From positions 1 through 63,314 of the IMG/VR virus record IMGVR_UViG_3300037156_000068: 63,314 nt of DNA; one strand, 5' to 3'. A program made the translations under genes and the position numbers. Under the pieces are notes generated by a model. The model was not told where the DNA came from and did no database searches. It saw only the letters and a list, made by a program, of their open reading frames with translations. The stretch comes from a virus (Duplodnaviria; Caudoviricetes). Of the stretch, positions 1 through 63,314 are shown one piece after another. How positions within the stretch are numbered: position 1 is the first letter of the stretch; each line of letters begins with the position of its first letter.

Positions 1-636
1 TTAAGGTGGCCAGCATGTTCCCCATTGGTAAAGTACGCCTGCTGACCCTTCAGGAGGGCAAGGATGCCAATGAGTACCTTGCGGCAGGTAAGCAGGCCCA
101 GTTCATCAAGGAGTGGTTCCAGGCCCCCGTATTTACACCTAGCGGATTGAAGCTCGGTAAGAATATGTGGGATGAGATTAAGGCACCGAAGAATCTCAAG
201 TCCGTCTCGTACCCTTGGGCCGGACTACAGAAGAAGACCTACGGCATTCGGTACTCTGAGGTGGTCATTGTTACCGCTGAAACGGGCGTGGGGAAGTCAA
301 GCATTCTCCGCGAAATCGAGCACCATGTACTGAAGGAGACACTAGATGATCCTGAGAAACCCGGTGTGGGGCTATTACATCTCGAAGAGTCCAATTCCGA
401 CACCGCCTTGGGGCTCATGTCTATTACTGCTAATAAGCCTCTTCATTTACCGGATGTACGCGAGCTAGTAGATGAAAAAGAACTGCGGGAATATTACGAC
501 AAGACTATCAATACTGATCGTATCGTGGTTTGGGATCACTTTGGAGCCAACTCTATTCATGAAGTTCTGAATAAAATCAGACACATGGCCAATCTTGGTT
601 GTAAATATATTATCGTAGATCACTTGTCGATTATTG
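1..636. repeat. Left copy of a 636-bp imperfect direct repeat at the contig ends (circularisation overlap plus allelic bubble)
   Basis: 1-636 aligns without gaps to 62679-63314; identical over 1-109 and 510-636, many mostly synonymous substitutions in between. Confidence 0.95.
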
Positions 637-1016
637 TCTCAGATCAGGCGGTTGATGAAAGGAAGGCCTTGGATGAGATCGCAACTAAGCTCAAAACGAT
701 TTGCATGGAACTTGGTATTGCCGTTATTGCGGTCATCCACCAAAATCGTAACGGTCAGATTCGTGGCACGGCGGGCGTGGAGCAGTTGGCCAATCTTGTG
801 TTTAAGCTTCACCGTGAGACCGAGAGTGCTAGTGAATGGCGTAGAAACGTCACCAAGGTTTCTGTACAAAAGAATCGTTTCTGTGGAATTACCGGGCCTG
901 GGGTTTATCTTTTCTATGACCCTATTACCGCAAGGCTCAGTGAGCTAACCGACGATGAGATTAAGGCGTACGAAGAGGGTGAGGAGCCCGGAAGTTCGAT
1001 GGAGGCACCATGGTAA
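1..1016 (+). CDS. T7 gp4-like primase-helicase, C-terminal part (end of TOPRIM plus SF4 helicase); the gene starts at 62012 and wraps
   Basis: Walker A AETGVGKS, Walker B IIVDHLS, RGTAGVEQLAN and KNRFCG motifs; in frame with the primase ORF at 62012. Confidence 0.95.
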   Translation, partial: KVASMFPIGKVRLLTLQEGKDANEYLAAGKQAQFIKEWFQAPVFTPSGLKLGKNMWDEIKAPKNLKSVSYPWAGLQKKTYGIRYSEVVIVTAETGVGKSSILREIEHHVLKETLDDPEKPGVGLLHLEESNSDTALGLMSITANKPLHLPDVRELVDEKELREYYDKTINTDRIVVWDHFGANSIHEVLNKIRHMANLGCKYIIVDHLSIIVSDQAVDERKALDEIATKLKTICMELGIAVIAVIHQNRNGQIRGTAGVEQLANLVFKLHRETESASEWRRNVTKVSVQKNRFCGITGPGVYLFYDPITARLSELTDDEIKAYEEGEEPGSSMEAPW

Positions 1017-1501
1017 ATAAGATAATCTTTCTCGACCTTGATGGGCCTATGATTCCTGGCAGGTCCTATCTAAATGGTCCCGGCGATAATCGAGACCTGG
1101 TTCTGGCCGGAATGTACAACAAATTTGATCCTCTTGCTGTAGCCATGATTAATGATGTCTGTGAGCACAAGGGTTGGAGACTAGTCTTGCACACTAGTTG
1201 GGTCAGGCATATTGGCGGTAAGTTAACCCAGAATCATTGCATTGAGGAGGGTATTAAGCCTGAATATTTTCATGAGAATGCCTGGTGTGATGAGAATGAA
1301 AACTGGCGCTATACGCGTGTGGCTCGGTGGCTTGAGGGGCATCCTGAGGTCACAGATTATGTAATCATTGATGATAGCCCTTACAACGCGGACATCATGA
1401 GTGGTTATCCTCATCCAGAGGACATGGAGCGGCACCTAATGCTTGTTAGTTATGAGGACGGGCTTTTGTCTGAACACTATAACAAATTGAGAGGAATTTA
1501 A
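1010..1501 (+). CDS. HAD-family phosphatase (Swiss-Army-knife RNA-repair type)
   Basis: IIFLDLDGP motif I, LVLHTSW motif II, YVIIDDS motif IV. Confidence 0.8.
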   Translation: MVNKIIFLDLDGPMIPGRSYLNGPGDNRDLVLAGMYNKFDPLAVAMINDVCEHKGWRLVLHTSWVRHIGGKLTQNHCIEEGIKPEYFHENAWCDENENWRYTRVARWLEGHPEVTDYVIIDDSPYNADIMSGYPHPEDMERHLMLVSYEDGLLSEHYNKLRGI

Positions 1502-1503
1502 AT

Positions 1504-1707
1504 ATGTACGGAATTGACGTACTTGAGGCGGATGGGCCTCTGACCAAACATGACTATGAGTTCCTCTCAGGCCTCTGGAAGGGCAGCCAGGGGGCCGCAA
1601 TGAACATCGTTGAGGAATGGTGCCATAACAAGGGCCTTGGCGGCTATGGGGCTCCCACGGAGAAGGGGCTTAAGGCGATGAGGGCTTATGAGGACTATGA
1701 TGGTTAA
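1504..1707 (+). CDS. hypothetical protein
   Basis: ORF with SD-like gagg upstream, tightly packed in the operon. Confidence 0.6.
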   Translation: MYGIDVLEADGPLTKHDYEFLSGLWKGSQGAAMNIVEEWCHNKGLGGYGAPTEKGLKAMRAYEDYDG

Positions 1708-1888
1708 GCAGTCTTCCGACTTGGCCGAAGGTACTGAGGGCGAGTTGAACGAGGCTCGCCGAGTGCTGAACTCATACGATTGCCCCTGTGGGCGCGTCTG
1801 GCAGGACACATGGTCATGCGCTTGTGATGATCGGTGCCCTAAGTGTCATAGGTCATGTTCTCCTAGTAAGTCTAAGGAAATCAAATGA
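1700..1888 (+). CDS. small Cys-rich (Zn-ribbon-like) protein
   Basis: CPCG...CACDDRCPKC; start uncertain. Confidence 0.55.
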   Translation: MVKQSSDLAEGTEGELNEARRVLNSYDCPCGRVWQDTWSCACDDRCPKCHRSCSPSKSKEIK

Positions 1889-2037
1889 GCCTGTTTTGGT
1901 GCGCTGACTGTGGAGACTTAAAGGATTCTGATGATGGTTGTGACGAGGGCTTTGGATATCTGGATCTAAGGTGCTCAGACTGCATGATCAATGTGTTGGA
2001 TCAAGAATTGGATGAAGTTTTCGAGGATGGAAGTTAG
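1885..2037 (+). CDS. small acidic Zn-finger-like protein (below ORF-track cutoff)
   Basis: MSLFWCADCG...RCSDC...; ATGA overlap with the upstream stop. Confidence 0.5.
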   Translation: MSLFWCADCGDLKDSDDGCDEGFGYLDLRCSDCMINVLDQELDEVFEDGS

Positions 2038-2039
2038 AT

Positions 2040-2321
2040 ATGGCTAGCTATTATGAGCTGTTCAAGTGTCTACCAGAGGATGCGACTCTGACAGATATGG
2101 TTAAAAGACTATTTGAGTACCTTGATTACCAAGAGGAATCTGAATCTGGTAGGACATTCCATCCAGTCACTATTGGTAGTTGCCGAGTGATGTTTCAAGA
2201 ACCTTTGAATGATCTACTGAAACGCATGAAGGAACTCTCAGTTAAACCGTGTCCGCACTGTGATTACGATAGCTGGTGCAACGAGGGGATCAAATATGAG
2301 GATTTACGTTCTACGCGTTAA
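2040..2321 (+). CDS. hypothetical protein
   Basis: packed ORF. Confidence 0.6.
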   Translation: MASYYELFKCLPEDATLTDMVKRLFEYLDYQEESESGRTFHPVTIGSCRVMFQEPLNDLLKRMKELSVKPCPHCDYDSWCNEGIKYEDLRSTR

Positions 2322-2643
2322 ACCCCGACTGGACATGTTCTTTGTTTTGCCATGGGCATTTCATGTGATCCAACGATTTAATTCGGGTTGGCCATATACA
2401 AGTTACAGGTTCGGGCCAATCGCAGTAAGGAGATTTTGGAGGTGAGGCAAGGGCCAATTTATGCAATGCAAGGGGTTAAGTGGATAGATGCTCACCCACA
2501 TATCCCGGTTCCGCTAGAACTGATGGAGGATTTTATGAATTGTCAATACATTAATTGGAGGGATGATAAGCAAGGATGTTTTACGCTGATTGTTGTAAAG
2601 CTTCTGCCAGAAGCGTGCGAAGCTGGGCATAAGGATAGGCCAA

Positions 2644-3195
2644 ATGTCTGAAGATTTTATTAAATATCCAAAAACTCCAAGACTATTCAGGGACATTGTA
2701 GTCACAGAGAAGATCGACGGAACAAATGCTCAAATTGTAATTGACGAGAATGAGACCATTCGAGCTGGTTCACGTAATCGTTGGATCACACCGGATGATG
2801 ATAACTACGGATTTGCTAGGTGGGTTCACGAGAATTCAGAACTTCTAGTTAAGGTTCTCGGTCCAGGGAGGCATTTCGGAGAATGGTGGGGGCAAGGTAT
2901 TCAACGCAATTATAATCTTGATGAGAAGCGCTTCAGCCTATTTAATGTGGGCAAGTGGGGTGATCACTCAACACCAGAGACTCGTATCGCAGGTTTGATC
3001 TATACGGTGCCAACTCTTCTTCAGTACACATTCTCAGAAGAGGCTCTTGAAACTGTAAAGCTTGATCTTGAGGTGAATGGTTCTAAGGCTAGTCCGGGTT
3101 TTATGGAGCCTGAGGGATATATTGTGTATCATACCGCAGGAAATCATACCTATAAAGTTCTACTGGAAAATGATAGCCAACCAAAAGGAGAGTAA
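2644..3195 (+). CDS. RNA ligase (Rnl2-like adenylyltransferase domain only)
   Basis: motif I VTEKIDGTNA, GSRNR, FGEWWG, PEGYIV, C-terminal Lys. Confidence 0.85.
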   Translation: MSEDFIKYPKTPRLFRDIVVTEKIDGTNAQIVIDENETIRAGSRNRWITPDDDNYGFARWVHENSELLVKVLGPGRHFGEWWGQGIQRNYNLDEKRFSLFNVGKWGDHSTPETRIAGLIYTVPTLLQYTFSEEALETVKLDLEVNGSKASPGFMEPEGYIVYHTAGNHTYKVLLENDSQPKGE

Positions 3196-5039
3196 TGTAT
3201 CTGCGGCATGAGAACTTATCAAACTATTGGATTCTGGACGTCGAGGCGGATGACCTTAAAGCGACTAAAGTATATTGTATTGTCCTGGTCAATGTGGGGG
3301 ATCGCTCTAGGGTTATATTTCGCCCTGATGACTTGGCCAGGTTTCGAGATTGGGTTGAGGCTCATCCTCAGGCTATTCTCGTAGGACACAACATTGTTTC
3401 CTTTGATGCGCCTACTCTTAACCGTCTTCTTAATACCAGCATTTCAAGTGATCGCTGTGTGGATACTCTTATTCTTTCTTATCTTTATAATCCGAGGATG
3501 CCTGGGGGGCACTCGCTAGCGGCATGGGGTGAGAGACTAAACTTTAAGAAGGGGGATTTCCATGACTTCAGTTGCTTTACGGGGGAGATGCTTGATTACT
3601 GTGCGCAAGACGTCGCCTTGACACTTAAAGTCTTCCTCGCGCTTACCAAGCGTATGTTAGCACAAGGGTTCAGTGAGAAGTCCTGTGAGCTGGAACATCA
3701 AATTCGAGTAGTATTAGACAAACAGGAAAAGAATGGATTCTATTTTGAAATTGAAAAGGCCGGGGCGCTCCAACAACGGCTCCTTGAGAAGCAGGCCCAA
3801 TTGGAGGGACCGATCCGAGAACTCTTCCCTCCCGTGCTCGAAGTTATACAGTCTTATAAATATCGGACTAAGCAAGATGGACAGCCGTTTGCCAGTTATC
3901 TCAGACACTTAGAGGAGTATCCTGATGTACGGTTAAACGCGGATGGTTCCTATGATTGCTATGACTGGGTAACATTTAACATCGGCTCGCCTCCACAACG
4001 AGTTGAGAAGCTGTTGTCCCTTGGCTGGAAACCTAATAAGTTCACAAAGAAAACGGCTAAGGGTGGCGGAGGCAATCCTCAGGTTGATGAGGAGAGTCTT
4101 GTCGAGTTCGCTAATAAGACCAAGCGCCCTGAGATACAGGCGATTGCGGATTGGCTGGTCCTTCAGGGTCGATGCTCGATGCTTGGCACATGGTTGAATT
4201 GTGTTAATCGTGAAGATCATCGTATGCATGGTCGTGTCTTCACCTGCGGGGCTGGGACGCGGCGTATGACCCACACCCAACCCAACTCAGCCAATTGTCC
4301 CAAGGCCAAAAAGAAGGTGCCATATGGCATCGAGATGCGGAGTTGTTGGTCTGTAACAGATAAGCCTACCCGCTGTCTCGTAGGTTATGATGCTAAAGGT
4401 CTTGAGATGCGGATGCTTGCCCATTATCTCAATGATCCTGAGGCTGCCGAATTGTTTATCAATGGTGATCCCCATATGGTAAATACTCGGGCCCTAGGCC
4501 TGCCTGACGAGTACCGCGACTTAACTGTAAAAAATGCTTTTTACGCCTTCCAGTATGGCGCTCAGGATGCCAAACTTGGGGCCACGCTTAAACCAGAACT
4601 ATCTGGTCGAGCCGCTAAAGAGGAGGGCAAGAGAGTTCGGAAGATTCTTGAAGAGGCCACACCGGGTTTGGCTAGGCTGGTTAAAGAGCTTAAGCGTGAG
4701 TATGAAGGAGATAACGGTTGGCTGGAGACTATTGATGGGGGCTATGTACGTTGCCCAAGTCCACATGCCGCATTGAATTACAAGTGTCAATCGGCGGGAG
4801 GCATCGTTATGAAACAGGCATCTATCATACTGGACAGACATATTACAGAAAGAGGTTTGGATTGTTTACGAGTCGCGGACATCCACGACGAGGGTCAACT
4901 AGATTGCTTACGGAGGGATTCACGTGAAGTCGGTAAGCTCGCCATGCAAAGTATCAGGGAAGCGGGTGAAGAACTCAACTTCCGTGTCCCCCTCGCAGGT
5001 TCATTCAAACGAGGGTTCTCATGGGCAACGACCCACTAA
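3195..5039 (+). CDS. polA: DNA polymerase family A (T7-like) with 3'-5' exonuclease
   Basis: ExoI LDVEAD, ExoII GHNIVSFD, ExoIII YCAQDV; motif A DAKGLEMR, motif B KNAFYAFQYG, motif C IHDE. Confidence 0.97.
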   Translation: MYLRHENLSNYWILDVEADDLKATKVYCIVLVNVGDRSRVIFRPDDLARFRDWVEAHPQAILVGHNIVSFDAPTLNRLLNTSISSDRCVDTLILSYLYNPRMPGGHSLAAWGERLNFKKGDFHDFSCFTGEMLDYCAQDVALTLKVFLALTKRMLAQGFSEKSCELEHQIRVVLDKQEKNGFYFEIEKAGALQQRLLEKQAQLEGPIRELFPPVLEVIQSYKYRTKQDGQPFASYLRHLEEYPDVRLNADGSYDCYDWVTFNIGSPPQRVEKLLSLGWKPNKFTKKTAKGGGGNPQVDEESLVEFANKTKRPEIQAIADWLVLQGRCSMLGTWLNCVNREDHRMHGRVFTCGAGTRRMTHTQPNSANCPKAKKKVPYGIEMRSCWSVTDKPTRCLVGYDAKGLEMRMLAHYLNDPEAAELFINGDPHMVNTRALGLPDEYRDLTVKNAFYAFQYGAQDAKLGATLKPELSGRAAKEEGKRVRKILEEATPGLARLVKELKREYEGDNGWLETIDGGYVRCPSPHAALNYKCQSAGGIVMKQASIILDRHITERGLDCLRVADIHDEGQLDCLRRDSREVGKLAMQSIREAGEELNFRVPLAGSFKRGFSWATTH

Positions 5040-5123
5040 ACGACGATTCTTTTTGGCAAAGCCCGAGGATCGCGAGATGGTGCCAATCACTAAGGAAGAT
5101 TTTATGAAATCACTAGGAATTAA

Positions 5124-5306
5124 ATGACAACCAAAATCACTGTTGAGAACCACAGTCGAGTCAGGCTGGAGGTGACCTTTGAGAATAAGATTAACGATGA
5201 GGAGGGATGGGTACGATTTAAATCAACGATCTTTGAAAAAGATGATGTGCAGCCACGAGACTTTTACATCTGGGGTAAGCAGCGCCTAATTGTTGAGGAG
5301 CTGTAG
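5124..5306 (+). CDS. hypothetical protein
   Basis: ORF with agga SD. Confidence 0.5.
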   Translation: MTTKITVENHSRVRLEVTFENKINDEEGWVRFKSTIFEKDDVQPRDFYIWGKQRLIVEEL

Positions 5307-5364
5307 TATTATCCTGCTTAGGGGGCCCAACTAAAGTATTTTATCATGGATTGGAGATTTGTCA

Positions 5365-5535
5365 ATGGATGACTATGATTCGTATTTCGATGGTGCCTAT
5401 GACTGGGGTCGTGACCTGGCCAAGGAGTATGATTTAGCACCGGCCTTTGACCGACTATTCGATGGGTACTTAACAGATACTCAAGTGTCTGTATCTGCTG
5501 CTCGGATGGCTCTAGAAGTTTTAGGAATCCTATAG
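5365..5535 (+). CDS. 56-aa acidic microprotein (paralog A)
   Basis: MDDYDSYFDGAYDWGRDLAKEYDL...ALEVLGIL; ggag SD; similar to the next ORF. Confidence 0.65.
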   Translation: MDDYDSYFDGAYDWGRDLAKEYDLAPAFDRLFDGYLTDTQVSVSAARMALEVLGIL

Positions 5536-5691
5536 ATGGAAGATAACGAAGAGTACAATTTCGGCTATGACCTAGCAGAAGAGTATGCCCTTGAAGATGC
5601 GTACTCATTCATATTCTTTCGGAGGACTGAGGATGGTTATTCAGATCGAGATGCGGCAGTCTCGGCGTTACAAACATTAGGCATTCTGTAG
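5536..5691 (+). CDS. 51-aa acidic microprotein (paralog B)
   Basis: MEDNEEYNFGYDLAEEYAL...ALQTLGIL; starts immediately after the paralog A stop. Confidence 0.65.
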   Translation: MEDNEEYNFGYDLAEEYALEDAYSFIFFRRTEDGYSDRDAAVSALQTLGIL

Positions 5692-5693
5692 GT

Positions 5694-5846
5694 ATGCGAT
5701 GTTACTCCTGCGAAGACCCAGAATGTGATGAGCATTGTATGCTTGAAGATGTAGTTTTTACAGAGGAGGAGATCGAGGACTATAATTGGTATATCAACAC
5801 TCACTTGCTGCCTAGTAGTACGAATAGTGTTGACACAGATACGTAG
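5694..5846 (+). CDS. small Cys-rich acidic protein
   Basis: MRCYSCEDPECDEHC...; packed ORF. Confidence 0.45.
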   Translation: MRCYSCEDPECDEHCMLEDVVFTEEEIEDYNWYINTHLLPSSTNSVDTDT

Positions 5847-5858
5847 ATAGGTTATTAT
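5830..5858 (+). promoter_or_regulatory. sigma70-type promoter upstream of SSB
   Basis: TTGACA-17-TATTAT. Confidence 0.8.
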
Positions 5859-5923
5859 ATTCGTAGTGGAAGATGTATTCCTCCACTATCAAACAATAAG
5901 AAAAAATAGGACAAGAAACAAAC

Positions 5924-6385
5924 ATGCCAATGTTACAAGGTAAGGCTTTCTACGCTAAGGTTGTCGGTAAGCCTAAGCCAGGTTATGATAAGACTAAGCT
6001 CGAATGGTCGCTTGATGTGGCCATTACCCCGGACACTAAGAAGCGCCTAATCAAAGAGGGCGTTGGTGCGTACATTAAGAACAAGGGTGATGATCGCGGA
6101 GACTTTATCTCCTTCAAGCGTGCTGCTACGAAGATGGATGGTACCCCAGGTAAGCCCATCGAGGTTGTTGATAACAAGGGTCAGCCATGGGATCAGAATA
6201 CCTTTATCGGTAATAAGTCTGTGGTCAATGTCATGTATGCGCTTAATGAGAAGGCTGCTGGTGGCCTGAAGCCCGGGCTAATTAAGATGCAAGTCTGGGA
6301 GCATGTGCCCTATGTGCCCTCCGGTGATCAGGAGGACTTCCCGGTTGTGGACGATGGTGAGAACTGGTCTGAGGATGCTGCGTAA
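5924..6385 (+). CDS. single-stranded DNA-binding protein (gp2.5-like)
   Basis: OB-fold-like phage SSB pattern (IGNKSVVNV, MQVWEHVPY), acidic C-tail, position in the replication module. Confidence 0.8.
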   Translation: MPMLQGKAFYAKVVGKPKPGYDKTKLEWSLDVAITPDTKKRLIKEGVGAYIKNKGDDRGDFISFKRAATKMDGTPGKPIEVVDNKGQPWDQNTFIGNKSVVNVMYALNEKAAGGLKPGLIKMQVWEHVPYVPSGDQEDFPVVDDGENWSEDAA

Positions 6386-6522
6386 CCCGCAGTAAGAACT
6401 AACCCAAGACCTACGGGTGCTTGGATTGGGCGTAGCATAAGTTCGTTGCTACGGAAGAGTAGGCGGCAGGATGGGGCCTATCTTCGCACTTTTAAGCAGA
6501 ACTAACAATTAAGAAAGATAAG

Positions 6523-6732
6523 ATGCGAAAATACGCATTTAAGTTTAATAGGCAGATCGAAGGTACTGAGGACTGTGACGCTACGGTCCTAGCTGAGACC
6601 GAACAAGAGGCCTTTGAGAAATTCAATAACAAAGAATGGGCCACGTTCTTAATCGCAAAGCGCGATGTTAAGACTGATATGTCAGACACACTGATCTCCA
6701 GTTATAAGGACCTTGGCATTGTCAGCACCTGA
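6523..6732 (+). CDS. hypothetical protein
   Basis: ORF. Confidence 0.55.
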   Translation: MRKYAFKFNRQIEGTEDCDATVLAETEQEAFEKFNNKEWATFLIAKRDVKTDMSDTLISSYKDLGIVST

Positions 6733-7624
6733 GATCACGACACTAATTGAGGACGTGTACGGGCTGTTCAAGGGGCATGAGTGTGACCCTAAGCGTGTTG
6801 AGGAATTTGGCCACAGCCTCGCTCAAATAGTCTCTAGCCGCCTAGCTGAGAACCGTGAGGGCCAGAAGCCAAACCTCCGCCTATCGGCCATAGGGAAGCC
6901 CCCTAGGGCTCTCTGGTACGATTTAAATGATAGTGAGTTAGCAGAGGATGCAAGGCGGTCAGCAGAACCCCTAGAACCTTATGTACGTCTCAAGTTTCTT
7001 ACCGGAGATTTGTGGGAGGCTGTTCTCTTGTTCCTGGCTAAAGAGGCTGGGCACACTGTTGAGCAGGAGCAGGCCACAGTCGAACTTAATGGAGTTGTGG
7101 GGCATATCGATGCGATAATCGATGGAGTGGTTGTGGATGTTAAGTCCGCATCGACGCGATCTTTTGAGAAGTTCAAGACCGGCGAACTCCGGAATGATGA
7201 TGGTTTCGGTTATATGGAGCAAATTTCCGGATATAGTTTGTCACTTGGAGGACTTCCCGGGGCTTTCTTCGCGGGGGATAAAACTCTTGGTCATCTAGCG
7301 CTTATGCAAATGGATAGTGCTGAGCTGGCCAATATTCAACCGGTTGAGCGCATTGACTATCTAAGAGGCGTTATTGCCAGCCCCGAGCCCCCTGAGAGGT
7401 GCTACAGCCCTAAGATTGAGGGGTCTAAAAACTATAAGACCGGTGGATTTAGTCCGAATGGTAATCTGAGCCTAAGCACTGGCTGCTCCTATTGCAAATT
7501 CAAGCAGACGTGTTGGTCAGACTCTAATGGTGGTCTCGGGCTCAGAGGCTATGTCTATTCCAGCGGTATCAAATGGTTCACCCATATCGAGTCAGAACCT
7601 AAGGTTATGGAAGTGACCTTTTAA
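6713..7624 (+). CDS. PD-(D/E)XK exonuclease (Cas4/RecB-like)
   Basis: GHIDAIIDGVVVDVKSAS, QISGYS, C-terminal CSYC...C cluster. Confidence 0.85.
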   Translation: MALSAPEITTLIEDVYGLFKGHECDPKRVEEFGHSLAQIVSSRLAENREGQKPNLRLSAIGKPPRALWYDLNDSELAEDARRSAEPLEPYVRLKFLTGDLWEAVLLFLAKEAGHTVEQEQATVELNGVVGHIDAIIDGVVVDVKSASTRSFEKFKTGELRNDDGFGYMEQISGYSLSLGGLPGAFFAGDKTLGHLALMQMDSAELANIQPVERIDYLRGVIASPEPPERCYSPKIEGSKNYKTGGFSPNGNLSLSTGCSYCKFKQTCWSDSNGGLGLRGYVYSSGIKWFTHIESEPKVMEVTF

Positions 7625-8151
7625 TGGGTAAGAGAAGTAATTTTGAAAGGATTCCAAGGGATTTCTATCAAACACCGCTGGAAGCAGTCCTACCACTTCT
7701 AGACCATCTCCCTCTAAATACGCAATTCATCGAACCGTGCGCTGGTGACGGGGCGCTTGTTAGACATTTAGAGGCTTCCGGGCATACTTGCATAGAGGCT
7801 TATGATATTGAGCCTCAGAATGTGGATATTTATAAGGCTGATGCGCTGCAAGTATATTTCGGTGATAGGGCTGAATATCTAATAACCAATCCCCCATGGG
7901 ATCGAAATATCCTCCACCCACTGATTGACCATTTTTCGGCGCAGGTCTCGACTTGGCTACTGTTTGATGCTGATTGGATTCATACTAAACAGTCGATACC
8001 TTATCTGAACAGGCTACGTAGCATAGTTTCCATCGGACGCATCAAATGGATTCCAGATTCAAAGATGACTGGTAAAGATAACTGTGCATGGTATCTATTC
8101 GTGCCAGAGGACCGGAATCCCGGCGAAATAACTTTCTATGGTCGTAATTAA
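7624..8151 (+). CDS. orphan amino-DNA methyltransferase (N6A/N4C type)
   Basis: SAM-binding IEPCAGDG and catalytic TNPPW. Confidence 0.8.
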   Translation: MGKRSNFERIPRDFYQTPLEAVLPLLDHLPLNTQFIEPCAGDGALVRHLEASGHTCIEAYDIEPQNVDIYKADALQVYFGDRAEYLITNPPWDRNILHPLIDHFSAQVSTWLLFDADWIHTKQSIPYLNRLRSIVSIGRIKWIPDSKMTGKDNCAWYLFVPEDRNPGEITFYGRN

Positions 8152-8176
8152 AATAATAATAATAAGGATAAAAAGT

Positions 8177-8443
8177 ATGAAAAACATCGTTGACTTCCCC
8201 TCCACTGGAGACGAACAACCCAAGGAACCTACGCATTATATCTATGAAATCTCAGTAAAGAAATCTGATGGTCAGGACGAGATTATTAAGTGCGAAGGTT
8301 ATCTTATTGCAACTCCAGCGTTTATTGGTATTTGTCAAGGCCCATACGCTGCATCGAAGTTCCATTTTATCGCCCCGCTGGATAATGTTAATTACGCGAA
8401 CTCTAGTGGCTCGGTCAAGTTCACCGGAAGGCTGTCCAGCTAG
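8177..8443 (+). CDS. hypothetical protein
   Basis: ORF with aagga SD. Confidence 0.55.
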   Translation: MKNIVDFPSTGDEQPKEPTHYIYEISVKKSDGQDEIIKCEGYLIATPAFIGICQGPYAASKFHFIAPLDNVNYANSSGSVKFTGRLSS

Positions 8444-8444
8444 T

Positions 8445-8795
8445 ATGGCGGGACCAAGAAACCCCTTTGAACGTAGGGTTGATGCTGAATTTCAGCGGTT
8501 AAAGGCTGGGGCCAAGTATGAGAGTCTCAGGATTCCCTACAGTATCCATGCGGAGTACATCCCCGATTGGGTTCTGCCAAATGGTAATGTCATTGAGGGG
8601 AAGGGGTTCTTGGACAAAGATTCTAAGAGGAAGATGATTGCAGTTAAGAAATGTAATCCACACCTAAAAATCTTCTTTGTCTTTTTCGATGCCCATAAGA
8701 AAATTAGTGGGACAAAACAAACTCATGCGGGCTGGGCCGAGAAAAACGGCTTTGGCTGGAGCCATGAGTTGCCACTGGAGGAATGGATTAAATGA
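8445..8795 (+). CDS. Holliday junction resolvase, T7 endonuclease I-like
   Basis: RNPFE...YIPDWVLPNGNVIEGKG...WAEKNGF. Confidence 0.9.
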   Translation: MAGPRNPFERRVDAEFQRLKAGAKYESLRIPYSIHAEYIPDWVLPNGNVIEGKGFLDKDSKRKMIAVKKCNPHLKIFFVFFDAHKKISGTKQTHAGWAEKNGFGWSHELPLEEWIK

Positions 8796-8989
8796 TTTTA
8801 GACTTAGGTATTTCTAGGATGTCTCGCGTGTACGCCTCACGGGAATGGCATAAAACCTTCGCATGGTTGCCTGTTTATGTAGGTGATCGCGACTGGCGTT
8901 GGCTAGAGTATGTTGAGCGGAGATTCGACGGTTGGTCCAATTGGTATGATAAGCCGGTTCTCCCGGAGTATAGGGCACTAGATGAGTAA
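8792..8989 (+). CDS. hypothetical phage protein
   Basis: WHKTFAWLPV...WLEYVERR pattern; ATGA coupling. Confidence 0.6.
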   Translation: MILDLGISRMSRVYASREWHKTFAWLPVYVGDRDWRWLEYVERRFDGWSNWYDKPVLPEYRALDE

Positions 8990-9722
8990 GCGAGTGCTGG
9001 TGATTGACTGTGAGACAAAGCCAAGTGTTGTTTACGCGTTCAATGCCTATGATGTTAATGTCCAACCCGAGCAAGTAATAAAGTCTGGTGGTATCATCTG
9101 TTTCGCAGCCCAATGGGTTGGTGAAAAAGAGATCATGTTCTACTCTGACTGGGATGATGGTCACTACGGTATGCTTAGAGCAGCCCATAAGCTGTTATCT
9201 GAAGCTGATGCGGTCGTGGGCTACAATTCGATGAAGTTCGACATACCTAAGTTCCGCGGGGAGTTCATCCTAGCGGGCCTTGAGGATATTCCCCCTCTGA
9301 CCCAGATCGATGTGTATAAGACAGTCAAACAGTTCGGACTATATATCAACAAACTAGCCTTCATCGGTCCCCTATTTGAACTCGGCGCTAAGATTAAGCA
9401 CGAGGGGTTTTCTCTCTGGCGCGGTGTTATGGAGGGGGATGCGAAATGCCAGAAGCGCATGAAAAAGTATTGTATTGGTGACGTCAAACTCACTACACGT
9501 CTTTATCTGCATGTGAAAGGCTTCATCCGTAATCATCCTCATCTCGGAGACGACAGGTCAGAGTGTGGAAATTGTGGCAGTAAGCACACCCAGCATCGAG
9601 GATTTAGTCGGACTAAGTATTTTAAGACACAGAGGCTGCAATGTGTCCAGTGCGGCAGTTGGAGTACGGGTGCCCGGACTGCCATCAAGAAAGAAGTCGG
9701 TGACGGCATTGTTGACCACTAG
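8982..9722 (+). CDS. DEDD 3'-5' exonuclease (RNase H superfamily) with C-terminal Zn ribbon
   Basis: IDCET, GYNSMKFD, YCIGDV; CGNCG...CVQCG. Confidence 0.85.
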   Translation: MSKRVLVIDCETKPSVVYAFNAYDVNVQPEQVIKSGGIICFAAQWVGEKEIMFYSDWDDGHYGMLRAAHKLLSEADAVVGYNSMKFDIPKFRGEFILAGLEDIPPLTQIDVYKTVKQFGLYINKLAFIGPLFELGAKIKHEGFSLWRGVMEGDAKCQKRMKKYCIGDVKLTTRLYLHVKGFIRNHPHLGDDRSECGNCGSKHTQHRGFSRTKYFKTQRLQCVQCGSWSTGARTAIKKEVGDGIVDH

Positions 9723-9880
9723 TGAGATGGAACGCCTCCGGGAGAACTTTGATGTGTACGATTTGGTGGAGATGCTCAACCTATCAGTCAACGATCTAAT
9801 CGATGCTTTTGATTATTTAATTGAAGAAAATGAGGAAATCCTTGACCGCATCGCCGGTTAGAGCGAGAAGGGCGAATACT

Positions 9881-10174
9881 ATGAGCGAATTGCAGGATAA
9901 GGCGGAAGCCTGGGCAGAAACTTTGATGGGGGAGTATGGGAGGGTGTTAGCCCCAAGTAAGTTCTCCGCCCTAAGTACTCAGGTCGGTGGGTCACATTAT
10001 AAGAATAACATCATCCAACCTGTCGAATACATTATGGCCAATAAGCTCACCTATCTTGAGGGTAATGTGGTCAAACGAATTACTCGTTGGCGTAACAAGA
10101 ATGGTCTTGAGGACTTGCTGAAGATCAAACATGAAATCGATTTGATCATCGAATTAGAAGGTCTTCGTGTTTAA
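9881..10174 (+). CDS. DUF3310 / T7 gp1.7-like nucleotide kinase domain protein
   Basis: QVGGSHYK, EGNVVK, KNGLEDLLK. Confidence 0.8.
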   Translation: MSELQDKAEAWAETLMGEYGRVLAPSKFSALSTQVGGSHYKNNIIQPVEYIMANKLTYLEGNVVKRITRWRNKNGLEDLLKIKHEIDLIIELEGLRV

Positions 10175-10451
10175 TTTTGAAAAGCCTGATCTCTTTAATG
10201 CGACCATCGAATTCGTAGGAGCCTTATTTCAAGTTATGAATGTTAGGGCCCTTCTACGCGACAGGCAAATCCAGGGAGTCTCATGGGTGCCTACACTATT
10301 CTTTTGGTCATGGGGTATTTGGAACCTCTATTTCTATAGTCATCTACAACAGTGGGCTAGCCTCATCGGTGGGATTGCCCTAACTTCAGTTAATTTAATT
10401 TGGTTGGTGATGGCTTTGATGTTACTTTATGGTAAGGAAACTGCAAATTGA
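10167..10451 (+). CDS. PQ-loop/SemiSWEET-like three-helix membrane protein
   Basis: three hydrophobic segments with RDRQIQGVSW loop and WNLYFY. Confidence 0.55.
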   Translation: MFNFEKPDLFNATIEFVGALFQVMNVRALLRDRQIQGVSWVPTLFFWSWGIWNLYFYSHLQQWASLIGGIALTSVNLIWLVMALMLLYGKETAN

Positions 10452-10618
10452 TTACGATGTGCGACCCTCCCGAGGGATGGCGGTATGGCTTCCCAAAACC
10501 TCTTGATGAAAGTACGACTTTTCGTAAATTCCTTTTAAATAACGGCTATCCCAGGGACATGCTTGAGCTTGCAGAAAAATATAGTAGGTATTGGCAGACG
10601 GACGATAGCCCCGGGTAA
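10448..10618 (+). CDS. small phage protein (below ORF-track cutoff)
   Basis: TTG start with aagga SD; CDPPEGWRYGFPKP...NNGYP. Confidence 0.55.
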   Translation: MITMCDPPEGWRYGFPKPLDESTTFRKFLLNNGYPRDMLELAEKYSRYWQTDDSPG

Positions 10619-10631
10619 TTAGGCCAAGCGA

Positions 10632-10820
10632 ATGACTGGTTTGAATAAATATGATTCCAAACAACGACGTCTTCAGCGACGGAGAAATCATATCGCAAGA
10701 GACCTAGCATCTAATAAATACCGTCAGCGAGTGTTACCGGATCGCAGGCGTAGGCAGATTGACGAAGATGACGATGGCGTCTTTTTCGAGCAGATAAGGT
10801 ATGATGAGGAATATGAGTAA
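10632..10820 (+). CDS. small basic/acidic hypothetical protein
   Basis: RNHIARDL..NKYRQRV. Confidence 0.55.
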   Translation: MTGLNKYDSKQRRLQRRRNHIARDLASNKYRQRVLPDRRRRQIDEDDDGVFFEQIRYDEEYE

Positions 10821-10963
10821 CGAATACACTGATACAAAACTACTACTCCTTGCGGAGGCCAAGGCACTTCTAATTCAATTATTTATCCGGGGAGATTTCG
10901 TACCTGGCGATATTACTGAAATTCAGACTCAAGGTCTGGTAAATCGAATTAATAAGCTTCTAT

Positions 10964-11956
10964 ATGAATAATTTACCCAGTATTCTGATGCCTAGTGTAG
11001 GCTACCGCCCTTTCCGATATCCGTGGGCCTACGACAAGTACAAGCTCCAGCAGCGCATCCATTGGCTCCCCGAAGAGGTGCCTCTAGCGGAAGATGTGAA
11101 AGATTGGGCAATCAAGCTCAACGACCAGGAGCGAAGCCTCCTTACTCACATCTTTCGTTTCTTTGTCCAGTCGGATATTGAAGTGCAAGATAACTATATG
11201 ACTAGGCTCGGACAATTATCTTTTCCGACTGAAATTAAGATGATGCTTTCCAGCTTTGCAAATATGGAATCTGTGCATATTGATGCGTACAGTCAGCTTA
11301 TTGATACGGTTGGTATGCCCGATGTTATGTATAGTCAGTTCATGGAGTACGACGAATTAAAAGCCAAGCACGAGACATACCAGAACTTCACTGTAGACAG
11401 TGCGGAAAATATTGCAAAGACCTTGGCTATGTTCGGTGGATTCGCGGAAGGCGTCCAGCTTTTTGCATCCTTTGCAGTCCTAATGAACTTCCCGCGTCGA
11501 AATCTCATGAAAGGAATGGGTCAAATTGTTAGTTGGTCTGTTAGGGATGAGTCTCTTCACTGCGATGGTATTACTGATCTGTTTAATACATTCGTACACG
11601 AGACAGGATGCCTTACAAAAGGACTTAAAGGCGAAATCTACGATATTGCAGAATTGGTCGTTCAGCAAGAGGACAAGTTTGTTGATCTTGCGTTCGAAGG
11701 TGGAGCTGTTGAGGGACTCACTCCAGAAGAACTCAAACATTACATACGATACATATGTGATTTTAGACTGCGTAATCTCGGACTTAAGTCAATCTTTAAA
11801 ACTGGTAGAAAACATCCACTCCCCTGGTTAACTCCGCTGCTCTCTGGGCCCGAACATAGTAATTTTTTCGAGACTCGTGCGACTGAGTATAGTAAGGCCG
11901 CGACCATGGGGAGCTGGGATGATGTGTGGAAAGGTTTAGATGACAATAAAAATTGA
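10964..11956 (+). CDS. nrdB: ribonucleotide reductase class Ia beta subunit
   Basis: WLPEEV, ESVHIDAY (radical Tyr), EGVQLFASF, RDESLH, NFFETRATEY. Confidence 0.97.
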   Translation: MNNLPSILMPSVGYRPFRYPWAYDKYKLQQRIHWLPEEVPLAEDVKDWAIKLNDQERSLLTHIFRFFVQSDIEVQDNYMTRLGQLSFPTEIKMMLSSFANMESVHIDAYSQLIDTVGMPDVMYSQFMEYDELKAKHETYQNFTVDSAENIAKTLAMFGGFAEGVQLFASFAVLMNFPRRNLMKGMGQIVSWSVRDESLHCDGITDLFNTFVHETGCLTKGLKGEIYDIAELVVQQEDKFVDLAFEGGAVEGLTPEELKHYIRYICDFRLRNLGLKSIFKTGRKHPLPWLTPLLSGPEHSNFFETRATEYSKAATMGSWDDVWKGLDDNKN

Positions 11957-12128
11957 AGTATACCCCGTTCGTGAGCGAGGCGGCCAATACGTATCCCCAG
12001 AACCTACGTGGGTAAAAGTTACAGATGACGAGAGTGGCCTAATGGCGGCCTGCTGTAGCGAAAGGTCTCAGTTTAAAAATAGAGAAATAGCTTTTAGTAT
12101 GATTGAGTGGGGTAAAATTGTTAACTAA
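11940..12128 (+). CDS. mini peptide-chain-release-factor (GGQ) domain protein
   Basis: RGGQYV...WVKVT..ESGL.A.C.SERSQFKNREIA matches class I RF domain 3. Confidence 0.75.
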   Translation: MTIKIEVYPVRERGGQYVSPEPTWVKVTDDESGLMAACCSERSQFKNREIAFSMIEWGKIVN

Positions 12129-13803
12129 CTTCGGTATTGCGACGCTTAAGGACAGGTATCTATGGGGCGATGAGAAAGAGCCGGATGACATCTTTGATCG
12201 TGTGGCGCAGGCATATGCTTCTGATGAGGGCCATCGAGAACGGATACGATCCTATCTTGACAAGCTTTGGTTCATGCCCAGCACACCGATCCTCAGTAAC
12301 GGTGGCACAGACCGAGGCCTGCCGATCAGCTGCTTTTTGAACTCTGTAGAAGATTCGATGGAGGGTATCAAGGATGCGTGGAACGAGAACATTGAGCTAT
12401 CTAAACAAGGTGGCGGGCTTGGAACTTATTGGGGCGGAGTTCGCTCTATTGGAGAGGCGGTTGGAAGTTCGGGGAGTACTTCAGGCATTATCCCGTTCCT
12501 CAAGGTGCAGGATAGCCTTAGCCTTGCAATCTCTCAGGGAAGCCTTAGACGAGGAAGTGCGGCAGTCTACTTAGACATCTATCACCCAGAAATTGAAGAG
12601 TTTATTTCAATACGCAGGCCCTCTGGCGATGCGAACCGCCGTTCCCTTAATATTCACCATGGCATTAATATCACTGATAACTTTATGGAGGCCGTTAAAG
12701 CTGGGACTAAGTTTAATCTCGTTAGCCCCAAGACCGGTAAGACAATTAAAAAGGTTGTGGCCCGAGAGTTATGGGCACGTATTCTAGAGACTAGGTTAGA
12801 GACTGGTGAGCCTTATCTCAATTTCATTGATACTGTTAATCGGGCACTTCCACAGGCTCAGAAGGATTTAGGTCTACGTGTACGACAATCTAATCTATGC
12901 ACCGAGATTACTCTTCCCACGGATAAAGATCGTACTGCTGTTTGCTGCTTGGGCAGTCTTAACCTGGCAAAATGGGATGAATTTCAATCCCCATTGGATC
13001 AAGTTGTCTCTGATTGTTGTGAGTTCCTCGATAATGTTCTGGATGATTTTGAACATCGTACAACTGTACCGAGAGCTAGATATTCTGTAGGGCAGGAACG
13101 AGCTATCGGACTTGGTGTGATGGGGTTGCACACATTCTTTCAACAGAACGATATCCCCTTCGAATCTGTAATGGCAAAGGTATGGAATGCAAGAATCTTC
13201 AAGACGATTAAAAAAGCGGCTGATCTGGCTTCTATTCAACTTGCAAACGAAAGGGGAAGTTGCCCAGATGTTCCAGGTGAAAGGTTCTCACACAAGTTGG
13301 CAGTGGCTCCGACGGCAAACATCTCGGTTATCTGTGGAGGAGTTAGTGCAGGTATTGAGCCGATCCCGGCGAATGTCTACACGCATAAAACGTTATCGGG
13401 ATCATTTATCGTTAGGAATTCAGAACTTGAACGACTTATTGGATCAGATGAAGAACTCTGGGAAGACATCCTCAAACGAGACGGATCAGTCCAGCATCTT
13501 GATCAGCTAACAAAGCACCAGAAGGATGTATTCAAGACTGCTTTTGAAATCAACCAACGATGGGTGGTGGAACTTTCAAATGACAGAGCACCGTATCTCT
13601 GCCAAGCTCAGTCAGTTAATCTGTTCCTTCCTGCCGATATTGATAAACAACTCCTGAATGACTTGCATTGGACGGCCTGGGAAGGTGGGTCAAAATCATT
13701 GTATTATGTGAGAAGTCGCTCCATGCAAAGGGCTACGAACACAGTTGCGGATGGATACTTAGCACCTAAACTTGAACCAGAGGAGTGTTTAGTTTGTCAA
13801 TAA
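12103..13803 (+). CDS. nrdA: ribonucleotide reductase class Ia alpha subunit (short, no ATP cone); true start possibly TTG 12118
   Basis: PISCF, SNLCTEI, VCCLGS, APTAN, SLYY, C-terminal CLVC. Confidence 0.97.
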   Translation: MSGVKLLTNFGIATLKDRYLWGDEKEPDDIFDRVAQAYASDEGHRERIRSYLDKLWFMPSTPILSNGGTDRGLPISCFLNSVEDSMEGIKDAWNENIELSKQGGGLGTYWGGVRSIGEAVGSSGSTSGIIPFLKVQDSLSLAISQGSLRRGSAAVYLDIYHPEIEEFISIRRPSGDANRRSLNIHHGINITDNFMEAVKAGTKFNLVSPKTGKTIKKVVARELWARILETRLETGEPYLNFIDTVNRALPQAQKDLGLRVRQSNLCTEITLPTDKDRTAVCCLGSLNLAKWDEFQSPLDQVVSDCCEFLDNVLDDFEHRTTVPRARYSVGQERAIGLGVMGLHTFFQQNDIPFESVMAKVWNARIFKTIKKAADLASIQLANERGSCPDVPGERFSHKLAVAPTANISVICGGVSAGIEPIPANVYTHKTLSGSFIVRNSELERLIGSDEELWEDILKRDGSVQHLDQLTKHQKDVFKTAFEINQRWVVELSNDRAPYLCQAQSVNLFLPADIDKQLLNDLHWTAWEGGSKSLYYVRSRSMQRATNTVADGYLAPKLEPEECLVCQ

Positions 13804-13976
13804 TTGAACGGGAGGAGCTGGCAGACCGCCTGGAATTACAGTGGAAAGATCGACACCCGGCATTCATGAAAATTCCAGACATGATTAGAAAAGGTTCATC
13901 GGAAGGTGAGCGACTATTAGCCTACCAAAGAGCATGTGAACTCGAAATAGCTGAGCTACGTGAACTACTAGTATAA
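13785..13976 (+). CDS. hypothetical protein
   Basis: last ORF before the convergent terminator; start uncertain. Confidence 0.4.
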   Translation: MFSLSIIEREELADRLELQWKDRHPAFMKIPDMIRKGSSEGERLLAYQRACELEIAELRELLV

Positions 13977-14014
13977 ATGCGTCGCGGAGTATTACCGGGC
14001 GCTCTAGACAAACT

Positions 14015-14054
14015 AAAGGCCCGCCAGGAGTAGCATCCCAGCGGGCCTTCTTTT
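14015..14054. terminator. intrinsic terminator where the two genome arms converge (probably bidirectional)
   Basis: aaggcccgc...gcgggcctt stem, then cttttg on +; A-run on the left. Confidence 0.75.
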
Positions 14055-14074
14055 GTAGCAAATCTGCTACGCTT

Positions 14075-14446
14075 TTATTTAGTAAGACTGGCCCTAAACG
14101 CCACAACCTGAGCATCCACCGCAGCCTTCAGCGCATTAGCGGCAGTAACGATGGCCGCATCAATAGCCGGAGTTACAACACCAGCTACAGGCCCCACAGC
14201 ACTCGCTAGAAGCCCATTAACTGTAGTCTCAACGGTAAGGGTCGCCGGACCAATAAGACCGCCCAGAAGGGTGTCTGCGGCCCCAATGGCATTGCTCGCA
14301 GCCTGCTTAAGGTCTGTAAGGATTGCAGCCTCAGCCTGAGTGGCCACTGTGCTGCCGCTAAAGGCCTTGGTAACATCCGCCTCAATACGAGTAACGGCAG
14401 TTTGCCATGTAGTTTTGCCGGTCCAGGCGTCTGATAGAATAGACAT
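14075..14446 (-). CDS. Ala-rich hypothetical protein (lysis-region position)
   Basis: ORF coupled to the upstream holin-like gene. Confidence 0.6.
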   Translation of the reverse strand: MSILSDAWTGKTTWQTAVTRIEADVTKAFSGSTVATQAEAAILTDLKQAASNAIGAADTLLGGLIGPATLTVETTVNGLLASAVGPVAGVVTPAIDAAIVTAANALKAAVDAQVVAFRASLTK

Positions 14447-14709
14447 TAGTTTGTATCTCCTTGTTCAGTTTGGGTTGTGCTAACTTTGGCCTTCTCATTC
14501 ATGAAGGACCAGATCAAACCAACCAAGATTAATCCCCCATTAACGCCCCAATTAACAAAGGCCTGCTCCGCAGTATTTGATGGAAGCACGCCCTTTGCAA
14601 GCATGTAAGTCCCAGCAGCCACCATAAGGTGCCTGAGTTGCCCCGAGATGAGCCAACGAATTACAGCAGGTGTGGTATTAGCGATGTCCTGAATTGGGTC
14701 ATCAGTCAT
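14446..14709 (-). CDS. putative holin (2 TM)
   Basis: LRHLMVAAGTYMLAKG...LILVGLIWSF, charged C-tail. Confidence 0.6.
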   Translation of the reverse strand: MTDDPIQDIANTTPAVIRWLISGQLRHLMVAAGTYMLAKGVLPSNTAEQAFVNWGVNGGLILVGLIWSFMNEKAKVSTTQTEQGDTN

Positions 14710-14721
14710 TATATCTTCCTT

Positions 14722-15003
14722 TTAAGTGTTGCACGTATCATCATGAGCCGGTATTCTCTGGCGTTGTCTGCCTCTAAGACCCTCGGCTAGGTCTTTGATG
14801 GTCTCACGGAAGCCACGCATTTCAGTTCTAAGTTCAATTACCAGTTCACGCATAGCACTACTAGCCTTAGCATCCTCTTTTAGTGTTTTCACTTGCTGAG
14901 AGATACCTGAGGCCCACCAGATGGCAACGCCTAGTTGTACCATCATAGCGAAGCCTAGGGCGACTGCGGCGACTGTACCCTGATCAAGGGACCAACCGTT
15001 CAT
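14722..15003 (-). CDS. single-TM coiled-coil membrane protein (holin-associated type)
   Basis: N-terminal TM ending AIWWAS, then coiled coil. Confidence 0.55.
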   Translation of the reverse strand: MNGWSLDQGTVAAVALGFAMMVQLGVAIWWASGISQQVKTLKEDAKASSAMRELVIELRTEMRGFRETIKDLAEGLRGRQRQRIPAHDDTCNT

Positions 15004-15009
15004 GATATT

Positions 15010-16197
15010 TTAAAAACCATTTGAATCTATCCAGTTCTTAACCCAGGTGGCAATGCCGGTGTAGCCATTGGTAAAATTTGGGTTGGCCGCACTCGTAGCG
15101 TTCTGTCCTGGGTGGATCACATCAACTGCCGTGAAAGCAGAACTACTGATATGGGTTACTGCCGTGGTCGAGGCATAGCCCCGAGTGCAGGTGTACGACC
15201 CGCTGGAGCCACCGGAAATGAATACCTTCTCGGAGCCCACCGTCACGACGTTGCCGTTAGCTAGGGCTGCGGTCGTCGTAAACGCGCAGGTGCTTGTGTC
15301 TGCTATCGCACCGGTCGTGCCGCTAAGGTCCCCAGCGCGCAGAGAATAAGGCGGAACATCGTGGCCGTGGTCGATGACGTCAGCAGCGTTAGAGGGGTCG
15401 TAGGCATTTATTAGGTTGGTCCGGATATCAATCACGTGGGAGCCGTAGGCAGAGATGAGCGCGGTGTTCAGGGCAATGATCGAGTTGTAGTCCGCCTGCC
15501 CTGACCATTGAGTTGTCTCGGCGTCATTAAGCAGCGTCATGACCATCCAGCAGGTCGTGTAGCTTTGGGCCGTCGCTACCGATGCTGCGATATCCGCCAG
15601 AACTTGGGTGGGCGCGGTGAGGCCATTGTTGATCCCCTCCTCGATGACGATGCAGCCGTTGAGCTGGGTCCGCGTGACGGGGGTCCAATTAGTTCCGGCC
15701 GAGACAGAAATGGGCGAAGCGGGGAAGTTGATCGGCGTGAAAAGGTAGAGATGGGTTCCAGGGTCGATACAATAGCCCAGGTAGGGCGTGCCCGAGAGAA
15801 CGACTTGAAGAATGATGCCGGGGGCAAATGCGCGATAACAGGGATCGTAGAACGCCGGAAAGTGGACAGCGACTTGGCCGCTCGTCGGAAGGGTGAACCC
15901 GACATCGAACGTTTGCTGAGTCTGGCCAGGATAGGCGTTCATCCGCACGGCGATCTGGCCAGAACCCTGGCCGCCGATGCCGTTGTTGTTGACGATGAAC
16001 GTGGGTTTCTGGCCCAACAATTGTCCTGGCCAAGTGACGCCGCTGGCGTCTTGATTTCCCGCAGTGATGCTATCGCCGAAACCCGAGACTTGGCCTTGGG
16101 ACAGACCCGCTCCAAGCGAGATGCTCTGTGCGTAAGCGCCAAAGCTAACCGCCCAACTAAGAACAAGACATAGAAGGAATCTAGCGATCACGGTCAT
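15010..16197 (-). CDS. SGNH/GDSL esterase with predicted signal peptide
   Basis: GDSITAG, GIGGQGS, EGINN, DVIHP; N-terminus MTVIARFLLCLVLSWAVSFGAYA|Q (ATG at 16197). Confidence 0.8.
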   Translation of the reverse strand: MTVIARFLLCLVLSWAVSFGAYAQSISLGAGLSQGQVSGFGDSITAGNQDASGVTWPGQLLGQKPTFIVNNNGIGGQGSGQIAVRMNAYPGQTQQTFDVGFTLPTSGQVAVHFPAFYDPCYRAFAPGIILQVVLSGTPYLGYCIDPGTHLYLFTPINFPASPISVSAGTNWTPVTRTQLNGCIVIEEGINNGLTAPTQVLADIAASVATAQSYTTCWMVMTLLNDAETTQWSGQADYNSIIALNTALISAYGSHVIDIRTNLINAYDPSNAADVIDHGHDVPPYSLRAGDLSGTTGAIADTSTCAFTTTAALANGNVVTVGSEKVFISGGSSGSYTCTRGYASTTAVTHISSSAFTAVDVIHPGQNATSAANPNFTNGYTGIATWVKNWIDSNGF

Positions 16198-16201
16198 ATC
16201 C

Positions 16202-16969
16202 CTAGTGCTGGAAGCAATGATAGTCGATCTTTTCACCCGTCGTCGCCGTCTGGGTAATCGTGATCGCGGTGGTGGAAATGGTATAGGCGAACGCCAGGAG
16301 CTGGGTTTGCGGCGTGACGGTACAGAATGGGGCATTAGTCTTCGTGCTGGCGAAAGTGATGACTAGAGAGGTTCCCGATGTGCCAGTGGTCGCCTCGCCT
16401 GCCGTGTCTGTCGAGCCTGAAGCGATAGTGGGCGTACCCGTGCCGGTTACGGTGGGGATGGCCCCTAAGGCAAAGACGCCTAGAGGAGCGGCACGAAGCG
16501 CTTCGGTCGCGGTCCCCGAAACATCCACGATTAACGAAACATCTCCGGCCGCGTCCGCACCAATCCCTGCTTTCGCGTCCGCACGATTGGGGGAAAAGGT
16601 GGGTAATGTTGCCGTTGCCCCCTGCCCCTGTAGGCGGAAACTCGTTGCAGTGGAGGAAAGCAGATCGACATATACGATCGTCCCAAACGTGCCCCATTGC
16701 TGCACCCGCGTCCCGCTCGCGATCATGACAGGATTGCCGAGTGCCGCACTGCCGATGCCTGTGGTGGCATCTCCTTTATCCGGATTGATTGTTGGAACCG
16801 TTGCCGACGCGGCTACATTGGACAGGGAGAAGCTATCCGCCGCAGACCCGGTGATGGTGCCCACTGCACAGATGATGCCAGGAGCACAACCCCCGCCAGC
16901 GTTGATCGTTTGGGCTTCAGCCGCACCGGCAAAGGCAAGGAGAGTTAGGACGCTTGCGAAGACTCTCAT
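16202..16969 (-). CDS. tail-fibre-like Thr/Gly-rich protein with predicted signal peptide
   Basis: MRVFASVLTLLAFAGAAEA|Q; C-terminal ITFAS...PFCTVT...IDYHC fibre-tip-like pattern. Confidence 0.65.
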   Translation of the reverse strand: MRVFASVLTLLAFAGAAEAQTINAGGGCAPGIICAVGTITGSAADSFSLSNVAASATVPTINPDKGDATTGIGSAALGNPVMIASGTRVQQWGTFGTIVYVDLLSSTATSFRLQGQGATATLPTFSPNRADAKAGIGADAAGDVSLIVDVSGTATEALRAAPLGVFALGAIPTVTGTGTPTIASGSTDTAGEATTGTSGTSLVITFASTKTNAPFCTVTPQTQLLAFAYTISTTAITITQTATTGEKIDYHCFQH

Positions 16970-17445
16970 TGGTAGACCGCCGAAAAGGCGTGGCCTGTGG
17001 TGGGAGCCGTGATGGTGATTGCGTCCGTAACGACAATGCTACCGCTGGCGCAACTGAACGTGCCGCCTGCTAGAAGATTGAACACCGTCGTTGCACCTAC
17101 CCTGACATTTAACGCTTCAACGGCAGTCGTCGGGTTCTGGATCAGGCACCCCTTGCGTATAGAGCTAGCAGCGATGGCCGTTTGATATGTGCCACCAAGG
17201 GTAACGGTGCCGGACGCATCCGTTGATGTGGCTCCGCTAGGCCTAGTGACTACAGGAATATTCCCACTTGAATCTGGTGCGACACAGTGCAGTGGCGAGT
17301 TAGGATCGCACACACCAACATCCTGGGCAATCACAGGATATGGTGCAGCATGAGCCAACGGGGACAGAGCCAAGATGCACAGAAATGCCCCTAGGCTAAC
17401 GAGCTTAGGCCGATAGGCCGCGCTTCTTGAAAGCTTATTGTGCAT
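16966..17445 (-). CDS. beta-sandwich virion-type protein with predicted signal peptide
   Basis: gggaga SD; ...LGAFLCILALSPLAHA|AP; RKGCLIQNP. Confidence 0.65.
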   Translation of the reverse strand: MHNKLSRSAAYRPKLVSLGAFLCILALSPLAHAAPYPVIAQDVGVCDPNSPLHCVAPDSSGNIPVVTRPSGATSTDASGTVTLGGTYQTAIAASSIRKGCLIQNPTTAVEALNVRVGATTVFNLLAGGTFSCASGSIVVTDAITITAPTTGHAFSAVYQ

Positions 17446-17479
17446 CAAATTTTCTCCCAAGGTTAATTTATTAATCATC

Positions 17480-18592
17480 TTATCTTGCTCTTCGTGCGCC
17501 AATGAAGCCATAGGACGTTACGGTCCCACTACCAAAATTAGAGTAAGCACCTAGATATACTGTGGTTGTGGTGGCCAAACTTAGACGAATAGTCCCGGTA
17601 ATAATAACCAAGCCACTTACGCTACTTGAATTAGGGGCACTTGAGTTATAGCCTCCCGCATTCGGGGGTGAGGGCCTCGTTGCAGATACTGTACTGATCC
17701 AAGTGATAGCATTAATCGCTGCCGAACTGCTGCCAGCGAATCCAACGTTTCCGTTAACATCCCAGTCACCGGCAGTGAGACTGATGGATGCGACATCAGC
17801 AGCCACTGTGGATGTGAGCGAGACTGCACTGCCAAAGGCTCGGGTCTCGCTAATATACTCACCGACATAACCGGCAGCCGCATCATCATTAGTCGTTGTG
17901 CCGAGTAAGTGGCCTCCAATTGTAATCGTACCTGATCCGGTAATCGGCCCACCCGAGGTGGTGAAGCCGGTAGTGCCACCCGAAACTGCAACACTCGTGA
18001 CGGTACCTGTGCCCGAGACAGAACCCCAGGCAGGCACACCACCAGAGATTAGGAGCACGTCTCCCGTACCACCAACACCTAAGCGGGTAGCGCGGTTAGT
18101 CCCATTTCCAACGATAAGATCGCCAATAGATGTTATAGGCGATAGGGCATTAAAGGCGGCAGCGGCAGTATTCTCACCAGTTCCCCCATTTACCAGTTCG
18201 AGTGTTCCCGCAAGAGTGATGGTTCCTGAGGTTGTGATGGGGCCTCCTGAAGTTATCAGACCCGTGGTTCCACCTGACACATCAACACTAATAACGCCAC
18301 CACCAGAACCCCCGGAAGCCGTGGCGAGAGTTACCTGATCCCAGATGAGATTCTCTAGACTGTCATTAACGATCTGACGATAATAGCCAGGACCCCAGAT
18401 CGCTGCTGACCCTAATGAGTCTAGGGTGATTGGGTTAGTGTTAGGGATAACACCCGCATAATCGCTGTATGAAGTTTTAGGTGTGAAGCCACCTGGGATA
18501 TAAGTGAAAACCTGCCCACCGACGAGTGGTTGGCCATTCCCATCAAAGAATTGCTGACGGCCATTGGGGAGAAGGGCGACGGTAGTGGTCAA
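17480..18592 (-). CDS. tail fibre protein (leaderless paralog of 36404-38548)
   Basis: N-terminal LLPNGRQQFFDGNGQPLVGG...NTNPITLD virion-attachment domain; GTVTSV..GG.TG..GGPIT.SGT repeats. Confidence 0.8.
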   Translation of the reverse strand: MTTTVALLPNGRQQFFDGNGQPLVGGQVFTYIPGGFTPKTSYSDYAGVIPNTNPITLDSLGSAAIWGPGYYRQIVNDSLENLIWDQVTLATASGGSGGGVISVDVSGGTTGLITSGGPITTSGTITLAGTLELVNGGTGENTAAAAFNALSPITSIGDLIVGNGTNRATRLGVGGTGDVLLISGGVPAWGSVSGTGTVTSVAVSGGTTGFTTSGGPITGSGTITIGGHLLGTTTNDDAAAGYVGEYISETRAFGSAVSLTSTVAADVASISLTAGDWDVNGNVGFAGSSSAAINAITWISTVSATRPSPPNAGGYNSSAPNSSSVSGLVIITGTIRLSLATTTTVYLGAYSNFGSGTVTSYGFIGARRAR

Positions 18593-21061
18593 TTACTTAG
18601 TTCCCTGTTTTGGACTAGGTTGGAACATATTATTAGTTAAAATAGATCCGGCCACAGTTCCCGCGTTAACAGGAGCCTCGGTCGGATAGTATTTAGATGT
18701 TCCGTTTAGAGCATTACCTAAAAATCTGTTCCTAACGTCTGGTGATAGATTAGACATTCGCTTAGCCGCCCCTGCCAGGCCTTTGATTGCTGCTCCGCCA
18801 CCAGCCACGCCAGCCGCAACAGCCGCAGGAATAGGGTGAGAGAGGGCAAGAACTGAGTCTGCGATACCAGCAGAGCCGACTAAGCTTGGAGCCCATTGCT
18901 TGAGCCTGTCAGATAGGCGGTCAGCCGTAAAGCTATTCGGAGGCTCCTTCATAAAGGTCTGGCCGATTTGAGCTAACTCGCCTAAATCACCAGCGCCTTG
19001 AAATGCGCGTTGTTTGAAGTTTGTATTCACAGCCCCATTGAGAAGATTTGGATTAATTTCACCCTCAACATTAGCCTTAGCTGCAAGATTCTTAACAGTC
19101 ATTAAGTTTTTATATTGAAATCTAGCCTGTTTAAGTGCGGCCGCATCTTCTGGACTAGCCTCTGCCTCCAGAGCATCATCTAGGGCATTTCTGATTTGCT
19201 GGGCGTATTGTCTGATATCGCTGTTCTTGCTTATTGTAGCATTGTCTAGGGGGCTGCCCTTAGCAATCAGGGATTGATATGATGGTCCCGAGAGCACCTC
19301 ACCACTATTATGCCCAATCCCGGGCTGGAATGTGTCTGAGATATTTTTAATTTGATTCAATAGCGGCTTAAGTTCCGCATCTGGCACCACCTGAGCCGCA
19401 TTCCATGTGATTGAGTGCAACTTCGCTAATAGTTCTGGTGTATTGGTAATATTAGTACGGGAACCGATATCATTCATCACGCCGCCAATGCGATCTTTAG
19501 CCGCATCCATAACATCTGGAGTTAGCTTATCTGCATCTGAGCCGAAGGTTTTTGCAACTGCTGTTGTGAAGGCTGTCCGCTGGTCAGCATTATTAGCAGC
19601 GTGCCCAGCATCCTTGCCAATTAACTCAGAGTCAGCAGTCGCAGCCGCACGATTAACGTTGTTAGCACCCTTGATCTGTAAGACACGCAGTGGAATACCA
19701 TACTTGTCCACAGCAACCTGGGCCAGGCTCGCAACAGCAGGGGTCACACCTTTTGTAGCCCCACCACTAAACAGGTTGCTAACATAGTTAGAGGCACCCT
19801 CCGCCAGAGGAGTCGCCACAGCACCGCCAATAGCCCCGAGGCCAACATTCTGACCAAGAGAATTATTATTTCCAGCGGATGTTAGGGCACCCACTTCCCC
19901 GCCCTGCGCAAGACCTCGTGTAGCTAATGAGAGCCCTCGCGTAAGAGCATTCGTTCCGGCAGTACCCCCGAGGAATGATGCGGCGGGGGCAAAGCGAGAC
20001 CCGGCCAATGCACCCTCAGCAAGTTCACCAGCACCCGGGATCATTAGGGCTGGTGCGGTACCGAGCATCTCACCGCCAAATTTGCCCAGACCATATTGAA
20101 GACTACCTGAGTAGTTGGCATCATTCGATTGTCGGTTAAGGAGACCCTGGGCCAGATCATTGCGAGCACTCTGGCTGAAGGGGGCGGCAAGACCTTCGAC
20201 AGAATTCTTGACGTTTGACAGGCCCTGTTCAATACCTGTGAGGCTCTGGCCCCCGCCGGCAGTATCAACTGGGTTGCTAGCGGACTGAGTTTTATGGGCA
20301 ATGTCATCCGGATGATCTTTGAGCCACTGGGCGATCCGATCAGGATTTGTATCTGGTTGAGCGCCAACAGTTAGATGTAGGCTATGGGTGGGATCAGCAG
20401 CCGTGTCAGCCGCATCCTGCTTAGCATTCTTAGCCGCATCGTCAGGATTTCCGCCGAGGAAAGCGATTGATCCATCCGCATTACGACCAACGTGATTATA
20501 CGGATCATAAACGGGGAAGCCCGGCTTATCCTTAGAGGCCTCGGAATCGATAGCTAGTTGGGCAGCCTCGGCCGGGTCAACAGCAGCAGTAGCCGCCCCA
20601 TTGAGGTCAGGTACACCAGGGGGATGGTACTTGTCGGTGAAGTAGAGTTGTCCATCTGGCCCCTCAGTACCAGTCCCATCGTCAAAGGAGGCCTTACTAC
20701 CGGCGGGCTTCATAGCCTTCGGACCATAGTATGTGTCAGCCTGGGTGACTGGCTTCTGTGTCCCGAGCAGATAAGGGGCGGCCGCAGCTAAAGTAGTCTG
20801 GTACCGAGGGCTATCAGTAGGTATATCTTTATACTTATCCCAGTCGGATGTGGTCCGGGCGGAGAACTGAGAATGATCGGTGATTAACGTATTATAGTCA
20901 AGACCAGACTTCAACTTACGATTATACAAGACAGACGCCACAGACGCAGGATCGCCCTCCCCGATGATGGTACGAATAACATCAGGATTAATTGACGAAT
21001 AGTCCGGAGTTGCAGGAGCATCCGGGGCGGGAATGGCATCCTCAAGGTCTGGGATGGACAT
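18593..21061 (-). CDS. large ejection (internal virion) protein with N-terminal SleB-like cell-wall hydrolase
   Basis: RTIIGE..ASVASVLYNR...SQFS...ADTYY...QLYF; Ala/Gly-rich helical remainder; P22 gp16 position. Confidence 0.7.
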   Translation of the reverse strand: MSIPDLEDAIPAPDAPATPDYSSINPDVIRTIIGEGDPASVASVLYNRKLKSGLDYNTLITDHSQFSARTTSDWDKYKDIPTDSPRYQTTLAAAAPYLLGTQKPVTQADTYYGPKAMKPAGSKASFDDGTGTEGPDGQLYFTDKYHPPGVPDLNGAATAAVDPAEAAQLAIDSEASKDKPGFPVYDPYNHVGRNADGSIAFLGGNPDDAAKNAKQDAADTAADPTHSLHLTVGAQPDTNPDRIAQWLKDHPDDIAHKTQSASNPVDTAGGGQSLTGIEQGLSNVKNSVEGLAAPFSQSARNDLAQGLLNRQSNDANYSGSLQYGLGKFGGEMLGTAPALMIPGAGELAEGALAGSRFAPAASFLGGTAGTNALTRGLSLATRGLAQGGEVGALTSAGNNNSLGQNVGLGAIGGAVATPLAEGASNYVSNLFSGGATKGVTPAVASLAQVAVDKYGIPLRVLQIKGANNVNRAAATADSELIGKDAGHAANNADQRTAFTTAVAKTFGSDADKLTPDVMDAAKDRIGGVMNDIGSRTNITNTPELLAKLHSITWNAAQVVPDAELKPLLNQIKNISDTFQPGIGHNSGEVLSGPSYQSLIAKGSPLDNATISKNSDIRQYAQQIRNALDDALEAEASPEDAAALKQARFQYKNLMTVKNLAAKANVEGEINPNLLNGAVNTNFKQRAFQGAGDLGELAQIGQTFMKEPPNSFTADRLSDRLKQWAPSLVGSAGIADSVLALSHPIPAAVAAGVAGGGAAIKGLAGAAKRMSNLSPDVRNRFLGNALNGTSKYYPTEAPVNAGTVAGSILTNNMFQPSPKQGTK

Positions 21062-22530
21062 TATTTGTTATACCCGTTGACTAGATTGTCTGAGTGCTGC
21101 TTGCCAGCATTATATTTCTTGAGTTCTGTAGGAGACATAGAACCAGTTATCATCTGAGTTCTCTGCTCAGGTGTCATATACTTATCTTGGAAGTACCGAG
21201 GGTCATGCAGTGCGTTAAATCTCGCCTGAACTGTTAGATAGTCCGTACCAGGGTTCAAGTGTTTCCCAGTCGTCTGGAACTGCTTATTGTCAGCCCAGGT
21301 CCAGGCGGCATTCTTAGCCTTTATCCAGTCTAAGTTCCCCTTAGTCTGGGCGGCAAGCGCATCTAGAGCCGCATTACCCATCTGATTATTCGGGGAGGCG
21401 GCGCGGTTGATATTGGCCTGCTCGTTAGTGGGAAGGAATCCGAGAATACCTCTGTTAGCCGCAGCCATCTGTTCTTGGATTTTACCTAGAATTTGTTGTG
21501 AGGAGGACCCCGCATCAAAAGTTGATCCGGTAGCACGATTGATTGCTGCGATCACATCCGCTGTTTGAGTAGACCCGGGGCCCGTCCTGACACCACGAGC
21601 AAGTGTCCGAAGCTCATCAACATTGGACTCTTGATTTGTGATACTGGCTTGGGTATCCTGGAGGGCCTTGAGCTGCTCAGCAGCACCAAGTTTAGGAATA
21701 TCCGCACCAGTAGCCAGGCCTGTCGTAATCTGGCCCTGCGGCCCTGTAATACCGTTGTTAGGCTTGATGTCTCCGGTAGGCGTGGCTGTTGCCGCATTGG
21801 GGACGGAATAGGGCTGACCAGTAGTGGGGTCAATACCACTATTTCGGACAATTTTCTGTGCAGGCGTTAGCGTGACCGGGATACTTGCGGAATTACCACC
21901 CACAGAGGTTTGAGTCCCAAGGACAGGATTCTGAGCAACACCTTGAATTGTACCACCCGTGTCTATGTTCGCAATATTAGGGGCAATAGTCTGGCGTACA
22001 ATATCCCCGCCAGCGCCTGCGATTGCGGCGGCCCTAATATCATTAGTCAGGTCGCCACTACCCATATAGGCAGCAGCAGCCTCGGGCATGACCGCACCGG
22101 ATAAGACTAACTTACTGATAGCATCATGGGCATCTTTAGTAGCCCCAGCAGTATCGCCCTTCGCAACACCAGCCGCCCCGTATATGGCAGCAGTCTTTCT
22201 GAGTTGATCAACCTGAGTACCTGCGACGGCTAGGCCAGTTTGTTGGTTGGTTAGGCCTTGCCCTTTTAGCGCTGCGACACCCTGCAAAATTTCTGGGATT
22301 GCAAAAGCAGTACGCTTATCCGCCTGCAATAACGGAACTAATTTATTAGGGTCAACCTGACCATCTGGACCAGTAGCTTGACCAACGTATTGACCAGCAA
22401 GTTGCTTAGCCTGAAATAGCTTATTCTGATTCAGGGTATTCTGTAGACCAGCGAACCCTTCAATCGTTTGAAGAGGATTCCCAGGGGGCGTTACTTGTGC
22501 GGCCACATTAGACGTGTCAAAGCCAGCCAT
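21061..22530 (-). CDS. ejection protein (gp20 position)
   Basis: Gln/Gly/Ala-rich; between ejection genes. Confidence 0.6.
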   Translation of the reverse strand: MAGFDTSNVAAQVTPPGNPLQTIEGFAGLQNTLNQNKLFQAKQLAGQYVGQATGPDGQVDPNKLVPLLQADKRTAFAIPEILQGVAALKGQGLTNQQTGLAVAGTQVDQLRKTAAIYGAAGVAKGDTAGATKDAHDAISKLVLSGAVMPEAAAAYMGSGDLTNDIRAAAIAGAGGDIVRQTIAPNIANIDTGGTIQGVAQNPVLGTQTSVGGNSASIPVTLTPAQKIVRNSGIDPTTGQPYSVPNAATATPTGDIKPNNGITGPQGQITTGLATGADIPKLGAAEQLKALQDTQASITNQESNVDELRTLARGVRTGPGSTQTADVIAAINRATGSTFDAGSSSQQILGKIQEQMAAANRGILGFLPTNEQANINRAASPNNQMGNAALDALAAQTKGNLDWIKAKNAAWTWADNKQFQTTGKHLNPGTDYLTVQARFNALHDPRYFQDKYMTPEQRTQMITGSMSPTELKKYNAGKQHSDNLVNGYNK

Positions 22531-22979
22531 TACTGGGGCGCTCCTTGGGGCATCTCTTGAGGCATTCCTTGGGGTTGGGGCGGACCAAATGCAGTATGGA
22601 AATGACCCCTGAGCATTGATAGCTGTAGCAGTTGTTGGCCCAGCGCCTTTCGGATACCAGTCTCATCATCAGGCAGTTTGGCCAACTCAGCAATAAGTTG
22701 TTGCTTCCCTTCGGGGGTCGGGAATGCTCCATGCGAGATCATAGTGGAGGCCTCTTCAAAGACATCCTTCTTGGTCAATTCACCTTGTGGCTTACCAACA
22801 AGTTTGATCAAGCCATCCATAGTCGCCTCAAGAGCCCTGTGACCACCCGCAATCTCATCTGGTTGGGGCATGGCCTGGGGCTGAGCCTGTGGGCCAGCAG
22901 GAGATGGCGTATTGAAACTATTGCCTTGTACGGGCTGCGGGGGCATTTGTTGGGAAGGGAAAATCATCGGATTATCCAT
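22530..22979 (-). CDS. hypothetical virion-module protein
   Basis: Pro/Gln-rich termini; translationally coupled. Confidence 0.55.
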   Translation of the reverse strand: MDNPMIFPSQQMPPQPVQGNSFNTPSPAGPQAQPQAMPQPDEIAGGHRALEATMDGLIKLVGKPQGELTKKDVFEEASTMISHGAFPTPEGKQQLIAELAKLPDDETGIRKALGQQLLQLSMLRGHFHTAFGPPQPQGMPQEMPQGAPQ

Positions 22980-22982
22980 GGG

Positions 22983-23714
22983 TTAGGCCACCACGTTAAG
23001 GCTAGGATCTAACAGATTGTTACTTGCAGTAGTTGCCCCATATATCCCAGTACCACCACCGGCGGTCACGCCAGAATTACTACCGAATAGGTTATTATAG
23101 ATAAGGCCAGAACTCACACTTCCCAGGCCACCATTGACCGCATTAGCCACACCAACGGCCCCGGAAGCACCAGCATTGGCCGCACCAACAGCCGTCTGAC
23201 CGATATTAGCCCCAGTCTGAGTCGCAAACGTACCGGTATTTGCAGCGGCACTTTCGCCAGTAGTGGATAGGTTCTGTAGACGATTAAGATTACTGTTATA
23301 GCTATTCAGGGCATTAGAGAACTGATTCTGATAGGTAGTGTCTGCCAGACCGGAGGCGAACGAGGCCGCGCCCTTCATGGCAGCGCCGGAAGTTCCTAGG
23401 CCCTGCGCTGCATAACTGTTCTGCGTGGATTTCAACCCCTGGGACAGATTGAACTGGTAGCCTGGGGTAGTTTCCAGGTTCGCTTGAGTCGGGTTGAAAC
23501 TGAATGGTGTCAGATTTTGGAGTTCAGTTGTAGCCTGTTGTCCAGCCGCATTGTACGGAGCTAGCCCGGCCTGAGTCTGGTTGAACATCTGTTGCTGCGT
23601 GGCGGCAGCACTCTTCTCAGCACTTACTTGTTGGTTGGATGCGGACATAGATGCACCAGCCGAAATTGCTGCCCCAGCAAGCCCTGTACCGATAACAGCA
23701 GCGGCTAATCCCAT
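22983..23714 (-). CDS. DNA transfer/ejection protein (P22 gp7-like)
   Basis: hydrophobic Gly/Ala N-terminus; LAPYNAAG, TPGYQFNLSQG, GLGTSGAAMK. Confidence 0.8.
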   Translation of the reverse strand: MGLAAAVIGTGLAGAAISAGASMSASNQQVSAEKSAAATQQQMFNQTQAGLAPYNAAGQQATTELQNLTPFSFNPTQANLETTPGYQFNLSQGLKSTQNSYAAQGLGTSGAAMKGAASFASGLADTTYQNQFSNALNSYNSNLNRLQNLSTTGESAAANTGTFATQTGANIGQTAVGAANAGASGAVGVANAVNGGLGSVSSGLIYNNLFGSNSGVTAGGGTGIYGATTASNNLLDPSLNVVA

Positions 23715-23715
23715 T

Positions 23716-24780
23716 CTATGCTTCCTTCAATTGAAGACGATAATACGTTCCAAATGGTTCAGCACCCATTCGACGATAGAGTGTTGAGATCCTGTCTCCG
23801 GCACCTCTAATTCCAGCTCTCATAACCACTTCAGACACTCCACGATTGCGCAATCCCTCAGCGGCTTTACGTTGTAATTTTAAACCAATCCCGGGGTAAT
23901 CTGGCGAACTGTAGAATGCTGTGTGACAGCCAGAGAGACGACCGGTAGACTCTAGAGACTCACCAATAATAGTGACTAAGTATCCGAATATGCGTCCGTT
24001 AGATTTCGCCACTGTGATCTGTAACGCACCAGCATTGTCATAGGACTGTAGTAGGGCTAGATTCTTATTCGCATAGTTATCAGGATTCTCACCGACCTCA
24101 AGGCAATGCTCTTTCATCGCGAGTTGACCAGTGTCTAGTAGATTTTTAAAGGATTCAAACTCTAATACTAATTCTGGACCTGTGGTTACGCTACTAGCGC
24201 CAAGGAGCATCAAACTCTTCTGACGGGCGATAGCCGCTAGGCGTTCTAGTTGTGGCCTGTAAGCTGTAACATAGCGGTTAAGGGCGGCCACATCAACCTG
24301 GATGTTCTTGGCATTAAGTTCTGCCCACCGTTCACTGTCATGTTTGTGTGGGAGAAGATGCTCGAACAAATTTGCGCAGACCTCCTCATGAACTAGATCC
24401 TCGAATTGATAGGACTTACATTTGGTCCGTAGTTCAATTTGGTCTAACTTACGATCTAAATACTTAAATAGTTTAACTGTCTGCTCCAGATCATCGCTGA
24501 GCCCCGCGTTGACCGCACTACGGGCCGCCTCTTCCGGGTCTCTGCGTATAGTGACTATTTTTAAATCAGACTTCATATGGAGAGCCAATCTCCAGAAGGG
24601 TCCCACAGCAGTTTCAACTGTTCCTGTCTTAGGTTGATTAAACCAGGACTGAACATCCTCTAACTGGCGCATGTACTGAAGTTCATCATGGCCACAGTAC
24701 CAGTCATCATATGACAGGAACTCGGATAACCACGCGGTTCGAGACCTCGGTAATGCTAGGATAAGGAATTGCTGAGTCAT
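23716..24780 (-). CDS. sulfotransferase-like P-loop domain fused to GNAT acetyltransferase
   Basis: N-terminal FLILALPRSRTAWL; C-terminal SPDYPGIGLKL...LYRRMG. Confidence 0.65.
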   Translation of the reverse strand: MTQQFLILALPRSRTAWLSEFLSYDDWYCGHDELQYMRQLEDVQSWFNQPKTGTVETAVGPFWRLALHMKSDLKIVTIRRDPEEAARSAVNAGLSDDLEQTVKLFKYLDRKLDQIELRTKCKSYQFEDLVHEEVCANLFEHLLPHKHDSERWAELNAKNIQVDVAALNRYVTAYRPQLERLAAIARQKSLMLLGASSVTTGPELVLEFESFKNLLDTGQLAMKEHCLEVGENPDNYANKNLALLQSYDNAGALQITVAKSNGRIFGYLVTIIGESLESTGRLSGCHTAFYSSPDYPGIGLKLQRKAAEGLRNRGVSEVVMRAGIRGAGDRISTLYRRMGAEPFGTYYRLQLKEA

Positions 24781-25205
24781 TACGTCTTAACCAATGCTGT
24801 CACAACTGCATAGCGGACTGCTGATGCGGACCCAGCCGCAGTAAGGCCATATGTCCCTGTGAAGTGCGCGTAGTCAGACCCCACCACTACCCTATTTCTG
24901 AGGTCTGGTAAGTTAAATGTGAGAATACCATCCCCGGGACCCCAGGTGGTGCCAATAGCTTCAAATAGTTGTGGGAAGTCTGTCCGATTAACGGGAGCCC
25001 CGTCACATACTAACCAACCATCTTGCCCACTTACTGATCCAGAAAACTTAATATCTCCTGCGGCAAAGAGAGATCCACCCTCCTTAGCCCCGCTGCGAAG
25101 CCACAAGGTCATAAGAAGTCTGCGCCAAGACTCTTTAATGATGCCATCAGTTGTAGTGACAAATGGTGTGGAGATATTTGGAAAGCCCTGCTGCGTATCA
25201 GCCAT
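24780..25205 (-). CDS. tail collar domain protein
   Basis: GWLVCDGAPVNRTDFPQLFEAIGTTWGPGDG..TFNLPDLR. Confidence 0.85.
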   Translation of the reverse strand: MADTQQGFPNISTPFVTTTDGIIKESWRRLLMTLWLRSGAKEGGSLFAAGDIKFSGSVSGQDGWLVCDGAPVNRTDFPQLFEAIGTTWGPGDGILTFNLPDLRNRVVVGSDYAHFTGTYGLTAAGSASAVRYAVVTALVKT

Positions 25206-26533
25206 TATGTTTCACTTGGTTGGAACCAAGCATCAGCTCCGTTAAGTGCAGTAAAGATCGGTAAGTCCCAGAAAACTTCAAAGACCCTATAGCGCCCCTG
25301 GCCCAGTTGGGTGAATAAGACAGATCGATTGAATTGACCTGTAGCCCCAATTCCGCAAGTTCTAGGGTTGCCCCAGGTCTTACCTCTGTCATCACTATAA
25401 CGAAGAGAGATACGAGACTCGTTACTTACGAGTGTATCAGCCATCTCACCCACATCCATATCTAAGATAAGGCGAGACCATTCGATGCGTTGGCCGCCGG
25501 TCTCCTCTATGGGGAATCCTCGCCTGCGCACGATAGGTGAGCTGTTATCCGTATAGGCATTTAAGTCCCACTCGTACAGTTGTCCATTCTGCCAGTCTCC
25601 AACTACTATAGAACCATAAGCAGCCGCACAGTCGTTAGCCCTGATCCTGTGCTCCTCACCATTGTCATCGGTCCAAGTACGTTCGTGCCACATCTCCTCG
25701 GCCACATCATAGACCCATGTGGCGTCCGCAGAGGGGAAGGTCAGGACATAAAACGTATGACCGAGTTGTTGATAGGTAAATCCAATTGCATCAGTAGGGT
25801 CAGCATACTGTTGAATTTGCTGTTCAATGGCATGAGTGGAGATGCGCTTGGCTGCGTACTGATTGCCCGTGAAGACCATACAGCGGCCCTGGCGATCCTG
25901 AGACAACCAGTAGGTATTAAGATCCTGTCTAGCGATGCTGTATTTAGCGCAACAGCCGTGTTCAATGAAGACGCCTGGTAACTCTGCGAATGAGAAGTTG
26001 GCATTGCCAGCATCGTACCAGACTTCCGTAGTCTCAGTTCCGATAAGCCACACTTCACGGTGCATAACAATGACCGCTTGGATTGGATCGGGGTTGCCAG
26101 ATTTAGCGGCAATATCAAGTGGATCAAAAGCCGCTGCGGTTGCCCCCGGGGTTATTCCGCCTAAGAGGTTTGAATACGTCACATTTGATAGGGATGTGTA
26201 CCACTGATTAGTGCCTGGACGATTCAAGACAAAGAAGGTATCTACGAAATCAACTCGATCAGCCCCGTAGAATGCTCCAGTACCATTATCATTAATACTA
26301 GCCATGGCATGGGTAGTCAGGTCGATTGCACTTCCTAGGTTAGTCCCATCTACAATTACAATAGCCAGACCATTATCCGCCATGGATACGGGTGTTGTTA
26401 GATTGAGGTCCGCACTACCAAGTTCCCCTAGAACTGTTCGTGTCCAGTTTGGAGAAGTATAATAGACATACTGACCAATAACCTCAAAGAGTTGGCCATT
26501 TGATGCGGTGTATGAGCAGCGATGAATTGGCAT
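25205..26533 (-). CDS. P22 gp10-like tail hub/DNA stabilisation protein, C-terminal piece
   Basis: TTEVWYDAG, AKRISTHAIE, FTYQQLGHTFYVLTFP, SDDRGKTW, GQFNR. Confidence 0.85.
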   Translation of the reverse strand: MPIHRCSYTASNGQLFEVIGQYVYYTSPNWTRTVLGELGSADLNLTTPVSMADNGLAIVIVDGTNLGSAIDLTTHAMASINDNGTGAFYGADRVDFVDTFFVLNRPGTNQWYTSLSNVTYSNLLGGITPGATAAAFDPLDIAAKSGNPDPIQAVIVMHREVWLIGTETTEVWYDAGNANFSFAELPGVFIEHGCCAKYSIARQDLNTYWLSQDRQGRCMVFTGNQYAAKRISTHAIEQQIQQYADPTDAIGFTYQQLGHTFYVLTFPSADATWVYDVAEEMWHERTWTDDNGEEHRIRANDCAAAYGSIVVGDWQNGQLYEWDLNAYTDNSSPIVRRRGFPIEETGGQRIEWSRLILDMDVGEMADTLVSNESRISLRYSDDRGKTWGNPRTCGIGATGQFNRSVLFTQLGQGRYRVFEVFWDLPIFTALNGADAWFQPSET

Positions 26534-27088
26534 TTATGGTGAGGTGTAAGTTAAGTTGACGGTATTACTATCAGCCGCAGTACTCGCCGCATCCGTCACA
26601 GTACATTTGATGTACGCATCGAATGAGTTAAATGGTGTACCGATGGTGATTGTGTAACCTGTCGTCTGCGCCGTGGTGGACCCTGTAAATGTCCCGCTGC
26701 CAACACCACCAGTGCTGACTTCATCCCATAGATAGGTATAAGGAGGTGTACCACTACTAGGTGTGACTGTCAGAGAGAATGTATGGGCAGCATCACTACC
26801 AGAGAAATTCTGGTCATTGCCGATATTAGCCGATAAGGGTGGAGGAGGAGGTGGCGGCGGGGGAGGCGGCGGGGGGGGCGGCGGGGGAGGCGGCGGAGGG
26901 GGCGGTGGTGGTGGAGAGGGCGTATCAGCTAGCAGTGTCAGGCCAGGGGTCAATTGCATTGTTACGGGAAAAGGTGTCTCACCCCGAGTATTCGCCTCCG
27001 GATATAGATTAACGCAGCGTTGTGCGGAGGCGATTACAGATCTCGCCTGGTACATTCCGCCAGTTAATGGTATACGCTGTTGAGCCAT
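26534..27088 (-). CDS. gp10-like N-terminal piece + 26xPro linker + Ig/PKD-like domain
   Basis: RIPLTGGMYQARS..SAQRCVNLYPE...TPGL; then SSGTPPYTYLW...KCTVTDA. Confidence 0.75.
   Translation of the reverse strand: MAQQRIPLTGGMYQARSVIASAQRCVNLYPEANTRGETPFPVTMQLTPGLTLLADTPSPPPPPPPPPPPPPPPPPPPPPPPPPPLSANIGNDQNFSGSDAAHTFSLTVTPSSGTPPYTYLWDEVSTGGVGSGTFTGSTTAQTTGYTITIGTPFNSFDAYIKCTVTDAASTAADSNTVNLTYTSP
26837..26914 (-). repeat. CCN x26 polyproline tract
   Basis: 78 nt of consecutive Pro codons with mixed third positions. Confidence 0.95.
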
Positions 27089-27810
27089 TAATATCCGTCA
27101 CTATAGACATTGTAACCGCGCTGAGCACCAATCACAGCGGCGGGCATCTTCATCGTGGGGACCTGTACGTTAGCCCCTCGGATAACATTTAGTGCGTCTT
27201 TAGCCAGCTCAATCATAACTGGATCAGGAGGCATCCTATACGCAACTCGCAGACGAACCTGAAGATTGTAGGACAGGGCCGCCTCATACTCAGGAGGTAA
27301 GTTGATCGTCTGAGTTAAAGAGGTGAACGCAGTGAGTTGGTTCTTTACGAGTATGTGTAATTCATATAGATTGGCCTTGGGTACTGGCCACGCGAAGACT
27401 GTACCTGTGGGCCAGTTGGAATCATAAAACATGATAGATGGCCAGGTGCCCATAGTCTTTAGGCGGATACGGTTATAGTCTTCATGCGAGGGTAGCAATT
27501 GTAGGGGATAGTCGATTTGTTGTGTATTACCTGTTGCAATCTGGCGCAGGAAGCACCCATCCTCTAGCCTGTCTGGCCTGGGCGTATTGAATTGTTGCCC
27601 AGTACCAACTGTATAACTCTCTCCCCCGGTGGTAACGACGGACACATCTGTTAGATTATAGATCAACCAACGCTTACGATTCCATTGTCCAATCATATAA
27701 TTGACACGGATCAGCGCATTCTGAATGTCTTCCGCAGTGGCAATCTGACCCACGCCGAGGATACCGGAGTCGATTAGCGCTAGGGACAGAAGGTCATTCA
27801 CAGTGGTCAT
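27088..27810 (-). CDS. head-tail adaptor (P22 gp4-like)
   Basis: ALIDSGILG.G....AED...AL..VN.M...W; LPPEYEAAL.YNL. Confidence 0.8.
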   Translation of the reverse strand: MTTVNDLLSLALIDSGILGVGQIATAEDIQNALIRVNYMIGQWNRKRWLIYNLTDVSVVTTGGESYTVGTGQQFNTPRPDRLEDGCFLRQIATGNTQQIDYPLQLLPSHEDYNRIRLKTMGTWPSIMFYDSNWPTGTVFAWPVPKANLYELHILVKNQLTAFTSLTQTINLPPEYEAALSYNLQVRLRVAYRMPPDPVMIELAKDALNVIRGANVQVPTMKMPAAVIGAQRGYNVYSDGY

Positions 27811-27820
27811 TTAGTTCTCT

Positions 27821-28258
27821 TTACTCGAAAGGGTTGGCAGTCGGGTCGAACCCGGCGTCTTCAATCGCTTTGGTAATCTTAGCGGGGCCCCAGCGCTTAT
27901 CCACGGGAACCTTGTTTACGGAGGCCAGGGTCAGAAGACGAGTACGCTCATCCTCTTCGCTGATAACTTCCTCGCCACCGAGAGCTTCACGCTCCTCTTC
28001 GGCATTATTCACCAGGACATAGTGCTTAGGCTTATCGGGGTGCGGATAGACATGTTTAGGGTACTCATAGAACTGGTAGGGCATATCGTCTCCTGAAGTG
28101 AATTGGCCGGGGAGATCCCAGCGAGATCGGTTTATACGCGAGAATGTAGTTTGACGGATGGCTGGTGGCGTAGTTTTAGCGTGACCACCAGATGCGGAGT
28201 GACCATTACTGCGAACAGATTTGGCCGCCCCTAAATCATCATCATCTTTACTAGACAT
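27821..28258 (-). CDS. hypothetical head-module protein (start uncertain)
   Basis: EYPKHVY and C-terminal VDKRWG..KI. Confidence 0.55.
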   Translation of the reverse strand: MSSKDDDDLGAAKSVRSNGHSASGGHAKTTPPAIRQTTFSRINRSRWDLPGQFTSGDDMPYQFYEYPKHVYPHPDKPKHYVLVNNAEEEREALGGEEVISEEDERTRLLTLASVNKVPVDKRWGPAKITKAIEDAGFDPTANPFE

Positions 28259-28285
28259 TCTCGCGCATAGCCCTTAGTTTAAGAC

Positions 28286-29515
28286 TTAGACGGCATCCGC
28301 CACGATGACGGCCCATTCAGGTCGGATATAGAGATAACCGAATAGAACGTCAGCACGAGTGACCGTTTGGTCAGTACCAGGCACGTACGAGCGCAGGACA
28401 CGCATCGACACACCATCATACTCCTTACGGCTGCACTCAGTCATCGGAGGCTTCTCAAGGTCGGCAGTGACCATCGTGATCGCTTCAGGGGCGAAGGCGA
28501 TGTTCTTGCGGAACGTTGAGCCAGCATTCGTAACCAGGCTGATTACGGCGCTGTTGGCCGGGCTGATATCAACAGTTTGGTACTGCTGAGAGTTCTGGCC
28601 GGTAGTGGCTTGATAGCCCGCGCCGCCGGGGACAATAGCCGGATAGATCGGGATAGACGTGGCACCAGACAGGACGTTAGAGGTCACGACGAACTGACGA
28701 ACAGTTTGCAGTGATTGCTTAGTCACGCGGTTCACGGCATTCACGGAAGCAATGGTGATGATGTCACCTTGGTTCAGCGTACCGGTAATAGCATTAACAG
28801 TCAGGGTAGTACCGGTCTGGCTCGCACCGTTAACAGTACCGGCGGTAAAGGTGCCGGTGACGTGTTTGATGGTGGTTTGGTCTTCCAGCCAAGTGTAACC
28901 AGCCGCATTATAGACCGAGCCGTCACGGTACTGCTTAGAGATATCCGTGGCGGGGTTCAGTAGACCAGACAGCGAGCCGGTGAGGCGGGCCATCGAGTGC
29001 GGGTCTAGGACGATTTTACGGTCCAGTAGCGGGGCGGAGTTATCGGCCAGCAGAGCGCGGCTGTCTAGGACTTGTTGAAGGCCCGGGGACAGAACGTTGT
29101 TGCCAGAGTCGAAGTTGGCGACCAGGTTACAGACACCACCTTCAGAACCAGCCATGATCGAGCTGGCGATGTTACCAGCAAGGTTGTTCATGGCGGGGAG
29201 CAGGAAGCGCTCAGCATAGTCATCGACACTTAGGCTTTGCTCAGCCGAGCTGAAGGACAGGTCAACGTGACGTTGAGTGGCCAGAGCCAGGGTGAGTTGT
29301 TGCTCCTGGCTGTCTTGAGCCTGTAGGCCGGGACCGTCAGTAACAGTGTAGTCAAGGGGCAGTCGGACGCGCAGAGACGCACCGATTTTAGCGCCAGTAA
29401 CAGCAAAGGAGCTGTCGTATTGGGTGCTAAGATTCTGCATAAAGGCGTTGGAGTTCTTGAAGATCATTACCGCTTCGGCAGTGATCATGCTGATAGTAAG
29501 AAGGCTATTAGCCAT
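28286..29515 (-). CDS. major capsid protein (P22 coat family)
   Basis: MANSLLTISMIT.EA...KIGASLRVRLP...RADVLFG...RPEWA. Confidence 0.93.
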   Translation of the reverse strand: MANSLLTISMITAEAVMIFKNSNAFMQNLSTQYDSSFAVTGAKIGASLRVRLPLDYTVTDGPGLQAQDSQEQQLTLALATQRHVDLSFSSAEQSLSVDDYAERFLLPAMNNLAGNIASSIMAGSEGGVCNLVANFDSGNNVLSPGLQQVLDSRALLADNSAPLLDRKIVLDPHSMARLTGSLSGLLNPATDISKQYRDGSVYNAAGYTWLEDQTTIKHVTGTFTAGTVNGASQTGTTLTVNAITGTLNQGDIITIASVNAVNRVTKQSLQTVRQFVVTSNVLSGATSIPIYPAIVPGGAGYQATTGQNSQQYQTVDISPANSAVISLVTNAGSTFRKNIAFAPEAITMVTADLEKPPMTECSRKEYDGVSMRVLRSYVPGTDQTVTRADVLFGYLYIRPEWAVIVADAV

Positions 29516-29672
29516 GGAGTAATTTTCCCTTTAATGGCAAGACACCACCGAAATAGTAATGTCTAAATGAGTTCTAGTTCGGTGCCAGGGCCGAGGGAGT
29601 TACAGGCGACACACAGGTTTAAAGAGTCTGGTACTCTGCAGGATATTTAAAGACTGATCCAGGCGTCTTAGT

Positions 29673-29746
29673 TGGAGCCAGATGTAGGAGTCGAACCCAC
29701 GTCTCATCAGTACAAAAGATTAGCTCAACGGTAGAGCTAATCCGGC
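29673..29746 (-). tRNA. tRNA-Thr(UGU), atypical/degenerate
   Basis: acceptor GCCGGAT/ATCTGGC, encoded CCA, T-arm GTGGG-TTCGACT-CCTAC, D stem GCTC/GAGC; anticodon stem only 3 of 5 paired. Confidence 0.7.
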
Positions 29747-29749
29747 ATA

Positions 29750-30124
29750 TTACGCATCTAGCCTACTCACCCTAGCCTCTTCGGCAATTGAATCAAATAG
29801 ACTAATATCAACATGGATAGACAGAACATCGACCATAATGTTAGGATTATAGTCTTTGAAGTCGTCTCCATGTCCAATTTTCAGATGGCACTCTTTACTT
29901 GGGTCCATACATAATGTGATTAGATTAGTCGTATCAAGTTCTAGTGCCGGGTAAAGGTGAAAGGGTTTCTTATGGTGAACATTGAGTTTGGTTTTTGAAC
30001 CACAACATTCACAAACTGGATTAAGCTTTCGATAGGCCTTTTCAACTTTAGGCCATTCAGGGCTGCGGGGCTTTGTGATCCCAGCCACCTTATCACGAAC
30101 TTTAGTGTTCGCCAAGTTCACCAT
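29750..30124 (-). CDS. HNH endonuclease
   Basis: CECCG..LNVHH..NLITLC..CHLKIGH. Confidence 0.85.
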   Translation of the reverse strand: MVNLANTKVRDKVAGITKPRSPEWPKVEKAYRKLNPVCECCGSKTKLNVHHKKPFHLYPALELDTTNLITLCMDPSKECHLKIGHGDDFKDYNPNIMVDVLSIHVDISLFDSIAEEARVSRLDA

Positions 30125-30555
30125 GTATTGGACTCAAGCGCATCTGCACAACGTTCATCTCGCTCTTTAACCTCAGACTCCCACACCTTATTGTTTCTGA
30201 TATCATCCGCAGCGGCTTTATAATCACCACGGCCAATAGCTGCCAGAGTGATCGGCCATCTAATGAGACCGGTGATACCGATATTGTAAGCGATATTAAC
30301 CAATACATCTTGTCTTACTGATGAGAGACTAGACCAGAAAGGGAGTTTGCGTCCTAGAAGTGTGCTAAGGATCATAGTTCGTCCGAGAATTGAACCATTC
30401 GCTTGTGCTTGTGTCCAAACGGTACCTTCAGTGATACCCGGGCCGGTGCAACCATATCCAATTGTCCAGGGGGCTTTGCCAGTCCGGGGGTCAGGATACG
30501 CAGTTAACGACAGGCCCTCGTCCGATTTTAATTGATCTAGGCCTGCCGGTGTCAT
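30118..30555 (-). CDS. endolysin, GH24 lysozyme
   Basis: DEGLSLTAYPD...WTIGYG, NIAYNIG. Confidence 0.9.
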   Translation of the reverse strand: MTPAGLDQLKSDEGLSLTAYPDPRTGKAPWTIGYGCTGPGITEGTVWTQAQANGSILGRTMILSTLLGRKLPFWSSLSSVRQDVLVNIAYNIGITGLIRWPITLAAIGRGDYKAAADDIRNNKVWESEVKERDERCADALESNTW

Positions 30556-30827
30556 GTGTCCTTAACCTCTACATAAATGGCGTCATAGCGAAAGAATGAT
30601 TTTCTGAGTTCTACAAGTTTCTCTACGGTTCTACTTAAAGGACTTTTAGGTAACAGATCAGGGCGGCTAACGGGTGTCCAACCATAGTTAAATCGGATCT
30701 GAAATCCTGATAAAATTTTCTCAAAGGCTAGAGATATACTAAAAGTGTATTCCTCAGTTGTAAATCGATCTTCGTATAAGTTGTAACCAGACCTAACTTT
30801 CGTAAAAACCGGAGACCAGATACGCAT
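30552..30827 (-). CDS. hypothetical protein
   Basis: coupled ORF. Confidence 0.5.
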   Translation of the reverse strand: MRIWSPVFTKVRSGYNLYEDRFTTEEYTFSISLAFEKILSGFQIRFNYGWTPVSRPDLLPKSPLSRTVEKLVELRKSFFRYDAIYVEVKDT

Positions 30828-31648
30828 TACTTACGACCGTTGGCCCAGCGTGAGCCTTGCTTAGCACGGGCGGCGGCATAAGCCGACATATCGTTATCAT
30901 CCGCAATACGCTGCAAGTCCACGACCGGATTAGGTGAGCCGCGTACGGGGGAAATGGGCGCAGGGGCGGAGGAGACTGGGATAGACTTAGCAGCGCCTAA
31001 GGTGTTAGCAATCTTGGCCATCTCAGCCACCTTACGGATAGGCGTGAGGGCATTGATACGCTCAGCCTCATCCAGGTTAGTGCCCAGATAGTGCAAGACT
31101 GTGGGCCCGTCTTCGATGGCCATAGCGGAGTCAACCAAGTCCTTATTCATAAAGCCTGAGACCACGAGAGTATCCACCGCATCTTTCCAATCCTGGAACT
31201 TGTCAGCGCCAGTATTGTACATCTCATCAGCTTTACGATTGAATTCCGCCACCTCAGCACGAGCGGTGACTGCCGCATCGAAATCTGCTTGAGTATATGT
31301 ACCTGCGGGCTTGGAGGAGGCAGCAGGATCAACAGGAGCTTGTCCAGCGGCGAGAAGAGCCTCAGCAGCATCCGCACGAGCCTGTGCAGCGGCCAATTGC
31401 TCATCCTTAGCACTCAGGGTCTTGGTAAGATGTCCAACACGGCCCTTGAGGACCTCCTCAGCGCTCTTACGCGCCTTAACTGGTACCTCGGGCTCAACCG
31501 GGGTCTCAGGGGCCTCAGCGGGCGTCTCTTCGGCAGGGGCATCAGCGATAGGTTCAGCAGCAGGCTCGGGAGCGGGAGCAGTCTGCTCTAGACGAGGATC
31601 AGTAGCCCGTTGATCGAGACCAATTTGTTCAGCGTTCTCTTCAGCCAT
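30827..31648 (-). CDS. scaffolding protein
   Basis: acidic Pro/Glu N-terminus, GPTVLHYLG.N..EA.RI, SSAPAPISPV; between portal and coat. Confidence 0.8.
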   Translation of the reverse strand: MAEENAEQIGLDQRATDPRLEQTAPAPEPAAEPIADAPAEETPAEAPETPVEPEVPVKARKSAEEVLKGRVGHLTKTLSAKDEQLAAAQARADAAEALLAAGQAPVDPAASSKPAGTYTQADFDAAVTARAEVAEFNRKADEMYNTGADKFQDWKDAVDTLVVSGFMNKDLVDSAMAIEDGPTVLHYLGTNLDEAERINALTPIRKVAEMAKIANTLGAAKSIPVSSAPAPISPVRGSPNPVVDLQRIADDNDMSAYAAARAKQGSRWANGRK

Positions 31649-31736
31649 TTAGTAATTCCTTTTCACTAGTTTGAGCCAAGTGTTGGCTACACGGCGTTAT
31701 TGCCGGAGACATCGCAATATGCGCGAATATCGGAAT

Positions 31737-32039
31737 TTAGTTGAATTGTGCCTGTCTGGTCTCACCCTCAAGGCAAAGAGCTTCAAATACTTCAGTACGA
31801 ATATGTTCACTGAATTTAAAGGTTGGGTTCGCAGGATTAGAGTTAGGCTCTGGGATAAGCATCTGAGTTAGAGCCTTGCGAGCATCACCAATAAATGAGG
31901 ACCAGTTACTTTCAGTAAAGGATCTCATAGTGGGGTACGCTTGGTAGAAACGATAATTACAAGAGGCTAGGACTTCATAGACCTCACAAGCGATTTCATT
32001 AGCGGTCTTAGCAACTAATTTATGTGCAATCTTAGGCAT
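31737..32039 (-). CDS. conserved-looking hypothetical protein
   Basis: HKLVAKTA.EIA.E.YE...AR..L..ML. Confidence 0.55.
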   Translation of the reverse strand: MPKIAHKLVAKTANEIACEVYEVLASCNYRFYQAYPTMRSFTESNWSSFIGDARKALTQMLIPEPNSNPANPTFKFSEHIRTEVFEALCLEGETRQAQFN

Positions 32040-32299
32040 TAAGTGTCCCTGGCAGGTGATCTCGGACGCGGGGTATCTTCAGGGCGACTCTCGGTCGCTG
32101 GGAAAGAATCTTTATATACCGGGCGGGCACTATGAGCATAGCCACCATACTTATTATCGTTCCTATCTACTGAGCGGTTTGCACCAGCCTTAGTTGTAGT
32201 TTTGCCAACGACATTACCGGTCCTATGATTATAAATCTGATAATGATCAGGAGGGATTAAAGTATCCCCATTATATCTATGACCTAGAATTACAGACAT
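32039..32299 (-). CDS. hypothetical protein
   Basis: coupled ORF. Confidence 0.5.
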   Translation of the reverse strand: MSVILGHRYNGDTLIPPDHYQIYNHRTGNVVGKTTTKAGANRSVDRNDNKYGGYAHSARPVYKDSFPATESRPEDTPRPRSPARDT

Positions 32300-34434
32300 T
32301 AACTAACCTCTCCCGTGCCCTCATCTGGGGCCAAATCACTATCAAGAACTCTATGAGCCATCGTCAGATTACCCTCATGCTCTTGCATGGCGAAATCATG
32401 CTGCCACTGAAGAACGTCCTTTTGACTTGGATGAGTTTTTAGAATCACATCCAGCCTATCAGTAATAGCCTTATAGATATCAACATCCTTCTGAATGTCT
32501 TTATCTCTGATCTTCATCTGTAGTTCGACGAGCTTAGTGGACATAGTGGCTGTCAGTTGTTGGTTGGCCTGTAGCTCCTGTTGGAGCTGTTGAACCTGGC
32601 CATTAGTCTCACCGAGGGCCTGAGGAGGCACCATACGCTTAAGGCGTTCAGCGGCCTGCTCAGCCATGGGGAAGTCCGCAGCAAGTAAGACCAAATCACC
32701 AATAATAGACATAAGCTCAGGGGCCGTGGAGGCGATCTGACTTAGGGCGTTAAAGGCCTCCTGACGACGGGTCGCATAGTCCGGACCCACATCGCTGATC
32801 ACCTCATACTTACCTATCTTCGGATTCATGACAATCTGATCCGCTTCAGTCTCCAGGCTGGCCTTTTGCCTGACCATTATCTGCTGAGCGTCCGGATCAA
32901 GTTTAACCGTGGAGGCAGTACCGTCCTCAGCCATGATATTAATGATACGCGGAGTGTCATAGATCTTAGGGATTAGATCGATAATGATCTTACCTAGGCG
33001 ACGGATGGCCTGGGCCTGGTGTTCGATGAAATGGTACGTAGCATTCTCGCCCATACGTTGGCGAGCAGTGATGGCCGTACCAGAGCGTTCATTGCCCTGA
33101 ACACCCAAGGATGCCTGGTATTGCCCAGACACCATCATCATATCGTTAGAGGCATTCTCCATACCAGCTTGGTACAGAGGGGCACCTGTTGGAGGTACAG
33201 GCCTTGTTGGCTCTTCCAGCGGGTTCCCATCATCATCCATGTGATTCCACACGAGGACGGAGTAGTTCAACAGGTTAGCTGAGGCCCAGGCGTCTTGACC
33301 CTCGATGGCGGCGGCTGAGGCTATCCAAGGTGTCTTAGTCTGGAGGGCACCGTACTCGATGGCCGAGCTGGCGTTGTAGTTGAGCATACGCTGGGAATCT
33401 ATCATGGCCCGGATATGGCCCTTGCGATCCAGCTCGCCCTCGATCAGAGTCTTATGGCCAATGACCGGGACTACGGGGATGGTTGAACCGGCCCAGTCTT
33501 TCCTATCTACGACCTCATCACCAACGATCTTACACCATTTAATCTTGTTGCGGATGACCTCACGCTTCTTGGTAGTCGGGGCATCGATCTGCTCATTTAG
33601 AGCCTTGCGGAGCGCACCTTTCCAGGACGTGGTATCAGACTTAAAGATTGGAGTCTTCGCACCGGTGGAAGGATTGGTGAATACGAAGAGGGTATCTCGC
33701 TCAAGTTTCTTGTAGAAGTACTCGGCAACACGAACATGCTTCTCGGAGATCCAGCCCTCATCATTGCCCAGGGCGGTATGGACCATACGGTCCTTAAATT
33801 CGGGATATTCAACCTCGAAGTTATCACGAGGCATGTCCTCAAAGATGAATGCGAAGTTTGAGTCGGAGCCATCGGGCTCTTGGATGTCCGGATCGATGAA
33901 GACTGAGAGAGGGTCCGCAACCGCTGAGATCTTGATGTCTTGGTCGAATGTATCCTCATCGGTGTAGTCTGTGGTTACGCGCAGGACACCATAGCCTGAG
34001 ACCACTTGGTACTTGAAGGCTCGGGCATAATGGCTCTGGGCGTCTGAGGTGTACTCGATGTGACGTACGATGCCCTCTAGGACCTCAGCAGCCTCATAGG
34101 TCGCCTCGTTGCCCACGGGCTTAATTCTGATTGAGGACTTATTTTGTAGAGCATCATTGATTACCATATCACAATGCTTTGCCGACTTATTGACAGTCAG
34201 GCAGGGGCGCTCATTACCGGTGCCGAAGCCACGATCATTACGGACATTATCTGGCCACTGATACATATTGTACGCATCAGCATTATAGAACTTATAGTCC
34301 TCTAGCCAACGCTTACGAGCAATCGCCTCGAACGTGTCCGAACGACGAAAGCGCTGCTTCGCAGTACGAATCAGGTCGCTGTCCACATCTCCCTCTGGAG
34401 TATGACTGTCGTCGTCTAGGAATAGTTCGCTCAA
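32299..34434 (-). CDS. portal protein (P22-like)
   Basis: YQWP...RPCLTVNK, DSQRMLNY..S, NERSG.AI.ARQ, GKYEV..DVGP.YATRRQEA. Confidence 0.95.
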   Translation of the reverse strand: MSELFLDDDSHTPEGDVDSDLIRTAKQRFRRSDTFEAIARKRWLEDYKFYNADAYNMYQWPDNVRNDRGFGTGNERPCLTVNKSAKHCDMVINDALQNKSSIRIKPVGNEATYEAAEVLEGIVRHIEYTSDAQSHYARAFKYQVVSGYGVLRVTTDYTDEDTFDQDIKISAVADPLSVFIDPDIQEPDGSDSNFAFIFEDMPRDNFEVEYPEFKDRMVHTALGNDEGWISEKHVRVAEYFYKKLERDTLFVFTNPSTGAKTPIFKSDTTSWKGALRKALNEQIDAPTTKKREVIRNKIKWCKIVGDEVVDRKDWAGSTIPVVPVIGHKTLIEGELDRKGHIRAMIDSQRMLNYNASSAIEYGALQTKTPWIASAAAIEGQDAWASANLLNYSVLVWNHMDDDGNPLEEPTRPVPPTGAPLYQAGMENASNDMMMVSGQYQASLGVQGNERSGTAITARQRMGENATYHFIEHQAQAIRRLGKIIIDLIPKIYDTPRIINIMAEDGTASTVKLDPDAQQIMVRQKASLETEADQIVMNPKIGKYEVISDVGPDYATRRQEAFNALSQIASTAPELMSIIGDLVLLAADFPMAEQAAERLKRMVPPQALGETNGQVQQLQQELQANQQLTATMSTKLVELQMKIRDKDIQKDVDIYKAITDRLDVILKTHPSQKDVLQWQHDFAMQEHEGNLTMAHRVLDSDLAPDEGTGEVS

Positions 34435-34614
34435 GTGTCTTTCACTTTCTTGTTGCCTAGCGGCTTACGGAGGAACTTAGAATTGACATTCCCCTTTGAG
34501 CCTTTGGCGCTCACAACCGGGGTCTTAACGATACTAGACTTCATTATAACCCCTTTAAGCATGGATCACCGGGTACCCGCTCGATTGAGCACCCGGATCA
34601 CCTATTTCATTTAA

Positions 34615-35250
34615 TTAGTAGAGTAGCGCGGTGGGGCCAAGAGCGGCGGTATAAGTAGTCGCGGGAGTAAAGTTGGCCGAAGTACCGAAGGTGCCAGCAA
34701 CGGACCCAGTGACCAGTTGTGCGGTGGTCGCCACAGGAGCCGGGAAGTTGTAGGCGGCAAAGGTGGCAGTCGTACCATTTGACTGGAGGGTCAGGAAGTA
34801 CGTACCGGGGACCAGGTCAACAGTGGACGTGAAGGCAATTTGCTGCCACGTACCAGCAGTACCTGCGGTGGCCCCAGCAAGAGCGGAGGTGGCCACTAGA
34901 ACACCATTAACGTCATGGAGTTCAGCAATCCATTTGTCCGTACCACCAGTGGTACCCACGAGGAACTGAATGCCCGTAATCGTAGCTACGGGTGCAAGTT
35001 GATCCGCACCGCCATCAGCAGCGGCAGGGTTAGGAGCATTCACATCGACCGAACTGTAATACCGGGTCGAGGCGACCATAGTCTTAGGGGTGTTGTTAGT
35101 CAGAAGTTGGACAGCAGCCGCCAGAGACTGAAGAGAGAACTTCGCAGATTGCGGATTCTGACCGTTAGGAAGAGACGTATCTAGAGGGAACTTTTCGCCG
35201 CCATAGACAGTAGCGAGATTTTGGAAACCGTTAGTTAGCCAACCAGCCAT
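34615..35250 (-). CDS. virion structural protein (decoration-like)
   Basis: Thr/Gly/Ala-rich beta sandwich, WQQIAFTS.V.L.PGTY. Confidence 0.6.
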   Translation of the reverse strand: MAGWLTNGFQNLATVYGGEKFPLDTSLPNGQNPQSAKFSLQSLAAAVQLLTNNTPKTMVASTRYYSSVDVNAPNPAAADGGADQLAPVATITGIQFLVGTTGGTDKWIAELHDVNGVLVATSALAGATAGTAGTWQQIAFTSTVDLVPGTYFLTLQSNGTTATFAAYNFPAPVATTAQLVTGSVAGTFGTSANFTPATTYTAALGPTALLY

Positions 35251-35294
35251 GTGTATTATATTCCTTTGATTTAATTAATTGATTGTGTTATTGG

Positions 35295-36320
35295 TTAGGC
35301 GACAGTGATAGCTTTACCACCACCGGACGACGGGGCAGTCATGTTCATTTGGACATTAGTCGTTGGCGTAGTTTGCCAAGCGGTAATACCAATACTCAGG
35401 GATGAGCTGTCCAGGAGGACGTTCCCACCAGCGGAGACGGACACGTTAAGAGCCTGAGCCATCGTGGAGGCACCCGAAGAGCCATCGCCGTGGAAGCGAC
35501 AACGGACGAGATCAAGATACCTATCCATACCCGCAGCTTGGATCAAGATATGGCTAGATGCCGTACCGGACGAGCCTAGGTAAGCCTCAAATACACAGTC
35601 AATCATAGATAGGCGAGCACCATTACCGGCAATCTCAACGGTGTAGTTGGTGGCGTTGCGGGTCGTAGTATCATCACCAAATACGCAGTTCTGCCAAGTA
35701 GTTTCACCAGTAGAATTGTTGAACACGAATGCACGAGCACCAGTCAGGTTAGCCGTACCGGTAGACACGGTAGCATCCCCGAAGCCTAGGAATTCCACGT
35801 TGTTGTACATGGAACGACCAGCTTCGTCAGACCAGTTGATTAGGGCGGCCGAGGAGTTAGGCCAGCCGTAGAAGGTGCCGAAGTTCTCAAACTGACAGCC
35901 TTGTGCAGTCACCTGAACGAGCTTGTTAAAGCCGGTGGAACCTGTGACAGAGATACGAGCACGCTTCCCGCGAAGTTGCGTAGAGGCGATACCTACGAGG
36001 TGCGTAGCTGGAAGATTCCAAACAAGAGTGGCGGTGCGGTGCTGTGTGCCCCAGAAGGCCACGATAGCATTACGGCCGACCGAACTCAGACCAATGGCGG
36101 AGAGAGCGGCGGACTCAATAGCCAGAGCCCTGTCGAGAGTTGCCAGAGGTTGCTTAGGATTTTGACCAGTGTTATTCAGATTGTCTGAACCTTTGGTCTC
36201 GTTAACATAATAGGTGGGCCCAGAACCGGGACCGCTGTTAACTTCGCTCACTAGTGCATTTAGCTGATTACCATCAATCAGGCGAAAGCCTGGGGTAAAT
36301 TTTTCTGAAACATAGCCCAT
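35295..36320 (-). CDS. beta-helix virion protein
   Basis: TYYVN..KGSD.NNTG..P..PLATL.RA cap followed by beta-helix-like repeats. Confidence 0.65.
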   Translation of the reverse strand: MGYVSEKFTPGFRLIDGNQLNALVSEVNSGPGSGPTYYVNETKGSDNLNNTGQNPKQPLATLDRALAIESAALSAIGLSSVGRNAIVAFWGTQHRTATLVWNLPATHLVGIASTQLRGKRARISVTGSTGFNKLVQVTAQGCQFENFGTFYGWPNSSAALINWSDEAGRSMYNNVEFLGFGDATVSTGTANLTGARAFVFNNSTGETTWQNCVFGDDTTTRNATNYTVEIAGNGARLSMIDCVFEAYLGSSGTASSHILIQAAGMDRYLDLVRCRFHGDGSSGASTMAQALNVSVSAGGNVLLDSSSLSIGITAWQTTPTTNVQMNMTAPSSGGGKAITVA

Positions 36321-36403
36321 TTATAGCAGTCCTTCTATTGGCCGGTTATTAAGACATCAAGTCCAGAGCAGTGGCCAACCCTCTGGTGATGCGGTATAGA
36401 AAC

Positions 36404-45274: not shown

Positions 45275-45640
45275 GGCTAACACCCCTCTTGTGCCCCCGC
45301 AAAAGCTCTACTACAGGGCTTGCGTGTTAGCCTATAGGCGTGCGCCTCCTGTTTGGTTTGTGTCTCATACTCACGGTATGGGATATGGGCCGGGCAGGGG
45401 GCGCACTGCTATGCGCTCAACATGTGATCTATCACGGTTTGTGTGTCAGAGTTGGCTTGTGGGTTGTCCAATGTGTCCCCTATACGCGGGAAACAACCCT
45501 CTAATGTGAAGGACGGACGCCCATTTGTTAACGTGGTTCACGCGGGGCGGATAAAGAGCAGTGAGCGGACCTTGTGGCATGTCGGTAAGGGCCGAAGGCC
45601 CGCGCGTCTTTGACGCTTAAACTGTCACACCCACAAACCG
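45272..45640 (+). ncRNA. structured intergenic RNA: 31-bp G-U-rich hairpin plus a multi-stem domain
   Basis: 45340-45370 pairs fully with 45376-45406; cggtttgtg/cacaaaccg closes 45435-45640. Confidence 0.55.
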
Positions 45641-45798
45641 GAGCGGATTAAGATGATATTGATTATCCTGCCCTTCGTCTTCGGCTGGGTCATGATGGGC
45701 GTTTGGGAAAAGTACTAACGGTATGAAAGCCTCGCGCTTAGAGGCGGGGCGAAGCACAATCTATCACGCTTTGCACGACGGTATGGGGGCCTAGTCTC

Positions 45799-46038
45799 AT
45801 GGGACGCATAGTCAAAAACCTAGCCTATCCGGGCGTCTATGACGTGTTCAACAAGCTTGGACATAAACTAGGCCACGTTGAACGCTTCACGGGGTCCGTA
45901 GGCTGGATATTTATGCAGTCCGCGGGCGTGGGCAAGCATTTCATCCGACAGAACCTGATAGCCGTCGCGGTGGCCCTTGAGCTTAGGCATGGGGAGCACT
46001 TTTCCGTACCGCGTATCACAATCCCGCCGGGAGGCTAA
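45799..46038 (+). CDS. hypothetical protein
   Basis: ORF with ggggg SD. Confidence 0.5.
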   Translation: MGRIVKNLAYPGVYDVFNKLGHKLGHVERFTGSVGWIFMQSAGVGKHFIRQNLIAVAVALELRHGEHFSVPRITIPPGG

Positions 46039-46764
46039 GACTATGTTTGGAACAATCTTATTTTTCGTTTGTCTCCTGTCCTTTATCTGGATCGGGACAA
46101 AGATTTTAGTCTGGCTTATAGGCATGAACGATAGGCAGCTAAGGCGCACCGGATGGCTCTTTGCCGCTGGTGTTCTGGTGTGCCTAGTCCTTGTTATTAG
46201 ATACGCCTAGGGGTCACACGCCATGCGGTACGAAGTCTATATTGGAAATAGATGTGTCTTTAAGTCCACGGAAAGTGGGATGGCCACAAGGTTCTTCGAG
46301 GGTATGTGGGGCTATCGCGGCAATAAGGTCTCCTTATACTACCGCGAGAATCAAGAAACCCTGAACCTTATCTCAGTCCTCATACCACTAGAGGGGGATT
46401 AAGACATGGCATGGGCCGTTGCAATCCTTATCTTTTATATCTTAGGTCTGATATCATTTAAATATGCCTAATTGTGTGTGCATCGGTAAGTCACTGCACT
46501 ACTCCAACGCATACTCACTTGGGCATCACTGATAAAGGTGTTTCCAGGCTTATCCACGAAGATGACCAGCTAGGGCGTGGATACGAATTAATGCTGGCGG
46601 TATCCTAGGACATGGGCGCTTTGCCATGTAAAAAGGTGGCCGCTTCGCACGCTTCAAAAGTGTGAAGCTATAGGAGATGGGCATCTCTGTAAAAGGCCTA
46701 TTCCCTTGAACTAACTGTATACACCACGCGTTCAATTTTAACAGGTCGAGGAGGCCTAAGCTAA

Positions 46765-47016
46765 ATGATTTGCTGGAATATTAAGGACCGTAAATCGGGA
46801 CAATCTATCATAGTCCCCGGCCCCACCACGCCGGGCGAGGCGGACACCCTACGCACCATACTCAAGAACTGTGCGGCAATGGGCAATATCCGTCACGGCG
46901 ATGGTGTGCATAAACATCCGTCTGTCAAAGCCATGCCCCCATTGATGGCCCCGGCCTTAGAGCCGAAGGCTCGCGGGACGACAGTCCCTTTAGGCGAAGT
47001 GGTGATCTATGTCTAG
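46765..47016 (+). CDS. hypothetical protein
   Basis: gaggagg SD. Confidence 0.6.
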   Translation: MICWNIKDRKSGQSIIVPGPTTPGEADTLRTILKNCAAMGNIRHGDGVHKHPSVKAMPPLMAPALEPKARGTTVPLGEVVIYV

Positions 47017-47305
47017 CGATATCGGCCCTGGTGACTATGTGAAATACATCGGAACCAAGTCCACAGTGTTCCGATGTGACGGTGTTTATCTCGTTAGTCG
47101 AATTGGCCCGACCCTTCCGTGTAGGCGTTGCGGCGGAAATCACGCCGGGCTCGGTATTCTCGGCAAGAGATCGAAGCACAGAACGGGTTGTTTCGCTCTG
47201 TGCAACTTCCGCCCGTTCAAAGGCCCTGAAATCGAGTCCAAGCTTTTCCGGGCTGCACCTAAACGAGTTCAAAAATACAAGGAACCAAAACATGCCCACA
47301 CGTAA
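47009..47305 (+). CDS. hypothetical protein
   Basis: IGPGDYV..., CRRCG. Confidence 0.55.
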   Translation: MSSDIGPGDYVKYIGTKSTVFRCDGVYLVSRIGPTLPCRRCGGNHAGLGILGKRSKHRTGCFALCNFRPFKGPEIESKLFRAAPKRVQKYKEPKHAHT

Positions 47306-47740
47306 GAACTTCCCTGGCCGCAAGGACGTGCCCACGGATGAACCACTCATGAATGGTGATCGGCCCGTTTTCATGTCTAATAAGAAATCATCGTGGAGTT
47401 CAAATGATCGCCCAAGTTGACCGGCGTCACATCAAATATCAACCACCCTTTCATGTTGAGAGTTTTAAATCTGGTGCTGTTATAGGGGCAGACAGCTCTG
47501 GCCATAACTGCGTCAGGTTCACAGATTGGCCTCCGGGCGCAGTCATGTGCGATAGTGTGGAAATAATGCAAAAGGCTTGCGACGCATTAAACTTACAACC
47601 GATCTCAGATTTCATGGAGGCGGAGGTAATATGACCTCTGAAACCATTGATAAGATGGGGGCATATGTTTTGTGTTCTCTTGTGTTTGTAATCGGCCTGA
47701 TTGCAATTGTGCAGTCTTGGTAAAAATGGATCATAAAATC

Positions 47741-48289
47741 ATGAACAGACTCTCTGTATTTATTGCGGGCTTGAGCCTGCTTGCGCTTGCCGCCTGTGAT
47801 GTTCAAAGCACAGCCACATCAGCCGATCAAAAGGCTGCGGTACAACAAGAGGATATCGCCAAGCGTGCTCAAGATGAGGTGGGCATCTACACACCCACGC
47901 ACTTTACTCGCAAGCGCCTAGCCAATCGTATCGGTCAGATGCTTGATGACCCCACACTGGCCACTGTGAGCTACGCACAGGGCCTTGATGGCCGTCTCCG
48001 GTGCATTGGCCCATCCATGGGCTTCCCCCTGCCAGCGGCCACTCAGACGACCAGCCCAACTAAGTGGGGCGACCCACCTAACTACTACCAAGGCTACCAG
48101 AGCGTTCAGGTCCCGCAATCCGAGCCGGATCAACTATTTAGCCCCAGCTCTGAGGATGCGACCTGGATTCTGCTTGTGAACCCTAAGACTGGCCAAGCGA
48201 GCCCCGCGTATTTCGAGGGCCACGTTCAAGCCTTCCTAGCCTTAAACAAGCCTGATCCGAGCCTGATCGCACAGGACTGCACCCGTTAG
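47741..48289 (+). CDS. lipoprotein
   Basis: lipobox LALAAC; GFPLPAATQ..SP, PQSEPD.LFSP.S..ATW. Confidence 0.75.
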   Translation: MNRLSVFIAGLSLLALAACDVQSTATSADQKAAVQQEDIAKRAQDEVGIYTPTHFTRKRLANRIGQMLDDPTLATVSYAQGLDGRLRCIGPSMGFPLPAATQTTSPTKWGDPPNYYQGYQSVQVPQSEPDQLFSPSSEDATWILLVNPKTGQASPAYFEGHVQAFLALNKPDPSLIAQDCTR

Positions 48290-48376
48290 TCTTAACTTGG
48301 GGTCCGCGCCAGAAGCAGCACGGATTAAATGACCAGCCTAGTGTGCGCCCCATTTTTTATAAGGAATTATGACCCA

Positions 48377-48994
48377 ATGTACCGTTACGGATTTGAACTC
48401 GAAGGATTTTATCGCAGTCCTGAGACTGGTCTTATCACCGTCCCCCCGGTCATGTACCCAACCGATGGTTTCCCGGGTTTAGTAGAATTCAGGACGGATG
48501 GACATGCAATCCTAGAGGACGCCTTCGGGAAACTTCTTCTCAAGATGTGTATGACAGGGTACGCAGATTTTACCTGCACTGAGGCCTATCACACGTTTAC
48601 ACCACAAGAGAAGCGTCTCATCCGTAAGCGCCCTAACTTCCAGAAGCCGGAAGCGGATATTCAAAATATCTATGACAAAAATCCGAAGGCTCTTGGTAAC
48701 AAAACGATAGCTTCTCTACAGATAAATATATCTAACCTCGTGAGTGCGTCCTACACAGATAAGGATCGTGTTTTCCACCCAGATCAATTCACACTCCTAG
48801 ATGTTCCGAGAATTGTTAAGGCCCTCGACACATCCTTTAAGGATGAGATTAAGGAGGCCGGTAGGCAACGCGGGGAATACTGCATCAAAGGGGAGCGCTT
48901 GGAGTATAGAAGTCTTCCAAATACAGTCATGCCATCAACGTTCGAGAATATAAAAGATTTCTTGGGCAGAATCAAAAACGCAATAGAGGATTAG
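48377..48994 (+). CDS. COOH-NH2 ligase / amidoligase-like protein (divergent third copy)
   Basis: YGFELE, DG..GLVEFRT, R.RGEY..K..RLEYRSLPN, paralleling 56710-57537. Confidence 0.65.
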   Translation: MYRYGFELEGFYRSPETGLITVPPVMYPTDGFPGLVEFRTDGHAILEDAFGKLLLKMCMTGYADFTCTEAYHTFTPQEKRLIRKRPNFQKPEADIQNIYDKNPKALGNKTIASLQINISNLVSASYTDKDRVFHPDQFTLLDVPRIVKALDTSFKDEIKEAGRQRGEYCIKGERLEYRSLPNTVMPSTFENIKDFLGRIKNAIED

Positions 48995-48998
48995 GATC

Positions 48999-49346
48999 AT
49001 GAAATACGTAGCAGCCTTTATAGGCATTCTCCTGCTCCTAGCCATCGCGGGCCTTGGCACATCTTGGTTTGGCCTAGTCACATCCCGCCCGATGGCAAAG
49101 TACAGCAAGGAGACTGAGCGCCAGGTGTATCTCAACTCCGTGGCACACCAGCAGGGCGCTATGGCTGGTCTGGCCATCGACTGCTCAAACATGCGTAATG
49201 CCAGCACCCCCGCCCCGCAGCGCCATGCCTTCGCCTCCCTGGTCATCCAGGACGCTGTGGCCTATGCGGGAGACCAATCGTTGCCGTCGGATGGGCGCGT
49301 TTGTGTCCGTGAGGCTAACGATCTCCTAGCCGTGGCGTTGGGGTAA
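48999..49346 (+). CDS. membrane-anchored protein
   Basis: N-terminal TM; ERQVY.NS..H..G. Confidence 0.65.
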   Translation: MKYVAAFIGILLLLAIAGLGTSWFGLVTSRPMAKYSKETERQVYLNSVAHQQGAMAGLAIDCSNMRNASTPAPQRHAFASLVIQDAVAYAGDQSLPSDGRVCVREANDLLAVALG

Positions 49347-49352
49347 AGACTA

Positions 49353-49697
49353 ATGACTATTGACATCACTAAAATCAAGCCGGGCGACAAGATTACAGTT
49401 GAGTTGACTGTTAAAGGTCGTGACGGATACGGATATTTCCGTTCTGAAGGTATCAAAAGTATCAATCCGAATTTCGTCGGCAATCATATCGACCCTGGCG
49501 ATATTGTGTCTCACACCCCAAAGCCAGTTGAGATCGTGGTTGGTACGGTGTTCACACCTTATATCGGGGATCGCCGGACCAGTGGTAACGCCCGAGTTAT
49601 TGCCGTGGCTGAGGGTTGGTGCTTGGTTAAGTATCATGACAAGTCTGTAGGGAGTATGGATGAGAACCACATCAGGGGACTTCCGATAGTCTCTTGA
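49353..49697 (+). CDS. hypothetical protein
   Basis: ORF. Confidence 0.6.
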   Translation: MTIDITKIKPGDKITVELTVKGRDGYGYFRSEGIKSINPNFVGNHIDPGDIVSHTPKPVEIVVGTVFTPYIGDRRTSGNARVIAVAEGWCLVKYHDKSVGSMDENHIRGLPIVS

Positions 49698-49721
49698 CAA
49701 ATCCTAAAACTGTGAGATAAT
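49694..49721 (+). promoter_or_regulatory. sigma70-like promoter
   Basis: TTGACA-16-GATAAT with extended TG. Confidence 0.6.
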
Positions 49722-49744
49722 ATCCAGACAAGGGGTAAATAGAT

Positions 49745-50116
49745 ATGAACCTAGTTAAATTCTTACCATTCACCAATAAGTCAAATGTGGGCTCTCATGA
49801 TACGGTTCTGGTCAAAGTACCGTACTGTGCGTTGATCGGCTCGCACCTGACAAATGTTGAGATTGTTGGTGTTGAGATTAAACCGATTGTTGTTGGTGAT
49901 AAACTCATATGCACCCGATGGAGGGCTGAATACGATGTTCTATACGTAGATGAGAAGGGATTTCTTTTAAAAGTTATAAAATTGGCTAATCTCAAGAGTT
50001 ACAGAGAACCTCGGCACTACTTGTCTCCACATTCGCAACAATTTACTTACTTAGGCGTTGGAGCCAGAGTATGGGAAGATAATGCAGCCTTTCCCAGTGA
50101 ATACGAGAGGTTCTGA
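49745..50116 (+). CDS. hypothetical protein
   Basis: ORF after the promoter. Confidence 0.55.
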   Translation: MNLVKFLPFTNKSNVGSHDTVLVKVPYCALIGSHLTNVEIVGVEIKPIVVGDKLICTRWRAEYDVLYVDEKGFLLKVIKLANLKSYREPRHYLSPHSQQFTYLGVGARVWEDNAAFPSEYERF

Positions 50117-50500
50117 TTGACCTCATCAAACCTGGACATAGCCATTAAATGGGCTGAGTCAAATCCAATCACAAATCTCCCTAGAATGGCCTGCTGTCTT
50201 AGCGACGGGAGGTCATTTTTTATTGGGTTGAACAGTCGTAAGACTCACCCACTCCAGAAGCGCTTCAGTACTCACCCAGAGCGCATATGTACGCACGCGG
50301 AGATTGATGCGATCTCTAAGGCCATCAGTGCGGGCTCTTTGATCTATCATCGCTCTGCACGTCTCTCAACGGGTGGGGCTTCCTTTCTTCTGAGCGTGGC
50401 TAGAGTACATAAGAACGGGCAGAAAGCATTAGCCCAACCTTGCCCTGGTTGCATGAGGGCAATCAAGCATTTTAAAATCAAACGAGTCGAGTGGACATAG
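50117..50500 (+). CDS. zinc-dependent nucleotide/nucleic-acid deaminase (CDA fold)
   Basis: HAEIDAI and PCPGC. Confidence 0.85.
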   Translation: MTSSNLDIAIKWAESNPITNLPRMACCLSDGRSFFIGLNSRKTHPLQKRFSTHPERICTHAEIDAISKAISAGSLIYHRSARLSTGGASFLLSVARVHKNGQKALAQPCPGCMRAIKHFKIKRVEWT

Positions 50501-50550
50501 TGTCCGCACGAAATGAATGGACCTAATCATTGGGAATGGGACATAAATAA

Positions 50551-51222
50551 ATGGCATACCAGTATAATCTTAAAGTCGTAAATACCTCTTTTGACTGCTG
50601 TGGCTCCGCTACGGTCGGGGGATTCTACGGAGAATGCAAACGTACCTTTAAAGTTCTCTCCGATAAAGAGGGCATTGATAAGTTAATGGCCGTGGAAGTG
50701 ATCCTTACACGAGAGAGGCGAAACCTAGGCGTTGCGGTACTCACACACAAACAGGTGGATGAGTATGGTTGGCGGAAGTATCTCGATGCCAGGGGCTGGA
50801 CTAAGGTCGGCCAATCCGTCCAGAACCAAAAGACCCTGAACATGCTTGAAATCTGGATGCTTGATATGACCAATCGCAAGGTCGTAGATATCACACCACC
50901 TCCCGCGCCCCCAGTAAATGCCTTTGATGCGGGGGGGGTGCGCTTAGATCGCCGCAATGAGCCCCGTTCCGCTGAGATCATTGGACGCTCAACTGTCAAT
51001 GACCATGGCCAGATTAAAGAGTACTTTATGGATATCAATAATCATAGGGTTGAATTCGTAGACTTACCAATTTTCAATCGTGGTCAACTTCTCGACCGAC
51101 ACCTAACCTTCAGCTCAATTCGCCTAGTTAATGGTGGGGGCTCATACTCATGGCTCCAAGGTGGTACCCATCGATTTCCTCAGCCAATTGCTCGGCCTGA
51201 TGAGGGTGACGATGATTTTTGA
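50551..51222 (+). CDS. hypothetical protein
   Basis: ORF; DCCG near the N-terminus. Confidence 0.6.
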   Translation: MAYQYNLKVVNTSFDCCGSATVGGFYGECKRTFKVLSDKEGIDKLMAVEVILTRERRNLGVAVLTHKQVDEYGWRKYLDARGWTKVGQSVQNQKTLNMLEIWMLDMTNRKVVDITPPPAPPVNAFDAGGVRLDRRNEPRSAEIIGRSTVNDHGQIKEYFMDINNHRVEFVDLPIFNRGQLLDRHLTFSSIRLVNGGGSYSWLQGGTHRFPQPIARPDEGDDDF

Positions 51223-51333
51223 GTATGTCTAAGCTTACGGAACGTTCAGAAAGACTTGAGCAAATAAAGCTTGAAAAGCGTCTCCAACACCTGACCCAAC
51301 AAAGGGCTCATGTCCTGAGGGAGTTACAAAAGA

Positions 51334-51681
51334 ATGTCCAGCGAGGATACCAAAAAGGCTCTATTCAAATTACGATGGCCTGAGAATACGTGGTCTCTGC
51401 ACGCTTTAGCAAATCAACCAAGGACATTGACGTCTATGTCTAATAATCGTCATAACCATTTCAAAAATGCCTCCTGCTATTATGAATGGCGTTCCCATTG
51501 GCGTTACGCCTATAAGCGCCTCTCCAATCAAATCGCATCACTTAAAGATCGCGTTAAGTATGGGGACCATCCGCGCCTCTATCAGGGCGTCCTAGCATCG
51601 TTACGATGTGAGGCTCATGCGATGATGATTGCGCGTGAGGCGGTCACTGAGCAATATAGGCAAAATAGGTTAGCAGAATGA
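51334..51681 (+). CDS. hypothetical protein
   Basis: Y.EWR..WR..YK.LS..I..LK. Confidence 0.6.
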   Translation: MSSEDTKKALFKLRWPENTWSLHALANQPRTLTSMSNNRHNHFKNASCYYEWRSHWRYAYKRLSNQIASLKDRVKYGDHPRLYQGVLASLRCEAHAMMIAREAVTEQYRQNRLAE

Positions 51682-52376
51682 CCATTCTCTATAAACTCAC
51701 AACACAAGATAACAAGACTCGTAGGGGTTATCCTAACGAGATTACCTGGGGGCCTTGTGTGACCCACTCTGGGACCGGTAAGGGTGGACTTTGTGGCCCG
51801 GGCTATATCCACGCTTACACCAGCCCGCTTCTGGCAGTTCTGTTGGACCCTTCTCATGCAAACATTTATAATCCAAAGCTTTGGGTGTGCGAAGGGGATA
51901 TCACACTTAGTGATAATGGTTTGAAGGTTGGGTGCGTAAGTTTGACCACCACAACGGAGATTATGCTGCCTGTTATCACTGTTGAACAGAAAATTAAGTT
52001 TGCTATTCTGTGCGCCCAGGCAGTTTGTAAAGACAGTTATTGGAATGCGTGGGCTAATGACTGGTTGTCCGATAAAGATCGTACCTACGCAGCGACGAGT
52101 TATGCGTCGAGTGCGTCGAGTGCGTCGAGTGCGGCGAGTTATGCGGCGAGTTTAGCGGCGAGTTATGCGGCGAGTTTAGCGGCGAGTTTAGCGGCGAGTT
52201 TAGCGGCGAGAGCGGCGAGTTATGCGGCGAGAGCGGCGAGTTATGCGGCGAGGGATGCGGCGAGAGCGGCGAGTTTAGCGGCGAGTTTAGCGGCGAGTTA
52301 TGCGGCGAGAGCGGCGAGTGCGGCGAGGGTACCATTAGATTTAATTAGTCTCGCTGAAAAAGCAATGGAAAGTTAA
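51678..52376 (+). CDS. phage protein with an Ala/Ser-rich tandem repeat
   Basis: LYKLT...LCGPGYIHAY..PLLA; (AASY/AASL/AAR)n. Confidence 0.75.
   Translation: MTILYKLTTQDNKTRRGYPNEITWGPCVTHSGTGKGGLCGPGYIHAYTSPLLAVLLDPSHANIYNPKLWVCEGDITLSDNGLKVGCVSLTTTTEIMLPVITVEQKIKFAILCAQAVCKDSYWNAWANDWLSDKDRTYAATSYASSASSASSAASYAASLAASYAASLAASLAASLAARAASYAARAASYAARDAARAASLAASLAASYAARAASAARVPLDLISLAEKAMES
52092..52328 (+). repeat. coding minisatellite of 9/12-nt units (gcggcgagt + tat/tta, gcggcgaga)
   Basis: directly visible. Confidence 0.95.
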
Positions 52377-52381
52377 ATAGT

Positions 52382-52585
52382 ATGAGCGAACAAACTACAG
52401 GTGCTGAGCGGGCTGCTAAACTTCTGGCCTTTGTAAAAGAATGGCAGGCTAAGGCCTATCGCATTAAGCCCTCAACAGGCCAATCTCGCCAGGTCAAGCG
52501 CCGTGCAGACCGCCTTGAGCTTAAGTGGATGGAACGTCAGGCCCGCAAGAAATCAATCCGTAACCGAGAGGACCTAGCACTATGA
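52382..52585 (+). CDS. basic hypothetical protein
   Basis: ORF. Confidence 0.5.
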   Translation: MSEQTTGAERAAKLLAFVKEWQAKAYRIKPSTGQSRQVKRRADRLELKWMERQARKKSIRNREDLAL

Positions 52586-52730
52586 GCACAGCGACTGAGC
52601 ACCCTGATGAGGGAAACAAGGGTAGGGTCAGTAATCCCACCAATCGAATTAAGAATCTGACAAAGAAACTTAATCGTCAACGTAAATCCCGGGCGACTGC
52701 ACGACAACTTGAAATGCAAGAGGCATAACA

Positions 52731-53177
52731 TTGGATCACCTTCATGGACTCTCAAATCACGTCTTCACCTATGGCACCCTTCGCAAGGGACAGGGGGCCT
52801 ATAATCGATTCGGCCTGGACAAGGCGTGCACATTCATCAAGACCACAACTATCCCGGGACTAATGTACTCAATGGGTGGGTATCCTGGTATTAAACTCGG
52901 TGCTAGAGACAAACCTGCTCCGTACAACCGTACCGTATATCCCCTCATTGTTGGCGACCTTTTTGAAATCACCGATGAGTACATTGTCCGTCGGTTAGAT
53001 GGCTACGAGGGCTGCGATGAGCGCAACAGTGATGATGGGCTTTATCGACGTGTCTTGGCCATGACCACATGCGGCATTGAGACGTGGATTTATGAGATTA
53101 ATGGTAAGCAGAATCCAGCCAGGCTTATTAAATCTGGTAATTGGCTCGAACCGGGGAGGGATAAGCGCTATGGATAG
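52731..53177 (+). CDS. gamma-glutamylcyclotransferase (AIG2-like)
   Basis: VFTYGTLRKG, GGYPG, LDGYEG, YRR. Confidence 0.9.
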   Translation: MDHLHGLSNHVFTYGTLRKGQGAYNRFGLDKACTFIKTTTIPGLMYSMGGYPGIKLGARDKPAPYNRTVYPLIVGDLFEITDEYIVRRLDGYEGCDERNSDDGLYRRVLAMTTCGIETWIYEINGKQNPARLIKSGNWLEPGRDKRYG

Positions 53178-53739
53178 TAGCATGAAGGCTGAGCAGATAG
53201 CGGAGCGAGCTTGCACCTGTCATCCCGACGACGCGCCAACACCTTGCGCCCACAAGTACGCCCTAAGTGCCTGTCTTCGCACCTCCTACGAAGCCCTACA
53301 GGTAGAGAACGAGAGGCTGAAAACGGACGCGGCGGATTGGGCAAAAGCTGACGCCGACGATGAAATCCTGATCACCTCCCTCCAGTCCCAGCTATCCGAA
53401 CGAGAGGGGGAAGTGGAGCGCGACAACCGGGACATTGAGAAGCAAAACGCTGAAATACGCGCGCTGAAAGCCCGACTCAACACCGCCGAGACTGAAGTAG
53501 CGCGCGTCAAAAAGGTCTTGCATGAATGCGAGACCGAAGCGGGGATCACGGCCCTTCAGTTAGACCGTAGAGCCAACACCGCCGAGGCTGCGTTGAAGAA
53601 CGCGACCGAGCTGCTGCCGTACTTAGTCGCCTTCACCGGCGATCTAGGACTGGCTGGTCTTGACCACATCACGCGCGAGATCGCCGCGCAGGAAGGACGG
53701 CGTTTGATCGCCACCCTCAATCAGCCGGGAGCGGAATGA
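53170..53739 (+). CDS. coiled-coil hypothetical protein
   Basis: CTCHPDDAPTPC..KYALSAC, then coiled coil. Confidence 0.6.
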   Translation: MDSSMKAEQIAERACTCHPDDAPTPCAHKYALSACLRTSYEALQVENERLKTDAADWAKADADDEILITSLQSQLSEREGEVERDNRDIEKQNAEIRALKARLNTAETEVARVKKVLHECETEAGITALQLDRRANTAEAALKNATELLPYLVAFTGDLGLAGLDHITREIAAQEGRRLIATLNQPGAE

Positions 53740-54608
53740 TGGATAAAGCAGAACTTATTGAAATTGCTCGCGCAGCACTAACCAAACTCAGGCTCGATGC
53801 CTTAGGTGTCGCATCATACGGATGCGTAGATGCGGATGGCTCATCATATAGTGCTCTCAATGAGGTGTGCCATGCCGCCTGCTCAGGATTTGTTTCTAGG
53901 AATGAGGGTGTAATTTTATATACGATTACAACCGGCCTAAATGTCCCCAGTAATCCTGTTCCGGACGACATCAAGCTGCGTTATTTTGAATGGCTCTGTT
54001 CCGCCGAGTCCCCCTGGGCCGATTGCCTAAACAATGGCTTGAATACCGATGCCAGGTTCGTGTCCGAGTACGGCCTACTAATTACGGACCTGGATAAACA
54101 CGGTAAGAACCTTGTAATCGCATCTCTTGCAGCCTCAAGGGCCTGTTTTGAACACCCTTCGCATATCAATATGTGGGATAAGCTGGTTCAGGATGGTGTT
54201 GAGCCTCGCTGGGCCTTTTTTGTTGCGGGTTTCGTGACGTTCTCGGGCCAAGATACTGTAGTATATGGTATGCGTTCGGGCGTTAATCACTGGCCCTTGC
54301 ATCCGTGGTCCGCGTCCGAGAAGTACATCAAGAATTACCTAACTCAGACCGTTAAGTTTGATGAGATCCCCTTCTCAGCAACAGGGCATGGAACCTCCGT
54401 AGGGGGTGCCTGGGGCCCATTGGGGGAGATTACAAATAACAAATGGGGCTCATCTTGTTATGGCACATCAACGTACTGGGACGACCTGAAAAAGAAAGTT
54501 AAGTCCAAATTCAAACAAGACCCAGGTGACTTTGTGAGTATCGAGCAGGGAGATTACAAGAGCTTCCTAGAGGTCATTAAACAGGAACAGGAGAGGCTGT
54601 ATGCCTAA
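53736..54608 (+). CDS. hypothetical protein of the amidoligase cluster
   Basis: coupled on both sides; CHAAC, SPW, FEHP. Confidence 0.7.
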   Translation: MMDKAELIEIARAALTKLRLDALGVASYGCVDADGSSYSALNEVCHAACSGFVSRNEGVILYTITTGLNVPSNPVPDDIKLRYFEWLCSAESPWADCLNNGLNTDARFVSEYGLLITDLDKHGKNLVIASLAASRACFEHPSHINMWDKLVQDGVEPRWAFFVAGFVTFSGQDTVVYGMRSGVNHWPLHPWSASEKYIKNYLTQTVKFDEIPFSATGHGTSVGGAWGPLGEITNNKWGSSCYGTSTYWDDLKKKVKSKFKQDPGDFVSIEQGDYKSFLEVIKQEQERLYA

Positions 54609-55329
54609 GAGTATTTATATCCAAGGCCCCGGCGGGGCTCCATATGAAGTAATGTTCGGCTCGATGGGCATTAGCCGGGCCAAGACTATTGGAGAGGCCG
54701 ATTACGTATGTTTCACGGGGGGTGAGGACGTTGATCCAGCCCTCTATGGTGAGAATGCCCTGCGCAATACATGCTTCAATGACCTTCGGGATGGCTTCGA
54801 CTCAGCGGCCTATGCTCGTGCCAAGACCGTATTCAAGGGGGAGACACTCAAGCCTTGCGTGGGTATCTGTCGTGGAAGCCAATTCCTCAATGTCATGAAT
54901 GGGGGGAAGCTCTGGCAGGATATTGACAGGCACACTAGCTCCCATACACTCTGGGACCCCCATGTCCAGAAGGAGTACTTCGTCAGTTCGACCCACCATC
55001 AGCAGATGATTCCACATAGCTCAGGCATCCTGGTGGCCTATGCGAAGGAGGCTCACCATAAGTCTAGCTGGGGGCGTGGGTGGGATACGGTTGTGCATAA
55101 TGCTGGGCTCCGAGCCGATAAGCAGTACAAGGATGGTATCAAGATTACTAAGGCCAGGGACTCAATTCACCCAAGCATTGATGCGGAGGTGGTCTGGTAC
55201 CCTGACACGTTGGACCTATGTTTCCAGCCTCACCCGGAGTTTCACACGGCCAAAGAGTGCAAGGCGTACTTCGAACTAGTCTTCAATCGTTATCTCAATG
55301 AACCAAACCTACAGAAAAGGGTTAGCTAG
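54601..55329 (+). CDS. class I glutamine amidotransferase / peptidase C26 (gamma-glutamyl hydrolase-like)
   Basis: TGGEDVDP, GICRGSQ, STHHQ, FQPHPE. Confidence 0.9.
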   Translation: MPKSIYIQGPGGAPYEVMFGSMGISRAKTIGEADYVCFTGGEDVDPALYGENALRNTCFNDLRDGFDSAAYARAKTVFKGETLKPCVGICRGSQFLNVMNGGKLWQDIDRHTSSHTLWDPHVQKEYFVSSTHHQQMIPHSSGILVAYAKEAHHKSSWGRGWDTVVHNAGLRADKQYKDGIKITKARDSIHPSIDAEVVWYPDTLDLCFQPHPEFHTAKECKAYFELVFNRYLNEPNLQKRVS

Positions 55330-55331
55330 AT

Positions 55332-56708
55332 ATGTGTGGTATTGTTGGTGTTGCTGGGTGGGTAGGGCATCGAGAGAAGGCCGTATTCTCTAACCTGCTA
55401 GGTTGGGATGTTGTTCGAGGTCCCCATGCTACTGGTGTGGCGGCTATTCGGGGTGGGGCTAACGAAGTTCATATCTTAAAGCGGGCGATGCACGCCTATG
55501 ATTTTATGGACCTAAAAGCCTATGACCCTACGATTGATAACTCAAAGATTCTAATCGGTCACAATAGATTTGGGACTGTCGGCGGTAATTCGAGTAGGAA
55601 CGCCCACCCATTTGTATTCGACAATGTTGTTGGTGTCCATAACGGAACCATCCAATATTCTGATCGTAAGGTTTTGAAAGATCATGACAAATTCGATACG
55701 GACTCGGAGGCCATCTACTATAACATCAGTGAACTCGGTCCAAAGGAGGCCCTTAAAGACCTTAAGGGTGCGTGGTCTCTCGTGTGGTGGGACCGCGTGG
55801 AACATAAGCTTAACTTCCTTAGGAATAAAGAGCGTCCTATGTATTGGACACTTTCCGAGACGGGAAAGGAGCTCTACTGGGCATCTGAGTCTGGGATGCT
55901 TCAAGCCGTCTTGGCTCGTCATAGTGTCAAGCACGGAGCGGTCTACGGCACACCAGAAGACACGATGCTATCGTTTACCATTCCTGATGATTATAACACT
56001 GTGATAGCTAGCCCTGAGCGCACGGAGGTGAAGGGAGCGCTCCCTTTCGTGTTTCCGGTTCATCAAAGGGGTCTGGGGGGCTACGAGAATTGGGACGAGG
56101 AGGGATGGCGCGGGGGGTATCACAGTCGCAACAAGGTACGAGACACCACAGCGTTACCCGGGCATGGCACAGGGGGTCAGAAATCCCTGTCGGATTTGCG
56201 GTCAACGGGGCAGGGCAGCTCATCCCAACCACCAGCCTTAGTCGTAGGGCCCTCAGAAAAGCCAGCCGAAGAGGCCTCGTCGGAAAGGCCCAACCTCAAG
56301 AAGCCTGAACGAGGGGCCATGTCTGATCTGGTGGAGACGGTTCAAGCGAAGATCAGGGAGTATGGTGGGGGAGATAGCTCTGTCCCTTTCACGCCAGGAC
56401 GCGCACCAGATACGCCAGGTGATAAAGTCGTTCATCTAGAGGATAAGATGCGGGGGACAGCGGCCAGATTTGTCCCGGCCTTTAATGACATTTATATCGG
56501 CCGAGAGGATTTCGATAAGATGTCAAAGAATGGCTGCGCCTACTGCGAAAAGGGCGTGCTATTCCAAGACATTCTCCAAAAGCGTGAGACCATCCATTGG
56601 CTCAAGCGAGACGCCTTCTTATGCACTGAATGTATGGATGATCCGGACATCCTTGAGTACCTGGCCGGAATGAACATTGAACTTCCACAAAGGAAAAAGT
56701 CGAATTAA
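55332..56708 (+). CDS. class II (Ntn) glutamine amidotransferase with C-terminal Zn finger
   Basis: MCGIVG, RGPHATG, GHNR, NAHPF, HNGTI, TDSE; CAYC...CTEC. Confidence 0.92.
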   Translation: MCGIVGVAGWVGHREKAVFSNLLGWDVVRGPHATGVAAIRGGANEVHILKRAMHAYDFMDLKAYDPTIDNSKILIGHNRFGTVGGNSSRNAHPFVFDNVVGVHNGTIQYSDRKVLKDHDKFDTDSEAIYYNISELGPKEALKDLKGAWSLVWWDRVEHKLNFLRNKERPMYWTLSETGKELYWASESGMLQAVLARHSVKHGAVYGTPEDTMLSFTIPDDYNTVIASPERTEVKGALPFVFPVHQRGLGGYENWDEEGWRGGYHSRNKVRDTTALPGHGTGGQKSLSDLRSTGQGSSSQPPALVVGPSEKPAEEASSERPNLKKPERGAMSDLVETVQAKIREYGGGDSSVPFTPGRAPDTPGDKVVHLEDKMRGTAARFVPAFNDIYIGREDFDKMSKNGCAYCEKGVLFQDILQKRETIHWLKRDAFLCTECMDDPDILEYLAGMNIELPQRKKSN

Positions 56709-56709
56709 T

Positions 56710-57537
56710 ATGGCTAAGATTTTAATTGGCGCTGATCCGGAACTATTCTTGCGTAATCCAAACAACGGTAGCTTTGTCTCCGGGCATATCTTTAACCTAG
56801 GTGACAAAAAGAATCCATGCCCAGTCCCATTCGGTGCTGTGCAGAATGATGGGTGCGCGGTAGAATTTAATATTGATCCGGCGGCCACCGTTCAGGAATT
56901 TGTCCACAATACGCAGCATGTGCTGGAGACCCTCCGCTCAATGACGCCAGGCTATAACCTATGCATGGAGCCGGTCGCGGACTTCGACAAGGATTACTTT
57001 GACAAGGAAGTCCCCATGAAGTCCAAGGAACTGGGGTGTGATCCGGACTATAATGCATGGACCGGGATGGCAAATGATCCTCCGGACAATACACAACCCA
57101 TGCGAACCGCATCTGGGCATATCCACATCGGCTGGACTGATGGGGCTGATGTACAGGACGCCAAGCACTTCGCAAATTGTTGTGCCGTGGCCAAGCAGAT
57201 GGATTATTACCTAGGCATCCACTCACTACGATGGGACCAGGATAACCGACGGAGGTCTATGTATGGTCAAGCTGGAGCATTTAGGCCCAAGCCATACGGT
57301 TGCGAGTACCGTGTTCTTTCTAATCGCTGGCTCTCTTCTGAGCCTCTTATGCGCTGGGTTTATCATAGCGCTGTCCGTGGTGTTGGTCATCTCATCGAGG
57401 AGGGGCAATCTGCGGCGGAGATGTATGGAGATTTGGCGCGAGATATCATCAATGGTAACGTTGTTGATTGGCCAAGTAAACATAATCTTAATATTCCTGT
57501 TCCAGCACCCCCAGGGTTTAATAAAGCGGTGGCTTGA
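56710..57537 (+). CDS. phiEco32-like COOH-NH2 ligase type 2
   Basis: IGADPELF, DG.AVEFNI.PA, GCDPDYNAW, SGHIHIG, RR.MYG.AG.FRPKPYG.EYR.LSN. Confidence 0.92.
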   Translation: MAKILIGADPELFLRNPNNGSFVSGHIFNLGDKKNPCPVPFGAVQNDGCAVEFNIDPAATVQEFVHNTQHVLETLRSMTPGYNLCMEPVADFDKDYFDKEVPMKSKELGCDPDYNAWTGMANDPPDNTQPMRTASGHIHIGWTDGADVQDAKHFANCCAVAKQMDYYLGIHSLRWDQDNRRRSMYGQAGAFRPKPYGCEYRVLSNRWLSSEPLMRWVYHSAVRGVGHLIEEGQSAAEMYGDLARDIINGNVVDWPSKHNLNIPVPAPPGFNKAVA

Positions 57538-57538
57538 G

Positions 57539-58171
57539 ATGTATGATACAGTTGAAGAGGCGAGGATGCGCCTTACGGGTACGGTAATCTTTTATCGCGG
57601 CACCCCTAAGTATGTCCGGGATTGTGTTGCGGGTCTGGGCGGTGAGATCATGCTTCACATGGACAATCTTCCAAATATGAATGGGGGCATTGCAATCTCC
57701 ATCCGTGACCCGGACGTGAACATGCGGGACTTCCGGAGTTCAGTCGGCTACATGAATAATATTACCGTTGATGGTGGGGCCAGCTACAAGGCTCACTATG
57801 TTATGCGTATGCCCATCCGAGGTGACGGGTTCAAGCAGGGGCTCCATAACTCTAACCTGGCCTTCCCCCGAATTGGTGGCGAACGACAGCGCTGGGACAG
57901 GGCCTTAACATCCCCTAGCTTCAAAGACATGCTTATGGGTGTCTATCCGAGTATCGAAGAGTGCAAAGTTATTCTTGACGGGGATCAGACCCAGCATTCT
58001 GTGGCATTTAACAGAACCTTCGCCCTGGCCAAGGATCATGAGCTTGGATTTTTCATCTTGAATTATAAGGGCAGGCGCGTGGCTTCTGGTGATATTGAGG
58101 CCCTGACCCTACCCTCTCACAATTGGTATTTGAATGATGTGTTACGGCAGTCAGGGATTAAGGTGCGATGA
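57539..58171 (+). CDS. hypothetical protein of the amidoligase cluster
   Basis: EARMRL.GT.I.Y, GY.N, R.P.R...KQGL, AF.R.FAL. Confidence 0.7.
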   Translation: MYDTVEEARMRLTGTVIFYRGTPKYVRDCVAGLGGEIMLHMDNLPNMNGGIAISIRDPDVNMRDFRSSVGYMNNITVDGGASYKAHYVMRMPIRGDGFKQGLHNSNLAFPRIGGERQRWDRALTSPSFKDMLMGVYPSIEECKVILDGDQTQHSVAFNRTFALAKDHELGFFILNYKGRRVASGDIEALTLPSHNWYLNDVLRQSGIKVR

Positions 58172-58193
58172 ATAACGTCCGGAGGACCTACTA

Positions 58194-59342
58194 ATGGCTA
58201 AAGCCCAAGGAGCTAAGACTTATAATTATAACAATACGATCCGAGAGCATCTTGCCCGACACGGTAAGGTGACTGGTGAGGTGGGTATTGAAATTGAGTG
58301 TGAGGGCAGCAAACTCCCAAGCCTCAACTACCTAGAGAAGTACTGGATTACTCATGCCGACGGAAGTCTTCGCGGTGAGAGCATCGAGTACGTCATGGCT
58401 GGCCCTGTGCCCCGTAAGGAAGTGATACCAGCACTTGAGTATCTAGATGGTCTGTTCAAGGAGCACAAGACTAAGATCAAGGATAGCTACAGGACCTCTG
58501 TGCATGTGCATGTGAATATGCAGACTGTGACCATCCGTCAGACTTATAACATGGTTCTGATGTATGGAATCTTGGAGGATATCCTGACTGATTATGCGGG
58601 TACAACTCGCGTTGGCAATCTCTTCTGTCTTCGTATGTCTGACGCGGAGTTCATGCTCGACCAACTCCGCCACGGGGCCAGCACGGATAGGTATGAGCAT
58701 CTGAACACTAATGGTCTGCGGTATGCTGGGTGCAACGTTAAGTCCCTGTTCGATCACAACTCGCTAGAGTTCAGGGCCTTCCGTGGCACTACAGATATGA
58801 AGTTGATTGCTGAATGGGTGGATATTATCCTTCAGATTAAGGACTCAGCACTCACATATGCGAACCCAGCGGAGATGCTACAGAACTTCTCAAACATCGG
58901 TCCTGATGGTTTCTTGCAAAAGAACTTCAACAAGAGTTTGATCAGTATTATTAAGGCCTCACCTAAGTGGGAAGATCGGATTATGTCTGGTGTTCGTCTT
59001 GTACAAGATGTGGCCTATGCCAATGACTGGGCGGCAATGCCTGAGAAAAAGGATGGTGCGGAGAAAGAGCCAGCCAAGATGGCTTATTACGGTGTGCAAG
59101 GGATGGCTGATCCAGTGCAACTTCCCGATGATATGGTGCCACGATGGGGAGATCCGGCCCAACAGGCACACCAGAATGCGATGGATCGGTTACTCGGTAT
59201 TCAACGTCAGAATGCACCGGTCAATCTTGTGGCACCCGCACCAAGGCCCGCTCGTGCCCGTCGTGTATTGCACAATCTTGATCCCGTTGAAGTTGCAATT
59301 GATCACATTGATTGGCCCGCAGCAGGTGCTGAAGAACTATAG
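58194..59342 (+). CDS. putative amidoligase (type 2)
   Basis: GIEIECEG, DGSLRG..IEYV, TSVHVHVN, RYAGCN, LEFRAFRGT. Confidence 0.9.
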   Translation: MAKAQGAKTYNYNNTIREHLARHGKVTGEVGIEIECEGSKLPSLNYLEKYWITHADGSLRGESIEYVMAGPVPRKEVIPALEYLDGLFKEHKTKIKDSYRTSVHVHVNMQTVTIRQTYNMVLMYGILEDILTDYAGTTRVGNLFCLRMSDAEFMLDQLRHGASTDRYEHLNTNGLRYAGCNVKSLFDHNSLEFRAFRGTTDMKLIAEWVDIILQIKDSALTYANPAEMLQNFSNIGPDGFLQKNFNKSLISIIKASPKWEDRIMSGVRLVQDVAYANDWAAMPEKKDGAEKEPAKMAYYGVQGMADPVQLPDDMVPRWGDPAQQAHQNAMDRLLGIQRQNAPVNLVAPAPRPARARRVLHNLDPVEVAIDHIDWPAAGAEEL

Positions 59343-59366
59343 CCTTCGGCTACATGAGGAGCTATA

Positions 59367-60137
59367 ATGAGGAACGTCAATCTTTATGCGTACAACCCTA
59401 ACTCTGAAGGGGCCGCCGAACTCTGCGACGCCTTGGGTATTAGGCGCATCAGACACCAGAACTCAAACTATGTGGGGTCTCAGCGAAAGACTGTAATTAA
59501 CTGGGGTTCATCTAGTCTCCCCGGTTCGGTTGCAGTCTCTCGTATCCTGAATCCCACGGCCACTGTGTCCATGATGTCTAACAAGCGCACATTCTTTGGT
59601 GCGATGGAAGATACTGATTGCAGAGTGCCTGATTGGACTGTGGATATGGGTGCGGCTATTAATTGGCTCGGAGCTGGACACACAGTTTGTGCCAGAGCTA
59701 TTCTTAATGGGCACTCCGCAAACGGTCTAACCATTTATGTACCAGGACGAGACCAGATATTAGAGAGAGTCCCGCTCTATACTAAATACGTTAAGAAGAA
59801 AGCTGAGTACCGTGTTCACTTTGTTGGGGGACAAGTTATTGATATCCAACGTAAAATCCGCAGACCAGACTTTGCTGGCCCAATTAATTGGCACATTCGC
59901 AACCACGACAACGGTTTCATTTTTGTCCGTAACGGTGTTCGTGAGGCTTTGCCAGTAGATGTTCTAACCCAGGCACAGCATTGCATTGATAACTCCGGTC
60001 TTGATTTTGGGGCTGTGGATGTGATCTACAATGAGCAACATGATCAGGCGTATGTGCTGGAAGTTAATACTGCGCCAGGGCTTACGGGTGAGACTGTTAC
60101 CAATTATGCTGAGGCCTTCCGTAGGATGTTAGGATGA
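59367..60137 (+). CDS. ATP-grasp ligase
   Basis: INWG, NK..F, EYRVHFV, DFGAVDVI, VLEVNTAPG. Confidence 0.92.
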   Translation: MRNVNLYAYNPNSEGAAELCDALGIRRIRHQNSNYVGSQRKTVINWGSSSLPGSVAVSRILNPTATVSMMSNKRTFFGAMEDTDCRVPDWTVDMGAAINWLGAGHTVCARAILNGHSANGLTIYVPGRDQILERVPLYTKYVKKKAEYRVHFVGGQVIDIQRKIRRPDFAGPINWHIRNHDNGFIFVRNGVREALPVDVLTQAQHCIDNSGLDFGAVDVIYNEQHDQAYVLEVNTAPGLTGETVTNYAEAFRRMLG

Positions 60138-60409
60138 GATACTCTGTATCTGCGTACAATATCTATGATGGTGATGGCAGCCCGCTGTACGATGGAGATA
60201 TCGTTCGAGTAACCCTTGGTGGCGGAAATGACGGCGGAAAGAGATACCGAAGTGTCAGATACCATCAACTCTCAATCTCTAGAACAGGCCGCTTAAAGCT
60301 TTCTGGGATTGAAAATATTGTTAATCCGAAAGAATTGGTGAAGACTGCGCCCTACGACCCTATATTCCAGGCTCGCGGTATTGATAAATATTTCAAAGAG
60401 TACTATTAA
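60134..60409 (+). CDS. hypothetical protein
   Basis: D.DG..LY.GDIV. Confidence 0.5.
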   Translation: MRYSVSAYNIYDGDGSPLYDGDIVRVTLGGGNDGGKRYRSVRYHQLSISRTGRLKLSGIENIVNPKELVKTAPYDPIFQARGIDKYFKEYY

Positions 60410-60438
60410 TCAATAATAATAAGAAAGAAGAAGACTAA

Positions 60439-60624
60439 ATGCGATGCGTTATTTGTGATGTGACTATCGAACAACCCCAGCTCGACCCTCGTGATCTGAA
60501 GGTCAGGCCCTGTCGGAAATGTGAGAGTGTAATTCAAGATTGCATTGATAGCTTCCATGATCCAGAGTTGGACATGTTTGCTTATATCGATTACACAGAT
60601 GAGGATACGAAAGGTTTGCTATGA
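60439..60624 (+). CDS. small Zn-finger protein
   Basis: MRCVICD...PCRKC, acidic tail. Confidence 0.6.
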   Translation: MRCVICDVTIEQPQLDPRDLKVRPCRKCESVIQDCIDSFHDPELDMFAYIDYTDEDTKGLL

Positions 60625-60926
60625 TTAGTAAGAAACAATTCGGCGGTGTGATTGAGCACTGGCACAAGCAGCAGGTGGCTGGTGCTGAGTACGGTGGTAT
60701 GATCATCTCTAAAAGGTCGCTAGACACTAAGTTTGGAAAATCTCTAGGCTACATTATCCGAGGATTTTTAGAGGAGGACCCGACAGGGCGCTTCGGCCGG
60801 GGTCCATTGCGTACAAGTCTTGTAGTTAAGATTAACAAGGCTCAGACTGAGATCGAAACTTTGAACACGATCTATCATCTCGGCGAGCCATTTAGTCGTG
60901 TACCCAGGGTGGGGGAATTCTTTTGA
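60621..60926 (+). CDS. conserved-looking phage protein
   Basis: GRF....RTS.VV.....IETLNT.Y.LG. Confidence 0.65.
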   Translation: MISKKQFGGVIEHWHKQQVAGAEYGGMIISKRSLDTKFGKSLGYIIRGFLEEDPTGRFGRGPLRTSLVVKINKAQTEIETLNTIYHLGEPFSRVPRVGEFF

Positions 60927-61180
60927 CCACGCAAGGACAGGTCCTCTCTGAGGCTAATGCCTTGGGTGAAACTTTCTCAAGTCTTGCCCGGCGATATGGC
61001 CTTACTAAGGGTAAGGTGGCTGGGCTGGTGCGTAGATATAAGATTCAAGAGCCCCCTAAGCGCAAGCGCCTTAGCCCAGATCGCTTTGAATATGACAACG
61101 CTAGCCGATGGACTGAGGAGAGCCTGACCGAAAAGTGGGCTGATCGTAAGAGCCGTAAACTGAAGGGAGTATGTTCATGA
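60923..61180 (+). CDS. GcrA-like HTH protein
   Basis: G.TFSSLARRYGLTKGKVAGLVRR resembles the GcrA N-terminal HTH. Confidence 0.5.
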   Translation: MTTQGQVLSEANALGETFSSLARRYGLTKGKVAGLVRRYKIQEPPKRKRLSPDRFEYDNASRWTEESLTEKWADRKSRKLKGVCS

Positions 61181-61220
61181 GGAAGCAGACTTTAAGCTGC
61201 CACGAGCGGAGTGTAACGCA

Positions 61221-62000
61221 GTGAGGAATGGACCAGTACTATGGAATGAGATTTTACACGTTGTACGTGAGTTGGGTGGCCATAACCCTGTAATTGCAGG
61301 GGGTGCTATCCGTGATTATGTGCTCAAACTCGGTGATCCGAGAGACATTGATGTCTTCATTGGTGGTGAGCCGCCTGATGATATGCAACTACCAGAAGGG
61401 GAATGGGGTGCAGTGGATGAGCTGGATAGAATTGCACCAGTTCAAGCTGAGTATAACGGTCAAATCGGAACAATCACTGCAATTCAGAATTGGCGTTTTA
61501 TCCTATGTGACTTCCCTGTTCAATTCATCTGGATTGGTGACAATGATCCCGTCCATTACGTACGAGGATTTGACTTAGGCACGAGTAAGTGTTATTATAG
61601 GGGTAGCGTAGTCCTGGGTAAGGACTTCTTGCACGACTGGCACCATCAACAGATTACCATCCTGCCGATTGCATATGAGCGTCCGAGGAATGTTGAACGA
61701 TCCAGAGAGAGGGCCAGGGCGCTTCAACAGCGTTATCCCAATGGTGCTACGATTGTTGAGCGGCCGCCAGCAATAGACCCAGTTCCTGTTATGGGTGGTA
61801 TGCTTCGAGTGAGGGTTCCTTTTGCCGACATTCCCGTTGGATTCGCAGATCGGATTGCGCGTCAAGATCAGGCGATGCCTGCGGAAGGTTGGATAATGCG
61901 GAATGCTGCTGGCGTGCCGGGTAATGCCCTGGAGAATGCACCAGCACAACTGGAGGGTGAAGTACCGCAAGAACGGGCAGGCCTATGGCCTAATTGGTAG
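61221..62000 (+). CDS. class II nucleotidyltransferase (CCA-adding/poly(A) polymerase head domain)
   Basis: IAGGAIRD, RDIDVF, FDL. Confidence 0.8.
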   Translation: MRNGPVLWNEILHVVRELGGHNPVIAGGAIRDYVLKLGDPRDIDVFIGGEPPDDMQLPEGEWGAVDELDRIAPVQAEYNGQIGTITAIQNWRFILCDFPVQFIWIGDNDPVHYVRGFDLGTSKCYYRGSVVLGKDFLHDWHHQQITILPIAYERPRNVERSRERARALQQRYPNGATIVERPPAIDPVPVMGGMLRVRVPFADIPVGFADRIARQDQAMPAEGWIMRNAAGVPGNALENAPAQLEGEVPQERAGLWPNW

Positions 62001-62011
62001 GTAAATAAAAT

Positions 62012-63314
62012 TTGAGTAGCAAGTTTGTACGTCATATCCCCTGCAAGTCGTGCGGCTCATCAGATGGCAATAGCCTGTACTCAGATGGGCACACGTTCTG
62101 TTTTCGATGCAATTCACGCGAAGGTAATAGCCCTCGCCAAGAGAAACAAGAAAGTAATAATTTGGAAGAATTTAAACTGAAAGATAATAACTTTGAAAAG
62201 TCATCAAACATCAGGCCCCTGCCAGAGAGTTACTCTGAACTCAAAGATCGAGGAATTTCTGCGGCAACCGCGAAGAGATTTGGTGTTGCTGTCTCGGACG
62301 GGGAGCATGTTTATCCTTACTTCGATAAAGATGGGCACCATGTCGCAAACAAGATACGGCGTGTCTATCCCAAGGGATTTAGGTGGGAGGGCGAAGTTGG
62401 TCAAAGTGCGCTCTTCGGACAGAATATTTTCCCACAGCGAGATGGTGGCGCTATTACCATTGTTGAGGGGGAGTGCGATGCCATGGCGGCTTATGAAATT
62501 ACTGGTAGCCGCTATCCAGTTGTATCCGTCCATTCCGCTGTCAGCGCTCCGAAAAACGTAGCGGATAACTTTGAGTACCTGAATTCCTTTGATAAGATTG
62601 TTGTTTGCTTCGATAAGGATGAGGGGAAGATCAATCCAACTACTGGCATTACATCTTACCCGGGCCAAGAGGCCGCCCTTAAGGTGGCCAGCATGTTCCC
62701 CATTGGTAAAGTACGCCTGCTGACCCTTCAGGAGGGCAAGGATGCCAATGAGTACCTTGCGGCAGGTAAGCAGGCCCAGTTCATCAAAGAGTGGTTCCAG
62801 GCCCCTGTGTTTACGCCTAGCGGATTGAAGCTCGGCAAGAATATGTGGGATGAGATCAGGGCCCCGAAGAACCTTAAGTCCGTCTCCTACCCCTGGGCAG
62901 GCCTACAGAAAAAGACTTATGGCATTCGCTACTCGGAGGTAGTCATTGTGACTGCTGAAACGGGTGTGGGTAAGTCGAGTATATTGCGTGAGATCGAACA
63001 CCACGTACTAAAGGAGACATTAGATGATCCTGATAAGCCGGGCGTGGGGCTGCTACACCTTGAAGAGTCCAATTCCGACACCGCCCTCGGGCTTATGTCT
63101 ATTACTGCTAATAAGCCTCTGCATCTGCCGGATGTGCGGGAATTAGTGGACGAGAAAGAACTGCGGGACTATTACGATAAGACTGTTAATACTGATCGTA
63201 TCGTGGTTTGGGATCACTTTGGAGCCAACTCTATTCATGAAGTTCTGAATAAAATCAGACACATGGCCAATCTTGGTTGTAAATATATTATCGTAGATCA
63301 CTTGTCGATTATTG
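62012..63314 (+). CDS. T7 gp4-like primase-helicase, N-terminal part (runs off the window end; 560 aa when joined to 6..1016)
   Basis: TTG start; HIPCKSCGSSDGNSLYSDGHTFCFRC Zn finger; TOPRIM IVEGECDAMA and CFDKD; absent from the ORF track because it has no stop. Confidence 0.95.
   Translation, partial: MSSKFVRHIPCKSCGSSDGNSLYSDGHTFCFRCNSREGNSPRQEKQESNNLEEFKLKDNNFEKSSNIRPLPESYSELKDRGISAATAKRFGVAVSDGEHVYPYFDKDGHHVANKIRRVYPKGFRWEGEVGQSALFGQNIFPQRDGGAITIVEGECDAMAAYEITGSRYPVVSVHSAVSAPKNVADNFEYLNSFDKIVVCFDKDEGKINPTTGITSYPGQEAALKVASMFPIGKVRLLTLQEGKDANEYLAAGKQAQFIKEWFQAPVFTPSGLKLGKNMWDEIRAPKNLKSVSYPWAGLQKKTYGIRYSEVVIVTAETGVGKSSILREIEHHVLKETLDDPDKPGVGLLHLEESNSDTALGLMSITANKPLHLPDVRELVDEKELRDYYDKTVNTDRIVVWDHFGANSIHEVLNKIRHMANLGCKYIIVDHLSII
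62679..63314. repeat. Right copy of the 636-bp imperfect contig-end repeat
   Basis: see 1-636. Confidence 0.95.

Follow-up and report, generated by a model that had tools for sequence, protein, structure and literature searches.

Three genes behind the tail fibre gene of an uncultured peat phage encode putatively exported, disulfide-type proteins that may serve in host recognition

The particles of tailed phages are taught as wholly cytoplasmic assemblies with fibres that carry no signal peptides, and the locus described here raises the question of why three genes placed after a tail fibre gene should encode proteins that look as if they leave the cytoplasm. The source is an uncultured short-tailed phage from peat (IMG/VR record IMGVR_UViG_3300037156_000068) with a P22-like particle type according to portal and coat matches, and the window, that is, the whole stretch of DNA analysed, comprises 63,314 nucleotides. 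The three genes, ORFs A, B and C, are tightly packed on the minus strand. Our best explanation overall, to which we give a probability of roughly 0.4, is that they encode an exported, disulfide-folded host-recognition set that meets the particles at lysis, with A and B as accessory fibres.

ORF A (16966-17445, minus strand, 159 aa) starts at the ATG at 17445, 8 nt after a GGGAG (SD) motif, and its 33-aa leader (17347-17445) ends in LAHA/AP, the slash marking the predicted cleavage site. The start of ORF B (16202-16969, minus strand, 255 aa) at 16969 overlaps the stop of ORF A (ATGA), meaning that the starts are coupled; its 19-aa leader (16913-16969) ends in AEA/QT. For ORF C (15010-16197, minus strand, 395 aa) the start of the long ORF at 16335 was rejected as the real one in favour of the ATG at 16197, 4 nt past the ORF B stop; its 23-aa leader (16129-16197) ends in AYA/QS. 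The mature chains have 4, 4 and 6 Cys, respectively, so that coordinates, leaders and cysteine counts are as the original prediction had described them. The true starts do not lie downstream of the leaders, since relatives have leaders as well and the next Met of ORF C is found only past the catalytic GDS motif. All three proteins pass a scripted Sec/SPase I rule for the n-h-AxA pattern (positive n-region, uncharged hydrophobic h-region of at least 8 residues, small residues at -3/-1); this cleavage rule and the leader detector used below are simple and crude scripts of our own, independent of SignalP. The lipobox pattern [LVI][ASTVI][GAS]C was absent from the leaders of A, B and C, the leader Cys of A and C being preceded by Leu, and the proteins were accordingly rejected as lipoproteins processed by signal peptidase II.

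Judged from their relatives, leaders and paired cysteines are family traits of ORFs A, B and C. The detector found a leader in 108 of 111 B-family proteins, and all 24 relatives of ORF A (itself not counted) have one by eye, so the expectation that the leaders would be conserved in homologs holds. Among further representatives of clusters with the B domain, 78 of 90 carry a leader, as do 51 of the 54 that are at least 450 aa long. The detector flags four of the 30 genes of the late operon, namely A, B, C and the gene at 36404-38548. Ten leaderless late proteins have 0 Cys, among them the tail fibre and four products encoded between the fibre and 23714, three of which match ejection-protein families. 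A glutamine at +1 is frequent after the predicted cleavage sites, which we do not take as evidence for a Bacteroidota host.

The leaders might nevertheless be something other than export signals, such as chance hydrophobic N-termini, uncleaved anchors or mis-called starts, in which case folding would be cytoplasmic, as for ordinary fibres. The relaxed detector does flag 27 of 242 six-frame ORFs of at least 60 aa in the window, and a few family members are leaderless (3 of 111 B-family proteins and 12 of the 90 further representatives), which implies that the knob domain of ORF B can also occur on proteins without a leader, though some of these look fragmentary. We find this account very improbable, however, because the n-h-AxA pattern is retained across hundreds of diverged relatives while the leader sequence varies, the mature chains have an even number of Cys in 110 of 111 B-family members and 24 of 24 A relatives, and both gene coupling and the location of the catalytic Ser pin down the starts. 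The even count in the C family (9 of 17) is confounded by a retained lipobox Cys. Taken together, leaders and paired cysteines suggest that A, B and C probably fold outside the cytoplasm, away from particle assembly.

ORF A consists of its leader, a short Cys-x7-Cys N-module and a conserved C-terminal domain of about 90 aa with 2 Cys, for which a jellyroll fold is predicted (AF2 pLDDT 77 overall and above 90 in the C-domain); C100 and C132 are invariant in the alignment. The best Foldseek matches, which are weak, were Bacillus Ena subunits (E 0.01-0.06) and cupins, and the nearest Atlas clusters are viral. The Ena subunits of Bacillus endospore appendages, which are disulfide-linked pili (PDB 7a02, 9i0y, 9t3p), resemble ORF A in having a jellyroll of about 100 residues with conserved Cys and a Cys-bearing N-terminal extension. 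However, the TM scores are 0.34-0.51, sequence similarity is absent and the cupins match nearly as well, and ORF A is not claimed as a member of the Ena family. Neither ORF A nor ORF B matched Pfam at E up to 0.1 or PHROGs at E up to 0.01, neither had a tblastn match among 50,697 GenBank phage records, and a nucleotide search of 14000-21100 against GenBank phages gave no match. Kinship between the C-terminal domains of A and B was considered and dropped, as a family profile-profile comparison aligned the leaders only (probability 14%). The two genes keep company, the A-then-B pair being found in the window and in the related loci L003, L004, L006 and L007, with a degenerate copy in L010.

In ORF B the leader is followed by a Cys-x5-Cys N-cap, a shaft rich in G, T, S and A and a conserved C-terminal knob of about 85 aa (about 16205-16462) with invariant C216 and C252, and the C-terminus is conserved throughout the 111 family members. 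Structure prediction points to a homotrimeric fibre with chains that touch along the whole length: ipSAE was 0.95 against 0.00 for the best control, contacts ran from residue 22 to 255, and three runs agreed in at least 94% of the contacts with a partner pLDDT of at least 94. The ipSAE mark was reached by 20 of 30 solved pairs and by 1 of 23 solved single chains, a calibration that is only rough for the ORF B trimer because it was made on two copies and with other alignments. The fold neighbours of the AF2 model are weak matches to lectins, tailspikes and tail fibres; those in the PDB have E of 0.08 or worse, and those in BFVD are proteins of uncultured phages (E 2.8e-6 and 1.4e-4) and tail-fibre entries. 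The knob is found in 3150 protein clusters at E<=1e-3 and in at least 1139 at E<=1e-10. A pattern scan of one genome per prokaryote species recovered it at 2 loci among 64 pattern hits, both in MAGs, and given the narrowness of the patterns this is no proof of absence elsewhere.

ORF C is, from its sequence, a tailspike-type SGNH/GDSL esterase whose catalytic residues are all intact and in which a beta-rich region is inserted before the catalytic His. Across 17 sequences S43, G73, N191, D359 and H362 vary little or not at all, and ORF C has SGNH blocks I (GDS), II (Gly), III (GxN) and V (DxxH). The match to PF13472 (E 3.6e-6, 28 bits) is under the gathering cutoff of 32.9 and covers only the first 47 residues of the domain; a precomputed table lists PF13472 for the ORF C cluster and for 13 of 16 relatives (14 of 17 rows), and phrog_19652 matches the C-terminal part. 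Against the PDB, the family profile of ORF C aligned some 240 residues with 9sij and 9sim, 'Tail spike protein', at E 5e-14 and 1.5e-13, whereas a phmmer search of PDB sequences with the single sequence gave nothing. A literature search for PDB codes 9SIJ, 9SIM and 9SIK gave no relevant paper. Relatives of ORF C include minor tail proteins of Arthrobacter phages and one tail fibre of an E. coli phage. Another tailspike SGNH esterase is gp63.1 of phage G7C. Most likely, ORF C would remove acyl groups from a surface polysaccharide.

The SGNH domain of ORF C, with its catalytic Ser, Gly, Asn and Asp-x-x-His, is homologous to that of the solved tailspikes. In 9sim, however, the esterase forms the distal end of a long, 857-aa tailspike that has no leader, whereas ORF C consists of the esterase alone, with 6 Cys, after a Sec-type leader. 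This difference favours another explanation, in which A, B and C are exported and never enter the particle. They would then be free periplasmic proteins, released at lysis, that bind the receptor glycan of the dying cell and of its debris, or strip it, and so spare the progeny, or that alter the surface of the infected cell, with C as a receptor-destroying enzyme and B (with A) as a glycan mask. The many relatives of C that look like bacterial lipoproteins with lipobox leaders resemble cellular exported enzymes and point the same way; the nearest Atlas structures of ORF C are bacterial. We regard such free factors as a real possibility that stays well below an even chance, partly because fibres as long as 1877 aa, encoded in tail modules, belong to the B family and the docking-type fibres of related phages bear leaders.

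The fibre genes themselves speak to both sides of this question. Directly upstream of ORF A lies the gene of a leaderless tail fibre (17480-18592, minus strand, 370 aa, 0 Cys; phrog_11393 tail fiber, phrog_26190), the N-terminal 85 or so residues of which form a docking-type module of P22-like podophages. Since the phage already has this fibre of its own, the particle may be complete without A, B and C, as would suit free factors. A second fibre gene lies between the large terminase and the portal (36404-38548, minus strand, 714 aa, 13 Cys), and its product aligns from residue 39 onward with the leaderless fibre from residue 4 onward (35% identity, E 5e-41), the alignment beginning directly after the predicted ASA/QT site. 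An L-I-G-C string is also present in this protein. In the relative G005 (96% complete) both fibre-like proteins have leaders, and in one of them the alignment to a leaderless fibre sets in at residue 20, opposite residue 2 of that fibre. Pseudomonas phage PAE2, Rhodoferax phage P26218 and Vibrio, Shewanella and other P22-like phages share this N-module, combined with different distal domains or enzymes; it is the module of 17480-18592 and, behind a leader, of 36404-38548. In contrast to the latter, none of their fibres starts with a leader in the matched stretch, and ORFs A and B have no counterpart there. Among the leader-bearing proteins of the window only 36404-38548 has a recognisable particle-docking domain; none was recognised in A, B or C (for ORF B in Pfam and PHROGs), which again suits free factors. 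With these points on both sides, we put the chance that A, B and C join the particle somewhat below even, and attachment at lysis would be the step by which they did so.

The claim that A, B and C form an exported module together with 36404-38548 thus stands for what the families and the fibre pair display, namely Sec-type leaders nearly always, paired Cys and a leader-bearing paralog of a leaderless fibre, and the export it proposed is very likely for A, B and C, with leader cleavage expected to accompany it.

The position of the genes restricts when such proteins could act. Downstream of ORF C in the same operon follow a 93-aa protein (14722-15003, minus strand) with a TM-like segment from residue 9 and weak matches to PHROGs that have no annotated role, and a holin of the Pam3 gp28 family (14446-14709, minus strand; PF23987, E 1.1e-7, 32.2 bits against a cutoff of 27). 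A terminator-like hairpin at 14015-14050 (minus strand, 15 pairs, 9 G-C) ends the late operon after the gene at 14075-14446. A consensus scan of the minus strand gave no promoter- or terminator-like site between 18592 and 15010, and none between the fibre, A-C and holin genes. A moron or lysogenic-conversion cassette, which would have its own promoter and terminator, was rejected, the single strong terminator being that at 14050-14015. As A, B and C belong to the late operon and have no separate promoter, there would be little time to remodel the surface of a living cell, and a soluble periplasmic protein is unable to reach outer-surface glycans before lysis; both points weigh against free factors.

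The same neighbourhood brings in lysis itself. A, B and C lie directly upstream of the membrane protein and the holin, the endolysin, a PF00959 lysozyme with no leader, is encoded at a distance (30118-30555), no spanin pair was recognised among the ORFs of the window, and periplasmic SGNH O-acetyl-peptidoglycan esterases such as Ape1 exist. ORF C could accordingly de-O-acetylate peptidoglycan for the lysozyme-type endolysin or attack outer-membrane lipids, with A and B as envelope-binding accessories. We consider this role unlikely, as C is closest to domains of tailspikes, minor tail proteins and tail fibres and not to peptidoglycan esterases, a trimeric fibre is predicted for B, the fold neighbours of which include tail fibres, and in other phages the A and B families are found near tail or terminase genes and not always near lysis genes. 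ORFs A, B and C were also rejected as spanins themselves, being beta-rich and having no lipobox.

The region also appears to have exchanged modules at domain borders. In L003, residues 1-37 of ORF B are kept at 92% identity and divergence follows, so the conserved N-cap has been exchanged separately from the rest of the protein. A peat contig of 9915 bases has only 15029-17235 in common with the window, and its flanks are unlike the window on both sides. The stretch is present in peat metagenomes, and no RNA runs are listed among the sequencing runs that hold it.

Exported phage proteins encoded beside tail or receptor-binding genes are known, such as the lipoproteins Llp of T5 and Cor of phi80/N15, and Lom/Bor of lambda, and the Sf6 oac and P22 gtr genes lie beyond the tailspike gene. 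These precedents favour free factors, and on their account the original statement that no such system had been described holds for fibre-type proteins only. The known proteins are, like A, B and C, phage-encoded next to tail or fibre genes; they use host export and act on receptors or the envelope. They are, however, small lipoproteins or outer-membrane proteins, often with a promoter of their own, whereas A, B and C are of fibre or enzyme type and come without lipobox, promoter or terminator. Full-text literature searches found no published description of leader-bearing fibres or virion proteins. The accessible portion of Matrishin et al. 2023 (PMC10367356) describes Porphyromonas phage genes with Sec signal peptides, including ones with +1 Gln, and names capsid proteins, spanins and five unknown genes; tail fibres are not named in that portion, in contrast to the fibre and enzyme types of A, B and C. 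In the Tunturi virus paper (PMC11924767) a term search for 'signal peptide' and 'tail fiber/fibre' gave 0 occurrences. New here is the A-B-C cassette with a stand-alone tailspike-type esterase behind a leader.

If the exported host-recognition set is the right explanation, A, B and C would be late host-recognition proteins sent through the host Sec pathway, which would have their leaders removed and fold with disulfide bonds in the periplasm while cytoplasmic assembly produces the remainder of the particle. ORF B would form a short homotrimeric fibre that ends in a lectin-like knob at the C-terminus, and ORF A a small jellyroll protein forming a conserved gene pair with it. The three would reach the DNA-filled particles only once holin and endolysin open the envelope, whereupon A and B would attach as accessory fibres beside the exported 714-aa fibre paralog, and ORF C would act on a glycan of the host surface, whether as part of the particle or as a free enzyme. 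More tentatively, at clearly under an even chance, we propose that this phage, like many soil and peat phages, has a two-compartment particle: heads, tail hub and ejection proteins would be made in the cytoplasm, while the 714-aa paralog, the A-B pair and perhaps the esterase would pass through Sec, be disulfide-locked by periplasmic oxidases and snap on once the inner membrane is breached by the holin. Assembly would then be completed only at lysis, and the phage would depend on host Sec and Dsb for infectious progeny.

As the knob of ORF B is found in at least 1139 clusters and is unmatched in cultured phages, the question concerns a large unexplored group. If the proteins instead strip receptors as free factors, they would still constitute a new class of release factors that are late, exported and derived from fibres. 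Should export and periplasmic oxidation of fibre-type proteins prove routine, annotation pipelines would overlook receptor-binding proteins by discarding 'secreted' proteins as non-structural, and disulfide-locked fibres and esterases would offer glycan-binding and glycan-modifying proteins of unusual stability. Lysis would also serve as an assembly step, and the infectivity of soil phages would depend on the Sec and Dsb systems of their hosts.

The original prediction described three consecutive tail-module genes at 15010-17445 as encoding apparently exported proteins of disulfide type, and re-reading of the ORFs bore this description out. ORF A (16966-17445, minus strand, 159 aa), ORF B (16202-16969, minus strand, 255 aa) and ORF C (15010-16197, minus strand, 395 aa) each begin with a leader made up of a charged n-region, a hydrophobic h-region and small residues at -3/-1 (n-h-AxA), ending in LAHA/AP, AEA/QT and AYA/QS, and the mature chains hold 4, 4 and 6 Cys, respectively. 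ORF A starts at the ATG at 17445, 8 nt downstream of GGGAG, and use of the in-frame ATG at 17478 or of the first ATG of the ORF at 17511 would merely extend the n-region. The start of ORF B overlaps the ORF A stop (ATGA), and that of ORF C (ATG at 16197) lies 4 nt past the ORF B stop; the 46 codons upstream of it, in the longer ORF, overlap ORF B. Our own script for n-h-AxA leaders was positive for four of 30 late-operon genes, namely A, B, C and the gene of a 714-aa protein (36404-38548, minus strand), while ten leaderless late proteins, including the tail fibre and the four encoded just upstream of it (three of which match ejection-protein families), contain no Cys. Because the script is permissive, with 27 of 242 six-frame ORFs positive at the same relaxed settings, the case rests mainly on the relatives.

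A check of homologs for conserved leaders had been proposed, and the leaders are indeed conserved. In the B family (111 proteins from a word-indexed search) 108 pass a stricter setting of the script, the three failures being two fibre-like proteins and one seemingly truncated at its start, and by eye the n-h-AxA leader is present in 24 of the 24 relatives found besides ORF A. Of the 16 relatives of ORF C, one clearly lacks a leader and most begin with one of Sec or lipobox type. Across the families the form of the leader is kept and its sequence varies. Taken from the scripted cleavage site, the mature Cys count is even in 110 of 111 B-family and all 24 A-family proteins, and in 9 of 17 in the C family, where a retained lipobox Cys confounds the count. 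A full HMMER pass of the B profile over 1.84 billion cluster representatives gave 3150 clusters at E<=1e-3, 1139 at E<=1e-10 and 104 at E<=1e-30. Among the 150 matches listed, protein length spans 97-1877 aa and the match always ends at most 21 residues from the C-terminus (at most 6 in all but one); the leader was detected in 78 of 90 further representatives among the matches listed, and in 51 of the 54 with at least 450 aa. The leader and Cys pattern is real and, at the family level, far beyond chance; that these leaders are non-functional is a very improbable explanation of it. Gln is the scripted +1 residue of 65 among the 111 B-family proteins and of 10 among the 24 in the A family; in the window, ORF B, ORF C and the 714-aa protein share it. 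A host rule such as the Q-rule of Bacteroidota could be its source; neither G+C content nor relatives suggest Bacteroidota in this case.

The window is an entire IMG/VR virus record (63,314 bases, estimated completeness 85%) and encodes a P22-type portal (PF16510, E 1e-158), a P22-type coat protein, both terminase subunits and gp4-, gp10- and gp7-like tail and ejection proteins. The closest portals are those of Pseudomonas phage PAE2 (43% identity) and Acetobacter phage phiAX1 (39%). No tRNA genes were found in the window, and no nucleotide-level match to its stretch 14000-21100 among 50,697 GenBank phage records; the stretch 14000-18600 is present, whole or in part, in peat metagenome contigs from runs of several studies. 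Late genes fill the minus strand from about 40487 to 14075, and the leaderless tail fibre (17480-18592, minus strand, 370 aa, no Cys, phrog_11393) comes after the ejection proteins and is followed by ORFs A, B and C. Since a consensus scan found no promoter-like or terminator-like site on the minus strand from the fibre gene through A-C to the membrane-protein and holin genes, and a strong hairpin (14050-14015, minus strand) closes the operon, A-C are late genes. A self-contained moron was considered and rejected, as nothing promoter- or terminator-like separates A-C from the fibre or holin genes.

The gp10-like tail hub (phrog_578) is divided between the neighbouring ORFs 26534-27088 and 25205-26533 (minus strand), the first holding only the first ~55 profile positions and additional sequence. 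A 354-aa protein within the tail/ejection module (23716-24780, minus strand), weakly sulfotransferase/hydrolase-like in its N-half and acetyltransferase-like in its C-half, has a content unusual at such a position in a P22-like genome. In the early region, a 205-aa protein (47672-48289, plus strand) shows, from an internal start, a lipoprotein-type leader with lipobox L-A-A-C and 7 Cys; a Pfam search of it gave no match.

We read ORF B as a predicted short trimeric fibre, capped at the N-terminus by a Cys-x5-Cys module and ending in a knob (the conserved last ~85 aa) with invariant C216 and C252. The monomer model is good only from about residue 120 onward (overall pLDDT 75), and its fold matches in the PDB, all weak, include an H-type lectin (E 0.08), the tailspike of cyanophage Pam1 (72 columns) and an R2 pyocin fibre; in BFVD the top matches are uncultured-phage proteins (E 2.8e-6 and 1.4e-4), then many tail-fibre entries. 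Predicted as a homotrimer (3 x residues 20-255), it gave ipSAE 0.95 in 3 of 3 runs (best of three controls 0.00), with partner pLDDT 94-95 and contacts spanning residues 22 to 255; the mark used for calibration, reached by 20 of 30 solved pairs and 1 of 23 single chains, comes from two copies and other alignments and is only roughly valid here. ORF A has a confidently modelled C-terminal jellyroll domain (pLDDT >90), whose best PDB matches, Bacillus Ena appendage subunits (E 0.01-0.06) and cupins, are all weak, and in the Atlas it lies nearest to clusters of viral hypothetical proteins (score 0.92). No relationship was detectable between the C-domains of A and B. The order A then B recurs in the window and in the related loci L006, L003, L007 and L004, with a degenerate copy in L010. 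In L004 (7299-9507), a groundwater Proteobacteria MAG contig, an A-like gene precedes a 648-aa ORF with the B knob at its end, next to sugar-nucleotide and glycosyltransferase-like genes; this may be what is left of a prophage, or the A-B pair in cellular use.

Judging from alignments, exchange is visible at the module borders of A and B. In L003, residues 1-37 of ORF B are kept at 92% identity before the sequences diverge, and a 9915-base peat contig with both flanks unlike the window holds only 15029-17235 (C, B and the A C-domain) at ~95% identity (102 letter differences, 7 gaps). A second peat run (of X4/X6) has loose ends at 16821, 16869 and 17235, near the borders of the B and A N-terminal modules. 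Because that contig carries 15029-17235 alone and the loose ends lie near module borders, it seems that the cassette moves between phages as a unit.

ORF C is, by its conserved residues and profile matches, an SGNH esterase. S43, G73, N191, D359 and H362 are conserved over 17 C-family sequences, and PF13472 matches the first block only (28 bits, below the 32.9 cutoff). The C-family profile matches the solved 'Tail spike protein' entries 9sij (E 5e-14) and 9sim (E 1.5e-13), in the 857-aa chain of 9sim at residues 585-825; tailspike esterases as such are already known. A tblastn search with ORF C gave six records, which comprise minor tail proteins of Arthrobacter phages and a tail fibre of an E. 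coli phage; in the ESM Atlas the predicted structures nearest to it belong to bacterial SGNH proteins (TM 0.77 to a cluster rich in Acidobacteriota). A role of C as a lysis helper is unlikely. As a side observation, the sole recognisable endolysin is a leaderless PF00959 lysozyme (30118-30555, minus strand), which adjoins an HNH endonuclease gene (29750-30124, minus strand) between scaffold-like and coat genes, ~15 kb from the holin (14446-14709).

Export to the periplasm and oxidative folding of A-C are the best-supported steps; on this computational basis the export reading is well supported, and we put its probability at about 0.85. A-C would then act most likely once holin and endolysin have opened the envelope, because late genes leave little time to alter the surface of a living cell, and until lysis the glycans of the outer surface are out of reach of a soluble periplasmic protein. 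Their fate after that is less certain. A-C could be free glycan-binding and glycan-stripping factors, since they are without a docking module and the C relatives look cellular, although we consider this doubtful. Three things speak for attachment to particles, itself somewhat short of an even chance: the fibre-like architecture, the docking module that the exported 714-aa paralog carries, and relatives whose sole fibres bear leaders. The gene of the 714-aa protein (13 Cys) lies between those of the large terminase and the portal. From its residue 39 on, this protein aligns with the leaderless fibre from residue 4 (35% identity, E 5e-41), and this N-module is common to fibres of cultured P22-like phages with unrelated distal enzymes, a combination typical of modules that dock on the particle. 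The 37-aa leader of the 714-aa protein contains both a lipobox-like L-I-G-C and an ASA/Q site.

Among relatives, 14 IMG/VR loci encoding the B knob have runs of 2 to 5 consecutive leader-bearing genes near tail or terminase genes, one product reaching 1921 aa. That protein ends in the B knob and belongs to a succession of four such genes (143, 457, 370 and 1921 aa; L008, 43-8692, plus strand) on a related P22-like contig, upstream of its terminase and portal genes. One relative genome (G005; 41,322 bases, 96% complete) has leaders on both its fibre-like proteins, of 691 aa (with the B knob) and 417 aa, and residues 20-58 of the latter align with residues 2-40 of the leaderless fibre in L010. 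Another (G003; 63,860 bases, terminal repeats, 100% complete) has ejection proteins and then three consecutive leader-bearing genes.

The claim that no such system had been described holds only in part, as exported phage proteins beside tail genes are known (Llp, Cor and Lom), but for Sec leaders on fibre-type proteins a full-text literature search found no description. Going by parts of its text, the nearest paper is Matrishin 2023 (PMC10367356), in which Porphyromonas phages have signal peptides on capsid, spanin and unknown genes. We see A-C as a variation on known kinds, exported phage proteins on one hand and phage fibres and tailspike esterases on the other. Late attachment is physically plausible because P22 tailspikes can reportedly be added to particles in vitro, as Israel, Anderson and Levine are said to have found in 1967. 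The bolder reading of A-C, which we hold only tentatively, is that such phages may assemble their particles in two compartments.

Follow-up and report, generated by a model that had tools for sequence, protein, structure and literature searches.

The gene for the tail hub of the P22-like phage analysed here is divided into two abutting open reading frames, ORF1 and ORF2, by a segment that encodes a run of 26 prolines, an Ig-like domain and a stop codon. The DNA is that of IMG/VR virus record IMGVR_UViG_3300037156_000068, and its full stretch of 63,314 nucleotides is called the window below. This split architecture was seen in one phage lineage only. We consider it moderately likely that ORF1 and ORF2 are translationally coupled and that their chains reassemble into one hub, a reading favoured by the conserved N-terminal segment, the intact ORF2, the synonymous differences, the operon-style junction, a predicted complex of the two chains and the precedent of phage A1002. 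The record is metagenome-derived, with a CheckV completeness of 85%. It encodes a DNA polymerase, a ribonucleotide reductase, a terminase, a portal and ejection proteins, and this uncultivated peat phage looks autonomous from its sequence.

The gene order is coat protein (PF11651, E 3e-36), adaptor-like gene, ORF1/ORF2, tail collar gene and gp7-like ejection protein, and each feature located in this paragraph is on the minus strand. The gp4-like head-to-tail adaptor of P22 type (27088..27810; phrog_12985, E 5.1e-32; phrog_637 'head-tail adaptor Ad3', E 1.7e-7), whose counterpart in PAE2 is annotated as P22 tail accessory factor, lies directly upstream of ORF1, and its TAA overlaps the ORF1 ATG (TAATG). 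ORF1 (26534..27088) encodes 184 aa, namely a gp10-type hub N-terminal extension at residues 1-56 (26921..27088), which runs MAQQRIPLTGGMYQARSVIASAQRCVNLYPE...LTPGLTLLAD, followed by P57 and S58, the Pro59-Pro84 tract of 26 codons (26837..26914), an Ig/PKD-like beta-sandwich of SprB-repeat type at residues 85-184 (26537..26836) and a TAA. ORF2 (25205..26533; 442 aa), which carries the hub beta-propeller and C-terminal extension, is in the same frame. The TAA-ATG junction (26531..26536) consists of the ORF1 stop at 26534-26536 and the ORF2 ATG at 26531-26533, within CCA TAA ATG CCA at plus-strand coordinates 26528-26539. Downstream of ORF2, a gene with a phage tail collar domain (24780..25205; PF07484, E 3.5e-18) overlaps the ORF2 TAA with its ATG, again as TAATG. 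An earlier sequence-only reading had placed the start of ORF2 at the very next in-frame codon after the stop and had given 627 aa for a fusion; the first was found as stated, and the second is the sum 184 + 1 + 442.

The two frames share a single hub profile. PHROG 578 (head closure Hc3, P22 gp10 family) matched ORF1 residues 1-56 over profile positions 1-55 (E 3.9e-5) and ORF2 residues 7-420 over positions 63-452 of 486 (E 2.5e-88), which bears out the earlier description of a split gp10-like hub. No second hub gene was found in the record by tblastn. A Pfam search gave no PF11134 match for ORF2 or for its unsplit relative P0007, even at E<=10, and PF11134.14 (Phage_stabilise) is listed for all 120 homologs in a precomputed table; since the miss is common to unsplit members, it is uninformative on the split. 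ORF2 is predicted to have the beta-propeller fold of the solved hubs. Its model superposed on the hub chains of P22 gp10, Sf6 gp8, Pan3 and Pam1 (E 5.8e-26 to 7.4e-22, TMq 0.62-0.69), with Foldseek values of E 5.8e-26 for 9vyg_M, E 5.4e-23 and TMq 0.69 for P22 gp10 (8eap_D) and E 4.6e-22 for Sf6 gp8 (7sg7_S), and the homolog profile matched 9vyg_M at 2.4e-22 and 7eeq_1 at 9.5e-19. In full profile length and in gene position after a gp4-like adaptor, as in the P22-type morphogenesis block, the locus resembles P22 gp10 and Sf6 gp8. However, every other member examined is one polypeptide, whereas in the window the cut separates the N-terminal extension from blade 1 and places the two extensions in different genes, the N-terminal one in ORF1 and the C-terminal one in ORF2.

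Unsplit relatives define the insertion site. ORF2 is 82% identical to P0007, the N-terminal segment of ORF1 is 86% identical to the start of the same protein, and in unsplit relatives a near-identical N-terminal segment runs directly into the propeller. With relatives this close, the split arrangement is not due to chance. Where relatives read ...LTPGLTQLIAGTGATHRCAFTASNG, the window reads ...LTPGLTLLADTPS[P26-Ig-TAA]MPIHRCSYTASNG, such that 128 extra residues and a stop codon separate the N-terminal extension from blade 1. The N-terminal segment is nearly invariant and among the best conserved parts in 43 unsplit homologs; the ORF1 copy keeps all 4 invariant and 18 nearly invariant residues (alignment A2, 44 rows), and ORF2 has all 52 invariant columns of alignment A1. 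Homologous hubs do carry this segment, as the sequence-only reading had supposed. The linker from PGL to RC was measurable in 99 of 120 homologs; 88 of these have 11-12 residues, 10 have 13-16, and P0014 has 39. Of the remaining homologs, two matched the regular expression spuriously and 19 did not match it at all. The alignments indicate that the site between the N-terminal extension and blade 1 tolerates changes in length. The P0014 linker occupies the window's insertion site, and the additional domain of P0039 sits in a different loop; both insertions return to the fold, keep one reading frame and are without a stop codon. These and other in-frame loop insertions suggest that hubs of this clade accept surface additions.

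None of about 148 informative related hub loci was split at the window's site. A wider survey found the hub match within one open frame in 132 of 134 loci, and a hub with its start in a separate ORF in none of the 134. The ORF1 architecture was absent from the six matches of a search at similar lengths, and comparison of ORF1 with viral_contigs and metagenome_contigs returned one locus each, for the N-terminal part only. No fused in-frame form was present among 117 longer matches, which covered at most 59% of ORF1. These searches for relatives of ORF1 depend on shared exact words, and diverged cases could escape them.

The junction recurs in independent data. It was crossed by contigs from three other studies, X11 (26051-26759), X2 (26395-26645) and X3 (26377-26838), all without differences at 26531-26536, which speaks against the concern that the TAA might be an error. 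X2 additionally covers 26873-27270, comprising the tract, the N-terminal extension and the adaptor, while uncovered parts of the stretch in X2 and X3 count neither way. X1, possibly the source sample, spans the whole locus at a word depth of about 60. No contig in the runs examined joins the hub halves across the insert site; runs were compared as contigs, which lose rare variants, so a minor unsplit allele is possible. X11 showed 34 differences, and all 31 that were listed are synonymous (28 in ORF2 and three in the collar gene). The X11 differences are clustered (24 lie within 25137-25439), a pattern suggestive of patches acquired by recombination, possibly from unsplit relatives; for this reason the synonymous differences do not prove selection since the split. 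In X3, the Ig domain has two differences, both non-synonymous (A100T and G97S).

These data bear on the idea that the insertion is disruptive, with a broken hub whose ORF2 is poorly made or unable to assemble, in a defective variant that persists with the help of co-infecting unsplit relatives or in a recent dead end. Occurrence in a single lineage would agree with it, as would the lack of a Shine-Dalgarno-like run before ORF2, the possible minor unsplit allele and the metagenomic origin and incomplete state of the record. Nevertheless, we regard a broken hub as unlikely. The same junction stands in the contigs of three other studies and at appreciable word depth in the possible source sample, no contig joins across the insert, 28 of 28 assessed ORF2 differences are synonymous, both pieces keep every conserved residue, and the exact in-frame TAA-ATG join matches the coupling style of the operon.

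The sequence-only reading had offered, as one of two options, that the two chains complement in trans and display an adhesin on a stalk; this option fits all evidence gathered, which is computational. For ORF2 with ORF1 residues 1-58, the predicted complex reached an ipSAE of 0.93 in three of three runs, against 0.00 for the best of three controls, with 212-217 contacts, a partner pLDDT of 84-86 and at least 97% of contacts common to the runs; contacts include ORF2 residues 417-438. Of 80 solved complexes, 58 attain this score mark, as do two of 110 mismatched pairs; the counts apply here only roughly, our own alignments having been used. Since the pieces are halves of a solved type of fold and the alignments hold unsplit homologs, a pass was expected, and it shows fit rather than assembly.

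It is improbable that ORF2 alone is a working hub and ORF1 a separate small protein, with a gp10-like start that is vestigial or attaches elsewhere. ORF2 is indeed predicted as a propeller by itself (mean pLDDT 84.6), but this model is weakest (pLDDT 66-71) in blocks 321-350, inside the region predicted to contact the N-terminal piece. Moreover, the N-terminal segment, one of the best-conserved parts of the unsplit homologs, is fully kept in ORF1, and the wider survey found no hub that starts in a separate ORF. In Sf6 (PMC9728967), the N- and C-terminal extensions jointly form an apical domain that inserts between two adaptors, so the N-terminal segment corresponds to half of an adaptor-docking domain; an in-situ preprint on P22 gave nothing further about this extension.

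The segment that follows the prolines is a C-terminal module in other proteins. The beta-sandwich anticipated after the proline run was recovered for ORF1 residues 85-184 by AlphaFold2, with eight strands in an Ig-like arrangement and a mean pLDDT of 96.6. Its Pfam SprB match (PF13573) stayed below the cut-off (E 2.1e-5, 24.5 bits vs 28) and covered residues 105-125 only; multi-repeat relatives pass the same cut-off, such as P0153 at 105 bits. We found 519 relatives of the module at E<=1e-3. A fold search of PDB with the model yielded no match at E<=1e-3 and only generic Ig/PKD resemblance (PKD domain 2yrl, TMq 0.60). BFVD gave 11 matches at E<=1e-3 (best TMq 0.77-0.79), including a 'Tip attachment protein J' (TMq 0.79, 35% identity), PKD-domain phage proteins, tail proteins and capsid decoration proteins, and relatives of the module match phrog_2973 'Hoc-like head decoration' (E 2.1e-6). 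In 11 of 11 aligned single-copy relatives the module forms the extreme C-terminus, mostly with ...LTY(T/S)xP endings as in ORF1. This constant position suggests that the 3' end of a gene, stop codon included, was probably inserted into the hub linker of 11-12 residues. The 397-aa P0140 has the proline linker and the P-LSANIG-DQ join in common with ORF1, as well as the same end point. Over its first 250 residues P0140 is similar to viral proteins and points weakly to Phage_stabilise/Phage_nozzle (atlas score 0.88; E 1.3e-3 and probability 18.8% for hhalign against the hub profile); searches of P0140 gave no PHROG match, no Pfam match beyond SprB and no relative in viral_contigs. Separately, a diversity-generating retroelement acting on the Ig domain was considered and rejected, since the insert occurs only once in the window, with 18 nt as the best further blastn match.

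Translation of ORF2 would have to be reached through ORF1. No Shine-Dalgarno-like run precedes its ATG, so that its translation would rest wholly on reinitiation. Comparable stop-start junctions recur in this operon: seven gene pairs of the same strand block have a TAATG overlap, a stop and a start with zero spacing occur also at 18592/18593, and several of the stop-start genes are likewise without a Shine-Dalgarno-like run. The other option of the sequence-only reading, read-through of the UAA or other recoding into a single functional hub chain of 627 aa, agrees with the exact frame of ORF1 and ORF2 and the one stop codon between them; it is nonetheless disfavoured, and we judge it a long shot. 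TAA terminates 40 of the 70 long ORFs of the record, with nearly all structural genes among them, and the record has no tRNA genes and therefore no phage suppressor; a change of genetic code was rejected on the same two counts, and of the marks of programmed read-through we found neither a suppressor tRNA nor a sign of codon reassignment. The longer relatives of ORF1 include no fused form, and relatives of the module all end at this point. A fused chain would also have to close a loop made of the Pro26 rod and an Ig domain of the tandem-array type, which would probably be awkward.

The proline tract is encoded by 9 CCG, 6 CCC, 6 CCT and 5 CCA codons, with a GC fraction of 0.86, a tandem periodicity of 12/24 nt and a run of eight C. 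Ribosomes are expected to stall on a run of 26 prolines (EF-P-dependent stalling), which counts against the coupled reading. A frameshift within the tract that would lead to another long product was rejected, the shifted frames stopping after 28 and 47 codons, which likewise argues against recoding into a single hub chain. Only X1 bridges the tract end to end, so its length is confirmed solely by the possible source sample. An assembly or sequencing artefact, be it a chimera through the GC-rich tract or a false stop, is very improbable even with the run of eight C, the bridge by X1 alone and the unrelated contigs that pile up in numbers on 26853-26905, considering that X11, X2 and X3 hold the Ig-TAA-ATG-propeller flank, that X2 holds the tract-N-extension-adaptor flank and that the hub halves are about equally close to P0007.

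We therefore return to coupling and reassembly, for which the following course of events is proposed. A piece of DNA with the 3' end of another virion-protein gene would have entered the tail hub gene of a P22-like podovirus, bringing a proline linker, an Ig-like domain and the donor gene's own stop codon. Landing in the short stretch that joins the N-terminal extension to the first propeller blade, it would have turned one gene into two. Ribosomes that stop at the ORF1 TAA would restart at the adjacent ATG, as presumably at the operon's other stop-start junctions, and this reinitiation would yield roughly equal amounts of the two chains. The 56-residue N-terminal piece of ORF1 would fold with ORF2, including its C-terminal strands, and rebuild the apical domain through which the Sf6 hub docks between two adaptor subunits. 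The proline rod, at most about 8 nm if fully extended, would then hold one Ig-like domain off each of the six hub subunits. The term adhesin derives from the presumed roles of Ig-like domains on virions; those displayed on this hub would probably be weak accessory binders of surface or matrix sugars.

If both chains assemble, the locus would represent natural fragment complementation inside a virion machine, caught near its origin, with unsplit parents still 82% identical and the inserted cassette recognisable. It would offer a short-tailed phage a simple genetic route to a surface appendage without a new attachment site: the end of a gene, with its stop codon, enters a tolerant linker, and a neighbouring ATG restarts translation. 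The segment linking the N-terminal extension to blade 1 would, in that case, be a permissive display site on P22-type hubs.

Ig-like domains reportedly occur on phage virions, an observation attributed to Fraser et al. in 2006. To our knowledge, known virion Ig modules extend an otherwise intact structural protein at its end, either as an in-frame fusion or through frameshifting. The module in the window has a predicted Ig/PKD-like sandwich in common with T4 Hoc-type domains, tail tip J and the Ig/PKD domains of tail proteins. In contrast to these, it sits with its stop codon inside a structural gene, which it splits.

The closest parallel is the Pseudomonas podophage A1002. According to its cryo-EM description of November 2026 (PMC13730344), A1002 has a two-protein nozzle, gp39 nozzle-rope and gp42 nozzle-base, each of which contributes beta-strands that complete the platform and propeller of the other. 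Both phages divide a canonical single-chain nozzle or hub over two proteins, with the assembly seen in A1002 and predicted in the window, and in both the platform-bearing chain, here ORF1, also carries a rope and an Ig-like domain. The same account also reveals differences. The A1002 rope protein supplies C-terminal parts of the platform and propeller, whereas the window detaches the N-terminal extension; its rope is folded, measures about 300 A and docks 11 fibre dimers, whereas the rope in the window is a bare Pro26 tract; and the A1002 genes are non-adjacent by their numbering, whereas those in the window abut at TAA-ATG. Since close relatives of the window hub are unsplit, the two splits are likely of independent origin, and they are set side by side here by description. 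It is tempting, if doubtful, to see in the proline linker, Ig-like domain and stop codon a mobile 'split-and-display' cassette that lands in surface linkers of podophage hubs and nozzles and turns one gene into two coupled genes plus a whisker, as a first step towards roped nozzles of the A1002 type; by its sequence, P0140 may be a second, independent case. If true, this would show how single-chain nozzles could become the two-protein nozzles seen by cryo-EM. The A1002 work already shows a nozzle of two proteins, with a rope and an Ig-like domain, and the window adds a fresh variation on that design, in one lineage only.

The window is an entire IMG/VR record, linear and of 63,314 bases, with a CheckV completeness of 85%. 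It has genes for a DNA polymerase and a ribonucleotide reductase, and also for a large terminase, portal, P22-type coat protein, gp4-like adaptor, ejection proteins and tail fibre; by this gene content it is a short-tailed phage of the P22-like kind that brings its own replication genes. Its tail hub is encoded on the minus strand by ORF1 (26534-27088, 184 aa) and, in the same frame, ORF2 (25205-26533, 442 aa), which meet at CCA TAA ATG CCA. Positions 1-55 of PHROG 578 (the P22 gp10 family) matched ORF1 residues 1-56 (E = 3.9e-5) and positions 63-452 of its 486 matched ORF2 residues 7-420 (E = 2.5e-88). The residues between these matches are P57, S58 and 26 prolines (P59-P84), followed by a 100-residue domain. 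The sequence-only reading, which had described a hub start in a separate ORF, a Pro26 tract and a restart at the next codon, was correct in all these details, coordinates included.

Other features of the window deserve mention. Amid the tail and ejection genes, a 354-aa protein (23716-24780, minus strand) matched a PHROG labelled hydrolase (E = 1.8e-12) and, below the cut-off, a Pfam sulfotransferase (E = 0.002) with its N-terminal half, while its C-terminal half was acetyltransferase-like (phrog_1249, E = 1.2e-6); it is a candidate surface-sugar-modifying enzyme. A 458-aa protein (55332-56708, plus strand) is a candidate auxiliary metabolic gene product, as its residues 1-223 matched positions 1-226 of 498 of phrog_4736, labelled L-glutamine-D-fructose-6-phosphate aminotransferase (E = 2.2e-76). 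At 52092-52319, within a 232-aa ORF (51678-52376, plus strand), a 12/24-nt unit (TGCGGCGAGTTA) is repeated in tandem about 10-16 times, either as an iteron-like array or as a repeat protein. Between the coat gene and lysis-like genes, a 124-aa ORF (29750-30124, minus strand) showed by eye CxxC ... HH motifs reminiscent of an HNH endonuclease.

The closest proteins (492-504 aa, 78-82% identity to ORF2) start with a near-identical copy of ORF1 residues 1-50 that continues directly into the propeller: they read ...LTPGLTQLIAGTGATHRCAFTASNG, and the window reads ...LTPGLTLLADTPS, then P26, the Ig-like domain and TAA, then MPIHRCSYTASNG. Searching viral contigs with ORF2 gave 15 loci, one truncated by a contig end, and in all 14 informative ones the same open frame also held the N-terminal motif, which bears out the assumption that homologous hubs possess this segment. 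We extended the survey with a profile of 43 homologs to 134 loci (80 viral and 54 genome), where the match lay within a single open frame in 132 and none was split at the window's site; the other two had an extra partial copy and three in-frame TAG codons, respectively. Eight of the 132 lacked a detectable N-terminal match, five being cut by contig ends and three being distant. In two cultured phages, Pseudomonas phage PAE2 and Acetobacter phage phiAX1, the hub gene is unsplit (473 and 479 codons, respectively). The architecture of ORF1 was absent among proteins of similar length (6 matches) and among longer ones (117 matches, coverage at most 59%), and an ORF1 search did not find it in viral or metagenome contigs.

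Several homologs were unusual in other ways. The locus with TAG codons (L026:1387-2952, IMGVR_UViG_2576861470_000002; TAG at 1615, 1747 and 2800) is otherwise intact and ends in TGA; amber reassignment, suppression or a decaying prophage gene may account for it. In P0011 (748 aa, from a Logan contig of 3,956 bases), which is 77% identical to ORF2, one continuous open frame was called for the gp4-like adaptor plus hub (...YNVYSDGYQMPTQRIPL...), the opposite of the split; the two are either truly fused or separated by a stop that was missequenced. Some homologs of 530-680 aa carried in-frame insertions in other loops, including about 90 residues after a 'SLSNV' motif in P0039 and about 40 residues close to the C-terminus in P0037, P0043 and P0047; the hub propeller is a frequent scaffold for extra surface pieces.

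The insertion site is a linker, measurable in 99 of 120 homologs, with 11-12 residues in 88, 13-16 in 10 and 39 in one (P0014); in 19 homologs the pattern had no match, and two other hits were regex artefacts. A search of 1.84 billion representatives gave 519 relatives of the 100-residue domain (E ≤ 1e-3), mostly giant proteins with up to 59 copies. In the 11 single-copy relatives aligned, the domain always stood at the extreme protein end, mostly terminating in ...LTY(T/S)xP as does ORF1, and the closest (P0140, 54% identity) had a long proline-rich linker with the same P-LSANIG-DQ join. For these reasons the most fitting reading of the inserted DNA is a gene's 3' end that includes the stop codon. 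G+C content was the same in the Ig part (0.48) and the hub (0.49), and the window record held no second copy of the insert. Eight proteins of 153-166 aa (P0172, P0180, P0183, P0192, P0195, P0219, P0227 and P0261) start with a conserved segment of about 55 residues that is joined to one copy of the module, and are possible cassette donors; P0183 and P0195 matched phrog_26817 (unknown function), and scans of P0172 and P0227 gave no match.

The beta-sandwich expected after Pro26 was modelled confidently as an Ig-like domain of eight strands (pLDDT 96.6). Against the PDB it had no match at E ≤ 1e-3, only generic Ig and PKD domains appearing (best TMq 0.60), and against predicted viral structures it had 11, including tail tip protein J (TMq 0.79) and PKD-domain, tail and capsid decoration proteins. 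A Pfam SprB match fell below the cut-off (24.5 bits vs 28), and module relatives matched a Hoc-like PHROG (E = 2.1e-6). By these models the domain is an Ig-like module of the virion-surface kind, with a putative binding function.

According to PMC9728967, the Sf6 hub is an interrupted six-bladed propeller whose N- and C-terminal extensions jointly form an apical domain, which inserts between two adaptor subunits. By this architecture, the split falls at a domain boundary and detaches one half of the adaptor-docking domain. Few parts of the family are as well conserved as the N-terminal piece, of which ORF1 retains all 4 invariant and all 18 nearly invariant residues; ORF2 retains all 52 invariant columns, and its model resembles the P22 gp10, Sf6 gp8, Pan3 and Pam1 hubs (E = 5.8e-26 to 7.4e-22, TMq 0.62-0.69). 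ORF2 and ORF1 residues 1-58 were predicted to form a complex in three of three runs (ipSAE 0.93; best of three controls 0.00), with 212-217 contacts, at least 97% of them common to the runs, a partner pLDDT of 84-86 and contacts to the C-terminal strands 417-438 of ORF2. The score mark, reached in calibration by 58/80 solved and 2/110 mismatched pairs, is roughly applicable here and speaks for likeness and fit rather than binding, since the pieces are halves of a fold with solved relatives. TAATG overlaps join seven same-strand gene pairs, and an eighth pair has its stop directly before the next start; several of these starts, like that of ORF2, lack a Shine-Dalgarno-like run, which suggests that reinitiation after termination is the normal mode of this operon. 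Ribosomes would thus reinitiate at the ORF2 ATG, the ORF1 N-terminal piece would pack with ORF2 to rebuild the docking domain, and the proline rod, about 8 nm as a fully extended helix, would display the Ig-like domain on a stalk. The support for this working model is computational, and the split arrangement is seen so far in one lineage.

Read-through of the UAA into a single fused hub chain, the other possibility raised from the sequence, is disfavoured: 40 of the 70 long ORFs have TAA as their stop, the record has no tRNA genes, no fused relative was found among the 117 longer matches and shifted frames terminate early. Moreover, Ig-like domains of this type are found in tandem arrays and should therefore have their two ends at opposite poles, which would suit display on a stalk and not the closed loop of a fusion. 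A defective genome with a broken hub gene is less likely, as the conserved residues are intact, the join is exactly in frame and the split recurs in four studies. We compared contigs of four sequencing runs with the window: in X1, possibly the source sample, one contig covered the whole stretch with zero differences (word depth of about 60), and the TAA-ATG junction was without difference in three runs from three other studies (X11, 26051-26759; X2, 26395-26645; X3, 26377-26838), so the TAA stands in the sequencing data. None of the contig pieces listed bridged the hub without insert; there were 27 further pieces. The X11 strain had 34 differences, of which the 31 listed were all synonymous (28 in ORF2, 3 in the next gene); since they were clustered, recombination with unsplit relatives may have brought in some of them. 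That ORF2 works as a hub without ORF1 is unlikely given the strong conservation of the N-terminal segment and its role in Sf6 adaptor docking. An assembly artefact is also unlikely because both flanks were confirmed independently, X2 further covering 26873-27270, from the interior of the proline tract as far as the adaptor gene. The tract shows tandem periodicity of 12/24 nt and includes eight consecutive C; its length of 26 is less sure as only X1 bridged it whole.

From the close relatives that are still unsplit, and from a donor module that can still be recognised, the splitting event is dated as recent. Keyword searches of the open-access literature found no report of a split P22-type hub, nor of a gene split by a domain cassette bringing its own stop codon. 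The two-protein nozzle principle is already known from the Pseudomonas podophage A1002: its cryo-EM report (3 November 2026; PMC13730344) describes two proteins completing each other's platform and propeller, one bearing a 300-Å rope that ends in an Ig-like domain. What appears new here is a P22-type hub split by a module with its own stop. The window form shares this principle but is simpler and differs in its parts. The detached piece is C-terminal in A1002 and N-terminal in the window, where a bare proline rod replaces the rope and the two genes are adjacent and probably coupled.
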